Assembly (NCBI GenBank): GCA_947589495.1
Contig: CANQAK010000004.1
Span: 1 to 62,344 of the forward strand
Direction of reading: 5' to 3'
From: an uncultured Bacilli bacterium
GTDB taxonomy: Bacteria; Bacillota_I; Bacilli_A; RF39; UBA660
Length of the DNA: 62,344 bases
The notes under the pieces were generated by a model, which was not told where the DNA came from, ran no database searches, and was given only the letters and a program-made list of their open reading frames with translations. Positions within the stretch are counted from its first letter, which is position 1. Every line of letters starts with the position of its first letter. Below, in pieces: positions 1 through 62,344 of the stretch. A program made the translations under genes and the position numbers.

Positions 1-159
1 TTATTTTTCTAAATTCCCCCCTCTTTTATCTGTCTAATCTATTGACATATCTCCCGTTAACTTTAAGTAAATTGTATTTTTTTTACACAAATTAAAATAC
101 GTTTTCCTTATTTTAGTGGAATAACGTCAATCATATTTAATTAAATAGTATAATTTTTA

Positions 160-381
160 TTAATTAATTGTATCTAAGATAGAACTAACGATATCAATAG
201 TGTTAATCGCATCACTTATTTTATCAGTAGTTCTTTCTTTATACATATTTTTCATTTCTTTTATAAAATCTTTATAATATTCAGGATTTCTATTTAGATA
301 CTTAATATAATTACTATTTTCATCTAAATATTTTTTAAATTTTTTATTTTCTTGTAATTGTTGTTGTAAAAAATATTCCAT
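160..381 (-). CDS. small YlbE-like hypothetical protein
   Basis: The track ORF 160..393 starts at TTG. An internal ATG at 381 with GAGGA 6 nt upstream is the better start. The motif YLNRNPEYYKDF resembles my recollection of Bacillus YlbE. The gene follows a YlbD-like gene, as in Bacillus. Confidence 0.45.
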   Translation of the reverse strand: MEYFLQQQLQENKKFKKYLDENSNYIKYLNRNPEYYKDFIKEMKNMYKERTTDKISDAINTIDIVSSILDTIN

Positions 382-382
382 A

Positions 383-739
383 TTAATCCTCAAAAAATTT
401 ATTTAAAGGTCTACTAGTTAAAGGACCTTTTATAGCATTTTGAATATTACTTGTTCCTTTAGTAGTTAAATCTTCCACTACTCCTAAAGCTTTCTGAGCA
501 GTATTAATATGTTTTTGAATTTCATCTAAATTTATATTTTTCATAATATCAGTAATTTTTGGTGGATTTATTCTAGTAGGAGCGGAAGCTCTCTCATAAG
601 GTTTCCATGCACTTTCATCATTACCATAAACATCATATATTTCATAAAACGATTGCAATGTCATCTCTTTATTTTTAATAAATTCCACTAATTCTGGTTT
701 ATTACGCATAAATTCTTTAAATTCTTCTTTTTTACTCAC
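383..739 (-). CDS. YlbD-like protein (putative spore-coat associated)
   Basis: GTG start with GGTGA 6 nt upstream. The N-terminal FKEFMRNKPELVEFIKNKEMTLQSFYEIYDVYGNDESAW resembles Bacillus YlbD (FKEFVKKHPKLI...WQEIYEEW). This similarity is from memory only. Confidence 0.45.
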   Translation of the reverse strand: MSKKEEFKEFMRNKPELVEFIKNKEMTLQSFYEIYDVYGNDESAWKPYERASAPTRINPPKITDIMKNINLDEIQKHINTAQKALGVVEDLTTKGTSNIQNAIKGPLTSRPLNKFFED

Positions 740-782
740 TCTTATTCACCTAGTATATTTTATGATTAACTAGATATTTTTA

Positions 783-3257
783 TTATAATTTAAAGTCTTT
801 AGTAAAATCTTCTAAAGATTCTTTTTTTGGAGTTTCTTCAATTACTTTCTTTTCTTCTTTTTTCATAATTTTTTGAATTTCATATTTTAAAGCAAATTCA
901 TTAATATAACCTTTTCCTATATTACTACCATTACTTTGTAAATCCATTATTGGTATTTCACTATTTTTTAATTCTGTAATTTCATTATCTTTTTTAATAA
1001 TAATTATATCTTTAGCATTAGTAACATAAGCATTAACAACTTCATAGTTAACTGTTTTATTTTTCTTAATTAATAAACTACCTCTTTTAGCTCTACTAGT
1101 AACTTGTAAATCATCCATTTTTATTCTTTTAGCAGTATTATTATTTGTAAAAACATTTAAATATTCATCTAGATTACTAAAAGAAGAACCATATATAACT
1201 ACATCATCTTTTAAATTAATACTTTTTACTCCACTTGTTTTTAAACCACTTAATGGTACTTCATCAATTTTATATCTTAAATAATAACAATTTTTAGTTA
1301 CTAATAAAATATCTTCTTGACTAATAGATACATTTACTAATTCATCATTTTCTTTTAATTTAATTGCAGTATAAGTTTTATTATATCTTGAAACAATTAA
1401 AGATTTTTCATCAATTTGTTTAATCATTCCATTTCTAGTAAATAAAGTTAAATTTTTATTTTCTTCTAAAACAAAACTTGCTATTATTTTTTCATTTTCT
1501 TGTAAATTAACAATATTATTAACATGTTTACCTAATTCTTTCCATTTTGCTTCAAAAATTTTATGAACAGGAATAAACAAATAATTACCTAAATTAGTAA
1601 ATAAAATTAAATTTTCTAATGTAGTAGTTTCAAAAATATTAGTTACATAATCTCCTGGTTTCAATAAAGTTTCACCATCTCTAGCTCCAAATGATTTAGA
1701 AGATACTCTTTTTATATAACCTTCATTTGTAACTACAACGTTAACATTTTCTTTAGGTATTATACTTTGTAAATTTATTTTTATTTCTGTTATTTCATCA
1801 ACTATTTCAGTTTTTCTTGGTGTAGCATATTCTTTTTTAATTATTTTAAGTTCTTTTTTCATTACATATTTTAATGCTTCTTCATCACTTAAAATAGCTT
1901 TTAAACCTTCAATTAATTTCTTTAAAGCTTCCATTTCTTCTTCAAGTGCTACTACATCAGTATTAGTTAAACGATATAATTGTAAATTTACTATAGCTTC
2001 TGCTTGTTCTAAAGTAAATTTAAATTTTTCTACTAAATTATTTTTAGCATCACTTTTATTTTTACTTGCTCTAATTACTTTAATAACTTCATCTAAAATA
2101 GATATACATTTAATAAGTCCTTCAACTATATGTAATCTTTTTTCTTTAACTTGTAAATCAAATTTACATCTTCTTGTAATTACTTCTTTTTGATGAGTAA
2201 TATAAGCATCAATAATTTCTAATATTCCAAGTGTTTTTGGAGCCCTATTAACAATGGCAACCATATTATAATTATAAGATATTTGTAAATCAGTATTTTT
2301 AAGTAAATAATTTAAAATCAGTTCACGATTAGCTCCACTTTTAAGATCAATAACAATTCTTAAACCTTCTCTATCTGATTCATCTCTTACTTCTGCAATA
2401 CCATCTATTTTCTTATCAATTCTAATAGCATCTATTTTATTAACTAATATAGCTTTGTTAACATCAAAAGGAATTTCAGAAATAATAATTTTTTCTTTTC
2501 CTTTTTCTTTGACAACTTTATATTTAGATTTAACAATAATTCGACCTTTACCAGTTTTAAAAGCTTCTCTTATACCATTTTTTCCTTCACATATAGCCCC
2601 AGTAGGGAAATCTGGACCTTTAACTATTTCTAAAATAGTATCTAAATGACAATTAGGAGAATCAATTCTTTTTATAGTAGCATCAATGATTTCCCCTAGA
2701 TTATGGGGAGGAATATTTGTAGCATATCCCGCACTTATTCCCATTGTTCCATTGACTAATAAATTAGGATATTTTGCTGGTAAAACAGTAGGTTCAAGTA
2801 ATCTATCATCAAAATTAGGAGCCCATTCTACAGTATCTTTATCTAAATCACATAGTAATTCATTACTAATTTTAGAAAGTCTTGCTTCAGTATAACGATA
2901 AGCTGCTGCTGGATCTCCATCCATTGAACCATTATTACCTTTCATGTCAATTAAAATAGCATTTTGTTTCCACCATTGACTCATTCTTACCATAGCATCA
3001 TATACTGAAGAATCTCCATGGGGATGATATTTACCTAAAACATCTCCAACAGTAGTAGCACTCTTTAAATAATTTTTATCATAAGTATTACCAGATTTCC
3101 ACATGGCAAATAAAATTCTTCTTTGAACAGGTTTAAGTCCATCTCTAACATCAGGAATAGCTCTATCTTGAATAATTTCCTTTGCATAGGAAGCAAAACT
3201 TTTTTCCATGATTTCTTCAAGAGCATAATCTTCAATTTTTTTTAATATTTCTTGCAT
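783..3257 (-). CDS. parC: DNA topoisomerase IV subunit A
   Basis: 824 aa. Type IIA topoisomerase A-subunit motifs are present: [37 protein letters not shown] and the catalytic [16 protein letters not shown] and MSQ.W are ParC-like rather than GyrA-like. It lies immediately downstream of the B subunit. Confidence 0.85.
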
Positions 3258-3259
3258 AA

Positions 3260-5170
3260 CTAACCTTCTACTCTATAACTATCTTCCATAGTAAAGACAA
3301 TATTTTCTTCAATCCATTCTTTTCTTGGTTCAACTTTATCACCCATTAAAACATTTACTCTTTTTTCTGCAAGAGCAGCATCATAAATATTAACACGCAT
3401 TAAAGTTCTAGTATCTGGATTCATTGTAGTATCCCATAATTCATCTGCATTCATTTCTCCTAAACCTTTGTTTCTTGAGATAGTTGGTTTACCACTGTTT
3501 TCTGCAACAATTTTAAATCTTTCATCATCACTGTAAGCATAAAAATGTTTTTTACCATAATCTATTTTATATAATGGTGGTTTAGCTACATAAACTTTAC
3601 CAGCTTCTATTAAAGGTCTCATAAAACGATAAAAGAAAGTTAATAAAAGAATTTGAATATGAGAACCATCGACATCGGCATCAGTCATTATAATAACTTT
3701 ATCATAATTTGAATCTTCAGCAATAAAATCACTACCAATACCTGCCCCAATAGTATGAATAATAGTATTTATTTCTTCATTTTTTAAAATCTCTGCTACA
3801 CTAGTTTTTTCGGCATTAATAACTTTACCTCTTAAAGGTAAAATAGCTTGAAACTTTCTATTTCTTCCCATTTTTGCAGAACCACCAGCAGAATCTCCTT
3901 CGACTAAAAATAATTCATTTATTTTAGCATTTTTACTAGTTGCTGGAGCAAGCTTTCCAGATAAATTCTTTTCAATTTTCATCTTGCCTTTACCATTTCT
4001 AGCTTCTTCTCTTGCTTTTCTAGCAGCTTCTCTTGCAACTTTACTTTTTGATGCTTTATCAACTATATTTAAAGCAATTTCTTTATTTTCTTCTAAAAAG
4101 AATTTAATATTTTCATATGTAACACTTTCGGTGATACTTCTAGCTTCTGGTGTACCAAGTTTACCCTTTGTTTGTCCTTCAAATTGTAATAAATTTTCTG
4201 GTATTTTTAAATTAATAACAGCACTTAAGCCTTCTCTTACATCACTACCATCAAAAGTATTATCTTTTCCTTTAATTAAATTATTCATTTTAACATAATC
4301 ATTAAATGCTTTGGTTATACCTGTTTTAAATCCTACTTCATGTGTACCACCATCAGTTGTTTTAACATTGTTTACAAAAGAGACAATATTTTCATTATAT
4401 GTGTCAGTATATTGCATAGCAATATTTACTTCTATATCATTTTTCTTCCCTGTAAAATTAAGAACTTTATGTAATACATTTTTATCTTCATCCATATATT
4501 CAATAAAATTAGTAAGTCCTTCTTCATAATGATATTTTACTTCTCTTTTATTATCTTCATCAATAACTTCAATAGTAACATTAGGTATTAAAAAAGCACT
4601 TTCTTGCATTCTTTCACAAATTGTTGTATAAGAAAAATTACAATTTTTAAAAATACTATAATCAGGCCAGAATGTTACAACAGTACCTGTTTTTTTTGAT
4701 TCTCCAATAGTTTTAAGTGGAGAATCTACTTTTCCACCATCTTTAAAACGAATGTTAGAAATAACTCCTTCTCTATAAATAATTACATCCATTTTAGTAC
4801 TTAAAGCATTTACAACAGAACCACCAACACCATGAAGTCCTCCACTTACTTTATAGTTGCCTTCTTCAAATTTACCTCCAGCATGTAAAATTGTATAAAT
4901 AACTTCTGGTGTAGATTTACCACTTTCATGCATTCCAATAGGAACACCTCGACCATTGTCTGCAACTGTTATACTACCATCTTTATGTAAAACTATTTTT
5001 ATATGATTTCCATAACCATTTATTATTTCATCTATAGAATTATCAACTATTTCCCAAACTAAATGATGAAGTCCTCTTTTATCAGTTGAACCAATATACA
5101 TTCCTGGTCTTTTTCTAACTGCTTCAAGTCCTTCTAAAATTTTTATTGATGATGCATCATACTTTGTCAT
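3260..5170 (-). CDS. parE: DNA topoisomerase IV subunit B
   Basis: 636 aa. It has a GHKL ATPase N-terminus ([32 protein letters not shown]), the Toprim motif [10 protein letters not shown] and the motif [11 protein letters not shown]. It is paired with the ParC-like gene. Confidence 0.85.
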
Positions 5171-5249
5171 ATTCTATTCACCATAACTATTGTAACATAG
5201 TAAAAAAATCCATTCAACTAATCATGGACATTTTTTTGACACTTACTTT

Positions 5250-5286
5250 TTTTTAAAAAGAAAAGAATAGACTTGAAAATCTATTC
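5250..5286 (-). terminator. intrinsic terminator after the 5293..6369 gene
   Basis: Stem gaatag (5265..5270) pairs with ctattc (5281..5286). A U-run follows on the minus strand (plus-strand A-run 5255..5264). Confidence 0.5.
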
Positions 5287-5292
5287 CATTAA

Positions 5293-6369
5293 TTATTTAT
5301 TAATTGTATAAGTTTCTCCAGATAAATCATCTAAATTATAATCATTGAACATTGGATATTCTACTTTTTCAGGAATTTCAGGTTCTGTACTTTCCTTTTT
5401 TAGAGTAGGAAGTTCAATATCTAATTCTTCACTAGTTGGTACACTTACAGCTTCTCTATTTTCTGGTAAATCTATTTTTGGCATTTCAATATTTTCTTCT
5501 TTTTCTGGAACATAAACAGAACTAAATACTTGAGGACCATTTTTATATGTTGATGAAGTATTTACATCAGGTTGTACAGGTGTAGATGGAACGGGATTAA
5601 CTGGAATATCAATAACTGGTTCTGGTATTGGAGTACTAACTTGTTCCATTACTGGTTCTGTAAAACTAGGATTTTGTACTGTATTTGTTTCTAAGTTATT
5701 AATATTATTTATATCATGAGTTGGAACTTCATTAAATACAAATGGTTTTTCTTCAACTTTATCAAGTAATGGTTTATTTTCTATAGGAATTTCTTGATTA
5801 ATAACAGGTTGTACTATAGGTTCACTATTATTTTCTACATTACTCATAATATTTTCTTCAGGATTATTTTGAACTACTGGAGTATCTACTACATTATTTT
5901 CTAAAACTACTCCATTTGGTTCTTGATTATTACTCATATTAGAATTAAGATCCACATTATTATTAACATTACTATTAATATCATTATTTATATTGTTATT
6001 AGTATTTAAATCATTGTTAATAACATTAGCATTATTAACATCCATTTGAGGAGTATTAATTACTGGTTGAATTTCAGTTTCAGGTACATTATTAATTACA
6101 GGAATATCTTCAATTTTAGTCACTACTATTGTATCATTTTCTAATTTTTGAGCTTCTGTTTGAACATTTGTAGCTACACTATCTTCTTTAAAAGCATCAG
6201 CATTATTAATTTGTTGTAATTTTTTAGTAGCTTCTATCTCCCTATGTTTTTGATCTTTCTTACCAAAGAATAATATAATTATAAAAAGCAATAATAAAAC
6301 TGCGATTGATATCATTAAATATGTACCAAAATATTCATAACTATATAATTTATTTAAAAAATTTTCCAT
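5293..6369 (-). CDS. membrane-anchored low-complexity (Asn/Pro/Val/Glu-rich) protein
   Basis: One N-terminal TM helix (YLMISIAVLLLLFIIILFF) is followed by a long N/P/V/E-rich low-complexity region. I recognised no family. Confidence 0.55.
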   Translation of the reverse strand: MENFLNKLYSYEYFGTYLMISIAVLLLLFIIILFFGKKDQKHREIEATKKLQQINNADAFKEDSVATNVQTEAQKLENDTIVVTKIEDIPVINNVPETEIQPVINTPQMDVNNANVINNDLNTNNNINNDINSNVNNNVDLNSNMSNNQEPNGVVLENNVVDTPVVQNNPEENIMSNVENNSEPIVQPVINQEIPIENKPLLDKVEEKPFVFNEVPTHDINNINNLETNTVQNPSFTEPVMEQVSTPIPEPVIDIPVNPVPSTPVQPDVNTSSTYKNGPQVFSSVYVPEKEENIEMPKIDLPENREAVSVPTSEELDIELPTLKKESTEPEIPEKVEYPMFNDYNLDDLSGETYTINK

Positions 6370-6455
6370 TTAAATAAGCACCTCTTTATTCTACTATAAT
6401 ATAGATTAACATAAAAATTGTATTATTTCAAGATTTTAAGATTTATTTTTATAAA

Positions 6456-6698
6456 CTAAAACATTTTATCAATATTTTCTGGTACATTACCTCCCACTAC
6501 TCTTGAAACTATTTTATCACTTTGTTCTTTTGATATTTTTTTACCAGTCATTTTACTCAAAGTATCAATAACTTCTCTTAATGTTTGTTCATCTTTCATA
6601 TTTCCGTTTTGTAACTTTTGAGCTAATCCAATAATTGTATTTTTATCTACTTTAGTTTTCTTTTCAACTTTATTAAAAAAAGAATCACTTAAATTCAT
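6456..6698 (-). CDS. stage VI sporulation protein F-like
   Basis: 80 aa. FFNKVEKKTKVDKNTIIGLAQKLQNGNMKDEQTLREVIDTLSKMTGKKISKEQ matches the SpoVIF/YjcC pattern as I remember it. Confidence 0.55.
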   Translation of the reverse strand: MNLSDSFFNKVEKKTKVDKNTIIGLAQKLQNGNMKDEQTLREVIDTLSKMTGKKISKEQSDKIVSRVVGGNVPENIDKMF

Positions 6699-6746
6699 GT
6701 TTCACCTCTAACATATTATATGCCTAAGTAATTCTTTTGTTTCTTT

Positions 6747-7088
6747 TTATTTTTTATTGATTTTTTCTTCTAAAATAGATATTTCTTGTACTAAACTTTT
6801 ATTAATTTCATATAACTTAGATATACTTGTATAAATAGCAAATACTATATAAAATAATAAGAAAATTGCTATTAAAAATAACATATTGGGAGCATCTTTA
6901 AAACCACATATATTAGCTATATATTCAATTATATTTGGGAATATTATTAAAATTAACATAATTAAAAATATTAATGTCCAATACATACCATATTTCATTG
7001 ATATATTTTTATTTTTTATAGTTTTAAATATCATTATTAATCCAATAATTAAAAAAATAATTAAAAATACTCTTAAATTAAATTCCAT
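6747..7088 (-). CDS. small multi-pass membrane protein (DUF2304-like)
   Basis: 113 aa with 3-4 TM helices. It sits directly downstream of a GT2 polyprenol-phosphate glycosyltransferase, the usual DUF2304 context. Confidence 0.5.
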   Translation of the reverse strand: MEFNLRVFLIIFLIIGLIMIFKTIKNKNISMKYGMYWTLIFLIMLILIIFPNIIEYIANICGFKDAPNMLFLIAIFLLFYIVFAIYTSISKLYEINKSLVQEISILEEKINKK

Positions 7089-7091
7089 TTA

Positions 7092-7808
7092 CTATCTTTT
7101 CCTTTCAATAAAACTTCTTACTAACATAGCATATGATACTTTTACCATATAATAAATACTTTTTGTCGGAGTAACAAATGATTTTCCATGAACTCTTTTA
7201 TGCATTTTAACAGGTATTTCTTTAACTTTATAACCATTTTTAATAACTACTAAAACTGTTTCTGGTTCTGGATAATCATTAGGATAATCCTCTGCAAACA
7301 TTTTTATAATATCTTTATTTACTGCTCGAAAACCAGAAGTCATATCATAAATTTTTTTATTTGTTGTTAATTTTAAAATAAAAGATAATATAACATTTCC
7401 AAATTGTCTTATTTTAGTTGATTTAAATTCACTTAAATTTTTTATATATCTTGAGCCAACAGTCATATCACATTCACCATTTATAATTGGTTTAACTAAA
7501 TCATTAATATATTCGGCATCATGTTGATTATCTCCATCAAATTGAATAGCTATATCATAATTATTTTTTAAAGCATAAATATACCCAGTTTGAACTGAAC
7601 CTCCAATTCCTAAATTATGAATTAAATTTATTACTGGTAAATTATTTTTTTCACATATTTCTTTTGTATTATCTTTAGATCCATCATTAATTACAATATA
7701 ATCTAATTTATAATCACAATTAACTTTTACTTTATCTAAATTATGACATACATCTAAAATATTTTCTTCTTCATTATAAGCTGGTACAATTACTAAAACT
7801 CTTTTCAT
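7092..7808 (-). CDS. GT2 family glycosyltransferase (polyprenol-phosphate sugar synthase-like)
   Basis: It has VLVIVPAYNEEENI, the INDGSKDNT DxD region and the short GT2 architecture. The track start is 7829. The ATG at 7808 (MKRVLVIV) with upstream GGTGA avoids overlap with the preceding gene. Confidence 0.75.
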   Translation of the reverse strand: MKRVLVIVPAYNEEENILDVCHNLDKVKVNCDYKLDYIVINDGSKDNTKEICEKNNLPVINLIHNLGIGGSVQTGYIYALKNNYDIAIQFDGDNQHDAEYINDLVKPIINGECDMTVGSRYIKNLSEFKSTKIRQFGNVILSFILKLTTNKKIYDMTSGFRAVNKDIIKMFAEDYPNDYPEPETVLVVIKNGYKVKEIPVKMHKRVHGKSFVTPTKSIYYMVKVSYAMLVRSFIERKR

Positions 7809-7812
7809 AACA

Positions 7813-9087
7813 TCACCACTTTTTTTCATCTTTTTTTATTAAATTAATTATAGCTTTAGCTTTTTCACTCCAATCATTTTCCTTAGCTTCTTTATCTAAT
7901 AAATCAATATAATCTTTTTTATCTTTTAATGCCATAGATTCCTCTAATTTATTAATAAAATCTTCATGATTTTTACCAATTAATACTGATTTATATTTTA
8001 AACATTCTAATAAATTTGTTGTAACTATTGGTTTATGTAAAGCCATATATTCAAATATTTTAACAGGACTTGTAGATTTAGTTATATCATTTAATAAAAA
8101 TGGAATTATTAATATATCACATAATTTAGCATAATATTTTAAAATTTTATAATCTCTTGAACCCATAAAATAAATATTTTTTTCATCATTTATATTTTCA
8201 TCATAAGATTCATCATACTTAATTCCAAATAAAATTACATTATATTTATCAGTTTTAGCAATTTTTTTTATTAATTTATAATCAAACCATTTTGCTAAAG
8301 CACCATAATAACAAACATTAATTTTACCATTATTAATTATATTTAGATAATCTTTTTCAACTTGATAGTCATCTTTAAAATTTTTAAAAAAATTATAATC
8401 TACTCCATTAGAAGAAAATGCTAAATTAACTTCTCCTCTTTTTTTAACAACATCTTTTTTTAATTCATCTGCTGTTACTACAACATAAACATCTTTATTA
8501 GTCATTGCATATTCATATTTTTGAATAATATTTTGAGGCAATTCTTTAGTACCGGCAAGTTCTGGACTTAAATGATCAATATATTCATAAATAAATCTAA
8601 AACCATTATTAATATAATTTTTTATATCTTCTATAGTTAATTTCCAATCAGTAGAATAAAGTTCTATATATTTTGGTTTATTAATATTTTTTAACTCTTG
8701 CATAAGTAATTTATTTAATAAAATATTATTAAAATTAAATAAATATAAATTATTATCTTGCTTCTTTATTGTTTTTACTTTATCAGTCATTGTAGTTACT
8801 TCATATAAAAGTAAACATTTATTTTTAGCTAAATTATTTGCAATATGTTGAGGTCTTTGAAAAAGAGGAACATTATAACCAAAACTACTTCTCCATAAAA
8901 TAATTCTGTCATAATTACTATTTAAAATATTTTTTATTTCTTTTCGATATTTATTTTTTTGAAAAAATACTTTAAAACTAATTTTATCTAAATAATTTGC
9001 TTTAATATAAGCATATAATTTTTTAAAAAATCCTATAAATCCATATTTTTTATAAACATTTACTAATTTTGATATTTTATCTTTCAT
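7813..9087 (-). CDS. glycosyltransferase (GT1/GT4-like C-terminal domain)
   Basis: 424 aa. The C-terminal SPVKIFEYMALHKPIVTT resembles the GT-B nucleotide-sugar binding motif. Confidence 0.5.
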   Translation of the reverse strand: MKDKISKLVNVYKKYGFIGFFKKLYAYIKANYLDKISFKVFFQKNKYRKEIKNILNSNYDRIILWRSSFGYNVPLFQRPQHIANNLAKNKCLLLYEVTTMTDKVKTIKKQDNNLYLFNFNNILLNKLLMQELKNINKPKYIELYSTDWKLTIEDIKNYINNGFRFIYEYIDHLSPELAGTKELPQNIIQKYEYAMTNKDVYVVVTADELKKDVVKKRGEVNLAFSSNGVDYNFFKNFKDDYQVEKDYLNIINNGKINVCYYGALAKWFDYKLIKKIAKTDKYNVILFGIKYDESYDENINDEKNIYFMGSRDYKILKYYAKLCDILIIPFLLNDITKSTSPVKIFEYMALHKPIVTTNLLECLKYKSVLIGKNHEDFINKLEESMALKDKKDYIDLLDKEAKENDWSEKAKAIINLIKKDEKKW

Positions 9088-9132
9088 ATATTACCTCAAT
9101 TTCTTATTTTTATTATAATTAATTAAACTCAT

Positions 9133-10137
9133 TTAAGAGTTTTTTTGAATGAAGTTATAAGCATCTTTGCACATATCTTCTAAAGTAAATTCAGTTTTCC
9201 AATTTAATTCTTTTAAGGCTTTATCGGCACTTGCATAACAAGTTGCAATATCCCCACTTCTTCTTGGAGCAATTTTATAAGGAATTTTAACATTATTTAC
9301 TTTTTCAAAAGTTTTAACTATTTCTAAAACACTATAACCTTTACCAGTTCCAAGATTATAAATAAATAAACCTTTAGAACAATTATCTAATTTATTTAAT
9401 CCATTAACATGAGCTTTAGCTAAATCCATAATGTGAATATAATCTCTTACTCCCGTACCATCTGGGGTATCATAATCGTTTCCAAATACATTTAAACATT
9501 CTAATTCTTGATTAGCAACTTTGCATATATATGGCATTAAATTAGCTGGTATTCCATTTGGATTTTCACCAATTAAACCAGATTTATGTGCTCCGATAGG
9601 ATTAAAATATCTAAATATACATATTTTCCATTCATTATCTGAATTATATAAATCATTTAATATTTTTTCAACAAATAATTTACTTGTTCCATATGGATTA
9701 GTAGTTCCACCAATTAGAGCTTCCTCAGTTATAGGAAAAGTTTTTGGTTCCCCATAAACTGTTGCACTACTACTAAAAATTAATGATTTAACATTAAACT
9801 TTTTCATTACACTAATTAAAACTAAAACTGTACTAACATTATTAATATAATATTCAATGGGTTTAGAAACACTATCTCCAACTGATTTAAAAGCGGCAAA
9901 ATCAATTACAGAATTTATTTCATTTTCAGAAAAAATTTTTTCTAGTAATTCTTTATTAATCATGTCGCCTTCATAAAATTTAATTTCTTTACCTGTAATT
10001 TCTTTAATCTTATCTAAAACATCCCTTTTACTATTACTAAAATTATCAAGGCCAATAACTTCATAACCATGTTCTAATAATTCTACACAAGTATGACTAC
10101 CAATATAACCACAACAACCTGTAACAAATACTTTCAT
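9133..10137 (-). CDS. galE: UDP-glucose 4-epimerase
   Basis: 334 aa. It has the Rossmann motif VTGCCGYIGSH, the SSSATVYG and YGTSK catalytic motifs, and typical GalE length. Confidence 0.85.
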   Translation of the reverse strand: MKVFVTGCCGYIGSHTCVELLEHGYEVIGLDNFSNSKRDVLDKIKEITGKEIKFYEGDMINKELLEKIFSENEINSVIDFAAFKSVGDSVSKPIEYYINNVSTVLVLISVMKKFNVKSLIFSSSATVYGEPKTFPITEEALIGGTTNPYGTSKLFVEKILNDLYNSDNEWKICIFRYFNPIGAHKSGLIGENPNGIPANLMPYICKVANQELECLNVFGNDYDTPDGTGVRDYIHIMDLAKAHVNGLNKLDNCSKGLFIYNLGTGKGYSVLEIVKTFEKVNNVKIPYKIAPRRSGDIATCYASADKALKELNWKTEFTLEDMCKDAYNFIQKNS

Positions 10138-10214
10138 ATTAACACCTATCCTTTATTAATTTAATTATAACATATATTTAAAAAACTTCGTTATTAATTA
10201 AACGAAGTTAAAAA

Positions 10215-10850
10215 TTAAAATTCATCTGGCCAAAAATAATCTTCTAACATCAAACATAAGCAATGATAAATTGGCAAATGATATTCTTGAATTTTATAAG
10301 TTTCCAATGCTGGAGCTTTTATAGTAATGTCTGCTATTTGTGATAAATCACTATCATTTTGACCAGTTAAAGCAACAACTTTCATACCTTTAGCTTTAGC
10401 AGTAATTGCAGCCATTACTACATTTTTTGAATTACCAGAAGTAGATATTCCAAAAAATAAATCACCTTTATTTCCATAACCCAATACTTGTTGCGCAAAC
10501 GTTACTAAGGGATCTACATCATTTAGAAATGCTGTATTTAAACTTTCATGATTATTTAAAGAAATAGTAGGTAAAGCACCTTGTAAGTTGTTACAAAGTT
10601 CTTCACCATATTTTTTATTTTTCTTTATTTTTTTTATTAATGAATCAGGAATTTTTCTTTTTCTACAAAAAGATTTCATTAATTCTCCTACTATGTGATT
10701 AGAATCAGCAGCAGAACCACCATTACCTACAACTAAAACTAAATGATTATTTTTATAGGTTTGAACAAATAATTTAAAAACTTTTTCTAAATCATCTTTT
10801 ATTACTTCTAATTCTTTATATCTTTTTATTAAATCATCAATTCTTTTCAT
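10215..10850 (-). CDS. gmhA: SIS-domain phosphoheptose isomerase
   Basis: 211 aa. The SIS motifs GNGGSAADSNH and GISTSGNSKNV are present. It is adjacent to the heptose kinase, phosphatase and nucleotidyltransferase genes. Confidence 0.8.
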   Translation of the reverse strand: MKRIDDLIKRYKELEVIKDDLEKVFKLFVQTYKNNHLVLVVGNGGSAADSNHIVGELMKSFCRKRKIPDSLIKKIKKNKKYGEELCNNLQGALPTISLNNHESLNTAFLNDVDPLVTFAQQVLGYGNKGDLFFGISTSGNSKNVVMAAITAKAKGMKVVALTGQNDSDLSQIADITIKAPALETYKIQEYHLPIYHCLCLMLEDYFWPDEF

Positions 10851-12126
10851 TTAATATTTCCTTTACTCTATCTAATAAATCATATTCACTATTAACTTCA
10901 TAATAAGGAATATTTAAATTACTAGCTAATAATTTATCTTTTTCATCATCACCAATTACACAAGATAAACTTAAATCAATATTGTATTTTTCTACTGCTT
11001 GTTCAACTAATAAAGTTCCAGGTTTTCGACATCTACATTTTATTTTTAATTCTTTTATTTCTTCTGGAAATCCACTATCAGGATGATGAGGGCAATAATA
11101 TATATCATCTAAATAAGCACCACCCATACCAAGTAATGTTTCCATCTTATGATGAATTTCTTCTAACTCTTCAAAGGTTACTTCTCCTCTAGCTACTACT
11201 GGTTGATTTGTAATAACTATAGCTAAATAATCTGAATTATTTATTAATTTAATTGCATCAATAACATTATTGTTTAAAGAAAAATCATCTATATTAGTTA
11301 AAAAACCAACATATTTATTAATTGTACCATCTCTATCTAAAAAAATAGCTTTTTGTTTATTTTTTAAATTTCTTAAATATGGTTTATTATTTTTAATATC
11401 TTCAATTACTTGATAATATCTTTCTGGTGTTCCCATATCTTTAATATACTCTGGAGTATCATATGCATATAATTTTTTTAAAGGAATAAGTTTTTTTAAA
11501 ATATCTCTATCTAAATCATACTTTCCTAAAGTATTAACCATATCTAAAACTTCTTTTTTTAAAATATGTATTCCAGCATTAACTCTATTCTTATAATATT
11601 TTCTTTCATCTTCTTTACTTAACCATTTATAAACTAAACCATCTTTAGCAAAAATTAAGCCGCTATCAAATGGATGACTATTTGGATGTGTACATATTGT
11701 GGCTAATGCTTCTTTTTCATTATGAAATTCTATTAATTTTTGAATATTAATATCAAAAATGATATCTCCATTTACTAATAAAAAATTATCATTTTTTATT
11801 ATATTTTTTAAATAATAAAAACATCCAGCTGTTCCCAAGGGCATTTGTTCTTCAACATAAGTTATATTAACTCCAAATTCTTTTCCATCTTTAAAATGAT
11901 TTATAATTATATCTTTTAAATGCCCTACAACTAATATTATATTAGTTAAATTATTATTTTTAAAAAACTCTATTTGATATTCTAAAACTGGCTTGTTATT
12001 AAGTTTGATCATCGATTTAGGAACATCTTTATTTATTGATGAAATTCTTGTCCCTTTTCCGCCAGCTAATATAACTACTGATATATCCTTAATCATAAAT
12101 AACCCACGCTTTACATCCTTCTTCAT
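10837..12126 (-). CDS. bifunctional heptose 1-phosphate nucleotidyltransferase / heptose 1,7-bisphosphate phosphatase (HddC-GmhB fusion)
   Basis: The N-terminal sugar nucleotidyltransferase domain has VILAGGKGTRI. The C-terminal HAD-IIIA phosphatase domain has FLDRDGTIN, CPHHP and CRCRKPG. The start may instead be the ATG at 12096 (MIKDISVV), which overlaps the hddA stop by 8 nt. Confidence 0.75.
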   Translation of the reverse strand: MKKDVKRGLFMIKDISVVILAGGKGTRISSINKDVPKSMIKLNNKPVLEYQIEFFKNNNLTNIILVVGHLKDIIINHFKDGKEFGVNITYVEEQMPLGTAGCFYYLKNIIKNDNFLLVNGDIIFDINIQKLIEFHNEKEALATICTHPNSHPFDSGLIFAKDGLVYKWLSKEDERKYYKNRVNAGIHILKKEVLDMVNTLGKYDLDRDILKKLIPLKKLYAYDTPEYIKDMGTPERYYQVIEDIKNNKPYLRNLKNKQKAIFLDRDGTINKYVGFLTNIDDFSLNNNVIDAIKLINNSDYLAIVITNQPVVARGEVTFEELEEIHHKMETLLGMGGAYLDDIYYCPHHPDSGFPEEIKELKIKCRCRKPGTLLVEQAVEKYNIDLSLSCVIGDDEKDKLLASNLNIPYYEVNSEYDLLDRVKEILNEKN

Positions 12127-13117
12127 CTATAGTAGGTATTACTACTTTTCCATTTAAAGTTTTTAACTTTTCAATTAGTGAATATTTTTCATTAGGATTA
12201 CATAATATCATCATAAATCCTCCACCACCTGCTCCACTTATTTTAGCAGCTTTTCCACCATTTTCTATAACAAAATCATATAAATTATCTATTTCTTTAT
12301 TACTTATAGCACTAGACATTTTCTTTTTGGCTTGCCAACTTTTATTTAATTCGTTAGCCATTTCATTAAAATTAGCAGTTAATAAAGCATTTTTCATTAA
12401 TATAGCACTATCTTTAATTACATGCATTGCATTAATTGATTCTTTATTATTTTCTTTAGTATTTTTTATTTGATTATCAATTATTTCAGCACTTTTTCTG
12501 GATTTACCTGTAAAATATAAAACTAATTCACTCTCTAATTCATTCTTTATCCATCTTTTTACTCTTAAAGGTTCTATAATAACTTTATCTTTATGAAATT
12601 CCATAAAATTAAATCCACCAAAAGTTGCAGCATATTGATCTTGTTTACCACCACTTAATTTTAAATCACTTCTTTCAATTTTATATGCTAAAGATGCCAT
12701 ATCATAATCTCCTAAAGATAAATTAAGCCATTCAACAAAAGCTTTTAATATAGCCACTACCATAGTACTAGAACCACCTAAACCACAACCCATTGGAGCA
12801 TCAGAATAAGTTGTCATTTTAAAAGATAAATTTTCTAAATTATAATCTTTTACTAATCTATTATATACTCCTTTATGTAGTAATACTTTTCCATCTAGTG
12901 TATCTAAAAATTCTTTGCTATCACTTTCAAAATGTTCATTTAAATCTTTAGCATCAATAATAATTTTACCATCATTAGTAGGTTCAATTGTACAATATGC
13001 ATACATATTAATAGTAACGTTTAAAACTGCTCCTCCATAAATATCACAATATGGTGAAACATCTGTTCCACCTCCAGCTAATCCTAAACGGAGTGGAGCT
13101 TTAGCTCTTATAATCAT
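12089..13117 (-). CDS. hddA: D-glycero-alpha-D-manno-heptose 7-phosphate kinase (GHMP kinase)
   Basis: 342 aa. It has MIIRAKAPLRLGLAGGGTDVSPY and the GHMP motif GCGLGGSSTMVVA. Confidence 0.8.
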   Translation of the reverse strand: MIIRAKAPLRLGLAGGGTDVSPYCDIYGGAVLNVTINMYAYCTIEPTNDGKIIIDAKDLNEHFESDSKEFLDTLDGKVLLHKGVYNRLVKDYNLENLSFKMTTYSDAPMGCGLGGSSTMVVAILKAFVEWLNLSLGDYDMASLAYKIERSDLKLSGGKQDQYAATFGGFNFMEFHKDKVIIEPLRVKRWIKNELESELVLYFTGKSRKSAEIIDNQIKNTKENNKESINAMHVIKDSAILMKNALLTANFNEMANELNKSWQAKKKMSSAISNKEIDNLYDFVIENGGKAAKISGAGGGGFMMILCNPNEKYSLIEKLKTLNGKVVIPTIDEEGCKAWVIYD

Positions 13118-13134
13118 TTTGAATCCTTCTTTCT

Positions 13135-14007
13135 TTATAAAACATATATTATTAAAAATAAAATGACAATATATAATAAAATTAAGAAAATAATACTTTT
13201 ATGACTTAATACTACTTCAATTGGATCACCATGAGAACCATTTTCAATAATTAAACTATACATTTGAAGAATTATCATTATTAAAGGAACTGTATAAATT
13301 AAATAGTTATTACCAACATTTGCAACAACGTTTGGAACAATACACCACATACTATATGACATAACTGCTAGGCTTAAACATACATACATGTTTTTATCTA
13401 AAAATTCCTTATTATATAATTTTAAAGATTTTCTACTTTTTATTCCATTTTGAATAATTTCATTTCTTCTTTTACCAAAACCTAAATAAAATGCTCCAAA
13501 CATAATTGTTAAATATAACCAATTAGATAACATGACATCAATTAAAACCGAACCATAATATACTCTTAAAAGGAAACCAAAAGAAATAATAGCAACATCT
13601 ACTATGGGAATTTCTTTTAATTTTTTACTATATAATATATTAATTATAAAATATATGATAGGAATAATTATACTAGTTATTTTATGTGTAAAATAACTAG
13701 TAATTATATTTAGAAGAATAAATATAATTACTAAAAAAATTTCACAAATTTTGGCCTGTTTTATTGATATTTTTCCCGATGCAAGTGGTCTATTTTTTTT
13801 AATTGGATGTAATTTATCTTTTTCAATATCCATAATATCATTAATAATATATATAATAGAAGATGTAATTGAAAAAATTATAAATCCAAGTAAATCTAAA
13901 AATAGTAAATCTTTATTAAAAATACTTTGACTAAAAAATAAAGGTAAAAATATAAGTAAATTTTTAATATAATGTTTTACTCTAAATAATTTAAGATATT
14001 CTTTCAT
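13135..14007 (-). CDS. UbiA-family polyprenyl-phosphate phosphoribosyltransferase-like enzyme (DPPRT-like)
   Basis: 290 aa and about 8 TM helices. NDIMDIEKDKLHPIKKNRPLASGKIS matches the DPPRT signature ND..D.E.D..HP.K..RP.A.G. The N-terminal FRVKHYIKN resembles RP.QW.KN. Confidence 0.7.
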   Translation of the reverse strand: MKEYLKLFRVKHYIKNLLIFLPLFFSQSIFNKDLLFLDLLGFIIFSITSSIIYIINDIMDIEKDKLHPIKKNRPLASGKISIKQAKICEIFLVIIFILLNIITSYFTHKITSIIIPIIYFIINILYSKKLKEIPIVDVAIISFGFLLRVYYGSVLIDVMLSNWLYLTIMFGAFYLGFGKRRNEIIQNGIKSRKSLKLYNKEFLDKNMYVCLSLAVMSYSMWCIVPNVVANVGNNYLIYTVPLIMIILQMYSLIIENGSHGDPIEVVLSHKSIIFLILLYIVILFLIIYVL

Positions 14008-14452
14008 CTTTATTTCCTTTCTTAAATATTTTTTTATTAAATATAAATGTAAATAATATAACTATAACTGATATAAATGGTTTTGAATAAAACTCATCAA
14101 ATTTAACTATTTCCACCATAAACATTAAAAGTAAAGTATCAATTATTACTGATAATATTCGAACTACAAAATATTTTACAATACGTATTATTTCATCTTT
14201 AAAACCTAATATTTTTTTTTGAAAAACAATATATAAATTTAAATAATAAGAAATTAATGCTGCTATAAAATATGATAATAAAGAAGCAAAAACATAATAC
14301 ATTTTTATATTTAAAAATATTTTGTATAAAATCAAATTAATTATAACAGTTGTTACACCACAAATTCCATATTTAATTAATTCTTTATTTTTTATTATTA
14401 TTTCTTTTAATTTCTTCAAAAACTTTTTGATATTCTTCATAAATCCTTTCAT
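13991..14452 (-). CDS. GtrA-family membrane protein
   Basis: 153 aa with 4 TM helices. The size and layout are GtrA-like. The start is uncertain because the ORF overlaps the upstream GT4 gene. Confidence 0.6.
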   Translation of the reverse strand: MKGFMKNIKKFLKKLKEIIIKNKELIKYGICGVTTVIINLILYKIFLNIKMYYVFASLLSYFIAALISYYLNLYIVFQKKILGFKDEIIRIVKYFVVRILSVIIDTLLLMFMVEIVKFDEFYSKPFISVIVILFTFIFNKKIFKKGNKDERIS

Positions 14453-15509
14453 TTGTACAAAAATTTTCTAATTCTTTTTTTGTTTTTATATATTTTTGAC
14501 GATTATTTAATACTTTTATTATTTTTTTAGCTAAATCTTCTGGAGAATTAACTTTAGCTATTTCTCCCATTTTAGTTCTTTTAACAATTTGCCTTACCCC
14601 TGGTAAATCAGATGCTACAACTGGACAAGAACATTGCATTGCCTCAAATTGAACTAATCCCAAGGCCTCTAATGAATTAATACTAGGTAAAACAAAAACT
14701 CCTATTTTAGAATAAAAATCGTTTAATTCTTGATCAGATAATTTTCCTAAAAATTTAACATCTTTGATATTTTCTTCTTCAATAATTTTTTTTAATTCAT
14801 TAATTACACTACCACCTGCAACACCTAAATAATCTCCAGCTATTTCTAAAGAATATTGGGGATATTTATCTTTAATTATTTTAAAAGCTCTAATTAAAAC
14901 ATCTATTCCCTTTTCTTCAACAATTCTTCCACAAAATCCTATTACTTTATTATTTCTTTTAACATTTGTTTTACTAAATTCTCTAAATATAGGTAATATT
15001 TCTATTTCTTTATTAATATATTTTTTAGCAATTCTTGAACTTTTGGCATAATCTTTTGTTTCCACAATTATTTTATTAGCCTTTTTTAAAGCTATATTAT
15101 GGGAAAAATCCATAGTTTTAACAATAAAATTATTTATTAAACTAGGTGGTAAATTTATATCACAATGATAAGTTAAAATATTTTTCTCTGATTCAATTAA
15201 AGAAGAAATAAGTCCAGATTCTAGCATAGGTAAATGCATATTTACTACATCAGATTCCTTACTTAATTTACATGCTAAAGAAATGAATTTTGGACTTACT
15301 GTTCCTTTACTTATTTTCATAATTATGGGAGCTCTAATAACTTTTACATTATTAATTATTTCTTCATTAGGTAACTTTCTTTGATTATGATTAGAACAAA
15401 GTACAGTTACTTCATTATGCTCTGCTAATTTCTCAGCAATTTTTTTAGTAGTAACAGTAATTCCACTAATATAAGGATAATAATAATTAGCAATCATTAA
15501 TATTTTCAT
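14385..15509 (-). CDS. GT4 family glycosyltransferase
   Basis: 374 aa with a GT-B fold. Motifs include IGFCGRIVEEKG and EALGLVQFEAMQCSCPVVASDLPG (E-x7-E). Confidence 0.75.
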   Translation of the reverse strand: MKILMIANYYYPYISGITVTTKKIAEKLAEHNEVTVLCSNHNQRKLPNEEIINNVKVIRAPIIMKISKGTVSPKFISLACKLSKESDVVNMHLPMLESGLISSLIESEKNILTYHCDINLPPSLINNFIVKTMDFSHNIALKKANKIIVETKDYAKSSRIAKKYINKEIEILPIFREFSKTNVKRNNKVIGFCGRIVEEKGIDVLIRAFKIIKDKYPQYSLEIAGDYLGVAGGSVINELKKIIEEENIKDVKFLGKLSDQELNDFYSKIGVFVLPSINSLEALGLVQFEAMQCSCPVVASDLPGVRQIVKRTKMGEIAKVNSPEDLAKKIIKVLNNRQKYIKTKKELENFCTNERIYEEYQKVFEEIKRNNNKK

Positions 15510-17233
15510 GATTTAGCTCCATTATATTTTTTTATTAATTTCATATATTCTTTATTTGAAAGAGCATCATATTTATAAAAGCCATAAATTATTTGAGCAT
15601 TTTTAGTTAATTTATCTTGAATATAAGTAAATTTTATATTCTTATCTCTTAAGTTATAAAGTCCACCTGGAAAATATAAATCTTTAAAACTATCATCATT
15701 TGTGCTTATAAAAATTTGTTTTTGCATAGATAAATCAGATAAATATAATAATTCAGAATCTAACTCTTTACTATTATTATATGAATCAATAACATTTGGA
15801 ATATAAAAAGAAACATTTACAATTGCAATTAAACTAATTATATAAAAAGCTAAATTAGACATTAAATCTTTTCTTGATAGTAATGGAAATAAAACAATAA
15901 ATGGTAATAAATATATTTGAGGATAATATCTAGCTTGCCATACTATTGGTAAAAATGGGATTGGTAAAACAATACCACCAACTAATAGTAAAAGAACAAT
16001 TGTCCATTTGGATTTTTTGAGTATTAAATAAATAAGTTCTAAAAGGCCAATTGCAAATGATACACATAATAATCCTGAAAACCAAACACCAAAACCAGCA
16101 ATTCTTAAATCGGGATATTTTAAATCTTTTAATTCATTTTGATGTATAAAAAAAGGTACTTTCATTTTTACATTGTCATAATTAATACTTGTTTTAGAAA
16201 ATGTAGCATATAACCATTTTTCAAAACGATTATCTAAAACTTGAAAATTAACGGGTTCGTTATCATCTTCTAAATTAACACTTTTATTTCCTAATAAAGG
16301 ATAAAAAGCATTATTATTTAAAATAGTATTTTTAACATAAGTACTTGAACCGATTAAAAGAACTCCAGATGCATAAACTAGTACAAAATACCCTATCAAT
16401 TTAAAAACTACTTTATAATCTTTTTTGATAAGATTATTAATAATAATATATCCACCTAATAAACATGAAAATAAACCACATATAAATAAAGCTTGAAATT
16501 TTAAATTAATACATATTAATGTTGAACATATAAAAGTAATTAAATGATATTTATCTTTCATTTGAAAATCTTGATCATAAATCATATTAAATAAAGATAA
16601 AATAGATAAATATAGAGTTATTCCAACTACATCATCTAAATAATATGTTGAAAATTGTGATAAAAATAAAGGACTTAAAACTAAAGGAATCGAAATTAAA
16701 CTAGCTTTTAATTTACTTTTAGACATTTTAAAAGCTGTTTCATAAATATTATAAAAAAGTACAATACTCAATATTAAATCAATACATTTACCAACTTCAA
16801 TATTATCGAAAAAAGAATAAAATACTCCTGCAATAACTTCATATGCATTAGCATAATGTATTGCCCATAAATCTCCAGCTTTTGTATTATTTATAGGATT
16901 TAAACCATCAGCTAAAAGACCAATTAAATTTTTATGATAAGTATTACCATCCCAATAAAAATCATAATATTGCATACCTATTAAAGAAGTAAGATAAATT
17001 ATAAATAATATAATTAGAATATATTTTATAAAAATTTTATTATTATTAAATTCTTCTTTAAATACTTTATGAATTATTATAAAAGATAAAATAATATCAA
17101 AAATTAAAGTATAGTTATTTATATTTATATTAATTATATAACCTAGTGTTGTAGTAGAAAGTATAGTTGTAATAATTATAAGTAAAGATACAGCTATTAC
17201 TTTAAATTTTATGTCCTTAAAAAATTGTTTCAT
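15506..17233 (-). CDS. large polytopic membrane protein (GT-C-like glycosyltransferase or polymerase candidate)
   Basis: 575 aa with more than 10 predicted TM helices. It lies between a GT4/GtrA/DPPRT-like module and mnaA. I recognised no soluble domain. Confidence 0.45.
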   Translation of the reverse strand: MKQFFKDIKFKVIAVSLLIIITTILSTTTLGYIINININNYTLIFDIILSFIIIHKVFKEEFNNNKIFIKYILIILFIIYLTSLIGMQYYDFYWDGNTYHKNLIGLLADGLNPINNTKAGDLWAIHYANAYEVIAGVFYSFFDNIEVGKCIDLILSIVLFYNIYETAFKMSKSKLKASLISIPLVLSPLFLSQFSTYYLDDVVGITLYLSILSLFNMIYDQDFQMKDKYHLITFICSTLICINLKFQALFICGLFSCLLGGYIIINNLIKKDYKVVFKLIGYFVLVYASGVLLIGSSTYVKNTILNNNAFYPLLGNKSVNLEDDNEPVNFQVLDNRFEKWLYATFSKTSINYDNVKMKVPFFIHQNELKDLKYPDLRIAGFGVWFSGLLCVSFAIGLLELIYLILKKSKWTIVLLLLVGGIVLPIPFLPIVWQARYYPQIYLLPFIVLFPLLSRKDLMSNLAFYIISLIAIVNVSFYIPNVIDSYNNSKELDSELLYLSDLSMQKQIFISTNDDSFKDLYFPGGLYNLRDKNIKFTYIQDKLTKNAQIIYGFYKYDALSNKEYMKLIKKYNGAKS

Positions 17234-18354
17234 TATTCTCCTTTTTCTAAAAATTTATCTATAATTGCATCTACAATTCTTTCACTTGCATGTCCATCTC
17301 CATATGGATTAGATGCTTTGCTCATTTTTTCATAAGCAGCTTTATCTGTTAATAATTTTTTTGTTTCTTCATAGATTATTTCTTCTTCAGTTCCTACTAA
17401 TTTTAAAGTACCTGCTTTAATTCCTTCAGGACGTTCTGTAGTATCTCTTAATACTAATACTGGTTTTCCTAATGATGGAGCTTCTTCTTGAATTCCACCT
17501 GAGTCAGTTAAAATAAGATAAGCTTTATTTTGAAAATTATGGAAATCAAATACTTCTAAAGGTTCAATTAATCTAACTCTATCAGAGTTACCTAAGACTT
17601 CATTAGCTACTTCTCTTACTTTAGGATTTAAATGAATTGGATAAATAACTTTTACATCTTCAAATTCATCTACAATTCTTTTAATTCCTCTAAAGATATG
17701 TCGCATTGGTTCTCCAAGATTTTCTCTTCTATGAGCTGTAAGTAAAATTAATTTATCACTTTCTTTTATCCATTCTAATTCGGGATGTTTATACTCTTTA
17801 TTTATAGTTGTAGACATCGCATCAATAGCAGTATTTCCAGTTACATATATTTTATCCTCTTTAATATTTTCTTTAAGAAGATTTTCTTTACTTAAATTAG
17901 TTGGAGCAAAATACATATCGGTTAATGAATCAACCATTTGTCTATTCATTTCTTCTGGATATGGACTATATTTATCATATGTTCTAAGTCCTGCTTCTAC
18001 ATGACCTATAGCAACTTGTTCATAAAAAGCTGCAAGTGCTCCAGCAAATGTTGTAGTTGTATCTCCATGAACTAAAACAATATCGGGTTTTACTTCTTTT
18101 ATAACTTCTTCTAAGCCAAGTAAAGCTCTCGTAGTAATTTCTGCTAAAGATTGACCTTGTTTCATAATATTTAAATCATAATCTGGTTTAATTTTAAAAG
18201 TTTCTAAAACTTGATCAAGCATTTCTCTATGTTGAGCTGTTACACATACTATACATTCAATTTCTTGTCTTTTTTCTAATTCTTTTACAAGGGGAGCCAT
18301 TTTAATCGCTTCAGGTCTTGTACCAAAAATACTCATAACATTAATTTTTTTCAT
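17233..18354 (-). CDS. mnaA: UDP-N-acetylglucosamine 2-epimerase (non-hydrolysing)
   Basis: 373 aa. It has FGTRPEAIKMAPL, VHGDTTT, HVEAGLRT and TDSGGIQEEAPSLGKPVLVLR. Confidence 0.9.
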   Translation of the reverse strand: MKKINVMSIFGTRPEAIKMAPLVKELEKRQEIECIVCVTAQHREMLDQVLETFKIKPDYDLNIMKQGQSLAEITTRALLGLEEVIKEVKPDIVLVHGDTTTTFAGALAAFYEQVAIGHVEAGLRTYDKYSPYPEEMNRQMVDSLTDMYFAPTNLSKENLLKENIKEDKIYVTGNTAIDAMSTTINKEYKHPELEWIKESDKLILLTAHRRENLGEPMRHIFRGIKRIVDEFEDVKVIYPIHLNPKVREVANEVLGNSDRVRLIEPLEVFDFHNFQNKAYLILTDSGGIQEEAPSLGKPVLVLRDTTERPEGIKAGTLKLVGTEEEIIYEETKKLLTDKAAYEKMSKASNPYGDGHASERIVDAIIDKFLEKGE

Positions 18355-18356
18355 AT

Positions 18357-20141
18357 CTACACCTCTTTTTTAAATTCTACTTTTTTTGGTTCATCTTCTT
18401 CTTTTATAACATCAATTTTATATTTAGGTCTTTCAACATACATTTCTTGTGTATAAGAATTATAATATTTGATTATTTTATTTAATGAATTAACTAAATT
18501 CATTTCTTTTAAATATTTATCCATAATTTCATAATCATAATCACTTATACTATCATTATGTGTAATTGTTATTAAATTATTATAGTATGGAATTGTATAA
18601 GGATATAAAGAATAATATTTAGCATCATTATTATTATAACTTATTTTTCTTCCAATAGCATACGCTAATAAAATATTTTTTTCTCTATTTAAATTGTTAA
18701 AACATGATAAAGTAAATATTCTGGACAAATTAGAATATATTTCAAAACTTTCTCCAAATTTTTCATCAGGGAAATATATAAAATTATTATAATTTTTTTG
18801 TAATTTTTTTAAATTTGCATTATTTATTTCATCTATAATAACAAAATAATTAGAATAATTATTAGCTAATAAATTTTTTAATTCTTTTATTTCAATATTC
18901 TCTGAATTAATATGACAACCTAATATTGGTCTTTTTAAATTATATAATTTATCAACATAAAAACTTCTTGAATATAAATTTCTAGCTTTAAATACTTGTT
19001 TAGGAAAATCAATTCCTTTAAAAAGTTTACAAATTTCTTCTTTTTTATTCATTAAATAATAATAATTTTCATCTATTTTAATATATCCATCTTCATTAAG
19101 ATTTTTTGATGAAAAATTGATTTTCTTTGTACCTTTTTGTAAATTTACATCAACTGGTAATTTTAAAGCTATTTTTTTTAATAATTCTTCTTCATTTAAA
19201 TCTAAATCTTTTAATATTAAATTTGGTCTTATTTCACACCATTCTGCTCTTTTTTTCTCATATTCTTGTAATAATGAAATTCTTAATTGTTGATCTTTTA
19301 ATTTTTTAGTTTCTATTTCGTGACTCATAGAATTATCATGAATACGATAAAAATATAAAGGTTTATCTTCTTTAATATGTTTTATATGACCAGATTTAGA
19401 TAAACGTAACCAATAATCATAGTCTTCAGCTCCTACTACATCATCTGCATAATGACCTTTTAAAATATTACTATCAACTTTTCTATACATAAAGCTAGCA
19501 TTTACATAATTATCATTTCCTAATTTTAAAGGTTCTTCATTACGTAGTAATCTAATTATATTAGCTTTCTTAGTATCCCTATCAATATCTCTATACATCC
19601 CATAATAAGGTTTTCCTTTAGCATTTATAACATATACATCACCATATACTAAAGATGCATCTGGTTCTTCTAATAATTTTTTTACTAGTATTTCTATCAT
19701 ATTTTTAGACATAATATTATCAGCAGATGTCCAAGTAATAAAATCTCCAGTTACAAATTTATGTAAATGAGTTAAAGCTCTAGGTAATTTTTGATTTTTT
19801 TGAGTATATATACGAACATTTTTTATATTAGCATAAGGCTTTAATACTTCCATTAAATTATCTGTAGATCCATCATCCAATATTATTAATTCAATATTTT
19901 TATATGTTTGTTCTAAAATAGAATTAATCGATTCACGTACTATATTTGCATGATTATAAACTGGTAATAAAATTGATACTTTTGGGCCAGAATAAACTAT
20001 TTGACTATTCTTTTTATAACCACTTGGAATATAAGTTACATTTTTAAAAAATAAACTTTTCTTTCTAATTAAGTATCTTTTTATTTTATTAATTTTTTCT
20101 TTATTTGAAGACTTTAAAAATCTTTTAATTCTCTCATTCAT
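18357..20141 (-). CDS. GT2 family glycosyltransferase with long C-terminal extension
   Basis: 594 aa. The GT2 core has VSILLPVYNHANIV and LIILDDGSTD. Confidence 0.7.
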   Translation of the reverse strand: MNERIKRFLKSSNKEKINKIKRYLIRKKSLFFKNVTYIPSGYKKNSQIVYSGPKVSILLPVYNHANIVRESINSILEQTYKNIELIILDDGSTDNLMEVLKPYANIKNVRIYTQKNQKLPRALTHLHKFVTGDFITWTSADNIMSKNMIEILVKKLLEEPDASLVYGDVYVINAKGKPYYGMYRDIDRDTKKANIIRLLRNEEPLKLGNDNYVNASFMYRKVDSNILKGHYADDVVGAEDYDYWLRLSKSGHIKHIKEDKPLYFYRIHDNSMSHEIETKKLKDQQLRISLLQEYEKKRAEWCEIRPNLILKDLDLNEEELLKKIALKLPVDVNLQKGTKKINFSSKNLNEDGYIKIDENYYYLMNKKEEICKLFKGIDFPKQVFKARNLYSRSFYVDKLYNLKRPILGCHINSENIEIKELKNLLANNYSNYFVIIDEINNANLKKLQKNYNNFIYFPDEKFGESFEIYSNLSRIFTLSCFNNLNREKNILLAYAIGRKISYNNNDAKYYSLYPYTIPYYNNLITITHNDSISDYDYEIMDKYLKEMNLVNSLNKIIKYYNSYTQEMYVERPKYKIDVIKEEDEPKKVEFKKEV

Positions 20142-20152
20142 AAATTACTCCT

Positions 20153-22306
20153 TTACTCCTCCGTCTGTTGTTCTTTAAAGAAAACTTTTTTTACAAAAAC
20201 ATCGATTTTTAATTTTTTAGCTGTTTTAACTAAAGCTCTCCACCACCAATGTTGCCATAATTTGTTATTTCGATAAGTTTTATCTATAAAAGCATTTTTT
20301 AAATCTAAATTGTCATTAAAAATTAATTTAGTTGTTTCATTAAATAAAACTAAATATTGAATTGCAAACATTTCATTATCTAATATATCTTTTGAAACTT
20401 TTGAACCATTAGTTATATAATAATTTATTTTATTTTCAAATTCTTCATATATTTTTCTTATTGAGAAATTTTCTACAATATAATTTCGACAACGATTATT
20501 TTCTGTATAATAATTTTCATTTTCTAATATTTCTATAACTTTATCTTCATATAATTTTAATTCTTCTTTATCATAATTAAAATTCATTAAATCTTTACTT
20601 TCTTGAAAAGTTTTTATAATAGCACCAACTTTATTATTAATTACTTCTTTTTGACCTCCTACATCGGAACTAATTACTGGTGTATTCATAGATAATGATT
20701 CATAAGTAGTTAAAGTAATTCCTTCAAATAAGGCACATATAAATGTTAAATTAGCTAATTTATAATATTCTCTAATATCACTTTTTAAAGAAATTATTTT
20801 TACTACATTTTCTAAATTATTACTTTTTATATATTTTAAAATAGCTTCTTTTGCTTCGCCATCTCCAACCATTAAACAAACTATATCATCTCTTTTTTTA
20901 GATATATTTTTTAATACATTTAAAAGAAATAATGGCCTTTTTTCAAAACAAAATCTACAAGGATATAAAATAACTTTTTTATTTTTACAAAATTCTTTAG
21001 CTTCTTCATCAGTTATTTCAATAATATCAGGATTATATTTATCAGTGTCTACACCAATATACATTGTTTCTGTATTATGAACTTTTCTATGCATATCTTT
21101 ATATAATAATTCTTCTAAATGTTTGTTACAGCAAAAAGTTTTATCTAAATAATTTGCAACTGCAACTGAATCTCTTGGAAAACCACCATTACGCCATGCA
21201 TAATTTTCTACATGAATATAATCTAAAATAGGAATATCAGGAAATTGATATTTTAACCAAGGTATTAAATAATATCCATATAAACTACTTAATTGTAAAA
21301 TTAAATCTATATTTTTACTAACAATTAATGATTTTATAAAGTTTGCCCATTCTCTTCTTTTTAAAAAGGTCGTTAAATCATAAAAACCATCAACAACATT
21401 TTCTAATTTTTGTCTTGCTTCATAATTACATATTTCCGTACTAACTACATAAATATTATAACCTTTTGATTTTAAATATTTAAAAATATTATAATTAAAT
21501 AAATCAGCTCCCCCTATTTTATGCCAAGGTATCATACATAAAATATTTTTATTTTTTTCTAAAGTTCCTAATTTAATAGTTTCATTATTTGGTATTGTAT
21601 TAAAATCATAATTAGAACTACTTGGGAAATTTTTAAAACTTGCATTTTTTAATTTTATATGATTTTCTTGAGTATTTTTATGCCATATTCCATAAAAATC
21701 AAAATGAACTACTAAAAAATTTCCATCAACTTTATATAAATTATTTTCTAATTTAATTATATTTTTATAAATGTCTTTACGAAAACAAAAACTTCTTGAA
21801 GAAAAATTAATTATTTTTTTTCTAGTAGATACTACTATTTTATTTATAGTTTTTTCATCATCGATACTAATAACATTTGTATAAATAACTCCAGGCTTTT
21901 TATAATAAGTTATATAACTATAATATGTTTCTAATAAAGTTCTATCTAAAAATGTTTCAAAATCAATTTTAATTAAATAATCTGTATCAAAATTATCAAC
22001 TATATTTTCTAAATTATTTTTGAAAATAATTCTTGAATCATTAATATTATTTTCTTTTAAAAATTGTTCAAATCTTTTATTATTTTTTTTAGTTCCAATT
22101 ATAACCCATTCAAAACATTCATAAGTTTGTTCAAAAATACTATTAATTGTTTCAATATTAAAAGTGGTAAAATCATCAATAAGAGTATATAAAGAAAAGA
22201 ATGGTTTGATTTTTTTAGTAATTAACTTTTTAGTTAATACTTTACCTGGGTAATTATTAAAATTTATTAATTCTACTGCTTTTTTCATTTTTTTCACTTC
22301 TTTCAT
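20153..22306 (-). CDS. two-domain glycosyltransferase (GT2-like N-terminus, GT4-like C-terminus)
   Basis: 717 aa. The C-terminal FEGITLTTYESLSMNTPVISSDVGG is a GT-B E-x7-E type motif. The N-terminal region resembles a degenerate GT2. Confidence 0.6.
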   Translation of the reverse strand: MKEVKKMKKAVELINFNNYPGKVLTKKLITKKIKPFFSLYTLIDDFTTFNIETINSIFEQTYECFEWVIIGTKKNNKRFEQFLKENNINDSRIIFKNNLENIVDNFDTDYLIKIDFETFLDRTLLETYYSYITYYKKPGVIYTNVISIDDEKTINKIVVSTRKKIINFSSRSFCFRKDIYKNIIKLENNLYKVDGNFLVVHFDFYGIWHKNTQENHIKLKNASFKNFPSSSNYDFNTIPNNETIKLGTLEKNKNILCMIPWHKIGGADLFNYNIFKYLKSKGYNIYVVSTEICNYEARQKLENVVDGFYDLTTFLKRREWANFIKSLIVSKNIDLILQLSSLYGYYLIPWLKYQFPDIPILDYIHVENYAWRNGGFPRDSVAVANYLDKTFCCNKHLEELLYKDMHRKVHNTETMYIGVDTDKYNPDIIEITDEEAKEFCKNKKVILYPCRFCFEKRPLFLLNVLKNISKKRDDIVCLMVGDGEAKEAILKYIKSNNLENVVKIISLKSDIREYYKLANLTFICALFEGITLTTYESLSMNTPVISSDVGGQKEVINNKVGAIIKTFQESKDLMNFNYDKEELKLYEDKVIEILENENYYTENNRCRNYIVENFSIRKIYEEFENKINYYITNGSKVSKDILDNEMFAIQYLVLFNETTKLIFNDNLDLKNAFIDKTYRNNKLWQHWWWRALVKTAKKLKIDVFVKKVFFKEQQTEE

Positions 22307-23079
22307 ATATTACATTCTTTAAAATATTCATCACACAATTCTTTTCCCCCAATTTTTCTTATTTTTCCATGGTCTAACCACACAACTTTATCACACAATT
22401 TTTTTATAGATTCCAGAGTATGGGAGACATATAAAACAGTTGTTCCTCCCATTATCATATCCATCATTTTAGCTTCACTTTTAGCTTGAAAAGCAATATC
22501 TCCTACTGACAAAATTTCATCTACAATAAGTATTTCTGGTTCTACTATAGTAGCTATACTAAACGCAAGTCTTGCTACCATACCAGATGAGAAATTTTGA
22601 ACTGGAACATCTAAAAAATCTCTTAATTCAGCAAAATCAACAATTTCATCAAACTTAGAATCAATTAATTCTTTAGAATATCCCATAACAGCACCATCTA
22701 AATAAATATTTTCTCGTGCCGTTAGTTGAGGATCAAAACCAGCTCCTAATTCAATCATAGGACAAATATTACCATATGCATTAACTTTTCCTTTAGTAGG
22801 TTTCATAACCCCCGCAACTACTTTTAAAAGAGTTGATTTACCAGCACCATTACTACCAATAAATCCTACTACTTCTCCTCTTTTTATTTTAAAACTAACA
22901 TCTTTTAAAGCCCAAAATTCATTTTTCTTTTTTAATTCTTTTTTAGCTTTACGTTTTTTAGGATCAAACATATTTATAAAACCTTGTTTTAAAGAAAATC
23001 CTTTTTCAATTCCTAAATTAAAACGCATTGATACATTTTCTAAATTAATCATCATATCTTCTTGTTTCATATTAATCAC
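22303..23079 (-). CDS. tagH: polysaccharide/teichoic acid ABC exporter ATP-binding protein
   Basis: 258 aa. It has Walker A GSNGAGKST, the signature FSSGM, Walker B LIVDE and the typical Wzt/TagH N-terminus. Confidence 0.8.
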   Translation of the reverse strand: MINMKQEDMMINLENVSMRFNLGIEKGFSLKQGFINMFDPKKRKAKKELKKKNEFWALKDVSFKIKRGEVVGFIGSNGAGKSTLLKVVAGVMKPTKGKVNAYGNICPMIELGAGFDPQLTARENIYLDGAVMGYSKELIDSKFDEIVDFAELRDFLDVPVQNFSSGMVARLAFSIATIVEPEILIVDEILSVGDIAFQAKSEAKMMDMIMGGTTVLYVSHTLESIKKLCDKVVWLDHGKIRKIGGKELCDEYFKECNI

Positions 23080-23865
23080 CTATACATAATAAATAAATTT
23101 ATCTTGATTTTTCTTAAATACAAACATGCCAATTAAAAGAGTACCAAGACCAAATATTAAACAATAAATCCAAACATTTATTGCTGGAATTTGATTATAC
23201 AATATAATATCCCTAGAGAAATATATAAACCAATATAAAGGATTAAATTTAAATAAAAGTTGTAAATTTTCTGGAACAATAGATAAATCATACATAATCG
23301 GAGTCATATACATTAAAAGGGTTATAACAACTCCATATATATAAAACATATCTCTTAAAAAGACAGAAATTGTTGATAAAATAAAACCAACTCCTAAAGT
23401 AAACATAAATAAACAAATAAATGCAAATGGTAATAATAAATGATTTATATTTATTCCTGTCCCTGTTAAGAAAATAATAGCATATAAAGGAATTAATGTT
23501 AATAAAAAGTTAATTCCTACAAATAAACATTTTGATAATGGAAATATATATTTTGGAATATATACTTTATTTATTAATGAGAAATTACCAACAACACTAC
23601 TCATAGCTAAATTACTGGCTTCACTAAAATAGTTAAAAATGACAAGTCCACTCATTAAGTAAACCAAATAGTTAACATCAGGATTATTACTCATTCTAAA
23701 CATTTGTGTAAATACTAAAGCTAAAACGCTCATCGTAAGAAGTGGATAAAGTAAACTCCAAATAATACCCAATACACTTCTTTTATATTTTACTTTAAAA
23801 TCACGACTAACGAGTTGAAATAATAAAAATTTATATTTCTTTATACTGTATATAATATTTTTCAT
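23080..23865 (-). CDS. tagG: ABC-2 type polysaccharide/teichoic acid exporter permease
   Basis: 261 aa with 6 TM helices. The N-terminal LVSRDFKVKYKRSVLGIIWS motif is typical of ABC-2 permeases. Confidence 0.8.
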   Translation of the reverse strand: MKNIIYSIKKYKFLLFQLVSRDFKVKYKRSVLGIIWSLLYPLLTMSVLALVFTQMFRMSNNPDVNYLVYLMSGLVIFNYFSEASNLAMSSVVGNFSLINKVYIPKYIFPLSKCLFVGINFLLTLIPLYAIIFLTGTGININHLLLPFAFICLFMFTLGVGFILSTISVFLRDMFYIYGVVITLLMYMTPIMYDLSIVPENLQLLFKFNPLYWFIYFSRDIILYNQIPAINVWIYCLIFGLGTLLIGMFVFKKNQDKFIYYV

Positions 23866-26066
23866 AGATTCTCCTCTAACTCATTATTATTATACCAAAA
23901 GTTACCAAATAATACTAGAAATAGAAATTGTCCTAAAATAAATAGTTGTTTAAATCTTTTTGGTTCTTTAATCATTCTATATAACCATTCTAATTTTAAC
24001 TTTCTAAAAATTTTTGGAGCTCTTTTAATATTGTTACTGAAAACATCAAATGTTCCTCCAACTGGCATAATAATTTTTATATCTTTAAATTTATCTTTAT
24101 TTTCAATAATAAAATTTTCTTGTAAAGGACTACCTAATGCTACAAATAAAATATCTGGCTTACATTTAAGTATATCTTTTAATACTTCTTCTTTTTTAGT
24201 ATACCCATTTTTATAACCAACTATTTGAATATTTTGATATTTTTTTTCTAAATTAATTTTAGTATTTTTAACTGATGATTCTTTAGCACCATATAAATAT
24301 ATTTTATATTTTTTTTCAATAGATTTTTGGCAAATACTTTCAACTAATTCAATTCCAGGAATACTTTTTTTAATATTATCACTTTTTAACTTAGAAGCTA
24401 AAACAATACCATTTCCATCAGGAATATTAAATTTTTCTTGATTAAATTCATTTAATACTTTTTTATTTTTTCTAAAATTCATTATTATTAAAGGATTAAT
24501 ATTATAAATTATTACTTGATTTTTACTTTCAAAAATTTCTTTTTCAATATCCTCCATACTTTTAGTACTTGTTTTAAATCCTAAAAAATATTCATAATCT
24601 TCTTTTAAACTTTTTTTATTAATATTACTTAAAGCATACCCTATAACAAAAGAAATTGGAATAATTGTACTAGTGGCATTTAAAATATTACCGGTAAAAT
24701 AAGATGATACTAAAAAGTAAAAAATACTAAATATTAACATTAAATTTTCATATTTAAAATATTTTTTCATATTAAATATTGTTTTAAATCCCATATACAT
24801 AAGAATTACAATATTTACTCCTAAAATTAAAATTACCCCCAATATTCCTAAAGCATAATATTGCATTACATAATCAGATTCAATATTAAAAATGTTCATA
24901 ACTCTGTCATAACCAATACCTAAATATTTATCTAGCTTATTATTATTTAAACTTTTAACTCTTTTAATAACTTGCAATTCTAAAAATCTTGTATCATTTA
25001 TCTTCGTTGTATTCATACTAACATAATTCTCATAAAATTCTCTATCTACTTCAATTGGATAATAAAAATTATAAAAATTAGATGAAATATTAAAATCATT
25101 TATATATTCTTTTAACTCTTCAATACTTAAATCACTTAAAATTATTGGTTCAGTTACTTCTTCAACTTGTTTTTCTGGTACTTCTTCATTAAACATATTA
25201 TCATATAATACATTTCTACTTAATAAAGGACATACATTATATAAAGTTAAAGATAAAACTAATAATAAAACCATTAATATCCCATATTTATAATTTAATT
25301 TTTCATTTTGCATAAAAGAAGTAATTAAGTAAAAAATAAATGCTGCAATTAATATAATAAAAGTTGAATAAGAAGATATTCTTGTTCCTAAAATAAATAA
25401 TGATAAGATAATTAAAATAACATTTATTATATTAAACAAGTTTATTTTTTCTTTTAATTTAATTAAAATTATTGGTAAATATAATACTAAGATGGCTGAT
25501 ATTTGATTTGTTAAATGAAAATATCCTTTGCTAGATGAAATAGCATAATCAATATAAGGAATAGTAAACCAATCAAATATATTATATGTTACTGGCTCAA
25601 AACTATAAGAAGTATAACCTATTTTAAATATATTACAAATAACTATTGATAAACTAATTAAAAAAGCAGATAGACTAATTAATTTATAAAATTTATCTTT
25701 ATCATATTGTAATTTATAAATAATAAATATTAAAAAGACATTCATAAACATTTTAATAAAATATAATATTTCAGATGAATATCTAAATACTGTATTAAAA
25801 GGTATAGAAAATAAAGAAGCATTCCATAAATGTAATCCAATATAAATAATCAGTATAAAAAAATATATTAAAAGTAATTTACGTTCTTTTTTAGTAGCAT
25901 ACTTAAAATAAATAATTAAAAATAAAATAGTAATAAAACCTACTCTAATTAAAGTAGAAATACTATTATAAAATATATGTAAATCTAAAATTATAGAAAA
26001 AAGATAAAATATAAAAATATAATTAATTAAATTTTCTCTTGATAGTAGTTTTTGTAAATACTTCAT
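23862..26066 (-). CDS. fusion protein: O-antigen-ligase/polymerase-like membrane domain + WecG/TagA (GT26) glycosyltransferase
   Basis: 734 aa. About 480 aa form a polytopic membrane region. The C-terminal domain has LYGAKE, PDILFVALGSPLQE, PVGGTFDVFS and LEWLYRMIKEPKR, typical of TagA/WecG/CpsF. Confidence 0.7.
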   Translation of the reverse strand: MKYLQKLLSRENLINYIFIFYLFSIILDLHIFYNSISTLIRVGFITILFLIIYFKYATKKERKLLLIYFFILIIYIGLHLWNASLFSIPFNTVFRYSSEILYFIKMFMNVFLIFIIYKLQYDKDKFYKLISLSAFLISLSIVICNIFKIGYTSYSFEPVTYNIFDWFTIPYIDYAISSSKGYFHLTNQISAILVLYLPIILIKLKEKINLFNIINVILIILSLFILGTRISSYSTFIILIAAFIFYLITSFMQNEKLNYKYGILMVLLLVLSLTLYNVCPLLSRNVLYDNMFNEEVPEKQVEEVTEPIILSDLSIEELKEYINDFNISSNFYNFYYPIEVDREFYENYVSMNTTKINDTRFLELQVIKRVKSLNNNKLDKYLGIGYDRVMNIFNIESDYVMQYYALGILGVILILGVNIVILMYMGFKTIFNMKKYFKYENLMLIFSIFYFLVSSYFTGNILNATSTIIPISFVIGYALSNINKKSLKEDYEYFLGFKTSTKSMEDIEKEIFESKNQVIIYNINPLIIMNFRKNKKVLNEFNQEKFNIPDGNGIVLASKLKSDNIKKSIPGIELVESICQKSIEKKYKIYLYGAKESSVKNTKINLEKKYQNIQIVGYKNGYTKKEEVLKDILKCKPDILFVALGSPLQENFIIENKDKFKDIKIIMPVGGTFDVFSNNIKRAPKIFRKLKLEWLYRMIKEPKRFKQLFILGQFLFLVLFGNFWYNNNELEENL

Positions 26067-26134
26067 TATTGCACCTCTTTTATACTATGTAATCTAATTA
26101 TAACTTATAAAATATAAAAAAGAAAGAAATTCCA

Positions 26135-27181
26135 CTATTTCTTTCTTTTATGGTCATATAATATATCTGTTTTTAATATAACAAATAAGATTAAAATCAT
26201 TACTAATAAATATAATACTATTGCTTCATGATTATTACCAATTACATATAAAATTGAAATAACTGCAAAGATTAAATTAATTAAATAAATAATTAAAATA
26301 CTTATTTTTGGAGAAAATTTCAATTTTAGTAATTGATGGTGAAAATGTTCTTTATCCGGAGCTCCAATATTTTCACCTTTAATAAGTCTTCTAAAAATAG
26401 CAAATAAAGTATCACATATAGGAATAGCTAAAATAGTTATTGGAATAATTAAAGATGTAAGAGTTGCTACTTTAAATCCTAAAAGAGAGATAACTGCTAT
26501 TATAAAACCTAAAAATAAACTACCTGAATCTCCCATAAAAATTTTAGCGGGAGGAAAATTAAAAACTAAAAATCCTAATGTTGAACCTAACATAATTAAA
26601 GATAATATTATATCAAGTCCTCCTAATTTATTTAAAATAAAAGCTATAATTCCTATTGTTAAAAAATAAATAGTACTAACTCCAGCAGCTAAACCATCTA
26701 AACCATCTATAATATTTATAGCATTTGATATAGCTACTATAAAAAATGTTGATAATATGTAACTTATTAACATATTAAATTTTAAATGTATTCCTAAAAA
26801 AGTAATTTCATTAAAATATATTTGACCATATAATACCACTATTAAAGCCGCAATTATTTGAACTAAAAATTTATATCGAGCTCTAATTGGTTTAACATCA
26901 TCAAAAATACCAATTAACAAGATAATAAAAGATCCTATTAGTATTGATAACATTTGAGTAGTAATTTCTCCATATAAAATATAACCTAAAAGAAATGCTC
27001 CAAATATTGCTAAACCACCTAGTCTAGGCATTGGCTTTTTATGAACTTTTCTTTCATTTGGAAAATCAATCGCTCCAACATGACGAGCAATTTTTTGACA
27101 TATTGGTACTAATAATAAGCTAGTAATAAAAGTAATAATTATTATTTCTAACACATTATGACCATTTACATTCCAATACAT
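26135..27181 (-). CDS. tagO: UDP-GlcNAc:undecaprenyl-phosphate GlcNAc-1-phosphate transferase
   Basis: MraY/WecA family. It has PNERKVHKKPMPRLGGLAIF, NAINIIDGLDGLA and FMGDSGSLFLGF. The track start is 27229. The ATG at 27181 with GGTG 7 nt upstream is more plausible. Confidence 0.8.
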   Translation of the reverse strand: MYWNVNGHNVLEIIIITFITSLLLVPICQKIARHVGAIDFPNERKVHKKPMPRLGGLAIFGAFLLGYILYGEITTQMLSILIGSFIILLIGIFDDVKPIRARYKFLVQIIAALIVVLYGQIYFNEITFLGIHLKFNMLISYILSTFFIVAISNAINIIDGLDGLAAGVSTIYFLTIGIIAFILNKLGGLDIILSLIMLGSTLGFLVFNFPPAKIFMGDSGSLFLGFIIAVISLLGFKVATLTSLIIPITILAIPICDTLFAIFRRLIKGENIGAPDKEHFHHQLLKLKFSPKISILIIYLINLIFAVISILYVIGNNHEAIVLYLLVMILILFVILKTDILYDHKRKK

Positions 27182-27255
27182 ATTTAAACACCTATTATTA
27201 TTATACCTAATAAATAATAAAAAAGCCATAAAATTACTTATGACTTATCATTTAT

Positions 27256-28674
27256 TTACTTTTTCTTCTTTTTTTTACTTTTTTTATCATCTTCAAATAA
27301 ATCATACATTTCTGTATCATCATCACTAGAAATTATTTCTTCAATGTTATCTTTCTTTTTATCTTCTAGTGGCTTTTCTTCTTCAACTTTGTTTGTTTTT
27401 TCTTTATTTTCTTTCTTTTCTTTTTTGGGCTTTTTAATATCTTGATCATTTTTCAATACTTGTACCAATTTTTTCTTATTAACACTTAAATGTATTATAC
27501 ATATTACTGATAAAAGTAACGCTACTGAAAAAGCTATAATTATATATAAATATGTTTGATTTAATTTACTTAAATTATCTAATTGAGTAGAATCATATAA
27601 ACTAAATGTCTTATTAATTGTATCATATAAGTAAAAATCTTTTTTACCAGTTTCAATATTCATTGCATAAACTATGTATGATTTTGAACTATTACCCATT
27701 TTACCTACTTTATAATTTTCTCCATCTATATCAAGAGTAGTTTTATCTATTCCTAAAATTTCTTCTTCAAAATCTAAAATAATTAATTTAATACTTGCCC
27801 CGGTTAATTCATTATATTTTTCATATTTACCATTACTATATACAAAGCTTAAAATTGTACCATCTTCTTTTTTTAACCCTACTAAAGTATAATCAATTTT
27901 AGGATTATAACAACCGGGAATTAAATTATCATTAATGGTTACATCTCTTTCAGTAAATGGTTCTTGACATAAATAATTATCTCTTATTTTAACTACTGTA
28001 TAATTTTCTCCATCTACTTGAACATTAATAGGATTTTCATCAACTACATTAACAATTAAATTATATGTTTTAGATTCACCATTCTCTGCTTTAACTACAA
28101 CTGCAATATTATTAATTCCTTCAACTACATTAACTTCTCCTGCTCCAGAAACACTTGCATAACCATCAGTAGGAGTAGCACTTATATTAACACTCTTTGT
28201 TCCTTCGGGAACATTTACAGTATAATCAAAAATATTTTTATCAAAGGAAGGAGAAATTTCATAACCTTCTACACTTAATGATTTTAATGTATTATCTTTT
28301 GATTTTTCTCTTGGTAATGAAACTGTTATTTGAATTGTTTGAGCACCAGAAACAGGACTACCATTATTATCACTAACACTAAAAGGGGTAACTGTAATAG
28401 TAGAGGTTCCCACATTTAAAGCACTCAATGTAATGCTATAAGAACCATTTTCAATCCATGCTCGATCTTCACTTACAGAAATAACAGAAGAATTAGAAGA
28501 AGTAATATTAAATCTTCCTATAACATTTCCACCATTTATAGTCAACTTTGTAGAAGAACCTTTAGTTAAATTTTTACTTCCTACTCCAATACTATAAGCA
28601 GCAGCTTCTACATTAGTTAAACCAATAAATAACATAGTAATTAATAACAATACTTTTATAAAATTCTTTTTCAT
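27256..28674 (-). CDS. surface protein with Ig-like and cadherin-like beta-sandwich domains and a C-terminal membrane anchor
   Basis: It has a signal peptide. NTLKSLSVEGYEISPSFDKNIFDYTVNVP is the cadherin-like (PF12733-type) pattern. A C-terminal TM helix is followed by a K/E-rich tail. Confidence 0.6.
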   Translation of the reverse strand: MKKNFIKVLLLITMLFIGLTNVEAAAYSIGVGSKNLTKGSSTKLTINGGNVIGRFNITSSNSSVISVSEDRAWIENGSYSITLSALNVGTSTITVTPFSVSDNNGSPVSGAQTIQITVSLPREKSKDNTLKSLSVEGYEISPSFDKNIFDYTVNVPEGTKSVNISATPTDGYASVSGAGEVNVVEGINNIAVVVKAENGESKTYNLIVNVVDENPINVQVDGENYTVVKIRDNYLCQEPFTERDVTINDNLIPGCYNPKIDYTLVGLKKEDGTILSFVYSNGKYEKYNELTGASIKLIILDFEEEILGIDKTTLDIDGENYKVGKMGNSSKSYIVYAMNIETGKKDFYLYDTINKTFSLYDSTQLDNLSKLNQTYLYIIIAFSVALLLSVICIIHLSVNKKKLVQVLKNDQDIKKPKKEKKENKEKTNKVEEEKPLEDKKKDNIEEIISSDDDTEMYDLFEDDKKSKKKKKK

Positions 28675-28678
28675 TTCA

Positions 28679-30394
28679 TTACCTTCCCATTATACTATTT
28701 TTTATTTTAACATAATCAGTAGCACCAATTGAATTATTATTATCAGCATCAGCTGCTAAACTTTGTGAAATATTTAATTCACTACCAGATTTTTCCATAA
28801 TATAATTTTTGATTTTAACATAATCGGTAGCACCTATTCCACCATCACCATCGACATCCCCTTTTACAACAATTGTATAATTAGCAGTTTCACTACCATT
28901 ACTAATTGTTATAACTTGTCCAGTTTTAATAATCGAATCATCACTAGCACCACTTACACTAACTGAATAACCATTTAATTTATTTTTAATATCAGATATT
29001 TTTGAATTTATTTCAAAGCCTATTAAACACCCTTGTTGTACTGAAACATTTATATTATTTAATGCACTATTTATACCAGCTGAATTATCAGAACTAGTTT
29101 TAACATTATCAGATCCACCACTTGCCCAAACTAATCCTTCTAAGATAGGACTTTCAGCACTACTACTTGCTCCTATATTAAAGAAATTAAATAATCCTTT
29201 ATAAGTTACCCCTTTATAAGTAAATTCTGCTCCACTAGTAGCTTTTGAACCATTATTACCTGATTCTTGTTTAGCTAAACTAGCTAAATAAACAGGACTC
29301 ATATTAGCAGTTTTTCCTGCTTCAACAAAGATATCAGCATAAGACATATTATCCAAGAAAGAATATTCTGCCATAAATGTTCCTTTTAAAACAGATTGAA
29401 CAACTGTTGATGTATAATTATCACTATAAGTCAAAGATTCAAACATTAATATTCTTTCAGCATTTAAGAAATTTCTTGGATCTAAATAATAACTTACAGT
29501 TTCTCTATTAGCAATATACCAACCATTTTCAGTTTGAATACGACTTCCACTAGATAAATCATAATATTTATCTCCACCTTGAATAGAACTTAAACTTTTT
29601 TCAGCGGTAACAGCACTATTAAAATCTAAATTAGTATGAAGTGCTTTAAAAGTCCAATTTGGATAACTATTATGAATAAGTCTTAATTTACATTTATAAC
29701 TTTCTGGAAATTGTTGAGTATTTAAAGCACTTTCAAATGCTTGATCAGATAAAGCATTTTGACATGAATTATCAATATCTTTTCCAGGTAGATAAGTATA
29801 ATCTGGCATATTATTAAATACGGGAATAGTAAACTCAAGTGGTAAACTTAATAAATTATTTTCTTTATAACTTTTATAACTTGTGTATGCTTCTGAATAT
29901 GGCGCTGCTAAATTAGCCATATATTGATGATTATATACTTTATATGATCCATTTGGATTAACATTAAATTTCTTTAAATAAGAAGTGAATTGTCCTTTAC
30001 TTATATAAGAAGATGAAATAAATTTAGCTCCTCCAACTATTGCACTTTTAGGACTTGTCCAAGGTCTATCATAAATATCTCCTGAAACATTTCCTGATTC
30101 ATCAATTAAAGATGTATAATCTCGACAAACATATCCTGTTTTAGTTCCTTCATAATATATTTGATACCATCCATTAGAACAAGAATCATTACTTTTCGTA
30201 ATATTATTATTAACTAAACTATATTCAGCATTTTTATTTAATTTTTTAATTATTGAATAATTTGTACCTGCACCACTTCGTAAATTAACATCAGTTCCCA
30301 CTATTTTTAAACGACTTTGAGCATAACAAAAATTCATACTTAGTACGAATAAAAAACAACTAAATAACATAATATTTAAATGTCTTATCTTCAT
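28679..30394 (-). CDS. secreted SH3b - N-acetylglucosaminidase - dockerin protein (putative autolysin)
   Basis: It has a signal peptide, an SH3b-like segment (VNLRSGAGTNYSIIKKL) and a glucosaminidase core (FVEAGKTANMSPVYLASLAKQESG). Two C-terminal dockerin-type repeats are present: GDVDGDGGIGATDYVKIKNYIM and ADADNNNSIGATDYVKIKNSIM. Confidence 0.7.
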   Translation of the reverse strand: MKIRHLNIMLFSCFLFVLSMNFCYAQSRLKIVGTDVNLRSGAGTNYSIIKKLNKNAEYSLVNNNITKSNDSCSNGWYQIYYEGTKTGYVCRDYTSLIDESGNVSGDIYDRPWTSPKSAIVGGAKFISSSYISKGQFTSYLKKFNVNPNGSYKVYNHQYMANLAAPYSEAYTSYKSYKENNLLSLPLEFTIPVFNNMPDYTYLPGKDIDNSCQNALSDQAFESALNTQQFPESYKCKLRLIHNSYPNWTFKALHTNLDFNSAVTAEKSLSSIQGGDKYYDLSSGSRIQTENGWYIANRETVSYYLDPRNFLNAERILMFESLTYSDNYTSTVVQSVLKGTFMAEYSFLDNMSYADIFVEAGKTANMSPVYLASLAKQESGNNGSKATSGAEFTYKGVTYKGLFNFFNIGASSSAESPILEGLVWASGGSDNVKTSSDNSAGINSALNNINVSVQQGCLIGFEINSKISDIKNKLNGYSVSVSGASDDSIIKTGQVITISNGSETANYTIVVKGDVDGDGGIGATDYVKIKNYIMEKSGSELNISQSLAADADNNNSIGATDYVKIKNSIMGR

Positions 30395-30547
30395 GTTATA
30401 CCAACTTTCTATAATATTTTATCACATTTTTCTATATAATTCGCTATTTAAACTGTTATTTTGACATTTTTTTCATCTGGTTTACATTTTTTCACTATGA
30501 ATTTTAAAAAACTTATATTATAATATTACCTAAAGGAACTGATTAAT

Positions 30548-30931
30548 ATGCATAGAAATTTTGATGCCATTGACATTTTTTTTATCATTGTAATACTTAT
30601 TTATTTCTTTATATTGCTTTTATTCATAGTAATTTTTATTGATAAATATTTTAATATTGATAAAGAAAAAGAAGTAAAAGTTAAAAAGAAGAAACCTAAA
30701 ACTAAGAAAAAAAGTTCTGTTAAAAAAATTAATACTAAAAAACCAAGTATTAAAAATACAAAAAAAGATAAAGAAAAAACTATTCCAAGTCCAGTTAAAA
30801 ATAAAGTTAAAACTAAAAAATCTTCAACTTCAAATAAAAAATTAAGAGCTAATAAAACTAAGAAAAAAACACCATATAAAAGAAATTATAAAAATAATAT
30901 TTCTTATGTTAAAAATAATCCAAAAAAATAA
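30548..30931 (+). CDS. membrane-anchored lysine-rich hypothetical protein
   Basis: 127 aa with one TM helix and an extremely K-rich tail. Coding status is plausible (terminator at 30930..30962) but unproven. Confidence 0.4.
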   Translation: MHRNFDAIDIFFIIVILIYFFILLLFIVIFIDKYFNIDKEKEVKVKKKKPKTKKKSSVKKINTKKPSIKNTKKDKEKTIPSPVKNKVKTKKSSTSNKKLRANKTKKKTPYKRNYKNNISYVKNNPKK

Positions 30932-30962
30932 AAATACGTCAAAATGTATTTTTATTTTTTTT
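30930..30962 (+). terminator. intrinsic terminator
   Basis: Stem aaatac (30932..30937) pairs with gtattt (30946..30951), followed by a T-run. Confidence 0.5.
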
Positions 30963-31029
30963 ATATTTTAATTAAAAAGGAAGTGATGAGTAGCGTTGCC
31001 TATTCCAAATTTTTTAGAGAAATTCCATT

Positions 31030-31158
31030 TTGAAAGGAGCACAAAGTGCTTTTATTAAAGTCTTTTTAGTAATTATTTTTATTTTGCTATACATTATTAT
31101 TATATTAGTTATTAAAAACGGCCGTCTGCTTAATGTTGTTATACAACATTTAAATTAG
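31030..31158 (+). CDS. diverged third copy of small hydrophobic ORF (weak start)
   Basis: It occupies the same relative position as the 34-codon ORFs at 32835 and 34608. It encodes a 42-codon hydrophobic peptide (..FIKVFLVIIFILLYIIIILVIKNGR..) only from a TTG start. The well-placed AAGGAG+GTG at 31046 opens only a 7-codon frame. It may be decayed. Confidence 0.2.
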   Translation: MKGAQSAFIKVFLVIIFILLYIIIILVIKNGRLLNVVIQHLN

Positions 31159-31190
31159 CAATGAAACACATTTTCCAGACGGTGTAAAAC

Positions 31191-31276
31191 TCACGCTTCC
31201 TAATATTTAGGATACTCTATTTTTATATATTACAATCTTGTTTTGAATATTAAACTGAAGAAGTTTAATATTTTTT
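31191..31276. repeat. partial copy of the distal part of the ~0.5 kb inter-paralogue spacer
   Basis: cacgcttcctaatatt...tactctatttttatat(at)attacaat...tgaatattaaactgaagaagtttaatat is shared with 32978..33062 and, in its left part, with 34751..34798. Confidence 0.8.
31246..31272. other. AT-rich perfect hairpin 5 nt beyond the stop codon of paralogue 1
   Basis: aatattaaac-tgaagaa-gtttaatatt forms a 10-bp stem with a 7-nt loop. No U-run follows on the gene strand. Confidence 0.7.
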
Positions 31277-32533
31277 CTAACTTTTTATGTAGAATGGATC
31301 GGAACTTGTCCCTGCTCCCCCTAATTCTATATCAGACGTTAGATAGAAGACTGGGCGAATCGCATACGTATATTTCAAGGTGTTGTCGCTGATTCCGCCA
31401 AACTGATTCACAAACCACGCTTGGTAGAAAGGGTCCGAGCTACTCCATAGACCAATTCGCGACATGGTCCATTCATAGTCCGATGTTGTTCCCCCATTTT
31501 TTGAAATATGCATCCAGCCATTGTTTATACATTTTTGATATGTTTCTTGCCCTAAACGCATATGACAATTTGTTACGTTTGCTTGATAATAGTAATCATG
31601 TAAATATATTAATCCTATTGGTGCAGTATCACTCATTTGTTTCCATTTCTGATCTGTTATTAATTTATAATCTTTATCATAATATTGGGGTGCATCTTGT
31701 CCAGTCTCTATTCTATATGTTTGATCTGCACTTTCGATTAATGTTTCCTCATAATCATATCCTATATCTCCATACCACCATTCTTGTGGCTCTATTTTTC
31801 CTTTTATTTCTTCATTTAATGTACTTAAGAATGAATTACCATTTGTATTTAATTCTTTAAATAAGTCACTTTCTGGCCATTCGGGACAATCTCCTCCTTC
31901 ACAATAAACGTTAGTAGATGGGTCCACACTATATTTTGCATTCCATGCTTTTGTCCCTATGCTTTTTTGTTTCATCACTTTAATATTTCCTTCTGGAGTG
32001 ATTCCAATGATTCGATACATTTCATTAGATCCTGATGCACAATTTGCTTGTCCTATTTGCTTTAGGCATATATAGTTATTTACATTTGTTCCTTGATATC
32101 TATACATTCCTCCAACTAAATCTATACTCAATCCACTATCTGCTTGACTTTGTAGTGTTTGTAATGTTTGTGGTACTTTATCAAAATATAAATAACAATA
32201 TGATGTTTTATTTGTACTTACTGTTACTTTATTATTTTCCAAATCATATTCTAAACTGTTTTCTATTTTTTCTCCATTATTATCCATACATCCTGATTTT
32301 TCTTCATTTAACATATAACCTTCTCCTGGAAAACTTGATTCTTCTTTATACTGTCCATCTGTGCCTTTTACCATTATGGCAAACATACTATTTTTTTCTA
32401 CATCTACTACATCTTTTAACTTTACTTCATCTAATTGTGTTTGATATGCCGTATGTTTATGACATATTAAAAAGGTACTTACTGTTAGTATTACTCCTAT
32501 TACAAATATTACTGTAGTTTTTCTTTTCTCCAT
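31277..32533 (-). CDS. variable surface protein paralogue 1 (signal-anchored, C-terminal lectin-like domain with hypervariable segment)
   Basis: The track ORF starts at GTG 32545. The ATG at 32533 (MEKRKTT, GGTGA 8 nt upstream) matches the start of paralogue 2. Motifs shared with the other copies: GGMYRYQG, MYRIIGITPEGNIKVMKQ, CPEWPESD, WWYGD, GLIYLHDYYYQ, GWMHISKN, EWTMSR and RPVFYLTSDIELGGAG. Confidence 0.8.
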   Translation of the reverse strand: MEKRKTTVIFVIGVILTVSTFLICHKHTAYQTQLDEVKLKDVVDVEKNSMFAIMVKGTDGQYKEESSFPGEGYMLNEEKSGCMDNNGEKIENSLEYDLENNKVTVSTNKTSYCYLYFDKVPQTLQTLQSQADSGLSIDLVGGMYRYQGTNVNNYICLKQIGQANCASGSNEMYRIIGITPEGNIKVMKQKSIGTKAWNAKYSVDPSTNVYCEGGDCPEWPESDLFKELNTNGNSFLSTLNEEIKGKIEPQEWWYGDIGYDYEETLIESADQTYRIETGQDAPQYYDKDYKLITDQKWKQMSDTAPIGLIYLHDYYYQANVTNCHMRLGQETYQKCINNGWMHISKNGGTTSDYEWTMSRIGLWSSSDPFYQAWFVNQFGGISDNTLKYTYAIRPVFYLTSDIELGGAGTSSDPFYIKS

Positions 32534-32602
32534 TATATAATTCACCTTTTCTTTTTGTTAATAACTTACTATTATTTATTAACTCATCTATCCTATATGG
32601 TT

Positions 32603-32629
32603 ATTATATAATACCCCCCCCGGAGTCAA
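32603..32629 (-). promoter_or_regulatory. candidate sigma-A promoter of paralogue 1 with (G)8 in the spacer
   Basis: The minus strand reads TTGACT (32624..32629) - CC GGGGGGGG TATTA - TATAAT (32603..32608). The spacer is 15 nt. The homopolymer is at 32614..32621. Confidence 0.6.
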
Positions 32630-32834
32630 GTTTTAAAATTTATTTTGTTGTTAATTTTATGTTTTTTTTAAACATTCCATTTTTCTTGTGTCTTATTTTG
32701 ACTGGTTTTGTCGAAAGTATTTACAAATAAAAAATCCTATTATTTAATAGAGACTTATGGAAGTGTTGGTACTGACGTCACCTTTAAACTGATTTTCAGG
32801 GGGATTTATTTCTCAGGAAAGAGGTGAGACGGTT

Positions 32835-32939
32835 ATGAAAGCAAAAACTTTAAATAAGTTATTGTTATTAATAATAATAATTTTGTCCATTATTATTTTA
32901 ATAGACAAATTAAAAGACGTCGTCCTTATAGTAGGATAA
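32835..32939 (+). CDS. 34-aa hydrophobic peptide (candidate type I toxin-like small protein), copy A
   Basis: ATG with AGAGGTGA 7 nt upstream. The peptide is MKAKTLNKLLLLIIIILSIIILIDKLKDVVLIVG: a charged N-terminus, one TM helix and a charged tail. It is conserved at 34608..34712 with only hydrophobic substitutions. A candidate promoter TTGACT lies at 32698..32703. Confidence 0.5.
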   Translation: MKAKTLNKLLLLIIIILSIIILIDKLKDVVLIVG

Positions 32940-32987
32940 CGTCTATCTAAATATATAATTTAGGTGACGTGAAATATCACGCTTCCT
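32907..32987 (-). ncRNA. candidate antisense RNA overlapping the 3' end of small ORF A
   Basis: The minus strand carries a TTGTAA (33017..33022) - 17 nt - TATACT (32994..32999) promoter. Downstream are hairpin gcgtga-tat-ttcacgt, then hairpin 32915..32944 (agacgttatcc/ggacgacgtct) followed by UUUUAAUUU. It could alternatively be the 3' UTR and terminator of paralogue 2. Confidence 0.35.
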
Positions 32988-33033
32988 AATATTAGTATAC
33001 TCTATTTTTATATATATTACAATTCTTTTTTGA

Positions 33034-33058
33034 ATATTAAACTGAAGAAGTTTAATAT
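33034..33058. other. AT-rich perfect hairpin 5 nt beyond the stop codon of paralogue 2
   Basis: atattaaac-tgaagaa-gtttaatat forms a 9-bp stem with a 7-nt loop. It is the same element as 31246..31272. Confidence 0.7.
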
Positions 33059-33062
33059 CTTT

Positions 33063-34319
33063 CTAACTTGCTATGTAGAATGGTTCAGTTGTTGATCCTG
33101 CTCCTCCTAATTCTATATCGGATGTTAAATAGAATACTGGACGAACCGAATATTCATTTTTCAAGCTGTCCTTGCCGACACTGCCACTCGAAGTCACACG
33201 CCACGCATAGAAGTAAATACTTGAGCTTTCAGCTCGACCTATACGGGACATGGTCCATTCAGCTTGCTCGTTATCCGTAAATGAATTATCATTTTTTGAT
33301 ATGTGCATCCAACCGTTATCTTTACATTGTGTATGTGTATTGTTATCATAATGACAGATATTTGATGTTGATTGATAATAATAATCATGTAAATATATTA
33401 ATCCTATTTTTGCTTTGCTATTCATTTTTGCCCATTTTCCTGTTTCTATTGCTCCTTGTTTTAGTTTTGGATAATATTGACTGTCTACTTGACCTGTTTC
33501 TATTTGATATATTTCATCTGCTGTTTTATTTGCATAATCATAGTTTATATCACCATACCACCAATCCCAATCTTCTATTTTATTTTTTATATCACTAGAT
33601 AAATTACTTAAGAATGAATCACTATCTGCGTTTAATGTTTTATATATTTCACTATCTGGCCATTCTGGACAGCCACCATCATCACATTTGTATTTCTCTG
33701 TGGACGTTTTTTCATCATATTTTGTATTCCATACGAATGTATTTGTTCCATTATTTGTATATTTTGTTTGTTTCATTACTTTTATATTTCCTTCAGGAGT
33801 GATTCCTATGATTCGATACATTTCATCTGTTTTTTCTTTACAATTTGTATTATTTAAACTTCCTAAACAAATGTAATTATTTACATCTGCACCTTGGTAT
33901 CTATACATTCCTCCAACAGGATTTGTACTTAAACCACTGCCTTCTTTTCTTATATCGTCTACTGACAATTGTTTATCAAAATACAAATAACAATATGATG
34001 TTTGCCCTGTACTTACTATTACTTGTTGACTATCTTCATCATATGATAAACTATTTGGTATTAACTCGTTATTATTATCCATACACCCTGATTTATCTTT
34101 ATTTAGTTTGTAACCTTTTTCTGGAAAACTATCACTTGGTGCATATTCTCCATTTTCTTTTACCATTATTGCAAACATATTATTATCTTTTATATCTTTT
34201 AATTTTACTTCATCTAATTGTGTTGTTTGATATGCCGTATGTTTATGACATATTAAAAAGGTACTTACTATTAACATTACTCCTATTACAAATATTATTG
34301 TTGTTTTTCTTTTCTCCAT
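33063..34319 (-). CDS. variable surface protein paralogue 2
   Basis: 418 aa. It has the same architecture and motif islands as paralogue 1. The first ~40 aa are near-identical. Confidence 0.8.
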   Translation of the reverse strand: MEKRKTTIIFVIGVMLIVSTFLICHKHTAYQTTQLDEVKLKDIKDNNMFAIMVKENGEYAPSDSFPEKGYKLNKDKSGCMDNNNELIPNSLSYDEDSQQVIVSTGQTSYCYLYFDKQLSVDDIRKEGSGLSTNPVGGMYRYQGADVNNYICLGSLNNTNCKEKTDEMYRIIGITPEGNIKVMKQTKYTNNGTNTFVWNTKYDEKTSTEKYKCDDGGCPEWPDSEIYKTLNADSDSFLSNLSSDIKNKIEDWDWWYGDINYDYANKTADEIYQIETGQVDSQYYPKLKQGAIETGKWAKMNSKAKIGLIYLHDYYYQSTSNICHYDNNTHTQCKDNGWMHISKNDNSFTDNEQAEWTMSRIGRAESSSIYFYAWRVTSSGSVGKDSLKNEYSVRPVFYLTSDIELGGAGSTTEPFYIAS

Positions 34320-34391
34320 ATTATATAATTCACCTTTTCTTTTTTGTTAATAACTTACTATTATTTATTAACATCTCTATCTTATAAGGTT

Positions 34392-34419
34392 ATTATATAA
34401 TACCCCCCCCCGGAGTCAA
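34392..34419 (-). promoter_or_regulatory. candidate sigma-A promoter of paralogue 2 with (G)9 in the spacer
   Basis: The minus strand reads TTGACT (34414..34419) - CC GGGGGGGGG TATTA - TATAAT (34392..34397). The spacer is 16 nt. The homopolymer is at 34403..34411. Confidence 0.6.
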
Positions 34420-34607
34420 GTTTCAATTTTTATTTTGTTGTTAACTTTATGTTTTTCTTGTGTCTTATTTTGACTGGTTTTGTCGAAAGTATTTACAAAT
34501 AAAAAATTCTATTATTTAATAGAAACTTATGGAAGTGTTGGTACTGACGTCACCTTTAAACTGATTTTCAGGGGGATTTGGTTCTTCAGAAAAGAGGTGA
34601 GACGGTT

Positions 34608-34712
34608 ATGAAAGCAAAAACTTTAAATAAGTTCTTGTTATTAATTATATTAATTTTGTTACTATTTATTTTAGTAGACAAATTAAAAGACGTCGTCCTT
34701 ATAGTAGGATAA
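34608..34712 (+). CDS. 34-aa hydrophobic peptide (candidate type I toxin-like small protein), copy B
   Basis: The peptide is MKAKTLNKFLLLIILILLLFILVDKLKDVVLIVG. It has the same RBS (AGAGGTGA) and the same N- and C-terminal residues as copy A. A candidate promoter TTGACT lies at 34470..34475. Confidence 0.5.
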   Translation: MKAKTLNKFLLLIILILLLFILVDKLKDVVLIVG

Positions 34713-34760
34713 CGTCTATCTAAATAAATAATTTAGGTGGCGTGAAATATCACGCTTCCT
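34680..34760 (-). ncRNA. candidate antisense RNA overlapping the 3' end of small ORF B
   Basis: The minus strand carries TTGTAA (34790..34795) - 17 nt - TATACT (34767..34772). Terminator-like hairpin 34688..34717 is followed by a U-rich run. No large gene lies upstream on this strand, so here a read-through 3' UTR cannot explain it. Confidence 0.4.
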
Positions 34761-34828
34761 AATATTAGTATACTCTATTTTTATATATATTACAATATCT
34801 TGTTTTAGCATTTACATTTCAAAATTAT

Positions 34829-34861
34829 AAAAAAAATAATTTTACTTTGCTAGTAAAATTA
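34829..34861 (-). terminator. intrinsic terminator of the lipoprotein gene
   Basis: A 10-bp stem, taattttact (34837..34846) with agtaaaatta (34852..34861), is followed by a U8 run on the minus strand. Confidence 0.75.
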
Positions 34862-34863
34862 CT

Positions 34864-35403
34864 TTAATTAACATCATAATTATAGACACCATGAATTTTT
34901 AATAAATCGTTTTCAGTAGGTTGTTCTACAACATACTCTTTATCTTCTTTAGATACTGTAAATGTAATTGTATAATCTACTTTATCAGTAGTATCTTTCA
35001 TTTTATCTAATTTAAAATCCATATATTTTTCAACACTATAATCGCCATTCTCATCATTAAATTCTTCACGATTATTTTCTAAATATATTGAAGCATCATC
35101 TTGAGCTTTATATAAATCATATACAGTAATTTTTACAGTAACATAACTTACATCATTATCATATTCTTCCTCTAAAATTTCATAACTTAGATCTTTATAT
35201 TGTTTTTTTAAAATATCACGATATTTATCTTTTTGAGATTCACTTAAACTTTCTTTATCAACAACACTTTCTAAATCAACTAAAACTTCACTATCTAAAG
35301 ATTTATATTTTTTTAAATAAGTATCAACTGCCCCTCTTGCAGTATCTTTTCCACAACCAGTAAGAAGAACTAAAACTAGAAACAATGCCCATAACTTTTT
35401 CAT
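34864..35403 (-). CDS. lipoprotein, function unknown
   Basis: 179 aa with a signal peptide and lipobox LLTGC. The mature part is acidic. Confidence 0.65.
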   Translation of the reverse strand: MKKLWALFLVLVLLTGCGKDTARGAVDTYLKKYKSLDSEVLVDLESVVDKESLSESQKDKYRDILKKQYKDLSYEILEEEYDNDVSYVTVKITVYDLYKAQDDASIYLENNREEFNDENGDYSVEKYMDFKLDKMKDTTDKVDYTITFTVSKEDKEYVVEQPTENDLLKIHGVYNYDVN

Positions 35404-35444
35404 TAAATCACATCCTAGTTTTATTATTTATCAAAAAGAAAAAA

Positions 35445-36077
35445 TTATACATTATTATATGATAATTTAATTAATTCATATATATGTAGTTCTTTTTCTG
35501 AAAGGGGTAAACTTAACTTCTTTTTCATTAATTCATACATTTTATTAACATCATCAATTAATTCATCAAACCATTCTAAATAAACATACTTAAGTTTACT
35601 AAACTCTTTTCTTTTAAACATATTATCTATTTCTAATTTAATTATTTTTTTTATTTTTAATTCTTGTCTAGTTTCCCTATTAACAACATCTTTCTCAATA
35701 ATTTTATAATCTATTTTACTTAAACTAACATTATAAATAAATTCATTAATATTAAGTTCATCTTCCATTATTAAACTACTTTTATTTATAAGTTTACCAT
35801 TTTCTTGAAATTCTAAAGCTATATTATTTTTACCATCACTAAATATACATGTATAAGCTAAATATTCATTTTGTTTTAATTTAGTTTTATTTTCTATCTT
35901 TTTTAGAAATTCTTCTGGTACTTCAATAATCTTTGATATCATATTATTTATAGTTTTAGAATCAACATGTATCAAAGGTATTTTTTTAACATATTCAATT
36001 GTATCATCTTTATCCCATTCATAAAACATACAATATTTTTCTTGAAAATTTAAAAGTACATCATAATAATAGTCCAT
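35445..36077 (-). CDS. conserved hypothetical protein
   Basis: 210 aa and soluble. The N-terminal YYDVLLNFQEKYCMFYEWDKDDTIEYVKKIPLIHV resembles a Firmicute family I cannot name. Confidence 0.5.
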   Translation of the reverse strand: MDYYYDVLLNFQEKYCMFYEWDKDDTIEYVKKIPLIHVDSKTINNMISKIIEVPEEFLKKIENKTKLKQNEYLAYTCIFSDGKNNIALEFQENGKLINKSSLIMEDELNINEFIYNVSLSKIDYKIIEKDVVNRETRQELKIKKIIKLEIDNMFKRKEFSKLKYVYLEWFDELIDDVNKMYELMKKKLSLPLSEKELHIYELIKLSYNNV

Positions 36078-36285
36078 TTTTCTTTTTCCTTCCTAATAAT
36101 ATAATTATAATAATACTTCCAATAAAGAATAAATCACAATAAATACTTCTAATAATAAAATAAACAAATTCAAGAAAACTATACCCTATAATAAATAAAT
36201 TTAAATATAAAATTATAAAAAATAACCCAATTACAGCCATAATAAAACTAATTAAAAACAACATTATATAAAACATACTTATCAA
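36061..36285 (-). CDS. small membrane protein
   Basis: 74 aa with two TM helices. Coding status is uncertain. Confidence 0.35.
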   Translation of the reverse strand: MISMFYIMLFLISFIMAVIGLFFIILYLNLFIIGYSFLEFVYFIIRSIYCDLFFIGSIIIIILLGRKKKNGLLL

Positions 36286-36342
36286 TATATTTTATTTACA
36301 AATTAATAAAAATATTATATAATTAAATTAGGTGATAATAAT

Positions 36343-37152
36343 ATGGATTATATAACATGTATAATATTAGGACTTATTCAAGGAATAACTGAACCACTTC
36401 CTATTTCTTCAAGTGGACATGTATTTTTATTTAAAAATATGTTTAATACTACTATTTTTAATGATTCTTTTAATTTTGAAATTATTTCTAATTTTGGTTC
36501 ATTTTTAGCTATACTATTTATTTTTAGAAAAGAAATAATTACCCTTATTAAAAATTTCTTTTTATATATATTTAGTTCTAAAAAAAGAAAGAATAATAAA
36601 AATGGTTTTGTTTATATAATGAAACTTATTATAAGTACTATACCTGTAGGTATAACTGGTATACTATTTAATGATTATTTAGAAACTCATTTTAATTCAT
36701 TAAATATGTTAGCATTTACATTTTTATTTACAGCTTTAATGCTTTATTTAGTTAGAAATATTAAAGGTACTAAAAATAATGATGAAATTACTTTTAAAGA
36801 TGCTATAATAATTGGTTTATTTCAAGCAATTACAATTATACCTGGAATAAGTAGAAGTGGTACTACTTTAGTAGCATGTTTACTTTGTAAATTAAAAAGA
36901 GATGATGCTTTAAAATATACTTTTATGTTATATTTTCCAGTTAGTTTAGGAACTATGTTATTAAAAGTACCAGAATTAATTAATACCCCAAATAGTTTAT
37001 TAATGCCTTATTTAATAGGAATGTTAATTGCATTAATAGTAACATATTTATCATATTTATGGTTAAGTAATATTGTTAAAAAAGGTAAATTATGGAAATT
37101 TTCTATTTATTGTTTATGTTTAGCTTTATTTATCTTTATATATTTTAGATAG
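36343..37152 (+). CDS. uppP: undecaprenyl-diphosphate phosphatase
   Basis: 269 aa. BacA/UppP motifs are present: GLIQGITEPLPISSSGH and PGISRSGTT. Confidence 0.85.
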   Translation: MDYITCIILGLIQGITEPLPISSSGHVFLFKNMFNTTIFNDSFNFEIISNFGSFLAILFIFRKEIITLIKNFFLYIFSSKKRKNNKNGFVYIMKLIISTIPVGITGILFNDYLETHFNSLNMLAFTFLFTALMLYLVRNIKGTKNNDEITFKDAIIIGLFQAITIIPGISRSGTTLVACLLCKLKRDDALKYTFMLYFPVSLGTMLLKVPELINTPNSLLMPYLIGMLIALIVTYLSYLWLSNIVKKGKLWKFSIYCLCLALFIFIYFR

Positions 37153-37175
37153 AACTTTATGTTCTATTTTTTTTT
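37151..37175 (+). terminator. intrinsic terminator of uppP
   Basis: Hairpin agaac-tttat-gttct is followed by a T-run. Confidence 0.6.
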
Positions 37176-37185
37176 AATAAAAAAA

Positions 37186-37244
37186 GGGAGTTAGTTAGAC
37201 TCCCAGGGTTAAGTTAAGTCTATTTTAACGTCTTCGTTGACGAG
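37186..37244. repeat. structured ~60-nt 3' element, copy 1 (orphan)
   Basis: gggagTtagttagActccc agggttaagttaagtctattttaacgtcttcgttgacgag. Relative to copies 2 and 3, the first hairpin keeps its stem while the loop differs. Confidence 0.8.
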
Positions 37245-37378
37245 TAAATAAAAATTCATTTACTTATAGTATTTTATAATATTTATTATTATTTGTAAAT
37301 CCTAAATTTTTATACACTTATATTGTATCAATTTTATTGAATAATGTAAAATACTTTTAATAATATTTCATAAAAAAA

Positions 37379-37438
37379 GGGAGGTCGTTACTTCTCCCAG
37401 GGTTAAGTTAAATCTATTTTAACGTCTTCGTTGACGAG
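37379..37438. repeat. structured ~60-nt 3' element, copy 2 (directly downstream of paralogue 3)
   Basis: gggaggtcgttacttctccc agggttaagttaaatctattttaacgtcttcgttgacgag. On the minus strand, GGGAG..CTCCC followed by a U-run acts as a terminator for 37466..39598. Confidence 0.8.
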
Positions 37439-37465
37439 TTTTTTTTATTTTACTTATTTAGTATT

Positions 37466-39598
37466 TTATGAATTTGCTATGTAGAATGGTTCTGAGGTTG
37501 TACCTGCTCCTTCTAACGTTATATCAGAGGTTAGATAGAAGACTGGTCGTACATCATTCTTAGCCTCTAAGCCGTTTCCGTTGACACTGCCTTCCTGATT
37601 TACGATCCACGTATTAAACCAATCGTACGCTCTATCTCGACCAACACGAGTCATCGTCCATTCATAATTCGACGTTGTTTCTGCATTTTTACTCATATGC
37701 ATCCAACCATTATCTTTACATACTCCAGATTGGTTAGTTTTAGGATGACAATTATCTGATGTTGATTGATAATAATAATCATGTAAATACATTAATCCTA
37801 TTTTTGCTTTATTACTCATTTTTTGCCATCTTCCTGTTTCTACTTCACCAGTTACCCTTTTTGGATAATAATGGCTATCTAGTTGACCTGTTTCTATCTT
37901 CCAAATCTCTTTCGCTGATGTATTTGCATAATCAATATATATATCTCCATAATACCATTCCCAGTCTTCAATTTTATTCTGTATTCCACTAGTCAATTTA
38001 CTTAAAAACGAATCACTATTTCCGTTTAATGTTGTGTATATAGTACTTGCTGGCCATTCCGGGCATCCTCCACCTAGTCCACATGTTGAATCTTTATAGT
38101 TTGTATTCCATGCATATTTTCCTATACTTGTTTGTTTCATTACTTTTATATTTCCTGATGGTGTTACTCCTATAATTCTATACATATTATCATCGTAGCC
38201 ATTTTCTTTTGCACTAGTACATTCATTTGATCCTACTCCGCTCAAACATATAAAGTTGTTTACATTATTACCTTTTAATGTGTCTGTTCCTTGATATCTA
38301 TATATTCCTCCGACTAATGTCGAACTTAATGTTTTTGTTGTATCTTTACTTCTTAATGTGTTTTCTAAATCTGTTACTATTGTAAATGGTTCTTCTAATG
38401 TTCCTTTTCCTTCTACTTCTATATCATTTTTCAAATAGAAAACAGGGCGAACCACATACATATTGTTTAACTCATTCCCGCCAGCCACAACACCATTCGG
38501 GTTCACACTCCACGCACGGAAAATAGAACCAGTGGTACCACTCCGACCCTCACGCGACATAGTCCATTCTATATCAGATGATGTTCCTCCATTCTTTGAT
38601 ATATGCATCCATCCTTGACTTACACAATCTTCATAATTATTATTTTTTGTGCTATGACAACTCTCTTGGTTTGCTTGGTAATAATAATCATGTAAGTACA
38701 TTAATCCTATATTGGCTTTTTCTTCCATTTGAATCCATCTTTTGTCTGTTACTTCTTCTTTATTATTTGAATTATGTCCATAGTATTTTGTATCTTTTTG
38801 ACCTGTTTCTACTTGATATACTTCATTTGCTATTAGTGTTCCTACAAAATTAAAGTGCATATCACCATACCACCACTTTTGGGGTTCTATTTTATTTTGT
38901 ATATTTTTATCTAATGTATTATAAAATGTATTATTTAATGTTGTAAATATATCACTTTCTGGCCATTCTGGACAACTATCATCTCCACACTTTGAATCAT
39001 TAGAATTTTCGTTCCATCTATATTTACTTGTTCCACTATTTGTAAATTTTGTTTGCTTTATTATCTTTATATTTCCTTCTGGTGTTACTCCAATTATCCT
39101 GTACATATCATCACTTTGATTTAAACAATCACTTCCTAAACATATATAATTATTAACTTTATCATTTGTTCCTTGATATCTATACATTCCTCCGATTAAA
39201 ATTTTACTTAATGTATTTGTTGTGTCAACTTCTCTTAATTGTTTTACCATTTTAGATTCTTTGTCAAAATATAAATAACAATAGGATGTTTTATTTGAAA
39301 TAAGTGTTACTTTATTACTTTCTGAATCATATGTTAAACTGTTTTCAATTTTGACTCCATTATTATCCATACATCCTGATTTTTCTGTATTTAATACATA
39401 ACCTTTTTCAGGAAACGTCGATTGTTCAGTATATTCTCCACTATCATTTTGAAGCATTATCGCAAACATATTATTTTTTTCTACTTCTTTCAAACTTACT
39501 GTATCCAATGTTGCATTTGCCGATTTATTTTTGTTTATAAAAACTATACTTGTTGTTAATAATAATATTAATATAGAAATTATTCCAATTTTTTTCAT
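37466..39598 (-). CDS. variable surface protein paralogue 3 with two tandem C-terminal modules
   Basis: 710 aa: a signal anchor plus N-domain, then two complete copies of the GG(M/I)YRYQG...RPVFYL...EPF(T/Y)I module. The first ends near aa 410 at EPFTIVT. Each module has its own hypervariable segment. Confidence 0.8.
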   Translation of the reverse strand: MKKIGIISILILLLTTSIVFINKNKSANATLDTVSLKEVEKNNMFAIMLQNDSGEYTEQSTFPEKGYVLNTEKSGCMDNNGVKIENSLTYDSESNKVTLISNKTSYCYLYFDKESKMVKQLREVDTTNTLSKILIGGMYRYQGTNDKVNNYICLGSDCLNQSDDMYRIIGVTPEGNIKIIKQTKFTNSGTSKYRWNENSNDSKCGDDSCPEWPESDIFTTLNNTFYNTLDKNIQNKIEPQKWWYGDMHFNFVGTLIANEVYQVETGQKDTKYYGHNSNNKEEVTDKRWIQMEEKANIGLMYLHDYYYQANQESCHSTKNNNYEDCVSQGWMHISKNGGTSSDIEWTMSREGRSGTTGSIFRAWSVNPNGVVAGGNELNNMYVVRPVFYLKNDIEVEGKGTLEEPFTIVTDLENTLRSKDTTKTLSSTLVGGIYRYQGTDTLKGNNVNNFICLSGVGSNECTSAKENGYDDNMYRIIGVTPSGNIKVMKQTSIGKYAWNTNYKDSTCGLGGGCPEWPASTIYTTLNGNSDSFLSKLTSGIQNKIEDWEWYYGDIYIDYANTSAKEIWKIETGQLDSHYYPKRVTGEVETGRWQKMSNKAKIGLMYLHDYYYQSTSDNCHPKTNQSGVCKDNGWMHMSKNAETTSNYEWTMTRVGRDRAYDWFNTWIVNQEGSVNGNGLEAKNDVRPVFYLTSDITLEGAGTTSEPFYIANS

Positions 39599-39654
39599 GC
39601 AACTTCTCCTTACATCAAATTTGTTTATCGTATTATGTTACGAGTTTCAACATA

Positions 39655-39683
39655 ATTATAATCGTAAAATGCTACGATGTCAA
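39655..39683 (-). promoter_or_regulatory. consensus sigma-A promoter of paralogue 3
   Basis: The minus strand reads TTGACA (39678..39683) - 17 nt - TATAAT (39655..39660). An AAGGAG RBS precedes the ATG at 39598. There is no homopolymer. Confidence 0.65.
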
Positions 39684-39700
39684 TAAGGAGTTTAAAAAAT

Positions 39701-39919
39701 ATGAAAATAGATGTTAAAAAGTATAAAACAAATGAAATATTTAAGTTTATAAGACAAGCTACTAATTTGACTCAAGAAGAATTAGCTAAAAAAGTTAATA
39801 TTAGTAAAAGTTCTATTGAGAAATATGAATATGGTACTGTTAATTATACATTTGAAACGCTTGTTAAAATAGCTAAAGCTTGTGATTTAGATATATTTAT
39901 AGTAAGTAAAAAGAAATAG
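39701..39919 (+). CDS. XRE-family helix-turn-helix transcriptional regulator
   Basis: The HTH_3 pattern is FIRQATNLTQEELAKKVNISKSSIEKYEYG. The track start is 39677. The ATG at 39701 with AAGGAG 10 nt upstream is preferred. Confidence 0.7.
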   Translation: MKIDVKKYKTNEIFKFIRQATNLTQEELAKKVNISKSSIEKYEYGTVNYTFETLVKIAKACDLDIFIVSKKK

Positions 39920-39933
39920 GTTACTATTTCTTT

Positions 39934-41160
39934 TTACTTACATATAGCTAGATAATATTTCTTTTTACCTTTTTTAATTAAATATACTTTATTATCTATA
40001 GCATTTTCTTTTTTAACTAAATATGTTGGATCATTTATTTTTTTATTATTTAAACTAATTGCATTACCCCCTACAAGTTCTCTTGCTTCTCTTTTACTAG
40101 AACATATTTTACTATTTACAAGTAAATCTTCTAAAAGACAATCTTCTTCTAAATCAATATGTTCCATGTCTTTAAAATTATTTAAGATATCATTAGCAGA
40201 TAATTTAGTTATATCTTCACTAAATAAAGCTTTACTCATTATTTTAGCTTTATTAAATTCTTCTTCTCCATGTAAGAAAGTAATTATTTCTTTAGCAAGT
40301 ATTTCTTGAGCCATTCTTTTTTCTGGTTCTTTTTTATGTTCTTCTTCTATTTTATCAATTTCTTCTTTAGATAAAAATGTTAACATCTTTAAATATTTAA
40401 TAACTATTTTATCACTAGTATTAATTAAATATTGGTATAATTCATAACTAGATGTTTTATTTTTATCAAGCCATAAGGCATTGCCTTCAGTTTTACCAAA
40501 TTTAACTCCATTAGCATCAAGAACAAGTGGCATAGTCATACCATATAATTCAACATCTTCTTTTTTACGTGCTAATTCTATACCAGTTGTAATATTACCC
40601 CATTGATCTGATCCTGCAACTTGAAGAGTAACACCCTTATCTTTATATAGTTGGACAAAGTCCATACCTTGTAAAATAGTATAAGCAAACTCACAAAAAG
40701 TAATACCTGATTCTAATCTTCTATTAATAATATCTTTATCTAACATATAATTAACATTAATATATTTACCATAATCTCTTAAAAAATCTAAAACTGATAA
40801 ATTTTTAGTCCAGTCATAATTATTTACAACTTCAAAACCAAATATTTCTTTTGCTTGACGAGTCAATCCTTCAACATTTTTTTGTACAAGTTCTTTAGAA
40901 ATCATTTGTCTTTCATTAGATGGTTTAGGATCTCCGATTAACCCTGTTGCTCCCCCAATTAATAAAATAGGTTTATGACCGTACTTAGCAAGCCTAGAAG
41001 CAATTAAAAATGATGAAAAATGACCAATATGCATTGAATCTGCAGTGGGATCAGTTCCAATATAAAAAGTTAATTTCTCTTCATTTAATTTCTTTTCTAA
41101 AAGAGGACTACTAATATCTTTAATAAGTCCACGCCATTTTAAATCTTCAAAACAATTCAT
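39934..41160 (-). CDS. tyrS: tyrosine--tRNA ligase
   Basis: 408 aa. It has the HIGH motif (MHIGH), the KMSKS-type motif KFGKTEG and a C-terminal S4-like domain. A T-box leader with UAC triplets lies upstream. Confidence 0.9.
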   Translation of the reverse strand: MNCFEDLKWRGLIKDISSPLLEKKLNEEKLTFYIGTDPTADSMHIGHFSSFLIASRLAKYGHKPILLIGGATGLIGDPKPSNERQMISKELVQKNVEGLTRQAKEIFGFEVVNNYDWTKNLSVLDFLRDYGKYINVNYMLDKDIINRRLESGITFCEFAYTILQGMDFVQLYKDKGVTLQVAGSDQWGNITTGIELARKKEDVELYGMTMPLVLDANGVKFGKTEGNALWLDKNKTSSYELYQYLINTSDKIVIKYLKMLTFLSKEEIDKIEEEHKKEPEKRMAQEILAKEIITFLHGEEEFNKAKIMSKALFSEDITKLSANDILNNFKDMEHIDLEEDCLLEDLLVNSKICSSKREARELVGGNAISLNNKKINDPTYLVKKENAIDNKVYLIKKGKKKYYLAICK

Positions 41161-41164
41161 AAAA

Positions 41165-41395
41165 AATCTCTCCTTTAAAATAAAAATTCATAAATTAAGA
41201 TTTAAGGACGAATTAATATCCGCGGTACCACCTTAATTTATGAATTAAACATACACTTTATTCTTGTAACGTAAGAAAACGATTTAGCTCCAGAGTCGTA
41301 AATTCCATCAGCACTAACAATTAAATTATACAATTATTTTCTTTAAATAGCAAATTATATTAATTTATTCCATCTAAACAATTATCATAAATCCA
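41165..41395 (-). promoter_or_regulatory. T-box leader (tRNA-Tyr responsive) upstream of tyrS
   Basis: The minus strand carries the T-box sequence ttaaGGTGGTACCGCG at 41221..41236. A 15-bp perfect terminator helix (41185..41199 with 41232..41246) is followed by a U-run. UAC triplets occur in the candidate specifier region around 41262..41275. Confidence 0.8.
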
Positions 41396-41398
41396 TTT

Positions 41399-42121
41399 TT
41401 ACATTTCAATATCAACATTATGATAAATTTCTGTTACATCATCAATAATATCTAACATATTATAAAGTTTTTTAAATGTTTCAGCATCTTCACCATCTAA
41501 AGTAATTTTTTCTTTAGGAAACATTCCTACTTGATCTATTTCATATTCTACATTAGGAATAAATTTTTCTACTACATCTTTAACTTTATCATGATCATTT
41601 GGTTTCATAGTAATAGTTACTTCATCATTTTCTACTTCATAATCAATTATTTCTATACCTTCATTTAAAAGATTTTCAAATAACTCATCACTTTTATCAC
41701 ACTTAAATGTTAAAACTCCAATATAATCATAATTATATGAAACAGAATTAGTTACTCCTAAACTTTTACCTACTTTATTAAAAGCAGCCCTTACTTCTCC
41801 AACAGTTCTATTAACATTATCTGTTAAACATTTAATTATTAAGGTAGATGCTCCAGGACCAAATCCTTCATAAACAACTTCTTGATAGTCTTCATTAGAT
41901 CCACCTTTAGCTTTTTCAATAGCTCTATTAATAATATCATTAGGTACTTGTTGTTTTTTAGCTTTTTCTACTATTCTTTTTAAAACAATATTAGAATCTA
42001 TTTCAGGTACCCCTTTTTTAGCAGCTAAATAAATTTCTTTAGCAAACGTAGTATAAATTTTTCCTCTAGCTGCTCCCGTTTTTTGTATACTATACTTTCT
42101 TACTTCATATGCTCTTCCCAT
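41399..42121 (-). CDS. YebC/PmpR-family transcriptional regulator (YeeN-like)
   Basis: 240 aa. The N-terminal pattern is MGRAYEVRK...IYTTFAKEIYLAAKKG...NRAIEKAKG. Confidence 0.8.
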   Translation of the reverse strand: MGRAYEVRKYSIQKTGAARGKIYTTFAKEIYLAAKKGVPEIDSNIVLKRIVEKAKKQQVPNDIINRAIEKAKGGSNEDYQEVVYEGFGPGASTLIIKCLTDNVNRTVGEVRAAFNKVGKSLGVTNSVSYNYDYIGVLTFKCDKSDELFENLLNEGIEIIDYEVENDEVTITMKPNDHDKVKDVVEKFIPNVEYEIDQVGMFPKEKITLDGEDAETFKKLYNMLDIIDDVTEIYHNVDIEM

Positions 42122-42130
42122 AAATTCCTC

Positions 42131-43180
42131 CTATAAAAATTTTAAATTTCTTATAAAATCATAAACAAAATGTTTATTTTTAGTATATTTTTTAACATAT
42201 TTTATTTCATCCATAATTTTATAAATTTTAAAATAAGTAAAATTCTCTTTAATCATAACATATTCTAAAGCTTTTATAATAACATCTTTATTATTTTCTG
42301 CTCTAAAATATTTTTTTACTTTAGTGATTAAATCAACATTTACTTTCCTCGCTAAAGTATTATACCAAAACATTGAGTGTTTTTTAAAGATAAAATTATA
42401 TCCATCATAATTTTTTAATAATTTTAATGTATCATAATATCCTAATTTAATATTTTCATTTATTTTACTTTTATTAACATTTAAAGTACTTCCTAAAAAT
42501 CTTGAAGGAGTAATTTTAATTACTCTATCTTGATATTCTTTTTTTACTTTTTGACTTTTACCAATCCCTTGTATTTCTACTGAATATATTTTATCATAAC
42601 CTTTTTCTATTAACATATTTATAGGGTTATTATCATAAAATCCTCCATCAATATAATATTTATTATCAATAAATTTTTCCATTTTAAAAATTGGTAAATT
42701 ACAACTTGCTAATATATATTCTGGTATATGCCCTTTTTTCATATCTTTTTTAAACAAATAAAGGGGTTTTAAATCATTAACTCTTACAGTTACGAGTCCA
42801 TAATCCATTTTACTTTTTCTTATTTTTTCTTCATCAATCATTTCTTTTAAAATATTTTTTAAATTTTTATTATCAATTCCTTTATTTTGAATAATTAAAG
42901 TCATTTGTTCAATTCCATAAATTAATTCTTTAAATTTATCTTCATTATTAACACTTTCTGTATATTTAGTATTAAAATTTAATAATTCTCCAATATCAAC
43001 ATTTTTCCAAAAATTATATAATTCTTGTTCCATACCACTGACAATTAAAGCAGCATTAAAAGACCCAATTGAAGTACCTACTACTCCATCAATATTTATT
43101 CCACATTTTTTAAAGGCTAAATAAGCCCCTACTTGATAAGAACCTTTAGTTCCTCCGCCAGCTAACACAAGTCCTGTCAT
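42131..43180 (-). CDS. patatin-like phospholipase
   Basis: It has GGGTKGSYQVG (oxyanion hole), GTSIGS (GxSxG) and the DGG motif. Confidence 0.75.
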   Translation of the reverse strand: MTGLVLAGGGTKGSYQVGAYLAFKKCGINIDGVVGTSIGSFNAALIVSGMEQELYNFWKNVDIGELLNFNTKYTESVNNEDKFKELIYGIEQMTLIIQNKGIDNKNLKNILKEMIDEEKIRKSKMDYGLVTVRVNDLKPLYLFKKDMKKGHIPEYILASCNLPIFKMEKFIDNKYYIDGGFYDNNPINMLIEKGYDKIYSVEIQGIGKSQKVKKEYQDRVIKITPSRFLGSTLNVNKSKINENIKLGYYDTLKLLKNYDGYNFIFKKHSMFWYNTLARKVNVDLITKVKKYFRAENNKDVIIKALEYVMIKENFTYFKIYKIMDEIKYVKKYTKNKHFVYDFIRNLKFL

Positions 43181-43183
43181 AAA

Positions 43184-44116
43184 TTACCCCTTAATTCTTT
43201 TTATATATAATAATGGTTTAGCTAATATTTTTTGAACTTTTCTTTTTTTACCAACATTATTTAATCTTCTATAATAATTATATAAACTATCATTTCTATA
43301 ATGAATTATATTTTCTAAATTATCACTATCAGATAAAATTGGACTTAAATAATCTTTATCTAAAAATATTCTGGATAAAATATATCTTAAACTTATTCCA
43401 TAGTTTTCTAATATCTTTTTTAATAAATCATCATAAATAATTCTTCCATCTTTACCTAATCCTACATTAAATATCTTTTTATTTAATTCTTTTTTATAAT
43501 CAATAGCTTTCACAAACGCATAAGCAGCATCTTTATTAGTAGTAACTTCCACTAGTAAATTTTTCTTTACATTATACATAAATGGTAAATCTTTAATATT
43601 ATTTAATACTAATGGTAATCTAAATATTGTATAATTTTTTAATTTTTTAATAATTAATTGTTCTGTTAAATATTTATTATAACTATAGTTAGTTAATGAT
43701 GAAGAAATAACTTTTTCTTTAATACTTCCACTTAAACTACTATCATATAGTGAAGTAGTTGATGCATATATTAAAAAACATTTTTCATTATAATAATTAA
43801 TTGCTTTAATTATATTTTCTGTTCCATTATAATCAACTATTTCACCAACTCTTTTATTAAAATCACTTAAAGGTGGCATAATACTTGCTAAATGAATAAT
43901 ATAATCATGTCCTTTAACTAATGCTTCAATTAAAATAGAATCATTAACATCTCCATAAATAATATTTATTCTTCTTCGATATTTTTTTAATCTTTTAATA
44001 GTTTTCTTATTTTTTAAATCAAGAGCAGTTATTTCATATTTACCTTCACTTAATAAATATTTTATTACTTCTAGTCCTATACTTCCAGCAGCTCCTGTTA
44101 CTAATACTTTTTTCAT
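43184..44116 (-). CDS. NAD(P)-dependent epimerase/dehydratase family protein
   Basis: It has the Rossmann motif VLVTGAAGSIG and SDR-extended length. Confidence 0.65.
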   Translation of the reverse strand: MKKVLVTGAAGSIGLEVIKYLLSEGKYEITALDLKNKKTIKRLKKYRRRINIIYGDVNDSILIEALVKGHDYIIHLASIMPPLSDFNKRVGEIVDYNGTENIIKAINYYNEKCFLIYASTTSLYDSSLSGSIKEKVISSSLTNYSYNKYLTEQLIIKKLKNYTIFRLPLVLNNIKDLPFMYNVKKNLLVEVTTNKDAAYAFVKAIDYKKELNKKIFNVGLGKDGRIIYDDLLKKILENYGISLRYILSRIFLDKDYLSPILSDSDNLENIIHYRNDSLYNYYRRLNNVGKKRKVQKILAKPLLYIKRIKG

Positions 44117-44133
44117 AAATTTTCACCCAACAC

Positions 44134-44871
44134 TTATATCCATTTTATTAAATAAGTTATAAATAATACTATTATACCTACTATTATACCATAACCTGTC
44201 TCTTTTTTCTTTAAAGAATTTTTAATTTCTCCATATAATTCAAATATTAAAATATATAAAAGCATTCCAAATGTTAATGCAATTAATATACTTATAATAA
44301 ATTCATTTAATGAACCAAATATCATAATAAAAATAGCCCCAATAAAAGAACTTAAACATAAAAGTATTATTAAAAATTTATTATTACTTTTATTATTAAT
44401 TAAATTACCTATTTGAAACCCTAATGGTATATTATGTAAAGAAATACTTATTGCCATTAAAACCCCTGATAAAGGTTCATTTAAAGCAATTGTGTATAAG
44501 GTTACTCCCTCGATTAAATTATGTATAACTAAAGCAACCATTGTAATAATACCTATATGTTCTAAATGTTCTTCTTTAACAGTTTTATTCTTCGTATGTT
44601 CATGAGAATGATGAGGAATTAATTTATCTAACAATATAAATATTATAAATCCTAATATTAATGGAATAATTAACAATATATTATTAAATTCTAATAATTC
44701 ATCTAATAAATCAAATAATAATAGTCCTAATAATACAACAAATGCTAAAGACATTGTAAAATTAAGCATTTTTTCTTTATGTTTTACATTTTTTAAAACT
44801 ATTATTCCTACTAAAAAAGAAAGTCCTGTTAATATAGCTAAAATTAAACTTAGGGCCATAAATATCACCAT
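44134..44871 (-). CDS. ZIP-family metal (zinc) transporter
   Basis: 245 aa and polytopic. It has the His-rich loop HHSHEH and the HNIPLG motif. Confidence 0.65.
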   Translation of the reverse strand: MVIFMALSLILAILTGLSFLVGIIVLKNVKHKEKMLNFTMSLAFVVLLGLLLFDLLDELLEFNNILLIIPLILGFIIFILLDKLIPHHSHEHTKNKTVKEEHLEHIGIITMVALVIHNLIEGVTLYTIALNEPLSGVLMAISISLHNIPLGFQIGNLINNKSNNKFLIILLCLSSFIGAIFIMIFGSLNEFIISILIALTFGMLLYILIFELYGEIKNSLKKKETGYGIIVGIIVLFITYLIKWI

Positions 44872-44929
44872 TTAAATTTTAACACTATTCAATAAAAAAA
44901 GATATGGTAAATCCATATCCTTTATTAAA

Positions 44930-47863
44930 CTACTTATATCTTTTACAATCTTTTACTTCAAATTTTACTTCTCCAACTGACTTTTTACCAGCGTTATTAC
45001 TTTGATTATAATCTCGGTAATTTCTAAATTTTAATGAAATATCCCACTTATGAGTAGTTATTTCTCTTGAACTTGCATTATTTTCAATAGATATTTCTCC
45101 GATTTTATATGAAGTATTTTCAATAATATCGACATCATATGTATGTTTAGCAGTAACACTATTTGTTGTTATATAACCATCTAACTCTAATATTAATTGA
45201 TTATTTAAAGTAGCCATATATCCTCTGTCATCTATATACTTGTTTTGGAAACTATTTTCTTTAGCAGTATAATTAACATAATAAGTACATATTGTTCTAT
45301 CTTTATTAGAAGTTAGTGATATTGAAGAACTTGTCTTTTCACTTGTAATGTCTATGTGGTCATTAGTTCCAACATTTTCTTTAGACATTTCATCATCAGT
45401 AACTAATAATTTTACTTCTCCACCATTAGCTAATGTAACTAATGCATCTACATCCCCATCATCATTTTCATCATCAGGTTTAGAATCATCACAATTCTTA
45501 TCACATTGGCCATCGCCATCTTCATCGATGTTTTTATCAGGGGTTCTATCACCATCAGTATCACAATTTAAATCACATTTATTGTCGCTATTGGTATCAC
45601 AGTTTAAATCACACTTACCATCATTATCGATATCACAATTTGTATCACATGTACCATCATTATTATTATCACAGTTTTTGTCACATATGCCATCATCGTT
45701 AGTATCAACATTTTTATCAGGGACTTTATCACCATTGGTATCACAATTCTTATCACATACACCATCTTTGTTAGTGTCACAATTTAAATCGCATTGGCCA
45801 TTACCAGTAGTATCACAATTTAAATCGCATTGTCCATCATTATTGGTGTCACAATTTTTGTCACACTTATTATCATTGTTGGTATCACAGTTTGTATCGC
45901 ATTTACCGTCTTTATTTGTGTCACAATTTAAATCACATTTACCGTCATTATTTGTATCACAATTTAAATCACATTGTCCATCATTATTTGTGTCACAGTT
46001 TTTGTCACACTTATTATCACCGTTGGTATCACAATTCTTATCACAAGTACCATCTTTATTTGTGTCACAATTTAAATCGCATTGTCCATCATTATTGAAA
46101 TCACAATTCTTATCACACTTATTATCGTTATTAGTATCACAATTTCTATCACAAATGCCATCACCATTATTGTCACAATTCAAGTCACAATTACCATCAT
46201 TGTTGTTATCACAATTCAAGTCGCATTTATCATCGTTATTAGTATCACAATTTCTATCGCACTTATTATCACCGTTGGTATCGCAGTTCTTATCGCATTT
46301 ACCGTCTTTATTTGTATCACAATTTAAATCACACTTGCCATCATTATTTGTATCAACATTAGTGTCTGGTTTTTTATCTCCATTGGTATCACAGTTTAAA
46401 TCACATTTACCATCTTTATCAGTATCTTCATTTAAATCTGGATCTCCATCTCCATCTGTATCTATATTTAAATCAGGGAATCCATCATTGTTGTTATCAC
46501 AATTTAAATCGCATTTACCGTCTCCATCTTTATCAACATTTAAATCCGGTATGTAATCTCCGTCAGTGTCACAATTTAAGTCACACTTACCATCACCATC
46601 AGTATCTTCATTAACTTTATTTTTATCAGGGATGCCATCTCCATCTGTATCTATATTTACATCTGGTTCTCCATCACCATCGATATCAACATTTACGTCT
46701 GGTTTAAAATCTCCATTTTTATCACAATTTAAATCGCATTTACCATCGTCATTTTTATCAACATTTAAATCTGGTTCTCCATCACCATTCATATCAACAT
46801 TTACATCTGGAATATTATCGCCATTTTTATCACAGTTTAAATCACATTTACCATCTCCGTCAGTATCTTGATTTAATAAATTTCTGTCTGGCTTTCCGTC
46901 AGAATCAGTGTTAATATCTGGTTTGCCATCGCCATTGGTATCTATTCCATAGTTTCCACTCGTATCATCATCGATATTAAAGTCTGGAATACCATCTCCA
47001 TTAACATCTATATTTATATCAGGGTTACCATCATTATTTGTATCTATATTTACATCTGGTTTATTATTTCCATTTGTATCAACATTCAAATCTGGTTTTA
47101 AATCTCCATCTTTATCAATATTTAGGTCTGGTGTACCATCACCATTGACATCAACATTTAAATCTGGTTTGCCATCGCCATCTTTATCGATATTTAAATC
47201 TGGAATATTATCACCATTTTTGTCACAGTTTAAATCGCATTTATTGTCTCCATCAGTATCTTGATTTAATAAATTTCTATCTGGTTTACCATCAGAATTA
47301 GTTTTAATATCCGGTTTACCATCACCATTGGTGTCTATTTCATAATTTCCATCAGTATCATCATCAATATTAAAGTCTGGAATACCATCACCATTAACAT
47401 CTATATTTATATCAGGGATACCGTCTCCATCTATATCAATATTTAAATCAGGTTTCTTATCTCCATCAGTATCTATATTTATATCAGGGATACCATCGCC
47501 ATCTAAATCAATATTATAATCTGGATAATTGTCATTATTAACATCACAGTTTAAATCACATTTACCATCTTTATCAGTATCTTGGTTAATAAGATTTTTA
47601 TCAGGGATTCCATCACCATTTGTATCTATATTAAAAATAGCTTTATTAGTTTTTCCATAAGTAATATTTGCATCAGGTTTTCCATCATTATTTAAATCAG
47701 CATTAAGTTGATTACTTAAATTAACACCTGTACCAAAAAAATCCATTGTAAATGTTGTAAATAATAATATTAAAGTTAAAAGCATTATTATTATCATAAT
47801 AACAATAGCCATTAATTTTTTCTTTTTTAATTCTACATAATCCATATTTAAATCTACATTCAT
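44930..47863 (-). CDS. 977-aa secreted/anchored protein made of Asp/Asn-rich calcium-binding-type repeats, many with paired cysteines
   Basis: An N-terminal TM helix is followed by about 740 aa of D-x-(D/N)-x-D-G-x-P-D and C-D-x-N-C-D-x-N-x-D-G-x repeats. These resemble thrombospondin type 3 repeats. A ~180-aa non-repetitive C-terminal domain follows. Confidence 0.75.
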   Translation of the reverse strand: MNVDLNMDYVELKKKKLMAIVIMIIIMLLTLILLFTTFTMDFFGTGVNLSNQLNADLNNDGKPDANITYGKTNKAIFNIDTNGDGIPDKNLINQDTDKDGKCDLNCDVNNDNYPDYNIDLDGDGIPDINIDTDGDKKPDLNIDIDGDGIPDINIDVNGDGIPDFNIDDDTDGNYEIDTNGDGKPDIKTNSDGKPDRNLLNQDTDGDNKCDLNCDKNGDNIPDLNIDKDGDGKPDLNVDVNGDGTPDLNIDKDGDLKPDLNVDTNGNNKPDVNIDTNNDGNPDINIDVNGDGIPDFNIDDDTSGNYGIDTNGDGKPDINTDSDGKPDRNLLNQDTDGDGKCDLNCDKNGDNIPDVNVDMNGDGEPDLNVDKNDDGKCDLNCDKNGDFKPDVNVDIDGDGEPDVNIDTDGDGIPDKNKVNEDTDGDGKCDLNCDTDGDYIPDLNVDKDGDGKCDLNCDNNNDGFPDLNIDTDGDGDPDLNEDTDKDGKCDLNCDTNGDKKPDTNVDTNNDGKCDLNCDTNKDGKCDKNCDTNGDNKCDRNCDTNNDDKCDLNCDNNNDGNCDLNCDNNGDGICDRNCDTNNDNKCDKNCDFNNDGQCDLNCDTNKDGTCDKNCDTNGDNKCDKNCDTNNDGQCDLNCDTNNDGKCDLNCDTNKDGKCDTNCDTNNDNKCDKNCDTNNDGQCDLNCDTTGNGQCDLNCDTNKDGVCDKNCDTNGDKVPDKNVDTNDDGICDKNCDNNNDGTCDTNCDIDNDGKCDLNCDTNSDNKCDLNCDTDGDRTPDKNIDEDGDGQCDKNCDDSKPDDENDDGDVDALVTLANGGEVKLLVTDDEMSKENVGTNDHIDITSEKTSSSISLTSNKDRTICTYYVNYTAKENSFQNKYIDDRGYMATLNNQLILELDGYITTNSVTAKHTYDVDIIENTSYKIGEISIENNASSREITTHKWDISLKFRNYRDYNQSNNAGKKSVGEVKFEVKDCKRYK
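45490..46370. repeat. 36-nt (12-codon) tandem coding repeats
   Basis: About twenty units of CD.NCD.N.DG. lie back to back. Nucleotide-level periodicity is visible (gtatcacaatttaaatcacat...). Confidence 0.8.
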
Positions 47864-47873
47864 TTTAATCCCC

Positions 47874-48563
47874 CTAACCTGCTATATTTTTTGCTAAGCT
47901 TGGATCTTCATAATTATCTTTTTCATCTCTACCATTTATCGTAGCACTCTTAATATCTAATTTTAAATAAATTAATTTTCCAATTTCTGAAGTTGGTGTA
48001 TCTTCAGCTAACCATAGATATACTTTATATTGCTTTTTATTCTTTGATGTAACATTATCTCTTAAAATTGGATAACTATTATCTCCAGTAGAAGTTAAAG
48101 CAGTAATTGTTGTACTATAAACTTTGTTATTTTCATCTCCAAAATTAACCCATTTATTTGCTGTTTCATCATGAATGCCTATTTTAAGATGTTCTAAAGA
48201 AAGTTTTTCTTCACTTTTTTGATTTTCTGGAATACTTGCATCATCATAACTTAAAGTGACAGAAAAATCTGCATCAAGATCTCCTTGATTGTCTAAGGTT
48301 AATTCAGCATAATCTCCAGTTGCTACAGAATCTTCAGCTGTAGGTAATTTAGAATTTTCAGTTGGAAACATTTCTTTGCCAGTTATTGCTTTTGTATTAT
48401 TAACAACAACATTTAAACTTCCTGTTGTTAGTTCTTGAACATTTTCTTGAGACTTAACAGTAAAAAATGCTGAATAAGAAACATTCAGTACAATTAATGT
48501 CAATGCAATTACGGATATAAAAACAATTTTTGTATTTTGTTTCAACTTTCCATCTGATATCAT
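47874..48563 (-). CDS. secreted protein with TasA/camelysin-type (SipW-class-like) signal peptide
   Basis: 229 aa. The N-terminus FISVIALTLIVLNVSYSAFFTVKSQ resembles the A(Y/F)F(T/S/N)D class of alternate signal peptides. It sits immediately upstream of the repeat protein. Confidence 0.4.
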   Translation of the reverse strand: MISDGKLKQNTKIVFISVIALTLIVLNVSYSAFFTVKSQENVQELTTGSLNVVVNNTKAITGKEMFPTENSKLPTAEDSVATGDYAELTLDNQGDLDADFSVTLSYDDASIPENQKSEEKLSLEHLKIGIHDETANKWVNFGDENNKVYSTTITALTSTGDNSYPILRDNVTSKNKKQYKVYLWLAEDTPTSEIGKLIYLKLDIKSATINGRDEKDNYEDPSLAKNIAG

Positions 48564-48696
48564 CTATGTCACCTTATTATAAGTTTAACACATAATTAGC
48601 TAACCGACAATACATAAATTTCAATTATTTTTTAAATTTGTTTACAATTAAGATTATTTAATGCTATAATAGCTTGGTTAAACGGGGTGAATTATA

Positions 48697-50505
48697 ATGG
48701 AAATTAGAAATGTTGCAATTATTGCACACGTTGACCACGGTAAAACTGCGTTGGTTGATGAAATATTAAAATATGTAGGAACATTTAGAGAAAATCAAGA
48801 TGTTTCCAATTTTTCGTTGGATTCTAATGATATAGAAAAAGAAAGAGGAATTACCATTTTAGCTAAAACTACATCAATTATTTATAATGGTATCAAAATT
48901 AATATTTTAGATACACCAGGACATGCTGACTTTGGTGGCGAAGTTGAACGTATTATGAAAATGGTTGATGGAGTTATTCTAGTAGTTGATGCTTATGAAG
49001 GGCCAATGCCTCAAACTAAGTTTGTATTGAAAAAAGCAATTGATGCTGGAGTAAAACCAATTGTGGTTATTAACAAAGTAGATAAACCAACTGCTAGAAT
49101 TAAAGAAGTTGTTGATGAAGTTTTAGAATTATTCTTAGATTTAGGGGCAAATGATAATCAATTAGATTTTAAAGTTGCTTACACTTCAGCATTAAATGGT
49201 ACATCTAGTTTAGATCCAGATATTAATACACAAGAAAAATCTTTTAAATGTGTTTTAGATTTAATTATTAATGAAATAAATGCACCAGAAGGAGATGAAA
49301 ATAAACCACTTCAATTTCAACCTGCTCTACTAGATTATAATGATTATGTTGGACGTATTGCTATTGGAAGAGTATTTAATGGAAAGATTAAAGTTGGACA
49401 AATGGTTAATTGTTTAAGATTAGATGGAACTGAGAAAAACTTTAGAGTTCAAAAATTATTTGGATTTACTGCTCTATCCAAAGTTGAAGTTGAAGAAGTT
49501 GAAACAGGAGATATTTGTGCTATAGCAGGACTTGAAGATATTTCAGTTGGAGAAACTATTACTGAAGTAGGAATGCATGAAAAATTACCTATTATTCATA
49601 TTGATGAACCTACATTACAAATGACTTTTGGAGTTAACACTTCTCCATTTGCAGGTAAAGATGGTAAATTACTTACATCAAGAAAAATTGGTGAAAGATT
49701 AATAAAAGAAACACAAAAAGATGTTAGTTTAAAAGTAGAACAAATAGATTCAGAAAATTTCTTAGTATCTGGTCGTGGTGAATTACATTTATCTATATTA
49801 ATAGAAAATATGCGTCGTGAAGGTTTTGAATTACAAGTTTCTAAACCTAAAGTTATTATTAAAGAAATTGATGGCGTAAAATGTGAACCTTATGAAGATT
49901 TACAAATTGAAGTTGATGATGAATATATGGGTGGTGTAATTGAAGAATTAAGTACAAGAGGTGCTAATATGATAAATATGGTTCATATTGGTAATGTTAC
50001 GAGAATTACTTACACAATTCCATCACGAGGATTAATTGGATTTAGTACAAATTTTATGACTTTAACTAAAGGCTATGGAATAATGAATCATACTTTTAAA
50101 GAATATGCACCCGCTGCTAATGTAGATTTAGGGGAAAGAAAACTAGGTGTTCTTGTATCAAGTGAAACAGGAAAATCTACTGCTTATGGTTTAGGTCAAC
50201 TTGAGGACCGTGGTATTATGTTTGTAGAACCTAATACTGAGGTTTATGAAGGAATGATTGTTGGAGAATGTAACCGTGATAATGATTTAGCAATAAATAT
50301 TGTTAAAGGTAAGGAACTTACTAACACAAGAGCAGCTTTTTCTGATAAAACTGTAGTTTTAAAAAGACCAAGACCTATTACTTTAGAGTATGCATTAGAA
50401 TATATTAATCAAGATGAACTTGTAGAGGTTACACCTAACCATATTAGACTTAGAAAAGTTATTTTAAATACTGAGCTTAGAAAAAAATATGATGCTAAAA
50501 AATAA
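48697..50505 (+). CDS. typA: translational GTPase TypA/BipA
   Basis: 602 aa. It has [23 protein letters not shown] and NKVD, with the BipA domain order. Confidence 0.9.
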
Positions 50506-50515
50506 CATCATATTT

Positions 50516-50926
50516 TTATTTGGTAATTTTTTTATAATCTTCAAAACTGTTTGGAATAGGAGGCATACCACATAATTCCATGTATTGTTTTTTTAATAAT
50601 TCTACTCTTTTTTCATATTGTTCTAAAATTAAATGAGATTCTACTACATTCCATAATAGATTAACTCTATCATCGGAAACATAATTAACTGTTCTATCTA
50701 TTTTAAATCTTTCTATACAACTTTGAAAAGTTTCACTTTCATCGGAAACATCTTTAATAGCAATTAATTCATTAGTAAAAAAATCTCTATAATAAACATT
50801 TTCTGCCTCAACATTTAAAAATACTAAATTTTGAACTTTATCATACATATCTTTACGACATAAATGAAAATTTCCTCTAAAGTCTGTTAAAATATATAAT
50901 TTTTTTAAATCCAATGATGGAACCAT
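50516..50926 (-). CDS. hypothetical protein
   Basis: 136 aa. I recognised no family. Confidence 0.4.
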   Translation of the reverse strand: MVPSLDLKKLYILTDFRGNFHLCRKDMYDKVQNLVFLNVEAENVYYRDFFTNELIAIKDVSDESETFQSCIERFKIDRTVNYVSDDRVNLLWNVVESHLILEQYEKRVELLKKQYMELCGMPPIPNSFEDYKKITK

Positions 50927-51039
50927 AATAATCTCTCCTCAACACAAAATATTATAATTAAATTGAAAAATAAAATCAACTTTATTCAAATTATATTGAT
51001 TAATAAATTGGTTCATGTTAAACTATCATTATGTCATTT

Positions 51040-51116
51040 AGCCCGTTGGTGAAGTGGCTTAACACACTGCGTTCTCAGCGCAGCATTCACGGGTTCGAAC
51101 CCCGTACGGGTTACCA
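51040..51116 (+). tRNA. tRNA-Glu (anticodon CUC), CCA encoded
   Basis: A hand-folded cloverleaf fits. The acceptor stem is agcccgt/acgggtt with one G-U pair. The anticodon stem is ctgcg/cgcag with loop ttCTCag. The T arm is acggg-ttcgaac-cccgt. The sequence is close to my memory of Bacillus tRNA-Glu. Confidence 0.8.
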
Positions 51117-51289
51117 AAGAAATTTATATTCGGGAGTTTTCCGAGTTATCATAAAAGCGACTTATCAAAAAGTCGTTTTTATAATAACTAAATATGTCAA
51201 GAACATCTTGTATAACATAATATTTGACACCCTATTGACATTTTTTTTGAAATATGCTACAATTAATACGTATTTAAGGGGGATTTTAT

Positions 51290-52441
51290 ATGGAACGTGT
51301 TGATACACAAAATAAAAAATATAAATTAATACAACCTATAGATAATAATACAATTGGAATAGATATAAGAGATGTTGCATCAATTGCAACATCATACTTG
51401 TCTTCAAAAAAGACATTTTATAAATTTAAAGGAAATAAAGTAATTATTTATCCTGATAAAAGAGTTACATATATTCATGATAATATTTTTGTCATTGATT
51501 TAAGTGTATTATCTGATGTAGAAATTATTCTTAAAGATGGTAGAATCAAAAACATAACAAATATAAATGGACATTATGTTTCTTCTAAATTGAAACCAGT
51601 TGATGATGAAGCAAGAAAAAGAGCTAAAGAAGAAAATGCTTTAAGAAATGCCTTAATTAAATGTGCTTCATTATGTATTGCTGGTTCAATAATTTTTAAT
51701 GTAGCTTCTAAAAAATTAAATAATGATAATGAAAAAGAATTAGAAAATAAAGAAAAAATAGAAAATTATTCTACAATTAATAATAAAAATGAAAAATTTA
51801 CATTAGCTTATGATGATGATATTGAAACAATTAATAAGAAAATTAGTTTTATACAAAAAAATTATAATTTAACTAGTCAAGAATTCTGGGAAATTGCTTA
51901 TACTGTTTTAGCTGAAGCTAAAAATAATAGTTATGATGATGCTTACGGTGTAATTAATACAATTTATAATAGAACAATAGATACTAGATGGAATGAATAT
52001 ATAAGTAGTTTAGTTGCAGGAGAAAATTCTGGAAATAGTTTATATAGCCAAGTAATTGCTCCTACCCAATTTGAAGGATATAAAAGTAATGCTTATTATG
52101 AATATGTTCATATGGATAAAAATACAATAGTTTATTTACCAGGGTTCTGTGCTATAATTGATTTCTTATACAATAATGGTTTAGGATATCCTGATTGTAA
52201 ATATCCATATATGAGTTTCATGAGTGATTATTATGTTTTCCCAGAAGAATTTGAGTTTCGTTTAGGATATAATGCAGAAAGAATTGTAATTGGAGGAAAC
52301 CAATATTTTGATCCAATGACTTTAGATGAATTAAGTGAAGGATATGAAAAAACTGCATGTTATTATGAAACTGAAAGTTCAACAATTATTTTACCAAATC
52401 AAAATAATAATGAATTAGTTAGAAGTAGAGGAATGAATTAG
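51290..52441 (+). CDS. membrane-anchored protein with SleB/CwlJ-type cell wall hydrolase (Hydrolase_2) domain
   Basis: 383 aa. IAYTVLAEAKNNSYDDAYGVINTIYNR...VIAPTQFEGY matches the Hydrolase_2 core pattern. It has an internal TM helix. Confidence 0.55.
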   Translation: MERVDTQNKKYKLIQPIDNNTIGIDIRDVASIATSYLSSKKTFYKFKGNKVIIYPDKRVTYIHDNIFVIDLSVLSDVEIILKDGRIKNITNINGHYVSSKLKPVDDEARKRAKEENALRNALIKCASLCIAGSIIFNVASKKLNNDNEKELENKEKIENYSTINNKNEKFTLAYDDDIETINKKISFIQKNYNLTSQEFWEIAYTVLAEAKNNSYDDAYGVINTIYNRTIDTRWNEYISSLVAGENSGNSLYSQVIAPTQFEGYKSNAYYEYVHMDKNTIVYLPGFCAIIDFLYNNGLGYPDCKYPYMSFMSDYYVFPEEFEFRLGYNAERIVIGGNQYFDPMTLDELSEGYEKTACYYETESSTIILPNQNNNELVRSRGMN

Positions 52442-52519
52442 TCATTCCTTTTTTTGTTAAAGGAAATATAATCACATAAATAAATTTCTAAAATATATTA
52501 TAATGTGAGGAGTGTTTAT

Positions 52520-53521
52520 GTGAAGAAAAATGTTTTATATGTTTTAACTGGTTTAATAATTTTAGTAATTATTGGTCTTGTTATTAGTTTAATATTTATA
52601 AATAAAGATGATAATACAGAAAATGATACAGTTAAAACTATTAAGGTTTCGGAAGTTACTCATAGTATTTTTTATACTCCATTTTATGTAGCAATTGAAA
52701 ATGGTTATTTTAAAGAAGAAGGAATTGATATAGATTTACTACTTGTTAGTGGTAGTGATAATGTAGCGGCCTCTGTACTTTCAAATGATACAGAAGTTGG
52801 ACTTGCTGGACCTGAATCAGCAGTATATGTTTATTTAGGAAAAGAAAAAGATTATTTACAAGTATTTGCAGGTCTTACTAAAAGAGATGGTCAGTTTATG
52901 TTATCAAGATCTTCAAAAGAATTTGATTGGCATGATTTAATTGGAAAAGAAATTTTGATTGGTAGAAAAACTGGTATGCCTGGATTAAGCTTTTTAAGAG
53001 CTTTAAAAAATCAAGGAATTAATCCGGATGATGTCAATATAAATGAATCAATTGAATTTGCAGAAATTTCAGGAGCATTTATTGGTGGCGAAGGCGATTA
53101 TGTAAATCTTTTTGAACCTCTTGCATCAAAGTTAGTTGATAATAATAATGGTTACATTGTTACAAGTGTTGGAGCAGCCTCAGATGCATTTCCATATACA
53201 GCTTTTTATGCAAGAAAAAGTTATATTAATGATAATAAAGATTTATTAATTAAATTTTCTAAAGCTCTTAAAAAAGGAATAGATTTTACATTTAATAATG
53301 ATGGAAATACAATAGCAGAATCTATTCAAAATCAATTTAGTGATACAAGTATTGAAGATTTAAGTGTAATGATTGAAAGATATAAAGAATCTGATGCTTG
53401 GCTTACAACACCGTTTGTTGAAGAAGATTTTTATAATACTTTAATAAATTTACTTGAAGAAAATGGATTAATTAATGAGACTGTTTACTATAAAGATATG
53501 GTAAATAATATGTATGAATAA
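52520..53521 (+). CDS. ABC transporter substrate-binding protein (NMT1/THI5, sulfonate/nitrate/taurine family)
   Basis: The track start is GTG 52505. The GTG at 52520 with GAGGAG 7 nt upstream is preferred. It has a signal anchor and an SsuA/NMT1-like body. Confidence 0.65.
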   Translation: MKKNVLYVLTGLIILVIIGLVISLIFINKDDNTENDTVKTIKVSEVTHSIFYTPFYVAIENGYFKEEGIDIDLLLVSGSDNVAASVLSNDTEVGLAGPESAVYVYLGKEKDYLQVFAGLTKRDGQFMLSRSSKEFDWHDLIGKEILIGRKTGMPGLSFLRALKNQGINPDDVNINESIEFAEISGAFIGGEGDYVNLFEPLASKLVDNNNGYIVTSVGAASDAFPYTAFYARKSYINDNKDLLIKFSKALKKGIDFTFNNDGNTIAESIQNQFSDTSIEDLSVMIERYKESDAWLTTPFVEEDFYNTLINLLEENGLINETVYYKDMVNNMYE

Positions 53522-54263
53522 ACTATTAGAAATTAAAAATTTAACTAAAAATTATCATACCATAGAAGGTGAATGCGAAGCTATTAAAGATTTTAATTTA
53601 GAAGTTAAAAATGGTGAAATTATTTCTTTGGTTGGACCTTCTGGATGTGGAAAATCAACTTTGTTATCAATAATATCAGGACTTGATAAAGAATATACTG
53701 GCATTATTAATAAAGATTCTAAAATAAAAATGGCTTATATGTTACAAAGTGATGCTCTACTACCCTGGTTAACTATTTATGAAAATGCTTTATTAGGTTT
53801 AAAAATAAAACACAATATGACTAAAGAAAATATTGAATATGTTGATTATTTATTAGATTTTTATAATTTAAAAGATTTTAAAAATAACTATCCTAAAAGT
53901 TTGTCTGGAGGTATGAAGCAAAGAGTTGCTCTTATAAGGACTCTTGCTTTAAAACCAGACATCTTACTTTTAGATGAACCTTTTAGTGCTCTCGATCAAC
54001 AATCCAGATTAATTATAAGTGATGATGTTTATAAAATTTTAAAAAAAGAAAATAAAACAGCAATACTAGTAACTCATAATATTGAAGAAGCTATTATATT
54101 CTCAGATAAAGTTGTTGTTTTATCTAAAAGACCTGCTAAAATCAAAAAAATTATTCCTATTGATATAGCAAATAAAGATTCTATTTATGAAAGAAGAAAA
54201 GATCCTAATTTTCATAAATATTTTGATAATATATGGAAGGATTTAGATAATAATGAGTCCTGA
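53514..54263 (+). CDS. ABC transporter ATP-binding protein (SsuB/TauB-like)
   Basis: It has Walker A GPSGCGKST, the signature LSGGMKQR and Walker B LLLDEP. Confidence 0.8.
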   Translation: MNKLLEIKNLTKNYHTIEGECEAIKDFNLEVKNGEIISLVGPSGCGKSTLLSIISGLDKEYTGIINKDSKIKMAYMLQSDALLPWLTIYENALLGLKIKHNMTKENIEYVDYLLDFYNLKDFKNNYPKSLSGGMKQRVALIRTLALKPDILLLDEPFSALDQQSRLIISDDVYKILKKENKTAILVTHNIEEAIIFSDKVVVLSKRPAKIKKIIPIDIANKDSIYERRKDPNFHKYFDNIWKDLDNNES

Positions 54264-55047
54264 ACAAAAAAAATTTATCAAAAAAATAAAAATTAATAAA
54301 ATAAAAATTTGGTTATGTCAAATTTTAATAATAATTTTATTCCTTGGAATGTGGGAATTTTTTGTCAATAAAGGAATTATTAGTTCATTTATCTATTCAA
54401 GTCCATCCAGAATAATTAAAACTGTTATTGAACTTATAAATAATCATAACTTTTTTATTCATATCTTTGTTACATTAAAAGAAGTAATAATTGCTTTTAT
54501 ATTAGGAATTACATTAGGTTTTATAATTGCTTTAATTTTATATGAATTTAAATTTTTAGCTAAAGTTATGGACCCTTTTTTAACTATGTTAAATTCTTTA
54601 CCAAAAGTAGCCTTGGGTCCCCTAATTATTATTATATGCGGTGCTAATTCTAAAAGTGTAATTGTGATGGCTTTATTAATAAATTTAATTGTTAGTATAA
54701 TTACAATATATAATGGTTTTTTATGTACAGATGAATATAGATTAAAATTATTTAAAACGATGAAGGCATCTAAAATTCAAACATTAACCATGCTTGTAAT
54801 TCCAAGTAGCTATCAAACCATTATTGCATCTTTTAAATTATGCGTTGCTCAAACTTTAATTGGGGTTATTATGGGAGAATTTTTAGTTAGTAAACAAGGA
54901 CTAGGTTATTTAATCGTGTATGGTAAACAAGTCTTTAATTTAAATTATATAATGACAGGAATTGTTATTTTAGCTTTAATTTCCTATATTTTATATAAAT
55001 TAATTGTTTTATTAGAAAATAAACTATTAAAACATTTACGAGATTGA
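54253..55047 (+). CDS. ABC transporter permease (SsuC/TauC-like)
   Basis: 264 aa with 6 TM helices. It is translationally coupled to the ATPase gene. A terminator hairpin gagattgaa/ttcaatctc lies at about 55040..55070. Confidence 0.75.
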   Translation: MSPEQKKFIKKIKINKIKIWLCQILIIILFLGMWEFFVNKGIISSFIYSSPSRIIKTVIELINNHNFFIHIFVTLKEVIIAFILGITLGFIIALILYEFKFLAKVMDPFLTMLNSLPKVALGPLIIIICGANSKSVIVMALLINLIVSIITIYNGFLCTDEYRLKLFKTMKASKIQTLTMLVIPSSYQTIIASFKLCVAQTLIGVIMGEFLVSKQGLGYLIVYGKQVFNLNYIMTGIVILALISYILYKLIVLLENKLLKHLRD

Positions 55048-55193
55048 AAAATTCAATCTCTTTTTTTTATTATTTTCTGACTGTATCTTTATTTGAGAAA
55101 TAGCGATTTTTTTCAGTTTTTCAAGTCCTTCAATATTATTTAAAATTGTAAAATTTTTAGTTTTCTTAACTTTAAAATACACAAAAATATAAA

Positions 55194-55245
55194 AAAGTAA
55201 GGTTTAAGCTTAATTTTTAAATAAGCAACCTTACTTTTTATATAA
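55194..55245 (-). terminator. intrinsic terminator of the 55306..56559 gene
   Basis: gtaaggtt...aaccttac forms a stem with a U-run on the minus strand. Confidence 0.55.
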
Positions 55246-55305
55246 TTTTATTTTTTAAATTTATATAAGACTATTCTAAATTTTCATTTTTTTAAAAAGT
55301 TTTTA

Positions 55306-56559
55306 TTATTGAACTTTTTCATAAACTGCAATATATTTATAGGCAATACCAGTTTCTCCATTTAACGTGATGTTTTTTCGATCAGAAATTATTTCCCATT
55401 GTTTAAATTTATAACCAGATTTTGCTTCAGGTGCTTTCATTGTATATTCTTTAATACTAGCTCTTTTAGCATAAAGAACATTACCTTTTAATTGATTTGT
55501 ACTAGAATCAAGGAAACCAACACACTCATTTAAATCACATGAGAATTCTGCAAACCAAATACAACCTGAACCAGATTCACCACATCTAGATGTTGTATAA
55601 TAATTATTATGATCATAAAGACGTACTGTTATTGGATTTAAAGTACTATAAAAATGAAATTCTACCTCATGTTTTTCTTCTTCTGGATAATGACCATATT
55701 TTTCTTTATAAGCTTCTTCGTATTGTTCACGATCTAATTTTTCTCCTTTTGCTGCTGCTTCTAACACATTTTTAAGTTGTTCATCAGTAAGCGTTCTATT
55801 TTCATTAGTCTCAGAATTTTTTGCTGCAGTATTATTGTTATTATTTTCAGTAGTAGTTTTAGTTTCATTAGTTGTAGTTTGAGTTGTTGTTTGTTTAGTT
55901 CCTGTTTTAGTTTTTGTTTCTTGTTTTACTTCAGTTTGAGTTTTTTGTACTTCTGAAGGAGTATTTTGATTTTGCTCTTCAACTTCTTGGCTTTTTCTTA
56001 ATTCTTCTTCTAAAGTTTTTTTATTCTCTTCTGCTTTTTGAACTCTTTGTTCAGCTGCTTTTTTAGTTTCTTGGGCATCAGCAATGGCTTTTTCAGCTCT
56101 TTGAACTTTATCATTAGCATCTTTTTTAGTTGCTTCTGCTTTATTCACAGCTTCTTCAGCAGCTTTAACTTTTTCTAAAGCAGCATCTCTTTCTTCTTTT
56201 GTTTTAGCATTTTTAACTTCAGCTTCAGCCAACTTTTTAGCTTCTTTAGCTTTTGTTACTGCTTCTTCTGCTGCAACAACTTCTTTTTGAGCTGTTTCTT
56301 TAGCTTCTGTTGCCTTTTCTACTTCTTTATTTGCTTCATCAAGTACTTCTTTAGATTCATTAACTTCATTTTCTGCTTCAACTAATACATTAGGATTTTT
56401 TGCTTCTAAACTTTCATTTTCTATAAAAGTTATTTTTCCATCATTACTTTCTTCCAATGAATTATTGAAACTAACTGCAATAACACCAGCAGTTACTGCT
56501 GTAACAGCTCCAAAACTTAAAAGTATACCTTTTATTGCACTAAATGATAACATTTTCAT
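55306..56559 (-). CDS. signal-anchored surface protein with Lys/Ala/Glu coiled-coil region and Cys-containing C-terminal domain
   Basis: 417 aa. It has KAEEAV/KKAAE heptad-like repeats, a T/N/Q-rich linker and a C-terminal domain with a GYKFKQW motif (like the Listeria-Bacteroides repeat). Confidence 0.6.
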   Translation of the reverse strand: MKMLSFSAIKGILLSFGAVTAVTAGVIAVSFNNSLEESNDGKITFIENESLEAKNPNVLVEAENEVNESKEVLDEANKEVEKATEAKETAQKEVVAAEEAVTKAKEAKKLAEAEVKNAKTKEERDAALEKVKAAEEAVNKAEATKKDANDKVQRAEKAIADAQETKKAAEQRVQKAEENKKTLEEELRKSQEVEEQNQNTPSEVQKTQTEVKQETKTKTGTKQTTTQTTTNETKTTTENNNNNTAAKNSETNENRTLTDEQLKNVLEAAAKGEKLDREQYEEAYKEKYGHYPEEEKHEVEFHFYSTLNPITVRLYDHNNYYTTSRCGESGSGCIWFAEFSCDLNECVGFLDSSTNQLKGNVLYAKRASIKEYTMKAPEAKSGYKFKQWEIISDRKNITLNGETGIAYKYIAVYEKVQ

Positions 56560-56716
56560 AAAACATCAACTTCCTTTCAAATTGCTTTTTATATGCATTA
56601 TTATATATTATTATATGAATAATGTAAAGGTTCATCTAACTCAATTAACCTGGAAAAATATAACATTAAATTTTATTCTCGATATGTCTTTAACCATGAT
56701 CACTATGGGATAATTT

Positions 56717-57448
56717 TTAGTTACTTAAAAATCCACTATTGGTTTGAAATTCATTTCCATAAAATTCTGGTACTCTACCATTTACTACTAAAGATGCTAT
56801 TAAAATATCATAATTTAATTTTTTATTTTCTTTTTCCATCGGAGTTATAATTAATTTTTGCATTTCAACGGTAATATATATTTCTAATAAAGCATTATTA
56901 AATCCATAATCTGTAACTTTAGTTTTTATATTTGTTAAAATTGTATTACTTAATTTAATTACTACTGGTATTTTAGGTCCCAAATTATTTAAAAAAATAT
57001 TTTTACTATTAATAAATAATGGAATATTTAAAACTAAACCATTATTTCCTTCTTTTAAATAAAAATCTTCAGAATCAATTGTTATTTTACCATTTTCTAA
57101 ATTTTCAATTCCATCTTCTAATATTTTAGTAACATTTGTTAATATTTCATAAGTTTTTTCTAAATTATAATTTACAGATAAAATTTCATTATTATTATTT
57201 TTATTTATTTCAAGTAAATTATTAACACTTTTATTATTAATTACATCATCAGTAATTAATTCATTAAAAAATTCATAAATAATTTTATCTATTTTATCAT
57301 TAACTAAAATACTAACACTTTTATTTATTTTATGAGCATAGATATTAAAAAGAATAATAGCACAAATAAATATACAAAAAAATACAATAATCATTTTTTT
57401 AGCTATTGTATTTTTATTATTTATTTTATGAGATTTAAATCTTTTCAT
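56717..57448 (-). CDS. sporulation protein YunB-like
   Basis: 243 aa with an N-terminal TM helix. The overall layout and the C-terminal VVNGRVPEFY resemble YunB as I remember it. Confidence 0.5.
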   Translation of the reverse strand: MKRFKSHKINNKNTIAKKMIIVFFCIFICAIILFNIYAHKINKSVSILVNDKIDKIIYEFFNELITDDVINNKSVNNLLEINKNNNNEILSVNYNLEKTYEILTNVTKILEDGIENLENGKITIDSEDFYLKEGNNGLVLNIPLFINSKNIFLNNLGPKIPVVIKLSNTILTNIKTKVTDYGFNNALLEIYITVEMQKLIITPMEKENKKLNYDILIASLVVNGRVPEFYGNEFQTNSGFLSN

Positions 57449-57456
57449 ATTAAATA

Positions 57457-58251
57457 TTATGAAAGAATGAATGTTTTAATAAGTAATATTATTCCAATTA
57501 CAAAAATCAAAATAACTATTCCAATAATAACTTTTATAAACACATTATTTGTTTCAATACTTTTAGAAAAATCTTCAATATCTTCAAAATCATCTTCATT
57601 TAATGCATTTGAAGATGTATAAAATGAGTTTATCATTTTAGTACTAGTTAAATCTTCTTTTTCTTCTTCTATTTTATTAACATCTTCTGTTTCTTCTTTT
57701 AAACCTTCTAAAACTTCAGTATTATCACTACCTTTTAATTCACTTAATATATCTAAAGAATCATTTTGAGAATTTTTTTCATTTAAAGCAATTGTATTTA
57801 TTAAAGTTTTTAGATTTTCTTCAGCATCACACTCATCATCATCTAAATTATTTTTATTTAAATTTAAATTATTTAATATATCATATTGGGTATCTCTTAA
57901 TTTTTTAAATCTTTCTTCTTCATAATTATCTGATTTCTTTTCGCGAGCTTTTTCTAAAATAACATTAATATCATATTCTTTAGTATCTTCTTGTTCTACT
58001 TTTTCTTCTTCAACATCCTCTATTCTGATACTTTTTCTTTTAGGTAAACTGTTATATTTAGTATCTAAAATCTTTTTTATTTTTTCAACATCAATTTCTT
58101 TTTCATTTTCTCCTAAAATAGTTGTATTACTTTTTACTTCAAAATTATTCAATTCACTTTTACTAATTTCTTTGTACAAGTCTTCATTTCTACTATATCT
58201 TGTACTAATTAATTCATCTTCATTATAATATTTATTCATGCGTGAACTCAT
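57457..58251 (-). CDS. acidic protein with C-terminal membrane anchor, function unknown
   Basis: 264 aa, rich in E/D/N. The C-terminal TM helix is VFIKVIIGIVILIFVIGIILLI. Confidence 0.5.
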   Translation of the reverse strand: MSSRMNKYYNEDELISTRYSRNEDLYKEISKSELNNFEVKSNTTILGENEKEIDVEKIKKILDTKYNSLPKRKSIRIEDVEEEKVEQEDTKEYDINVILEKAREKKSDNYEEERFKKLRDTQYDILNNLNLNKNNLDDDECDAEENLKTLINTIALNEKNSQNDSLDILSELKGSDNTEVLEGLKEETEDVNKIEEEKEDLTSTKMINSFYTSSNALNEDDFEDIEDFSKSIETNNVFIKVIIGIVILIFVIGIILLIKTFILS

Positions 58252-58405
58252 AGTAACACCTCTAGCATAATAATAACATAAATACTATTAATTTTAAATC
58301 CATAATTTTACAAAGTATGACAATAAAGATGTTTTTTAGACAAATAACTTAATAAAAATTGCATTTAACTTTTTTTTCTAATATAATTAAAAAGGAGGTT
58401 ATGAT

Positions 58406-58669
58406 ATGAAGAAATTATTTGTTAATAAAGAAGCTTGTATAGGATGTGGTTCATGTATTGCCATAGACTCTGAACATTTTGATTTTGATGATGATGGATT
58501 ATCAATGGTAATTAGTCAAGAAAATATTGAAAGTGATAATGCTAAAAACGCTATGTCTTCTTGTCCTACTAATGCAATTAGTTATTCAGAAGATGAAAAT
58601 GATGAAAAAGAAGAATGTTGTGAACATTGTCAAAACAAATGTGATTGTAAAAATTCTGAAAATGAATAA
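58406..58669 (+). CDS. ferredoxin
   Basis: 87 aa with CIGCGSC...C, an acidic tail and a good AGGAGG RBS. A terminator hairpin actgc/gcagt follows at about 58671..58695. Confidence 0.75.
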   Translation: MKKLFVNKEACIGCGSCIAIDSEHFDFDDDGLSMVISQENIESDNAKNAMSSCPTNAISYSEDENDEKEECCEHCQNKCDCKNSENE

Positions 58670-58688
58670 AACTGCTAAAATGCAGTTT

Positions 58689-59402
58689 TTATTTTAAATT
58701 ATATAATTCTTTTACTTCTTCTTTACTAATAGGTCTATATTCTCCACTTTTTAAATCATCTACAGTTAAAAAAGAAAATTTAGTTCTTGTTAACTTTAAA
58801 ACATCATAACCTAAAACTTCAAATAATTTTTTAATAATATGATTTCTTCCTTCATGAATTGTTACTTCTACTAAAGAAGTATTTTTTAATTTATCTATTT
58901 TTCTAACCTTTACATAATCTATAATTAGTTTTCGATCATCAATAATTATTCCTTTTCTTAATTTTTTAAAATCTACTTCATTTAATAGGCCATTAATTTT
59001 AGCTACATATGTTTTATAAATTTTATGTTTAGGATGCATTAAAATATTTGCTAAATTTCCATCATTAGTTAAAATTATGGCCCCAGTAGTATTATAATCA
59101 AGTCTTCCTACTGGATAAATTCTTGCTTTAGTTTTAATCAAACTTACTACTGTTTTTCTATTTTTATCATCTGTAACACTACAAATAACTTCTCTTGGTT
59201 TATTTAAAAGATAATATTCTTTAACTTCATTTTTTGAAATAATTTCATCATCAACTGTAATTACATCATTACTACTTACTTTAAAACCTAAAGTATTTAC
59301 TACTTCTCCATTAACTTTAACACGATTATTTATAATTAACTCTTCGGCTTTTCTTCGTGAAGTATAACCACTATTTGCAATTACTTTTTGAAGTCTTTCC
59401 AT
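58689..59402 (-). CDS. rluB: 23S rRNA pseudouridine synthase (RluB/RsuA family)
   Basis: It has an S4 domain (MERLQKVIANSGYTSRRKAEELI) and the catalytic GRLDYNTTG. Confidence 0.8.
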   Translation of the reverse strand: MERLQKVIANSGYTSRRKAEELIINNRVKVNGEVVNTLGFKVSSNDVITVDDEIISKNEVKEYYLLNKPREVICSVTDDKNRKTVVSLIKTKARIYPVGRLDYNTTGAIILTNDGNLANILMHPKHKIYKTYVAKINGLLNEVDFKKLRKGIIIDDRKLIIDYVKVRKIDKLKNTSLVEVTIHEGRNHIIKKLFEVLGYDVLKLTRTKFSFLTVDDLKSGEYRPISKEEVKELYNLK

Positions 59403-59435
59403 AATATCACCAACAAAAATAGTATAGCAAATTAA

Positions 59436-59957
59436 TTAAGAAAAGAAAAGATTTGTTAAAACTACAGCAGCAGTAATACCAATAAAATCTGCAAATAAAC
59501 CTACCCATAAAGCATGTTTAATTTTAGTTATTTTTATACTTCCAAAATAAAGAGCTATAACATAAATAGTGGTATCAGTACATCCTTGTAATATTGATGC
59601 TAATCTTCCAATAAATGAATCTGGACCAAAACTTTTAAAAATATCGTTCATTATAGCTAAAGAGGCTGTACCTGATACAGGCCTTAATAAGGCCATGGGA
59701 ATTATTTCTACTGGTACACTTATATTTCCAATAAAAGGAGATATTAGTTTAAGAAAAAAATTTAAAACATGACTATCTAAAAAAATATTTATTGCAAAAA
59801 TCATAGCAATTATAGCAGGAAAAATACTAAAAGTTGTCATTAAACCTTCTTTAGCACCTTCTAAAAAAGTATCATAAACATTAATTTTTTTCTTTACTCC
59901 ATAAAAAACTATAACAATTATAAAAATAGGTAAAATTATTTTAGATATTATTTCCAT
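59436..59957 (-). CDS. spmB: spore maturation protein B
   Basis: 173 aa membrane protein. It is the last gene of the conserved dacB-spmA-spmB arrangement. Confidence 0.75.
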   Translation of the reverse strand: MEIISKIILPIFIIVIVFYGVKKKINVYDTFLEGAKEGLMTTFSIFPAIIAMIFAINIFLDSHVLNFFLKLISPFIGNISVPVEIIPMALLRPVSGTASLAIMNDIFKSFGPDSFIGRLASILQGCTDTTIYVIALYFGSIKITKIKHALWVGLFADFIGITAAVVLTNLFFS

Positions 59958-60535
59958 TCTTTATTTCTCTTTCTAATGAAGTAATCAAGAGTAATACCTG
60001 CTATAGAAGAACATAAAGTAGCAATTATTGCTGGTAATATTATTTCACCTGGAGAATTTGAATTATAAGCTACTCTTAAAGCTAATATTGTTGTAGGTAT
60101 TAATGTTACTCCTGCTGTATTCAAAATTAAAAAAGTAATCATAGAAGAACTTGCTGTATCTTTTTTGGGATTAATTTTTTGTAGTTCATTCATTGCTTTT
60201 AAACCTGCTGGAGTTGCAGCACTTCCAAGACCTAACATATTTGCAGCAATATTTGAAGAAATATAACCTAATGCTTTATTATCTTTAGGAATACTTGGAA
60301 ATAATTTATGAAGTATAGGACTAAGTAAATGAGCAAATTTGTTTAAAAGGCCACTATCTTCTGCAATTTTTAATATGCCAGTCCAAAGAACAATAACAGG
60401 TAATAAATCTAAAATTAAATCAAGTGCTTCATTTGCATTAGTTAAAATACTATTATTGATAACATTAATATTACCACTTAAAAGAGAATAAATGATACCA
60501 CTTCCAATAAGAAATGCCCATATATACCCTACCAT
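59948..60535 (-). CDS. spmA: spore maturation protein A
   Basis: 195 aa membrane protein related to nucleoside-recognition/Gate domains. It lies between dacB and spmB. Confidence 0.75.
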   Translation of the reverse strand: MVGYIWAFLIGSGIIYSLLSGNINVINNSILTNANEALDLILDLLPVIVLWTGILKIAEDSGLLNKFAHLLSPILHKLFPSIPKDNKALGYISSNIAANMLGLGSAATPAGLKAMNELQKINPKKDTASSSMITFLILNTAGVTLIPTTILALRVAYNSNSPGEIILPAIIATLCSSIAGITLDYFIRKRNKEWK

Positions 60536-61620
60536 TTAAATAACCAACCTTTAAATTTTTCCCACCAACTCATTTTTTCTTTTTCTTCTATTTTTTTAAT
60601 ATAAATTGGTTCTTTATGATAAATTGTATCATCTAATATTACTTCTACATATCCAACTATATCATCATCATTATAATTTTCTAATTTCATTAAATTAACA
60701 TTTAAATTAATTTTTTTATATTCTTCTTTATTAAGTGTCATATTAAAATTATGTTTTACAAATAATTTTGCATCGTTATAATAATCATCATTTTTAACTT
60801 TAAATTTATTTTTATTTATTAATTCATAACTTTTATAATTAGAAAAAATATCATTATATAATGTACGATGATCTTCCCAGTCATTTGGATCATTCAAAGT
60901 TACAACAACTAAATTCATATTATTTTTGCTACCTGTAGAAACAAGAGTACGACGAGCAAGTTCAGTAAATCCTGTTTTTCCCCCAGTAATATAATCTTCG
61001 TTTAACAATTTATTTTTATTGTGCCATACATAAGTTTTATTACTTGTTTTAGCAGTGTAATCTTTAGTTTTAAATATTTCTCTAAATGTACTATTTTCCA
61101 TTGCATACTTAGTTAATTTTGCCATATCTAGTACTGTAGATGTATTAGCATCTCCATTATTTTCTTCTAAACCATGAGGGTTATAAAATGTAGTATGTGT
61201 CATATCTAAATTAGTTGCATATTCATTCATTAAATAAACAAATTCTTCTTTACTACCACTTATAGCTTGAGCAATCATTAAAGCTGCATCATTACCACTT
61301 CGAAGCATTAAACCATATAATAAATCTCTTAAAGTTATTTTTTCTCCTACTTCGATGTATATTGCACTTCCATAAGCTTTATATATAATATCAGTTACTG
61401 TAATTTTTTCATCTAAATTACCTTTTTCAATTGCTATTAGTGCTGTCATTATTTTGGTTGTACTTGCAATTAATCTTTCTTTATCTAAATTGTAACCATA
61501 TAATACTCTTCCAGTATCTAAATCCATTGTAATTGCACTTGATGCACTAATTCCTAAAACTTTTAAAGGTAATATAAGTAAAATCAATAATAGTAACCAA
61601 TTCTTTTTCAATTCTTTCAC
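60529..61620 (-). CDS. dacB: D-alanyl-D-alanine carboxypeptidase (sporulation-type PBP5*)
   Basis: It has a signal peptide and the motifs SxxK (ASTTKIMT), SGN and KTG (GGKTGFT). It lies upstream of spmAB. Confidence 0.8.
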   Translation of the reverse strand: MKELKKNWLLLLILLILPLKVLGISASSAITMDLDTGRVLYGYNLDKERLIASTTKIMTALIAIEKGNLDEKITVTDIIYKAYGSAIYIEVGEKITLRDLLYGLMLRSGNDAALMIAQAISGSKEEFVYLMNEYATNLDMTHTTFYNPHGLEENNGDANTSTVLDMAKLTKYAMENSTFREIFKTKDYTAKTSNKTYVWHNKNKLLNEDYITGGKTGFTELARRTLVSTGSKNNMNLVVVTLNDPNDWEDHRTLYNDIFSNYKSYELINKNKFKVKNDDYYNDAKLFVKHNFNMTLNKEEYKKINLNVNLMKLENYNDDDIVGYVEVILDDTIYHKEPIYIKKIEEKEKMSWWEKFKGWLFKW

Positions 61621-61670
61621 CTAAGAAATTATATGAATAACAAATGAAAAAATGTTAAAACAATTAAAAA

Positions 61671-61730
61671 GGGAGGTCGTTACTTCTCCCAGGGTTAAGT
61701 TAAGTCTATTTTAACGTCTTCGTTGACGAG
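61671..61730. repeat. structured ~60-nt 3' element, copy 3 (directly downstream of the truncated paralogue)
   Basis: It differs from copy 2 (37379..37438) at a single position. A minus-strand GGGAG..CTCCC hairpin plus U-run forms a terminator. Confidence 0.8.
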
Positions 61731-61741
61731 TTTTTTATTTG

Positions 61742-62305
61742 TTATGAAACTATGTAGAATGGATCATCTATCGTTCCTGAACCTTTTAATCCTATATTTT
61801 TCTTCAAGTAAAATACCGGGCGAATTGCCAACTTAGCGTTCTGATTGGAGGTGAAGAGATCGCCACTAGAAGATACAACCCATGAATAGTATTTATCACT
61901 GTTACTATTCATTGGGCCTGTCCGCGTCATCATCCATTCACTCTCTGAACCTCCATTTTTTGTTATATGCATCCAACTTCCTTTACATGTTATTTCATAA
62001 TCTGTTCTACAACTTGTATTATGTCCTTCTTTGCTTCCTGAATATGCATAATCATGTATATACATTAATGCTATCTTTGATTGTTTACCTTTCGTCCATG
62101 TTTCGTTTGTAATTAATTCTCCACTTGCATTATAATATTGTGTTGTTGTTTTCCCTGTTTCTATCTTATATGCTTCTTCTGTGGTTATATTTTCATTTTG
62201 TACTAAATTCCACCCTACATCCCCATAAATATAATTCCATTCTTCTATTTTTCTTTGTATTCCACTATTGTTAATGGTACTATAAAAATGTAAGAAAAAG
62301 TCCAA
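61742..62305 (-). CDS. 5'-truncated member of the variable surface protein family (C-terminal module only; possible pseudogene or silent cassette)
   Basis: 187 aa counted from a TTG. An in-frame stop lies at 62324..62326 just upstream. Homology starts at the ...IQRKIEEWNYIYGD motif, so the signal anchor, N-domain and first half of the module are missing. The window ends at 62344, so upstream context is unseen. Confidence 0.55.
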   Translation of the reverse strand: MDFFLHFYSTINNSGIQRKIEEWNYIYGDVGWNLVQNENITTEEAYKIETGKTTTQYYNASGELITNETWTKGKQSKIALMYIHDYAYSGSKEGHNTSCRTDYEITCKGSWMHITKNGGSESEWMMTRTGPMNSNSDKYYSWVVSSSGDLFTSNQNAKLAIRPVFYLKKNIGLKGSGTIDDPFYIVS

Positions 62306-62344
62306 ATAAAACTGTAGGATTTCCTACATAATTAAAAGGACTTA

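What the first reader, a model, noticed from the sequence alone, without database searches (positions are those of the whole stretch)
32698..33022. Candidate type I toxin-antitoxin-like module in spacer A: 34-codon hydrophobic ORF with convergent antisense promoter
Plus-strand elements:
- TTGACT (32698..32703) with a weak -10;
- a ~100-nt leader;
- a strong SD (AGAGGTGA);
- an ORF at 32835..32939 encoding MKAKTLNKLLLLIIIILSIIILIDKLKDVVLIVG, with one TM helix and charged ends.

Minus-strand elements, convergent with the ORF:
- TTGTAA-17 nt-TATACT (33022..32994);
- two hairpins, the second (32915..32944) followed by UUUUAAUUU. It overlaps the last ~25 nt of the ORF, predicting an ~80-nt antisense RNA.

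The leader contains ACGTCACCT (32775..32783). This is complementary both to the SD (AGGTGA) and to AGGTGACGT downstream of the ORF (32962..32970). SD sequestration and 5'-3' pairing are therefore possible. The antisense RNA would itself carry the anti-SD CACCT.

This layout matches the 3'-overlapping type I systems of Bacillus (txpA/RatA, bsrG/SR4). In copy B the pairing partner changes A to G, which keeps a G-U pair.
Basis: partly seen in the sequence, partly recalled or inferred. Interest (0 to 1): 0.7.

Follow-up and report, generated by a model that had tools for sequence, protein, structure and literature searches.

The report
New type I toxin–antitoxin-like module family
The spacer holds a small membrane-peptide gene overlapped at its 3' end by a convergent ~80-nt antisense RNA gene; about 45 copies occur in related uncultured gut Bacilli, with compensatory mutations preserving the RNA folds, so it is most likely a previously undescribed family of RNA-controlled toxin–antitoxin modules.

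Summary
The module is present twice in the window (A 32720-33064, B 34492-34795), with a decayed third copy (C 30979-31235).

A scan of 185,579 species genomes found the antisense-RNA core only in one lineage of uncultured "Bacilli bacterium" gut MAGs, apart from three chance matches. In all I found about 45 copies. The 32-36-codon ORF, its SD and its start codon are kept in 29 of the 30 aligned full-length copies, and indels are multiples of three.

RNAalifold independently predicts two structures: a 5'-3' clamp of the mRNA (32759-32783 with 32962-32986) and the hairpin at 32916-32943. Over 30 copies, 92% of cells are paired. There are 75 compensatory cells against 29±7 in shuffles. G·U wobbles show the clamp forms in plus-strand RNA.

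The antisense gene (TTGnnn-17-TATACT, stem-loop, terminator) is kept in all copies, including about 10 orphans that lost the toxin part.

There is no match to any Pfam, NCBIfam or Rfam toxin or antitoxin family.

One correction: the conserved plus-strand promoter is TTTACA-17-TTTAAT (32720-32748), not TTGACT at 32698.

Transcripts and toxicity remain untested.

Verdict: a probable new type I TA family.

The parts
32720..32748 (+). Copy A toxin-mRNA promoter: -35 TTTACA (32720-32725), 17-nt spacer, -10 TTTAAT (32743-32748)
Evidence: The same two hexamers, with the same spacing and the same distance to GGAAG, are conserved upstream of 26 full-length copies.
32759..32783 (+). Copy A mRNA 5' arm of the 5'-3' clamp (GGAAGUGUUGGUACUGACGUCACCU). 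It includes the anti-SD-like CACCU.
   Evidence: RNAalifold pairs it with 32962-32970. Covariation: UA/CG and GC/AU swaps, with 26 G·U cells against 3 C·A cells. The MFE fold closes the whole mRNA, z = -6.9.
32820..32827 (+). Copy A Shine-Dalgarno sequence AGAGGTGA, 7 nt before the ATG
   Evidence: The core GGTG is essentially conserved across the aligned copies (GTG invariant in 26, GT in 30).
32835..32939 (+). Copy A small ORF of 34 aa (putative toxin): Lys-rich N-terminus, one transmembrane helix, short mixed-charge C-terminus
   Evidence: The frame is open in all 26 aligned copies, with one early stop. The start-codon column is ATG or GTG. Indels are multiples of 3. Codon position 2 is the most conserved (entropy 0.52 against 0.78 and 0.81). 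pN/pS is 0.68.
32916..32943 (.). Hairpin H3 (GACGTCGTCC...GGATAACGTC). It spans the last 8 codons, including the stop. On the minus strand it is the antisense RNA's terminator stem, followed by UUUUAAUUU.
   Evidence: Seven of its 10 pairs show double compensatory changes, and 94% of cells are paired. A T-run follows the stem on the minus strand only.
32962..32986 (+). Copy A mRNA 3' arm of the clamp (AGGUGACGUGAAAUAUCACGCUUCC). It resembles an SD sequence and is complementary to the 5' stem-loop of the antisense RNA.
32909..32988 (-). Copy A antisense sRNA (putative antitoxin), about 80 nt: 5' stem-loop SL1, AU-rich linker, terminator SL2 (= H3) and a U-tract. It overlaps the last 31 nt of the ORF and the 3' arm of the clamp.
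   Evidence: Fold energy -28.1 kcal/mol, z = -5.35. Consensus structure from 36 copies. Covariance model R1 scores it at 69.6 bits, E = 7e-16.
32994..33022 (-). Copy A antisense-RNA promoter: -35 TTGTAA (33022-33017), 17-nt spacer, -10 TATACT (32999-32994)
   Evidence: A TATACT or TATAAT hexamer (TACAAT in one copy) lies 4-10 nt upstream of TAGGAAG in 34 of 34 copies, mostly with TTGnnn 17 nt further upstream.
33034..33064 (+). AT-rich hairpin (33034-33043 pairing with 33048-33057) plus a CTTTCT tail. Probable terminator of the toxin mRNA (about 305 nt in total). It lies just beyond the stop codon of the convergent 418-aa gene.
   Evidence: Read from the sequence. Other genomes have an analogous terminator about 85 nt after the clamp. 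This assignment is inferred.
34492..34520 (+). Copy B toxin-mRNA promoter: TTTACA (34492-34497), 17-nt spacer, TTTAAT (34515-34520)
34531..34759 (+). Copy B toxin mRNA core: 5' arm 34531-34555, SD 34593-34600, ORF 34608-34712 (MKAKTLNKFLLLIILILLLFILVDKLKDVVLIVG), H3 34689-34716, 3' arm 34735-34759 (AGGUGGCGU, which gives a U·G pair)
34682..34761 (-). Copy B antisense sRNA
   Evidence: R1 scores it at 70.3 bits, E = 5e-16.
34767..34795 (-). Copy B antisense-RNA promoter TTGTAA-17-TATACT
30979..31235 (+). Copy C, a diverged and probably decaying module. The leader starts with GGAAG at 30979. The ORF (31030-31158, 42 aa) has a TTG start and no SD. An sRNA-like region lies at 31111-31202 (minus strand) with a weakened -10 (TATCCT) and a -35 TTGTAA at 31235-31230. 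The H3 hairpin is remodelled.
   Evidence: Alignment, sequence, R1 hit of 24.4 bits, E = 6e-4.

Best explanation
Spacer A, and spacer B likewise, carries an autonomous type I toxin-antitoxin-like module of about 345 bp.

The plus-strand transcript. A plus-strand promoter (32720-32748) makes an mRNA of about 300 nt. Its 5' end (32759-32783) base-pairs with a segment downstream of the ORF (32962-32986), clamping the RNA shut. The mRNA encodes a 34-aa single-pass membrane peptide, the presumed toxin.

The minus-strand transcript. A convergent promoter (33022-32994) makes an antisense RNA of about 80 nt (32988 to 32909), the presumed antitoxin. It is fully complementary to the 3' clamp arm, the linker, hairpin H3 and the last 31 nt of the ORF.

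Inferred mechanism. Pairing of the antisense RNA creates an ~80-bp duplex, a likely RNase III substrate. It also displaces the mRNA's 5' arm from the clamp. The freed ACGUCACCU can then pair with the SD (AGGUGA) and tighten translational repression. This is analogous to SR4 acting on bsrG mRNA.

Shown here: the conserved ORF with its SD and start codon; both conserved promoters; the clamp and the terminator hairpin, supported by covariation; formation of the clamp in plus-strand RNA; multi-copy autonomous distribution; orphan antisense copies.

Inferred only: that both RNAs are made, that the peptide is toxic, that the sRNA neutralises it, and the displacement/anti-SD switch.
For: (1) Family. 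An exact-pattern scan of 185,579 species genomes with the sRNA core gave 32 matches in 28 loci, all in one lineage of uncultured Bacilli MAGs from rabbit, goat and one further (T1900044547) sample. I estimated about 0.03 matches by chance. A looser pattern added 6 more loci (7 copies) plus 3 chance hits in other phyla. Covariance model R1 found further copies.

(2) ORF. It is kept at 32-36 codons, with an SD and an ATG or GTG in one alignment column, in 29 of the 30 aligned full-length copies. Indels are multiples of 3. Codon position 2 is the most conserved. pN/pS is 0.68.

(3) RNA structure. RNAalifold finds the clamp and H3 without any guidance. On 30 copies, 92.4% of cells pair and there are 75 double-change cells against 28.8±6.8 in shuffles (0 of 500 shuffles reach it). 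Slid controls pair at only 28-46%.

(4) Strand. In the clamp core there are 26 G·U cells against 3 C·A cells. The pairing is therefore selected in plus-strand RNA, not as a DNA inverted repeat.

(5) Antisense gene. Its -10, -35, SL1, terminator and T-run are present in all 34-36 copies. Fold z-scores are -5.35 for the sRNA and -6.94 for the mRNA.

(6) Switch. With the sRNA-covered region blocked, the predicted SD-leader pairing probability rises from 0.01 to 0.48 on average. In the window copies it reaches 0.86 and 0.94.

(7) Autonomy. Modules also lie between housekeeping genes, for example three in tandem between efp and the RNase J gene, and near dus, a miaB-like gene and rpiB. They occur in either orientation relative to the paralogous genes.

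(8) TA-like decay pattern. About 10 copies keep an intact sRNA gene but have lost the toxin leader or ORF (L019, L088, L102, L100, L104:1935, L117, L111, L029, L044, window copy C). All 33 near-full-length matches to the toxin 5' half (from the start of the leader to just before H3) sit beside an sRNA gene.
Against: - There is no expression or toxicity data.
- Selection on amino-acid identity is weak (pN/pS 0.68). The last 8 codons are also constrained by hairpin H3, so part of the ORF's conservation could be RNA-driven.
- The anti-SD/SD pairing involves near-invariant bases (CRCC against GGUG), so covariation cannot test it. The predicted switch works in only about half of the copies. The SD is already about 76% paired in the clamped state.
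- Some sRNA terminators have an interrupted U-tract (CUCUUUC).
- Most loci were found with an sRNA-based pattern, so the absence of toxin-only copies is weakly sampled. One toxin-only remnant without an SD exists (L115 2798-2862).
- An antisense reading frame is also open in 25 of 26 copies. This is explained by the NTN codon bias of the sense frame.
Confidence: 0.7

Rival explanations
1. The module is an ordinary, non-toxic small membrane protein gene whose expression is tuned by a cis-antisense RNA. This would be a regulatory sense/antisense pair, not a toxin-antitoxin module.
For: All the sequence evidence (ORF, antisense gene, RNA structures) fits this reading equally well. No known toxin family is matched.
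Against: Several traits are typical of type I TA loci rather than of housekeeping small proteins (general features in PMC8594479):
- multi-copy, tandem and dispersed distribution with frequent decay of the ORF half;
- retention of orphan antisense genes;
- an elaborate clamp with potential SD occlusion.
Confidence: 0.17
2. The module is a non-coding repeated element, such as a MITE-like or REP-like element whose inverted repeats are the two 'clamp' arms. On this view the ORF is incidental.
For: The two arms are inverted repeats about 200 bp apart. The element is multi-copy, intergenic and found in both orientations relative to its neighbours.
Against: - Conservation extends beyond the repeats on both sides, to the promoters and the terminator, so the repeats are not terminal.
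- Mismatches between the arms are asymmetric: 26 G·U against 3 C·A. That is expected for RNA pairing, not for DNA repeats.
- The ORF keeps its frame, SD and start codon, and indels are in whole codons.
Confidence: 0.05
3. The minus-strand promoter and structures form a long 5' leader or riboregulator of the downstream 422-aa paralog gene. Alternatively, the 9-bp inverted repeats flank an invertible promoter switch.
For: The minus-strand promoter points toward the 422-aa gene. The spacer is more conserved than the flanking genes (90-92% against about 75% nucleotide identity). The orientation of the module relative to the paralog genes differs between genomes.
Against: - A covarying terminator hairpin with a U-tract stops the minus-strand transcript after about 80 nt.
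- The 422-aa gene has its own conserved promoter at about 32640-32605.
- Most modules are not next to a paralog gene at all.
- The G·U asymmetry argues against DNA recombination sites.
Confidence: 0.03

Closest known systems
bsrG/SR4 (and txpA/RatA, bsrE/SR5, yonT/SR6) type I TA systems of Bacillus subtilis
   Same: The toxin mRNA and the antisense RNA are convergent and overlap at their 3' ends. The toxin is a small hydrophobic peptide. In bsrG/SR4, antitoxin binding far from the SD both triggers RNase III-dependent decay and extends an SD-sequestering helix from 4 to 8 bp (PMC3834814, PMC6562991). The switch I infer here works the same way.
   Different: - No sequence similarity to any toxin or antitoxin family curated in Pfam, NCBIfam or Rfam; I did not confirm that these libraries hold models for these particular B. 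subtilis toxins and RNAs.
- The overlap is about 80 nt, against 100-140 bp in the B. subtilis systems (PMC6562991).
- Here the mRNA is closed by a covarying 5'-3' clamp, and the sRNA's 5' end copies the mRNA's 5' end.
- The peptide has a Lys-rich N-terminus rather than a charged C-terminal tail (the comparison with the Bacillus toxins is from my own knowledge).
hok/Sok (E. coli plasmid R1) and aapA/IsoA (Helicobacter pylori)
   Same: The full-length toxin mRNA is locked by a conserved 5'-3' long-distance interaction. The loci are multi-copy on the chromosome (PMC6733600).
   Different: - In those systems the 3' partner is itself the anti-SD, the clamped form is translationally inert until it is trimmed at the 3' end, and the antisense RNA targets the 5' region.
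- Here the 3' partner resembles an SD, the anti-SD-like sequence lies in the 5' arm, and the antisense RNA covers the 3' arm.
- Pfam gave no hit to the Hok/Gef family.
fst/RNA II (par locus of pAD1) and the Fst/Ldr superfamily of Firmicutes
   Same: Convergent transcripts, a small membrane toxin, and a structured 5' region of the toxin mRNA. These shared features are from my own knowledge.
   Different: - In par the two RNAs share a bidirectional terminator, and pairing at the translation start comes from direct repeats.
- Here the sRNA terminator lies inside the ORF's 3' end and the mRNA terminates about 70 nt further on.
- Pfam gave no Fst-family hit.

Membership tests
Type I toxin-antitoxin systems (class) | A small (<60 aa) hydrophobic or transmembrane peptide ORF with its own SD and start codon | tested here: met
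   34 aa with one TM helix. The SD and an ATG or GTG start are conserved in 29 of 30 full-length copies.
Type I toxin-antitoxin systems (class) | An antisense RNA gene whose transcript base-pairs with the toxin mRNA | tested here: met
   A convergent promoter, an ~80-nt structured RNA and a terminator are conserved in all copies, and the RNA is fully complementary to the mRNA's 3' part. This rests on sequence and covariation only. Transcription was not observed.
Type I toxin-antitoxin systems (class) | A toxin mRNA fold that restrains translation (SD/anti-SD pairing or a 5'-3' long-distance interaction; PMC8594479) | tested here: inconclusive
   The 5'-3' interaction is strongly supported by covariation. 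SD occlusion by the leader is possible in all copies, but the bases involved are invariant, and it is predicted in only about half of the copies.
Type I toxin-antitoxin systems (class) | The peptide is toxic when over-expressed, and the RNA neutralises it | not testable with these tools
   This needs an expression experiment.
TxpA/RatA and BsrG/SR4-type families (B. subtilis) | Sequence homology of the toxin peptide or the antitoxin RNA to the family | tested here: not met
   No relevant hits in Pfam or NCBIfam at E<=10. No Rfam hit at gathering score across the window, and none to an antitoxin family at E<=10 in 32500-33100. I did not confirm that these libraries include models for TxpA, BsrG, RatA or SR4 specifically.
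TxpA/RatA and BsrG/SR4-type families (B. subtilis) | Convergent genes whose RNAs overlap at their 3' ends | tested here: met
   The sRNA (32988 to 32909) overlaps the mRNA's 3' part, including the last 31 nt of the ORF. The overlap is about 80 nt, against 100-140 bp in B. subtilis (PMC6562991).
Hok/Sok and AapA/IsoA | A 5'-3' long-distance interaction in which a 3' anti-SD occludes the SD, with the antisense RNA acting on the 5' region | tested here: not met
   A 5'-3' clamp exists, but its 3' arm resembles an SD (AGGUGA) rather than an anti-SD, and the antisense RNA covers the 3' arm. There is no Hok/Gef Pfam hit.
Fst/RNA II (par) | Fst-family toxin, a shared bidirectional terminator, and direct-repeat complementarity at the 5' ends | tested here: not met
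   No Fst Pfam hit. The sRNA terminator lies inside the ORF and is not the mRNA's terminator.

The most novel reading that the evidence does not exclude
This is a previously undescribed type I TA family confined to an uncultured gut Bacilli lineage, with a three-way RNA switch. An anti-SD in the mRNA's 5' end is normally parked on an SD-like decoy near the 3' end, forming the clamp. The antitoxin, whose 5' end copies the mRNA's 5' end, evicts the anti-SD by strand displacement so that it shuts the real SD. In addition, the modules are frequently wired next to poly-G promoters that may be phase-variable and that drive a hugely expanded putative surface-protein family. This hints at a role in maintaining or policing those variable gene cassettes.
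Probability: 0.25. Interest if true: 0.65.

Novelty: new variant of a known kind. Interest (0 to 1): 0.55.

Why it matters
Type I TA families are defined one by one, and almost all known ones come from cultured Proteobacteria and Firmicutes. This would be a family found only in an uncultured, low-GC gut Bacilli lineage. It is unusually well supported by covariation: about 45 natural variants give a ready-made mutational map of the clamp, the terminator and the antisense RNA.

The logic also differs from hok/aapA, because the decoy, anti-SD and SD are arranged differently. It extends the bsrG/SR4 idea of an antitoxin that acts at a distance on the ribosome-binding site.

In practice, the covariance model and the peptide alignment allow these small genes to be annotated. 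Gene callers and Pfam, NCBIfam and Rfam currently miss them in these MAGs. The compact module could also serve as an orthogonal RNA-regulation device.

Tried and rejected
- An exact 32-nt pattern from the three window copies found nothing in genome contigs. The window's own species is apparently not in that collection.
- The search for related loci with the single 418-aa protein found no relative. An alignment query was needed.
- The search for homologous proteins rejected the 34-aa peptide as too short. I ran no further search on the 44-aa TTG-extended form, because NCBIfam and Pfam were already negative.
- The look-up of encoding contigs had no record for the window peptide, the 418-aa protein, P0006 or P0008. 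L001 shares only the paralog-gene promoter, not the module.
- tblastn of the peptides against 80 loci was dominated by low-complexity noise.
- Rfam gave only chance-level hits in the region: KRAS_3UTR, SNORD2 and rliI, at E = 2-7.
- I considered a MITE or invertible-element reading of the inverted repeats and rejected it (see the rival explanations).
- The open antisense frame (25 of 26 copies) is a by-product of NTN codon usage. Stops in that frame would need Tyr, His or Gln codons, and the frame has no conserved SD or start codon.
- The plus-strand R1 hits at 32961-33030 and 34734-34809 are the near-palindromic SL1 read on the other strand, not extra copies.
- L110, L112 and L113 (Bacteroidales, Burkholderiales) are chance 20-mer matches inside coding sequence.

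Full report
**1. The observation**

- TTGACT at 32698-32703;
- ACGTCACCT at 32775-32783;
- SD AGAGGTGA at 32820-32827;
- the 34-codon ORF at 32835-32939;
- a hairpin at 32916-43, followed on the minus strand by UUUUAAUUU;
- AGGTGACGT at 32962-32970;
- a minus-strand TTGTAA-17-TATACT at 33022-32994.

The spacer lies between two paralogous minus-strand genes: 31277-32545 (422 aa) and 33063-34319 (418 aa). The unit of gene plus spacer is tandemly duplicated. Spacer B (34320-34863) carries a second copy, and 30932-31276 carries a diverged third copy. The spacers are 90-92% identical, whereas the flanking genes are only about 75% identical at the nucleotide level and 57-60% at the protein level.

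Any one of these signals is weak on its own. Promoter-like sites are common in this AT-rich DNA: 47 found against 35 expected.

**2. Finding relatives**

The paralog genes have no Pfam domain. They belong to a very large family in uncultured "Bacilli bacterium" MAGs from animal guts. Of the 80 loci fetched through that protein family, only L048 and part of L019 matched the finding's region.

These two hits already showed compensatory changes. They also revealed a highly conserved core on the antisense strand. An exact-pattern scan of 185,579 species genomes with that core (TAGGAAGYGTG-N0-2-ATTTCACGYCRCCT) returned 32 matches in 28 loci. All were in the same MAG lineage, from rabbit, goat and one further (T1900044547) sample, with up to nine or more copies per genome. 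I estimated about 0.03 chance matches.

A looser 20-mer added 6 more loci (7 copies) and three chance hits in other phyla. A covariance model built from 36 antisense sequences then found:
- the two window copies at 70 bits;
- copy C at 24 bits, and nothing else in the window;
- two further diverged copies among the independently fetched loci (L029, L044);
- one more copy in L114.

**3. The ORF**

In 29 of the 30 aligned full-length copies the ORF is intact at 32-36 codons. L099 has an early stop. The consensus is MKxKTLNKFLLVIILLLL..I..KDAV.... Each copy has a GGTG-containing SD and an ATG or GTG in a single alignment column.

Length differences are whole codons. Codon position 2 is the least variable (entropy 0.52, against 0.78 and 0.81), as expected if hydrophobicity is what selection preserves. 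Pooled pN/pS is 0.68.

One antisense frame is also open in 25 of 26 copies. That follows from the NTN codon bias of the sense frame, and the frame has no SD or start codon.

The peptide matches no Pfam or NCBIfam family.

**4. RNA structures**

RNAalifold, run on 26 mRNA-strand sequences without any guidance, predicted exactly the leader/3' pairing and hairpin H3.

I then counted pairs for a named structure made of the clamp's two helices plus H3. The results:
- With 26 sequences, 92.0% of cells paired.
- With 30 sequences, 92.4% paired. There were 75 double-change cells against 28.8±6.8 in shuffles (0 of 500 shuffles reached this). Only 28-46% paired when partners were slid by 1-3 columns.
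- Key swaps in the clamp are U-A/C-G (17/11) and G-C/A-U (15/12).
- Seven of the ten H3 pairs show double changes.

The leader columns were not part of the search pattern, so their covariation with the 3' arm is independent of how the copies were found.

In the clamp core there are 26 G·U cells and only 3 C·A cells. The helix is therefore selected in plus-strand RNA, not as a DNA inverted repeat or in the antisense RNA.

With the correct 5' end, the window mRNA folds at -69.7 kcal/mol (z = -6.9), with GGAAGUG...ACGUCACC pairing to GGUGACG...CGCUUCC. The antisense RNA folds into a 5' stem-loop plus a terminator at -28.1 kcal/mol (z = -5.35). The 36-sequence consensus agrees.

**5. Promoters and boundaries**

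On the plus strand the conserved promoter is TTTACA-17-TTTAAT (32720-32748), ending about 10 nt before GGAAG.

On the minus strand, a TATACT or TATAAT hexamer (TACAAT in one copy) lies 4-10 nt upstream of TAGGAAG in all 34 copies, usually with TTGnnn 17 nt further upstream. A T-run follows the terminator on that strand only.

In genomes with many copies, homology starts just upstream of the plus-strand -35. It ends at an intrinsic terminator about 85 nt beyond the clamp. The window has an equivalent hairpin at 33034-33057.

**6. Autonomy and decay**

Modules also sit between housekeeping genes. Three lie in tandem between efp and the RNase J gene, and others lie near dus, a miaB-like gene and rpiB. 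They occur in either orientation relative to the paralog genes. The module is therefore not a leader of those genes.

About ten copies keep an intact antisense gene but have lost the leader or the ORF. All 33 near-full-length matches to the toxin 5' half lie beside an antisense gene. One remnant without an SD has no antisense gene (L115). This asymmetry is what a toxin-antitoxin pair predicts, although most loci were found through the sRNA, which biases the sample.

**7. Mechanism**

In ViennaRNA ensembles the clamp forms with mean probability 0.96. Blocking the sRNA-covered region raises SD pairing from 0.76 to 0.89. It raises SD pairing with the released leader from 0.01 to 0.48 on average, and to 0.86 and 0.94 in the window copies.

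I therefore infer a dual action. The ~80-bp duplex marks the mRNA for decay. Displacement of the 5' arm frees an anti-SD that shuts the ribosome-binding site. This is the logic shown experimentally for SR4 and bsrG (PMC3834814, PMC6562991). It is an inference: the SD and anti-SD bases are invariant, so covariation cannot test it.

**8. Comparison with known systems, and novelty**

- The layout (3'-overlapping convergent RNAs) matches the B. subtilis systems.
- The 5'-3' clamp recalls hok and aapA (PMC6733600, PMC8594479). There, however, the 3' partner is the anti-SD and the antisense RNA acts at the 5' end.
- No curated toxin or antitoxin family is matched.

I file it as working like a type I TA system and as a new family or variant within that class. 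It is not a member of any named family. Toxicity and transcription remain to be shown.

Noticed in passing
window about 32640-32605 and about 34420-34390 (minus strand); also L001-L117: The promoter of the 422-aa and 418-aa paralog genes has a poly-G tract between -35 TTGACT and -10 TATAAT (G8 in spacer A, G9 in spacer B). The same design occurs in 50 distinct promoters in related MAGs: G8 x40, G9 x7, G7 x2, G6 x1. It looks like slipped-strand phase variation of a hugely expanded protein family with an N-terminal TM segment (possibly surface proteins) and no Pfam domain.
   Followed up: partly
window 32546-33062 compared with 34320-34863, and the flanking genes: The intergenic spacers are more conserved (90-92%) than the duplicated genes around them (about 75% nucleotide, 57-60% amino-acid identity). 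This suggests purifying selection or gene conversion on the module while the paralog genes diversify.
   Followed up: partly
window 37172-37266 and 37366-37460; L048 7293-7360: A repeated element (CTCGTCAACGAAGACG plus a G+C-rich terminator-like hairpin) lies downstream of the 710-aa paralog. It is present twice in the window and also downstream of a paralog in L048.
   Followed up: no
L019 2878-4291 (same locus as L085): A 377-aa reverse-transcriptase ORF (Pfam RVT_1) and a 96-aa ORF lie immediately beside an orphan antisense-RNA copy that lacks the toxin half. It could be a retron- or DGR-like element, but the insertion history is unclear.
   Followed up: partly
window 32706-32716 and 34478-34488; upstream of the -35 in most copies: A conserved TTTGTCGAA motif lies just upstream of the toxin promoter's -35 across the family. 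It could be an UP element or an operator for an unknown regulator.
   Followed up: no
alignment A3 columns 88-92 paired with 110-114 (window 32840-32844 with 32862-32866): RNAalifold also predicts a small hairpin inside the first 11 codons, with a C-G/U-A swap (16/9). It may help occlude the start region, or it may be a coincidence of codon changes.
   Followed up: no
L115 2798-2900: A toxin-like ORF remnant (MKAITLNKFLLIIILLLLILMIIKDAVQ...) has no leader, no SD, no 3' arm of H3 and no antisense gene. It reads on into a longer frame.
   Followed up: partly
window 27256-30394: The neighbouring minus-strand genes encode an SH3_3 plus dockerin protein (28679-30394) and a cadherin-like domain protein (27256-28674), next to a glycosyltransferase family 4 gene (26135-27229). 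This looks like a cell-surface locus.
   Followed up: no
L081, L083, L087, L095, L098, L109 (goat MAG RGIG2961); L048, L084, L094, L104, L115, L116: In about half of the copies the module is directly followed by, or sits next to, a poly-G promoter. This suggests that the module and the genes with these poly-G promoters are duplicated together as cassettes.
   Followed up: partly

What the first reader, a model, noticed from the sequence alone, without database searches (positions are those of the whole stretch)
33063..33260. Hypervariable G+C-rich segment, copy 2
The variable codons lie at 33144..33245, between RPVFYL (33126..33143) and EWTMS (33246..33260). The 130-nt stretch from the RPVFYL codons to the EWTMS codons has exactly the same length as in copy 1, so the two align without gaps. 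They nevertheless differ at roughly 40-45% of nucleotides. The 3' end of the gene (RPVFYLTSDIELGGAG to the stop) and the region upstream of the segment are far more similar. A-poor codons are used (cgt, tcg, gcg, ggc, gtc). This is the sharpest local drop in identity anywhere in the two tandem units.
Basis: seen in the sequence. Interest (0 to 1): 0.65.

Follow-up and report, generated by a model that had tools for sequence, protein, structure and literature searches.

The report
Retroelement-type variable region, template absent here
The G+C-rich patch at the end of this surface-protein gene sits exactly where related gut bacteria rewrite the same protein with a diversity-generating retroelement, but the retroelement's template and enzyme are not on this contig, so activity on this copy is unproven.

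Summary
The segment is real. On the coding (minus) strand, 33129..33260 has 46% GC, GC3 0.45 and 25% A. The rest of the gene has GC3 0.14 and 46% A; other window genes have GC3 0.08. It aligns without gaps to copy 1 and differs at 39% of core bases. It is not the sharpest identity drop: it ranks 69th of 396 windows by nucleotide identity and ties for lowest by amino-acid identity.

All five paralogous C-terminal domains in the window carry the same G+C-rich, A-poor patch between EWTMSR and RPVFY. So do most of 68 homologues from AT-rich uncultured gut Bacilli.

Five homologous loci hold a template repeat (TR) whose mismatches to this patch are almost all TR adenines. Four also carry a reverse transcriptase with Avd-like and MutS-I-like genes. 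Two strains with identical TR and RT differ at 15 patch positions, all TR adenines.

The AlphaFold model matches phage DUF6273 proteins, a published C-type-lectin-like target domain of diversity-generating retroelements (DGRs).

I conclude it is a DGR-type variable region in a cellular, membrane-anchored paralogue family. The window has no TR or RT, so current activity is unproven. This is a new member of a known kind.

The parts
33063..34319 (-). Copy 2 gene (418 aa). It has an N-terminal membrane-anchor helix, a beta-rich module and a C-terminal DUF6273-like / C-type-lectin-like domain.
   Evidence: ORF and translation. AlphaFold2 model with pLDDT 87 and helix 2-31. Foldseek hits to phage DUF6273 proteins, E 3e-8 to 1e-4. 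31% identity over 294 aa to the DGR target in L084, E 3e-26.
33129..33251 (-). Predicted variable region (VR) of copy 2. It runs from the M codon of EWTMSR to the Y codon of RPVFY, the span that is homologous to the template repeat in related DGR cassettes. The variable core is 33144..33245.
   Evidence: TR/VR homology limits in L005, L078, L083, L084 and L085. GC 0.46, GC3 0.45, A 0.25.
33129..33143 (-). 3' boundary box CGTCCAGTATTCTAT (RPVFY codons). It is the equivalent of the G+C-rich 3' end of VR/TR homology (IMH-like) in the homologues.
   Evidence: L005 VR has CGCCCAGTCTTCTAT and its TR has CGCCCAGCCTTCTAT. Copy 1 matches the L005 VR box 15/15 and copy 2 matches 13/15.
33246..33260 (-). 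EWTMS codons. This is the conserved 5' boundary of the cassette.
31277..32533 (-). Copy 1 gene. Its VR-equivalent is 31343..31465.
37466..39598 (-). A 710-aa paralogue with two such domains. The VR-equivalents are 37535..37654 and 38435..38560.
61742..62344 (-). Fifth paralogue, cut by the window end. Its VR-equivalent is 61808..61930.
34392..34419 (-). Promoter-like site of copy 2 (TTGACT, 16 nt, TATAAT). Its spacer holds a G9 run (34403..34411). The copy 1 counterpart has G8 (32614..32621).

Best explanation
The segment is the variable region of a diversity-generating-retroelement (DGR) target. In this family a template repeat (TR) is transcribed. A DGR reverse transcriptase, with Avd-like and MutS-I-like accessory proteins, copies it while misincorporating opposite template adenines. 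The cDNA then replaces the stretch from (W)TMSR to RPVFY at the C-terminal, ligand-facing end of a DUF6273 / C-type-lectin-like domain.

The length never changes. That is why the copies align without gaps yet differ at many positions.

The G+C-rich, A-poor composition in a 24.5% GC genome is the footprint of that process. The TR scaffold avoids A at positions that must stay constant, so it uses G, C or T. TR adenines are overwritten by any base.

Shown: this holds in homologous loci from related genomes. Inferred: copy 2 in this window was written the same way by a TR and RT that lie outside this 62-kb contig (acting in trans). Whether copy 2 is still being rewritten is open; I put it at about even odds.
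For: 1. Composition. VR-zone GC3 is 0.44-0.59 and A is 0.19-0.29 in all five window copies, against GC3 0.08 and A 0.41 in 15 other window genes.
2. Family-wide pattern. In 68 VR zones the means are GC 0.47, GC3 0.43 and A 0.22, against 0.30, 0.16 and 0.42 upstream in the same genes.
3. TR/VR pairs with adenine-specific mismatches at the homologous position: L078 21/23, L005 16/17, L083 16/16, L084 16/17, L085 18/19.
4. Cassette genes. L078 has an RT (RVT_1, E 6e-21) with an IGNMTSQ...YMDD motif, a bAvd-like ORF and a MutS_I-like ORF. L083-L085 have the same gene order.
5. Active diversification. L084 and L085 have identical TR and RT sequences but differ at 15 VR positions, all 15 at TR adenines.
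6. Multi-target pattern. Several paralogues in one MAG share the L005 TR scaffold, and a Hadza MAG shows comb-like NNY codons in its VRs.
7. Homology. Copy 2 is homologous to these targets over about 290 aa.
8. Fold and literature. The model matches DUF6273 phage proteins. DUF6273 is a published DGR target domain with the VR at its C-terminus (PMC10743442, PMC11792537, bioRxiv 10.1101/2024.10.15.618418).
9. Mismatches involving A. Among VRs of the window's clade, 63% of mismatches involve an A although A is 23% of the bases; for T the figures are 46% and 29%. The CANQLN MAG set built around the L005 TR shows a similar excess.
10. Maintenance of G+C. GC3 stays near 0.5 here while the flanks of the same long-diverged paralogues sit at 0.14-0.18. 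This argues that rewriting continued after the copies diverged (inference).
Against: The window has no TR. A BLASTN search and an nhmmer profile built from VRs and TRs find only the five VRs.
The window has no RT, Avd-like or MutS-I-like gene.
The five VRs have three different lengths (129, 132 and 135 nt), and their boundary boxes are not identical. One TR therefore cannot serve them all.
Copy 2 carries codons ending in A or G (GAA, AAG, AAA) and several scaffold changes towards A/T. Its 3' box differs at 2 of 15 positions from the L005-type box. Its A (0.25) and A3 (0.20) are above those of the demonstrated VRs (0.14-0.19 and 0-0.15). All of this is compatible with some decay since the last rewriting.
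No same-locus variants were seen in the metagenome contigs, but depth is only 3-6x.
Confidence: 0.8

Rival explanations
1. Relic variable region. The patch was written by a DGR in the past, but this genome has lost the retroelement or this copy has lost competence. It now evolves like any other sequence and is slowly drifting towards A/T.
For: There is no TR or RT on the contig. Copy 2 has scaffold changes towards A/T, K/E codons ending in purines, 13/15 in the 3' box, and A and A3 above those of the demonstrated VRs. Some family members have fully AT-like VR zones with GC3 <= 0.2 (L002, L010, L031, L037, L038, L057, L060, L076, L077), so decay does happen in this family. A published phage case notes DUF6273 targets that persist without the DGR (bioRxiv 10.1101/2024.10.15.618418).
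Against: GC3 is still 0.45, against 0.14 in the rest of the gene and 0.08 in the genome, although the paralogues are only 57% identical in protein. Most family VRs lie on contigs without a TR or RT even in genomes where a TR exists, so absence from one contig says little.
Confidence: 0.3
2. Ordinary paralogue divergence under diversifying selection on a binding loop. The G+C richness would then be a by-product of the amino acids used (G, A, R, W, S).
For: By protein identity this is the joint-lowest window between copies 1 and 2 (0.35), with 22 nonsynonymous against 3 synonymous codon differences.
Against: The anomaly is at synonymous sites (GC3 0.45 against 0.14 and 0.08; rare codons TCG, GCG, GGC, GTC, CGT). 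The same rare synonymous choices are shared across genera. Homologues have TRs with adenine-specific mismatches.
Confidence: 0.05
3. Segmental gene conversion among paralogues. Under this reading, cassettes are exchanged between copies using the conserved EWTMSR and RPVFYL flanks as recombination anchors.
For: Conserved flanks surround a divergent core. Sub-blocks are shared in mosaic fashion: TGG AGT AGC TCG GAC in copy 1 and L082, and GTG ACT TCG AGT GGC in copy 2 and L082. Metagenome contigs match both flanks but not the core.
Against: It does not explain the A depletion or the raised GC3. There are no promoterless donor cassettes in the window; all five copies sit inside long ORFs. The shared blocks are just as well explained by a common TR scaffold. 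It could act in addition to a DGR.
Confidence: 0.07
4. A patch of foreign, higher-GC DNA acquired by horizontal transfer.
For: There is a local GC jump from about 25% to about 46%.
Against: The patch is only about 130 nt long, in frame, and at the same place in five paralogues and in dozens of homologues from different genomes.
Confidence: 0.01

Closest known systems
DGR target proteins with a DUF6273 (C-type-lectin-like) domain in gut phages: tentaclins and Mtd-like second targets (PMC10743442), Faecalibacterium prophage targets (PMC11792537), Toutatisvirus (bioRxiv 10.1101/2024.10.15.618418)
   Same: The fold class is the same: Foldseek top hits are DUF6273 phage proteins, and Pfam DUF6273 scores above its cut-off in three homologues. 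The VR maps to the C-terminal end of the domain. More than one target per element occurs. Targets can persist without a nearby DGR.
   Different: Here the proteins are cellular. They are encoded on a chromosome between uppP, tyrS, gyrA/B and cell-envelope genes. They carry an N-terminal membrane anchor and are expanded to 5 or more paralogues per genome. Only 1 relative was found in 2.9 million IMG/VR contigs. The window proteins themselves do not reach the Pfam DUF6273 threshold.
Bordetella phage BPP-1 Mtd and Treponema denticola TvpA (classic C-type-lectin-fold DGR variable proteins; from my own knowledge)
   Same: The VR lies at the C-terminus of a C-lec-type fold. Variation is adenine-specific, the scaffold is fixed, and the length never changes.
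   Different: No sequence similarity was detected. A PDB profile search found nothing. The Foldseek PDB search gave only weak matches to the Legionella Lcl C-terminal domain and to C-type lectins (E 0.6-4). In the homologues the cassette order is target, TR, MutS-I-like, Avd-like, RT.
Multi-target chromosomal DGRs of small-genome lineages (CPR bacteria and DPANN archaea; Paul et al. 2017, cited from memory)
   Same: There are many paralogous targets per small genome, most of them remote from the RT and TR.
   Different: The host lineage differs (AT-rich uncultured gut Bacilli). The target family differs. The multi-target claim for the window's own genome is inferred, not shown.

Membership tests
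DGR variable region / DGR target gene | A cognate template repeat whose differences from the VR are confined to TR adenines | tested here: inconclusive
The feature is met at the homologous position in L005, L078, L083, L084 and L085.
DGR variable region / DGR target gene | A DGR-type reverse transcriptase, usually with Avd, in the same genome | tested here: inconclusive
   Absent from the window (YxDD scan; phmmer with the L078 RT, Avd-like and MutS-I-like proteins). Present next to homologous targets in L078 and L083-L085. More than 3,000 RT relatives exist in public data.
DGR variable region / DGR target gene | Homology to demonstrated DGR targets, with the VR at the equivalent position | tested here: met
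   BLASTP of copy 2 against the L084 target gives E 3e-26 and against the L078 target E 3e-21. EWTMSR...RPVFY aligns to their VRs.
DGR variable region / DGR target gene | Adenine depletion and a non-A scaffold in the VR relative to the flanks | tested here: met
   A is 0.25 against 0.46; A3 is 9/44 against 192/374; GC3 is 0.45 against 0.14. Demonstrated VRs have A 0.14-0.19 and GC3 0.51-0.70.
DGR variable region / DGR target gene | A conserved G+C-rich 3' boundary (IMH-like) shared with the TR | tested here: inconclusive
   Copy 1 has CGCCCAGTCTTCTAT, identical to the L005 VR box. Copy 2 has CGTCCAGTATTCTAT (13/15). The TR of this genome is unknown.
DGR variable region / DGR target gene | Within-population variation restricted to TR-adenine positions | tested here: inconclusive
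   The rabbit-gut runs X1-X4 are held only as Logan contigs at 3-6x depth. All contigs with copy-2-specific flanks equal the window. The feature is shown between strains for L084 and L085 (15/15).
Pfam DUF6273 (PF19789) / C-type-lectin-like fold | Match to the Pfam model above its gathering score | tested here: not met
   The three window proteins have no Pfam hit. Homologues P0003, P0010 and P0089 score 25-32 bits against a cut-off of 23.5. 9 of 54 family members hit at E <= 0.1.
Pfam DUF6273 (PF19789) / C-type-lectin-like fold | Fold similarity to DUF6273 or C-lec proteins | tested here: met
   The model has pLDDT 87. BFVD top hits are DUF6273 proteins, E 3e-8 to 1e-4, probability 1.0. In the PDB search the Lcl C-terminal domain and C-type lectins match only weakly.
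Gene-conversion antigenic-variation cassette system | Silent, promoterless donor cassettes that feed an expression site | tested here: not met
   Only five copies exist in the window, and each lies inside a long ORF.

The most novel reading that the evidence does not exclude
An uncultured, AT-rich gut Bacilli lineage runs a chromosomal (non-phage) DGR that rewrites in trans the lectin-like tips of many membrane-anchored paralogues: five on this contig and at least 14 in one Hadza MAG. The promoters of these genes also carry slippage-prone poly-G spacers. Together this would be a two-layer surface-variation system, with on/off switching and sequence diversification. Copy 2 would be a live target. 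The G+C / A-poor island would then serve as a TR-free way to detect DGR targets in AT-rich genomes.
Probability: 0.4. Interest if true: 0.6.

Novelty: new member of a known kind. Interest (0 to 1): 0.45.

Why it matters
DGRs are the only known prokaryotic system of targeted protein hypermutation. DUF6273 targets have so far been described mainly as phage receptor-binding proteins. Here the same domain and VR position occur in a large cellular family of anchored surface proteins in poorly known, uncultured gut Bacilli of rabbit, human, goat and chicken. This suggests these bacteria diversify what they bind on hosts, phages or neighbours. On the practical side, in very AT-rich genomes a DGR VR stands out as a short G+C-rich, A-poor island with aberrant codon usage. 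That signature flags remote or orphan targets that TR/VR-pair detectors miss.

Tried and rejected
- Sliding identity of copy 1 against copy 2. This rejected the "sharpest drop" claim.
- Search for a TR in the window by BLASTN and by an nhmmer profile. None was found.
- Search for RT, Avd-like and MutS-I-like genes in the window. None was found.
- Rfam and tRNA scans. They returned only tRNA-Glu at 51040..51116, which explains one unrelated GC island.
- Reads. Only four runs of one rabbit-gut sample are available, held as Logan contigs at low depth. They show paralogue contigs on the flanks but no same-locus variants. One 258-nt contig is 82% identical across the copy 1 VR, but it has different flanks, so it is another gene and not an allele or a TR.
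- The look-up of encoding contigs for P0001, P0005, P0006, P0014 and P0016. None is on record, so I could not reach the other contigs of this MAG or its nearest relatives.
- The genome-contig scan.
- PDB sequence search with the family profile. Nothing was found.
- Literature searches for DGRs in RF39, Tenericutes or Mollicutes. Nothing relevant was found.
- A single TR serving all five window VRs. I rejected this because the VR lengths differ (129, 132 and 135 nt).
- HGT patch and amino-acid-composition explanations. I rejected both on synonymous-site and family-wide evidence.

Full report
OBSERVATION

The flagged stretch is the 3' end of a minus-strand gene (33063..34319, 418 aa). Copy 1 is 31277..32533/32545. 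The EWTMS-to-RPVFY zone is 132 nt in both copies and aligns without gaps.

The core 33144..33245 is 60.8% identical between copies, so 39% of bases differ. The RPVFYL-to-stop tail is 81.5% identical. The whole genes are 72% identical in nucleotides and 57% in protein.

The segment is strongly G+C-rich and A-poor for this genome. The window is 24.5% GC. The zone is 46% GC. Its GC3 is 20/44, against 54/374 in the rest of the gene (p = 5e-6) and 0.08 in 15 other window genes. Coding-strand A is 25% against 46%.

The claim that this is the sharpest identity drop is wrong at the nucleotide level. The core ranks 69th of 396 windows, and several windows reach 48-54%. It ties for lowest only in amino-acid identity.

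ANATOMY IN THE WINDOW

The window holds five paralogous C-terminal domains:
- copy 1;
- copy 2;
- two domains in the 710-aa ORF 37466..39598;
- one domain in a gene cut by the window end (61742..).

Each has the same patch between EWTMSR and RPVFY, with GC3 0.44-0.59 and A 0.19-0.29. These five patches account for five of the eight islands of GC >= 42% in 62 kb. One of the other islands is a tRNA-Glu.

The neighbours are chromosomal housekeeping and envelope genes: gyrB and gyrA, glycosyltransferases, an O-antigen-ligase-like protein, uppP, tyrS, typA/bipA and a YebC-type regulator.

FAMILY

Copy 2 has 192 relatives in public data. The few that carry a source name are labelled uncultured "Bacilli bacterium" MAGs; a few hit Pfam DUF6273. 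A scan of GTDB genomes returned 80 loci from AT-rich gut MAGs of rabbit, Hadza and other humans, goat and chicken. There are many copies per genome: about 17 loci from one Hadza MAG and about 10 from one rabbit MAG.

Across 68 VR zones the mean GC, GC3 and A are 0.47, 0.43 and 0.22. Upstream in the same genes the values are 0.30, 0.16 and 0.42. The distribution is bimodal; a minority of members have AT-like zones.

DEMONSTRATED DGRs ON HOMOLOGUES

Five homologous loci carry a template repeat matching exactly this zone, with mismatches almost only at TR adenines:

| Locus | VR | TR | Mismatches at TR adenines |
|---|---|---|---|
| L078 | 1186-1277 | 1603-1694 | 21/23 |
| L005 | 292-393 | 581-682 | 16/17 |
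| L083 | 8617-8716 | 8991-9090 | 16/16 |
| L084 | 8418-8525 | 8806-8913 | 16/17 |
| L085 | 8418-8525 | 8806-8913 | 18/19 |

L078 carries, downstream of the target and TR, a MutS_I-like ORF, a bAvd-like ORF and a reverse transcriptase (RVT_1, E 6e-21; motif IGNMTSQ...YMDD). L083-L085 have the same gene order in chromosomal contexts.

L084 and L085 come from different samples. Their TR and RT sequences are identical, but their VRs differ at 15 positions, and all 15 are TR adenines. There are also 42 differences in the other 1,539 nt of the gene. This shows active diversification in this family.

In the rabbit MAG that holds L005, several other paralogues share the same TR scaffold, with mostly adenine-type differences. 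In the Hadza MAG the VRs show a regular comb of NNY codons on a fixed scaffold.

Copy 2 aligns to the L084 and L078 targets over about 290 aa, with E 3e-26 and 3e-21.

FOLD AND LITERATURE

An AlphaFold2 model of copy 2, built on a 54-sequence alignment, has pLDDT 87. It shows an N-terminal helix (residues 2-31), and the VR lies in beta strands 354-398.

Foldseek against viral models returns DUF6273 proteins as top hits, E 3e-8 to 1e-4. Against the PDB the best hit is the Thomasclavelia ramosa IgA peptidase 9qa6 (E 7e-6). After that come weak matches to the Legionella Lcl C-terminal domain and to C-type lectins. A profile search of PDB sequences finds nothing.

DUF6273 is published as a C-type-lectin-like DGR target domain with the VR at its C-terminus, in gut phages (PMC10743442, PMC11792537, bioRxiv 10.1101/2024.10.15.618418). 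The family here is cellular: only one relative was found in IMG/VR.

STATUS IN THIS GENOME

The window has no TR and no RT, Avd-like or MutS-I-like gene. That is the norm for this family. Only five of the roughly 85 loci examined hold a TR. I could not reach the rest of this MAG.

The window's VRs come in three lengths and have slightly different boundary boxes, so one TR cannot serve all five. Copy 1 has the L005-type 3' box at 15/15 positions and copy 2 at 13/15.

Compared with demonstrated VRs (A 0.14-0.19, A3 0-0.15, GC3 0.51-0.70), the window copies fall as follows:
- the domain at 38435..38569 (A 0.19, A3 0.04) lies closest to that range; copy 1 matches it on GC3 (0.59) but has A 0.24 and A3 0.16;
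- copy 2 (A 0.25, A3 0.20, GC3 0.45) is somewhat softened, with a few scaffold changes towards A/T and K/E codons ending in purines.

Against decay, GC3 remains three times that of the flanks although the paralogues are old (57% protein identity). In the window's clade, 63% of mismatches between VRs involve an A at 23% A content, which resembles the known sets.

Metagenome contigs show 20-60x of paralogue sequence on the conserved flanks. Depth falls to the genome's own 3-6x in the core, and no alternative alleles of copy 2 are seen. The test is underpowered.

MECHANISM

Shown in relatives: TR-templated, adenine-mutagenic rewriting of a fixed-length cassette at the tip of a lectin-like domain.

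Inferred for copy 2: the same origin, with the TR and RT elsewhere in the genome.

The G+C richness follows from two things seen in the TRs. First, their constant positions avoid A; TR third positions are mostly G, C or T, TR GC is 0.39-0.46 and TR A is 0.28-0.40. Second, their adenines are replaced by any base in the VR (VR GC 0.48-0.58).

RIVALS

- Relic VR. This is plausible, about 0.3.
- Ordinary divergence driven by amino-acid composition. It fails on synonymous-site evidence.
- Gene conversion between paralogues. It does not explain the composition but may coexist with a DGR.
- An HGT patch. It is excluded by the family-wide, in-frame pattern.

NOVELTY

This is a known mechanism acting on a known target fold. 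What is new is a cellular, membrane-anchored, multi-paralogue family in a little-studied lineage. I rate it a new member of a known kind, of moderate interest.

IN PASSING

The promoters of copies 1 and 2 carry G8 and G9 runs between TTGACT and TATAAT. These are the only runs of seven or more G or C in the window (expected 0.27). In 1.08 Mb of fetched loci, all 32 runs of seven or more G lie on the family-gene strand. At least 19 sit in the same promoter-like context, most of them 32-42 nt before the start codon of a family gene. This suggests slipped-strand control of expression.

Noticed in passing
window 34403..34411 (G9) and 32614..32621 (G8), minus strand; also L006, L010, L014, L021, L026, L029, L031, L035, L038, L053, L057, L060, L063, L075, L082: A poly-G run sits in the spacer of a TTGAC[AT]...TATAAT promoter-like site upstream of family genes. 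These are the only runs of seven or more G or C in the window (expected 0.27). All 32 such runs in 1.08 Mb of loci lie on the family-gene strand, with lengths of 7-9 in this context. With G9 the spacer is 16 nt (the best promoter match in the region, 11/12); with G8 it is 15 nt. This looks like slipped-strand phase or expression variation. The length variants seen in contigs (32613 +C, 34403 -1) may be cross-mapping between the two near-identical spacers.
   Followed up: partly
window 32653..33023 vs 34425..34796: The intergenic spacer, 5' leader and first ~30 codons of the two tandem units are 90-97% identical, far more than the coding bodies (72%). This suggests either recent conversion of the 5' region or strong constraint on it.
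   Followed up: no
window 37180..37258, 37374..37452, 61666..61744 (minus-strand sense); also L010:10374-10415, L025:10344-10375, L057:521-549, L006:1266-1288, L075:9473-9504: A conserved 3' element lies right after the stop codon of family genes. It contains the small inverted repeat CGTCAACGAAGACG followed by a GGGAG...CTCCC-T-run terminator-like hairpin. It is present twice in tandem after the 710-aa gene, and its first part is conserved in other genera.
   Followed up: partly
window 33034..33058 and the equivalent after copy 1 (about 31248..31272): A perfect 10-bp A/T-rich hairpin (ATATTAAACT-TCTTC-AGTTTAATAT) lies immediately after the stop codons of copies 1 and 2. It has no T-run, and the terminator scan does not call it.
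   Followed up: no
window 44930..47863 (minus): A 977-aa ORF is built largely of 36-nt (12-codon) repeats (28 copies detected). It has no Pfam hit.
   Followed up: no
L078:1866-2243, L083:9312-9686, L084:9296-9670: A ~125-aa ORF sits between the TR and the Avd-like gene in every cassette. The L078 copy hits MutS domain I (E 2e-5). An 82-87-aa ORF also overlaps the RT 3' end in each cassette.
   Followed up: partly
L005:581-682 and 920-1759: A template repeat lies directly downstream of its target gene but has no RT after it. The next gene is a PD-(D/E)XK transposase-like protein, followed by engB, a prepilin-like gene and der.
   Followed up: partly
model of window 33063..34319: The best PDB fold match is the Thomasclavelia ramosa IgA peptidase (9qa6, E 7e-6, 329 aligned columns). 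This is a host-protein-directed enzyme from a related Bacilli lineage. I did not examine which domain matches.
   Followed up: no
window 32836..32940 (+), inside the conserved spacer: A small ORF encodes a 34-aa very hydrophobic peptide (MKAKTLNKLLLLIIIILSIIILIDKLKDVVLIVG). It lies on the strand opposite the family genes, and a counterpart lies in the second spacer copy.
   Followed up: no
L024, L037, L044, L047 (Hadza MAG): A second class of poly-G runs (G9-G11, context gcctact-Gn) lies upstream of other ORFs. In L024, L044 and L047 it is 79 nt before genes for MKK...GGTYAYFS-type N-termini.
   Followed up: no

What the first reader, a model, noticed from the sequence alone, without database searches (positions are those of the whole stretch)
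34392..34419. Sister promoter with (G)9: direct evidence that the tract length has changed between duplicated copies
It has the same TTGACT / TATAAT elements and identical flanks as 32603..32629, with nine G at 34403..34411 and a 16-nt spacer. The surrounding spacer is almost identical between the two units. The 1-nt difference therefore falls exactly at the homopolymer, as expected for replication slippage rather than ordinary point divergence. Independent tracts on two paralogues would allow combinatorial ON/OFF expression of antigenically different surface proteins.
Basis: partly seen in the sequence, partly recalled or inferred. Interest (0 to 1): 0.8.

Follow-up and report, generated by a model that had tools for sequence, protein, structure and literature searches.

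The report
Poly-G promoter switch on surface-protein genes
Two neighbouring genes for membrane-anchored surface proteins each sit behind a near-perfect promoter whose spacing is set by a run of 8 or 9 G, and the same promoter is copied up to 26 times per genome in related uncultured gut bacteria, so it is very probably a slippage-driven on/off switch of a known kind in a new group of organisms.

Summary
On the minus strand, 34419..34392 reads TTGACT-CC-G9-TATTA-TATAAT (16-nt spacer). The sister site, 32629..32603, is the same with G8 (15 nt). These are the only G/C runs of 7 or more in a 62-kb window of 24% GC.

Each promoter drives a 418-aa paralogue with an N-terminal membrane anchor and a predicted enlarged C-type-lectin-like ectodomain.

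The exact 19-nt flanks plus a G run recur 56 times in the window and at least seven related assemblies, mostly uncultured rabbit-gut Bacilli MAGs, with up to 26 copies per MAG. Every downstream ORF long enough to compare belongs to this one protein family. Tract lengths are G8 ×40, G9 ×15 and G7 ×1, never 10 or more.

Ordinary promoters in these genomes use 17- or 16-nt spacers, not 15. G9 is therefore probably permissive and G8 probably weak or off.

The promoter, leader and signal anchor are 85-97% identical between the two window units. The mature coding part is only 48-80% identical.

The mechanism is the known promoter-spacer homopolymer type (porA, tp0126). No read-level or expression evidence for switching could be obtained. 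I class it as a new member of a known kind, of moderate interest.

The parts
34414..34419 (-). -35 hexamer TTGACT of the G9 promoter
34403..34411 (-). G9 homopolymer in the promoter spacer (C9 on the + strand). The spacer CC+G9+TATTA is 16 nt.
34392..34397 (-). -10 hexamer TATAAT of the G9 promoter
34320..34391 (-). Untranslated leader of about 66-72 nt. It carries the conserved AAGTTATTAACA motif (34345..34356) and the Shine-Dalgarno sequence AAAGGTG. It is 90-93% identical to the leader of the sister unit.
33063..34319 (-). Gene B, 418 aa. It has an N-terminal transmembrane anchor, a small beta domain and an enlarged C-type-lectin-like domain.
32624..32629 (-). -35 hexamer TTGACT of the sister (G8) promoter
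32614..32621 (-). G8 homopolymer; the spacer is 15 nt
32603..32608 (-). -10 hexamer TATAAT of the sister promoter
31277..32533 (-). Gene A, 418 aa, a paralogue 57% identical to gene B
37466..39598 (-). Third paralogue, 710 aa, with two tandem ectodomains. It has no G tract. Its promoter is TTGACA (39683..39678), 17 nt, TATAAT (39660..39655). It serves as an internal control.

Best explanation
This is a contingency (phase-variable) promoter. A G homopolymer sits in the spacer between a consensus -35 (TTGACT) and a consensus -10 (TATAAT). Slipped-strand mispairing during replication adds or removes a G, which changes the distance and angle between the two hexamers. With G9 the spacer is 16 nt, a length that ordinary promoters in these genomes also use. 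With G8 it is 15 nt, a length they do not use. With G10 it would be the optimal 17 nt. I therefore infer that gene B (G9) is transcribed at a moderate level and gene A (G8) is weak or off, and that each can switch independently. The promoter, leader and signal anchor form a conserved cassette placed in front of a fast-diverging family of membrane-anchored, C-type-lectin-like surface proteins. Related genomes carry up to 26 copies, so a population could display many different combinations of these proteins. Shown: the anatomy, the copy number, the length polymorphism, the spacer usage and the predicted fold. Inferred: the switching rate, the dependence of transcription on tract length, and the biological role.
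For: (1) The promoter scores 11 of 12 with a 16-nt spacer, the best in the region. The only two G/C runs of 7 or more in 62 kb of 24% GC DNA lie in this same context. (2) The exact core TTGACTCC-Gn-TATTATATAAT occurs 56 times: in the window, in ENA contigs L001, L137 and L138, and in five GTDB species-representative rabbit-gut Bacilli MAGs. The tract is G8 in 40, G9 in 15 and G7 in 1. One MAG has 11 G9, 14 G8 and 1 G7. (3) In 375 kb of these loci every G/C run of 7 or more lies in the cassette, and the run-length distribution is bimodal: 5 runs of 6, then 1, 39 and 14 runs of 7, 8 and 9. (4) In the 26-copy MAG, tract length is the most variable position of the cassette. Its minor fraction is 0.38, against at most 0.19 for the first 27 leader columns. 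(5) With the cassette masked, TTGACA-like/TATAAT pairs in these genomes peak at spacers of 17 (29-30) and 16 (12-23), while 15 sits at background (5-7). Family members without a tract have 17- or 16-nt AT-rich spacers. (6) Every downstream ORF long enough to compare belongs to one family with an N-terminal anchor. The AF2 model has pLDDT 87.7, and its best PDB match is the T. ramosa IgAse, whose N-terminal domain is an enlarged C-type-lectin-like domain. (7) The 5' module is 85-97% identical between the two units, and the mature coding part is 48-80% identical. (8) The same mechanism is established experimentally for N. meningitidis porA and T. pallidum tp0126 (PMC7864442).
Against: There is no read-level evidence of length heterogeneity within a population, and no transcription data. 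Only three lengths occur and the presumed optimum, G10, is never the consensus, so the tract could be more constrained than a free-running switch. The exact conservation of the whole spacer (CC and TATTA as well) is more than a pure spacing device needs. The copies were retrieved with a pattern that required exact flanks, so flank conservation is partly built in; however, no variant-flank copy with G6 or longer turned up in the same loci. Some contigs have low coverage (3-6x by their names), so individual 8-versus-9 calls could be wrong.
Confidence: 0.65

Rival explanations
1. The G tract is a static promoter element. It is a fixed, selected part of the spacer, for example a site for a regulator or a stiff DNA segment that tunes promoter strength. 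G8 and G9 are then ordinary, slowly fixed differences between paralogues, and there is no high-frequency reversible switching.
For: The whole 28-nt core, including CC and TATTA, is invariant across species. Lengths are confined to 7-9 and never reach 10 or more. A further conserved motif, AAGTTATTAACA, about 40 nt downstream hints at additional control.
Against: G/C runs of 8-9 are intrinsically slippage-prone in every bacterium where this has been measured (established knowledge; T. pallidum tracts of 8 or more were 76% variable). Tract length is the most polymorphic position of the cassette within one genome. A regulator site would not tolerate length change in a quarter of the copies.
Confidence: 0.2
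2. The 8-versus-9 difference in this window is a homopolymer miscall or consensus artefact of a metagenome assembly, so the two promoters are really the same length.
For: The related contigs come from short-read metagenome assemblies, some at 3-6x coverage by their names. The cassette is a repeat that breaks assemblies: 29 of 54 copies lie within 150 nt of a locus end.
Against: Both lengths recur in independent assemblies and MAGs, as 15 G9 and 40 G8. The window contig is 62 kb and passes straight through both copies. Short-read consensus errors at 8-9-nt homopolymers are uncommon (general knowledge).
Confidence: 0.1
3. Expression is varied mainly by recombination, not slippage. The conserved leader motif AAGTTATTAACA, with its near-palindrome GTTAnTAAC, would be a site where promoters are exchanged between family members, as at the vis and vrs sites of Mycoplasma vsp and vsa loci.
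For: The motif is conserved at the nucleotide level in four lineages, although it is untranslated in the window and coding in two different frames elsewhere. The family genes lie in tandem arrays.
Against: No recombinase gene was identified next to the array in the window (covering nine neighbouring ORFs only). Every family gene with the motif already has its own promoter, so promoter shuffling is not needed. One MAG (bin46, 20 copies) lacks the motif but keeps the G tract.
Confidence: 0.05

Closest known systems
Neisseria meningitidis porA and Treponema pallidum tp0126: a poly-G tract between -35 and -10
   Same: A G homopolymer lies in the spacer of a sigma-70-type promoter of a surface-protein gene. 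Expression is optimal when the spacer is 17 nt and falls as Gs are lost (as summarised in PMC7864442).
   Different: Those are single genes in Gram-negative or spirochaete pathogens with experimental proof. Here one cassette is copied up to 26 times per genome in uncultured low-GC gut Bacilli, the observed spacers are 14-16 nt and never 17, and nothing has been measured.
Treponema pallidum tpr family (tprE/G/J/F/I/L): poly-G tracts upstream of paralogous surface-protein genes
   Same: It is a multigene family of putative surface proteins in which several paralogues each carry their own poly-G of 7-12 in the promoter region, with length-dependent transcription.
   Different: In tprL the tract overlaps the -10 region and does not change the hexamer spacing. 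The T. pallidum genome is GC-rich, so G runs are common there, whereas here they are confined to the cassette.
Mycoplasma hyorhinis vlp genes: poly-A in the promoter spacer of a variable lipoprotein family (from my own knowledge, not read here)
   Same: It is a tandem multigene family. The promoter, leader and signal peptide are highly conserved and the mature regions are divergent. Each gene switches independently through a homopolymer in the -35/-10 spacer, which gives combinatorial surface coats.
   Different: The vlp tract is poly-A, the products are lipoproteins with tandem-repeat regions, and the host is wall-less. Here the tract is poly-G, there is no lipobox (FLIC is not a lipobox), the domain is a globular lectin-like fold, and the organism encodes cell-wall enzymes.
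Bordetella pertussis fim2/fim3/fimX: poly-C tracts in the promoters (from my own knowledge)
   Same: Paralogous surface-structure genes each carry their own homopolymer in the promoter, which allows independent serotype switching.
   Different: Those promoters depend on the activator BvgA, and the tract sets the distance between the activator site and the -10. No activator is implied here.

Membership tests
Promoter-spacer homopolymer phase-variation locus (porA / tp0126 / vlp type) | A homopolymer of about 7 nt or more lies between recognisable -35 and -10 hexamers | tested here: met
   TTGACT-CC-G9-TATTA-TATAAT at 34419..34392 and the G8 sister site
Promoter-spacer homopolymer phase-variation locus (porA / tp0126 / vlp type) | Single-unit length changes move the spacer across the boundary of the functional range | tested here: met
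   G8, G9 and G10 give 15, 16 and 17 nt. With the cassette masked, promoter-like pairs in these genomes are enriched at 16 and 17 nt but not at 15. Tract-less paralogues use 16 or 17 nt.
Promoter-spacer homopolymer phase-variation locus (porA / tp0126 / vlp type) | Tract length is polymorphic between copies, strains or species while the flanks stay constant | tested here: met
   56 copies: G8 in 40, G9 in 15, G7 in 1. The flanks were fixed by the search pattern, but no variant-flank copies were present in the same loci.
Promoter-spacer homopolymer phase-variation locus (porA / tp0126 / vlp type) | Length changes are reversible and frequent within a clonal population | not testable with these tools
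   Sequencing reads are not available. No second assembly of the same locus was found: P0001 has one member and one contig, and the nearest cassette-bearing relatives are at most 72% identical.
Promoter-spacer homopolymer phase-variation locus (porA / tp0126 / vlp type) | The level of transcription depends on tract length | not testable with these tools
   This needs reporter fusions, RNA-seq or in vitro transcription.
Promoter-spacer homopolymer phase-variation locus (porA / tp0126 / vlp type) | The controlled gene encodes a surface-exposed or secreted product | tested here: met
   This is by prediction only. An N-terminal helix (residues 2-31) is followed by a linker and a confident globular ectodomain (pLDDT 87.7). 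The Foldseek match is to the IgAse of T. ramosa (E 2.5e-5), whose N-terminal domain is C-type-lectin-like.
Mycoplasma-type variable surface lipoprotein family (Vlp/Vsp/Vsa) | The 5' module (promoter, leader, signal peptide) is conserved and the mature regions are divergent, in tandem arrays | tested here: met
   The 5' module is 85-97% identical and the mature part 48-80%. Tandem arrays are seen in the window and in L009 and L044.
Mycoplasma-type variable surface lipoprotein family (Vlp/Vsp/Vsa) | A lipoprotein signal peptide with a lipobox cysteine | tested here: not met
   The N-terminus MEKRKTTIIFVIGVMLIVSTFLICHK has Ile at position -1 and Leu at -2 before the Cys. That is not a lipobox by the established L-[AST]-[GAS]-C rule. 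Other members have no Cys at all.
DUF6273 (PF19789) / C-type-lectin-like fold | A match to the Pfam model at or above its threshold | tested here: inconclusive
   P0001 gives no Pfam hit. Only 8 of 65 family members match weakly, best E 3e-4. The fold match to the IgAse and the weak matches to the Lcl C-terminal domain and to C-type lectin domains support the fold, not membership.

The most novel reading that the evidence does not exclude
A clade of uncultured, very low-GC gut Bacilli carries a 'phasome' built from one portable poly-G promoter cassette. Up to 26 copies per genome each sit in front of a different member of a rapidly diversifying lectin-like surface-protein family. Individual cells would then display stochastic combinations of dozens of surface proteins. 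That would be a mycoplasma- or Neisseria-style antigenic and adhesive variation system in a walled gut commensal Firmicute, a group where phase variation has so far been ascribed mainly to invertible promoters.
Probability: 0.5. Interest if true: 0.65.

Novelty: new member of a known kind. Interest (0 to 1): 0.5.

Why it matters
If the tracts do switch, these uncultured gut Bacilli run one of the largest promoter-level contingency systems known: 20-26 independently switchable genes from a single conserved cassette. It would control lectin-like surface proteins related in fold to the N-terminal domain of a gut-bacterial IgA protease. That would extend homopolymer promoter switching from classical pathogens to gut commensal Firmicutes. 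It would also give a simple sequence signature (TTGACTCC-Gn-TATTATATAAT) whose length spectrum can be read directly from metagenomic reads to follow surface-coat dynamics in the host. Finally, it explains why these genomes assemble poorly at these loci.

Tried and rejected
- **Same-locus comparison across samples.** This failed. The window protein has no second contig. NCBI-only relatives P0006, P0014 and P0025 are not on record. The relatives seen in two samples (P0023, P0031) lack the cassette.
- **Cassette pattern in JGI/ENA metagenome contigs.** It gave 0 hits. The two viral-contig scans also gave 0, so the cassette is not phage-borne.
- **Distant homologues.** Eighty loci from other gut metagenomes (23-33% identity) have no promoter G runs. 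The tract is therefore clade-specific and not a feature of the protein family.
- **Sequence-family searches.** Pfam and NCBIfam gave no family for the two proteins. A PDB sequence-profile search gave nothing.
- **Rfam.** It found nothing in 32500..34900, so no known riboswitch or leader is present.
- **Leader hairpin.** It is weak (z -1.6) and I did not pursue it as a regulatory structure.
- **Alternative hexamers for the G8 copy.** Shifted -35 positions, or TATTAT or TATATA as the -10, give no acceptable promoter by inspection.
- **Invertible-promoter reading.** I found no convincing inverted repeats flanking the promoter. The upstream and downstream AAGTTA..AACAAAA similarity exists only in the window lineage.

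Full report
**1. The observation**

The + strand of the window carries C9 at 34403..34411 and C8 at 32614..32621. On the minus strand the first site reads TTGACT (34419..34414), CC, G9, TATTA, TATAAT (34397..34392). That is a 16-nt spacer and an 11-of-12 match to the sigma-70 consensus, the best promoter-like site between 30900 and 35000.

The window is 18-30% GC. Only 0.27 matches to a run of seven C/G are expected by chance, and the only two tracts found are these, both preceded by the same TTGACTCC.

One correction is needed. The flanks are identical only for 12 nt upstream and 15 nt downstream of the tract. Beyond that, the two intergenic units differ by about ten substitutions, an A5/A6 indel in the leader and an 18-nt indel upstream. 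The single G is thus one of several differences in DNA that is about 8-10% diverged.

**2. What the promoters drive**

Each promoter lies about 70 nt upstream of a minus-strand ORF: 33063..34319 and 31277..32533, both 418 aa and 57% identical to each other. A third paralogue at 37466..39598 (710 aa, two tandem ectodomains) has no G tract. It has a textbook TTGACA-17-TATAAT promoter and a divergent XRE-type HTH gene next to it.

- Neither Pfam nor NCBIfam recognises the proteins.
- An AlphaFold2 model built on 65 homologues is confident (pLDDT 87.7, pTM 0.80). It shows an N-terminal helix (residues 2-31), a disordered linker, a small beta domain and a large alpha/beta domain.
- The only significant PDB match is the Thomasclavelia ramosa IgA peptidase (9qa6, E 2.5e-5, 329 aligned columns). 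Weak matches follow to the Legionella Lcl C-terminal domain and to C-type lectin domains.
- The depositors describe the N-terminal domain of that enzyme as an enlarged C-type-lectin-like domain resembling Lcl (PMC12237041).
- The proteins have no HExxH motif by inspection.
- The residues before the Cys (F-L-I-C) do not form a lipobox, so I read the N-terminus as a signal anchor.

The products are therefore best described as membrane-anchored, lectin-like surface proteins of unknown ligand.

**3. The promoter is a multicopy, clade-wide cassette**

Scanning one genome per GTDB species with TTGACTCCGGGGG-N(0-12)-TATTATATAAT returned 49 loci. All come from five uncultured rabbit-gut Bacilli MAGs: 26 copies in Lapin-027 bin69, 20 in Lapin-005 bin46, 3 in Lapin-024 bin107, and one each in two others. 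Three further copies came from ENA contigs that encode close relatives (L001, L137, L138). With the two window copies this makes 56 copies.

- **Tract lengths.** G8 occurs 40 times, G9 15 times and G7 once. The pattern would have accepted up to 17 nt, but nothing longer than 9 was found.
- **Specificity of long runs.** In 375 kb of these loci every G/C run of 7 or more lies inside the cassette. The run-length distribution is bimodal: 326 runs of 4, 59 of 5 and 5 of 6, then 1, 39 and 14 runs of 7, 8 and 9.
- **Assembly breaks.** More than half of the copies (29 of 54) lie within 150 nt of a locus end, so the cassette breaks short-read assemblies.
- **Downstream genes.** Every downstream ORF long enough to compare falls into one protein family with the window proteins. 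Identity to P0001 is 27-59%, and all have a charged N-terminus plus a hydrophobic anchor.
- **Flanks.** Upstream flanks and leaders differ between lineages.
- **Family members without the cassette.** Of 27 complete family ORFs in these loci, 23 have the cassette. The other four have ordinary AT-rich spacers of 16 or 17 nt.
- **Distribution.** Eighty loci encoding distant relatives (23-33% identity) from other gut metagenomes carry no promoter G run. The cassette is also absent from viral contigs. The tract is therefore an innovation of one clade and not a property of the protein family or of a phage.

**4. Evidence bearing on mechanism**

(a) *Mutability.* Within the 26-copy MAG the leader is nearly invariant, with a minor-allele fraction of at most 0.19 over the first 27 columns. 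Tract length has a minor fraction of 0.38, so the tract is the most changeable position of the cassette.

(b) *Spacing.* With the cassette masked, TTGACA-like/TATAAT pairs in the window and related loci peak at 17 nt (29-30 pairs) and 16 nt (12-23 pairs). Fifteen nt sits at background with 5-7 pairs. G9 (16 nt) therefore falls inside the range these organisms use and G8 (15 nt) falls outside it. No alternative hexamers rescue the G8 copy. I infer that G9 is permissive and that G8 and G7 are weak or off. G10 would be optimal but is never the consensus, which fits a family in which most members are silent most of the time. It is equally a caveat.

(c) *Family architecture.* Between the two window units, the intergenic region, promoter, leader and first ~35 codons are 85-97% identical, and the mature coding part is 48-80% identical. 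No two cassette-bearing proteins from closely related assemblies exceed 72% identity. A conserved expression module in front of a rapidly diversifying ectodomain is the signature of variable surface-antigen families.

**5. Comparison with known systems**

The mechanism matches the promoter-spacer homopolymer class. For N. meningitidis porA and T. pallidum tp0126, poly-G between -35 and -10 gives optimal transcription at a 17-nt spacing. The T. pallidum tpr paralogues each carry their own variable poly-G (PMC7864442). In architecture the closest analogue is the Mycoplasma hyorhinis vlp family, which has poly-A in the spacer and a conserved 5' module (from my own knowledge). The products here are not lipoproteins, so membership of that protein family is excluded, though not the resemblance in how it works.

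Literature searches for DUF6273 and for simple-repeat phase variation in gut Firmicutes found no description of this system. I therefore class it as a new member of a known kind.

**6. What remains unproven**

No reads were available, and no second assembly of the same locus exists in the collections. High-frequency reversible switching and length-dependent transcription therefore remain inferences.

- The main rival is a static, selected spacer element. The complete invariance of CC and TATTA and the narrow 7-9 range speak for some constraint beyond spacing.
- An assembly miscall could explain the single 8-versus-9 pair in the window, but not the recurrent polymorphism across assemblies.
- Recombination at the conserved leader motif AAGTTATTAACA is possible as an additional layer, but nothing found here supports it.

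**7. Verdict**

The finding is real, and its interpretation is largely right but understated in one respect and overstated in another. It is not a private duplication with a chance indel. It is one instance of a clade-wide cassette with up to 26 copies per genome. The window pair alone is weak evidence of slippage. Confidence in the phase-variable-promoter explanation is 0.65, and interest is 0.5.

Noticed in passing
window 32835..32939 (+) and 34608..34712 (+), with minus-strand promoter-like sites at 33022..32994 and 34795..34767: Each duplicated unit also carries a divergent 34-aa, very hydrophobic ORF with a strong Shine-Dalgarno sequence: MKAKTLNKLLLLIIIILSIIILIDKLKDVVLIVG and MKAKTLNKFLLLIILILLLFILVDKLKDVVLIVG. 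A TTGTAA-17-TATACT site on the opposite strand would give an RNA antisense to the ORF's 3' end. That antisense stretch folds well (z -3.67). The layout resembles a type I toxin-antitoxin module, but there is no Pfam or Rfam match.
   Followed up: partly
window 31030..31275: This looks like a third, divergent copy of the small-ORF/antisense module. It has a hydrophobic reading frame (...FLVIIFILLYIIIILVIKNGRLLNVVIQHLN) whose start is unclear, followed by the same conserved CACGCTTCCTAATATT...TATTACAAT tail as in the two units.
   Followed up: no
window 34345..34356 and 32556..32567 (-); also L001, L137, L138, and the bin69, bin22 and bin107 loci: The motif AAGTTATTAACA(AAAAG), containing the near-palindrome GTTAnTAAC, lies about 40 nt downstream of the -10 and is conserved at the nucleotide level across lineages. 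It is untranslated in the window. It codes MQVINKK in bin69 and MSKLLTKRK, in another frame, in P0006 and P0019. In bin107 and bin22 it lies in short upstream ORFs. Its function is unknown; it could be an operator, an RNA element or a recombination site.
   Followed up: partly
window 39677..39919 (+) next to 37466..39598 (-); L133 and L134: Family members that lack the G tract often have a divergent XRE-type HTH gene immediately upstream (HTH_3, E 1e-13, in the window; HTH_19/HTH_3 in L133 and L134). This suggests two alternative control modes within one protein family: repressor-controlled and homopolymer-controlled.
   Followed up: partly
window 37172..37266 and 37366..37460: Two direct copies, 75% identical and 194 nt apart, of a 95-nt element lie between bacA and the third paralogue. 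The element contains a GGGAG...CTCCC hairpin and a CGTCTTCGTTGACG hairpin. It has not been identified.
   Followed up: no
L002-L050 (rabbit-gut Bacilli MAG contigs): 29 of 54 cassette copies lie within 150 nt of a contig or locus end, and some contigs begin or end inside the cassette. The roughly 100-nt conserved promoter and leader is a major cause of assembly fragmentation in these MAGs, so copy numbers per genome are lower bounds.
   Followed up: partly
L016, L025, L026 (bin22, bin107): Cassette-driven family members in these MAGs have N-termini ending in ...VVGTTYAFFS or ...GATYAYFN. From memory these resemble SipW-dependent (TasA-type) signal peptides, which would mean a different export or anchoring mode for the same ectodomain family.
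   Followed up: no
window 28679..30394 (-): A 571-aa protein combines an SH3_3 domain, a glucosaminidase-like region (weak SagB match) and a C-terminal type I dockerin. This is an unusual pairing of a cell-wall hydrolase with a dockerin in a genome of 24% GC.
   Followed up: no
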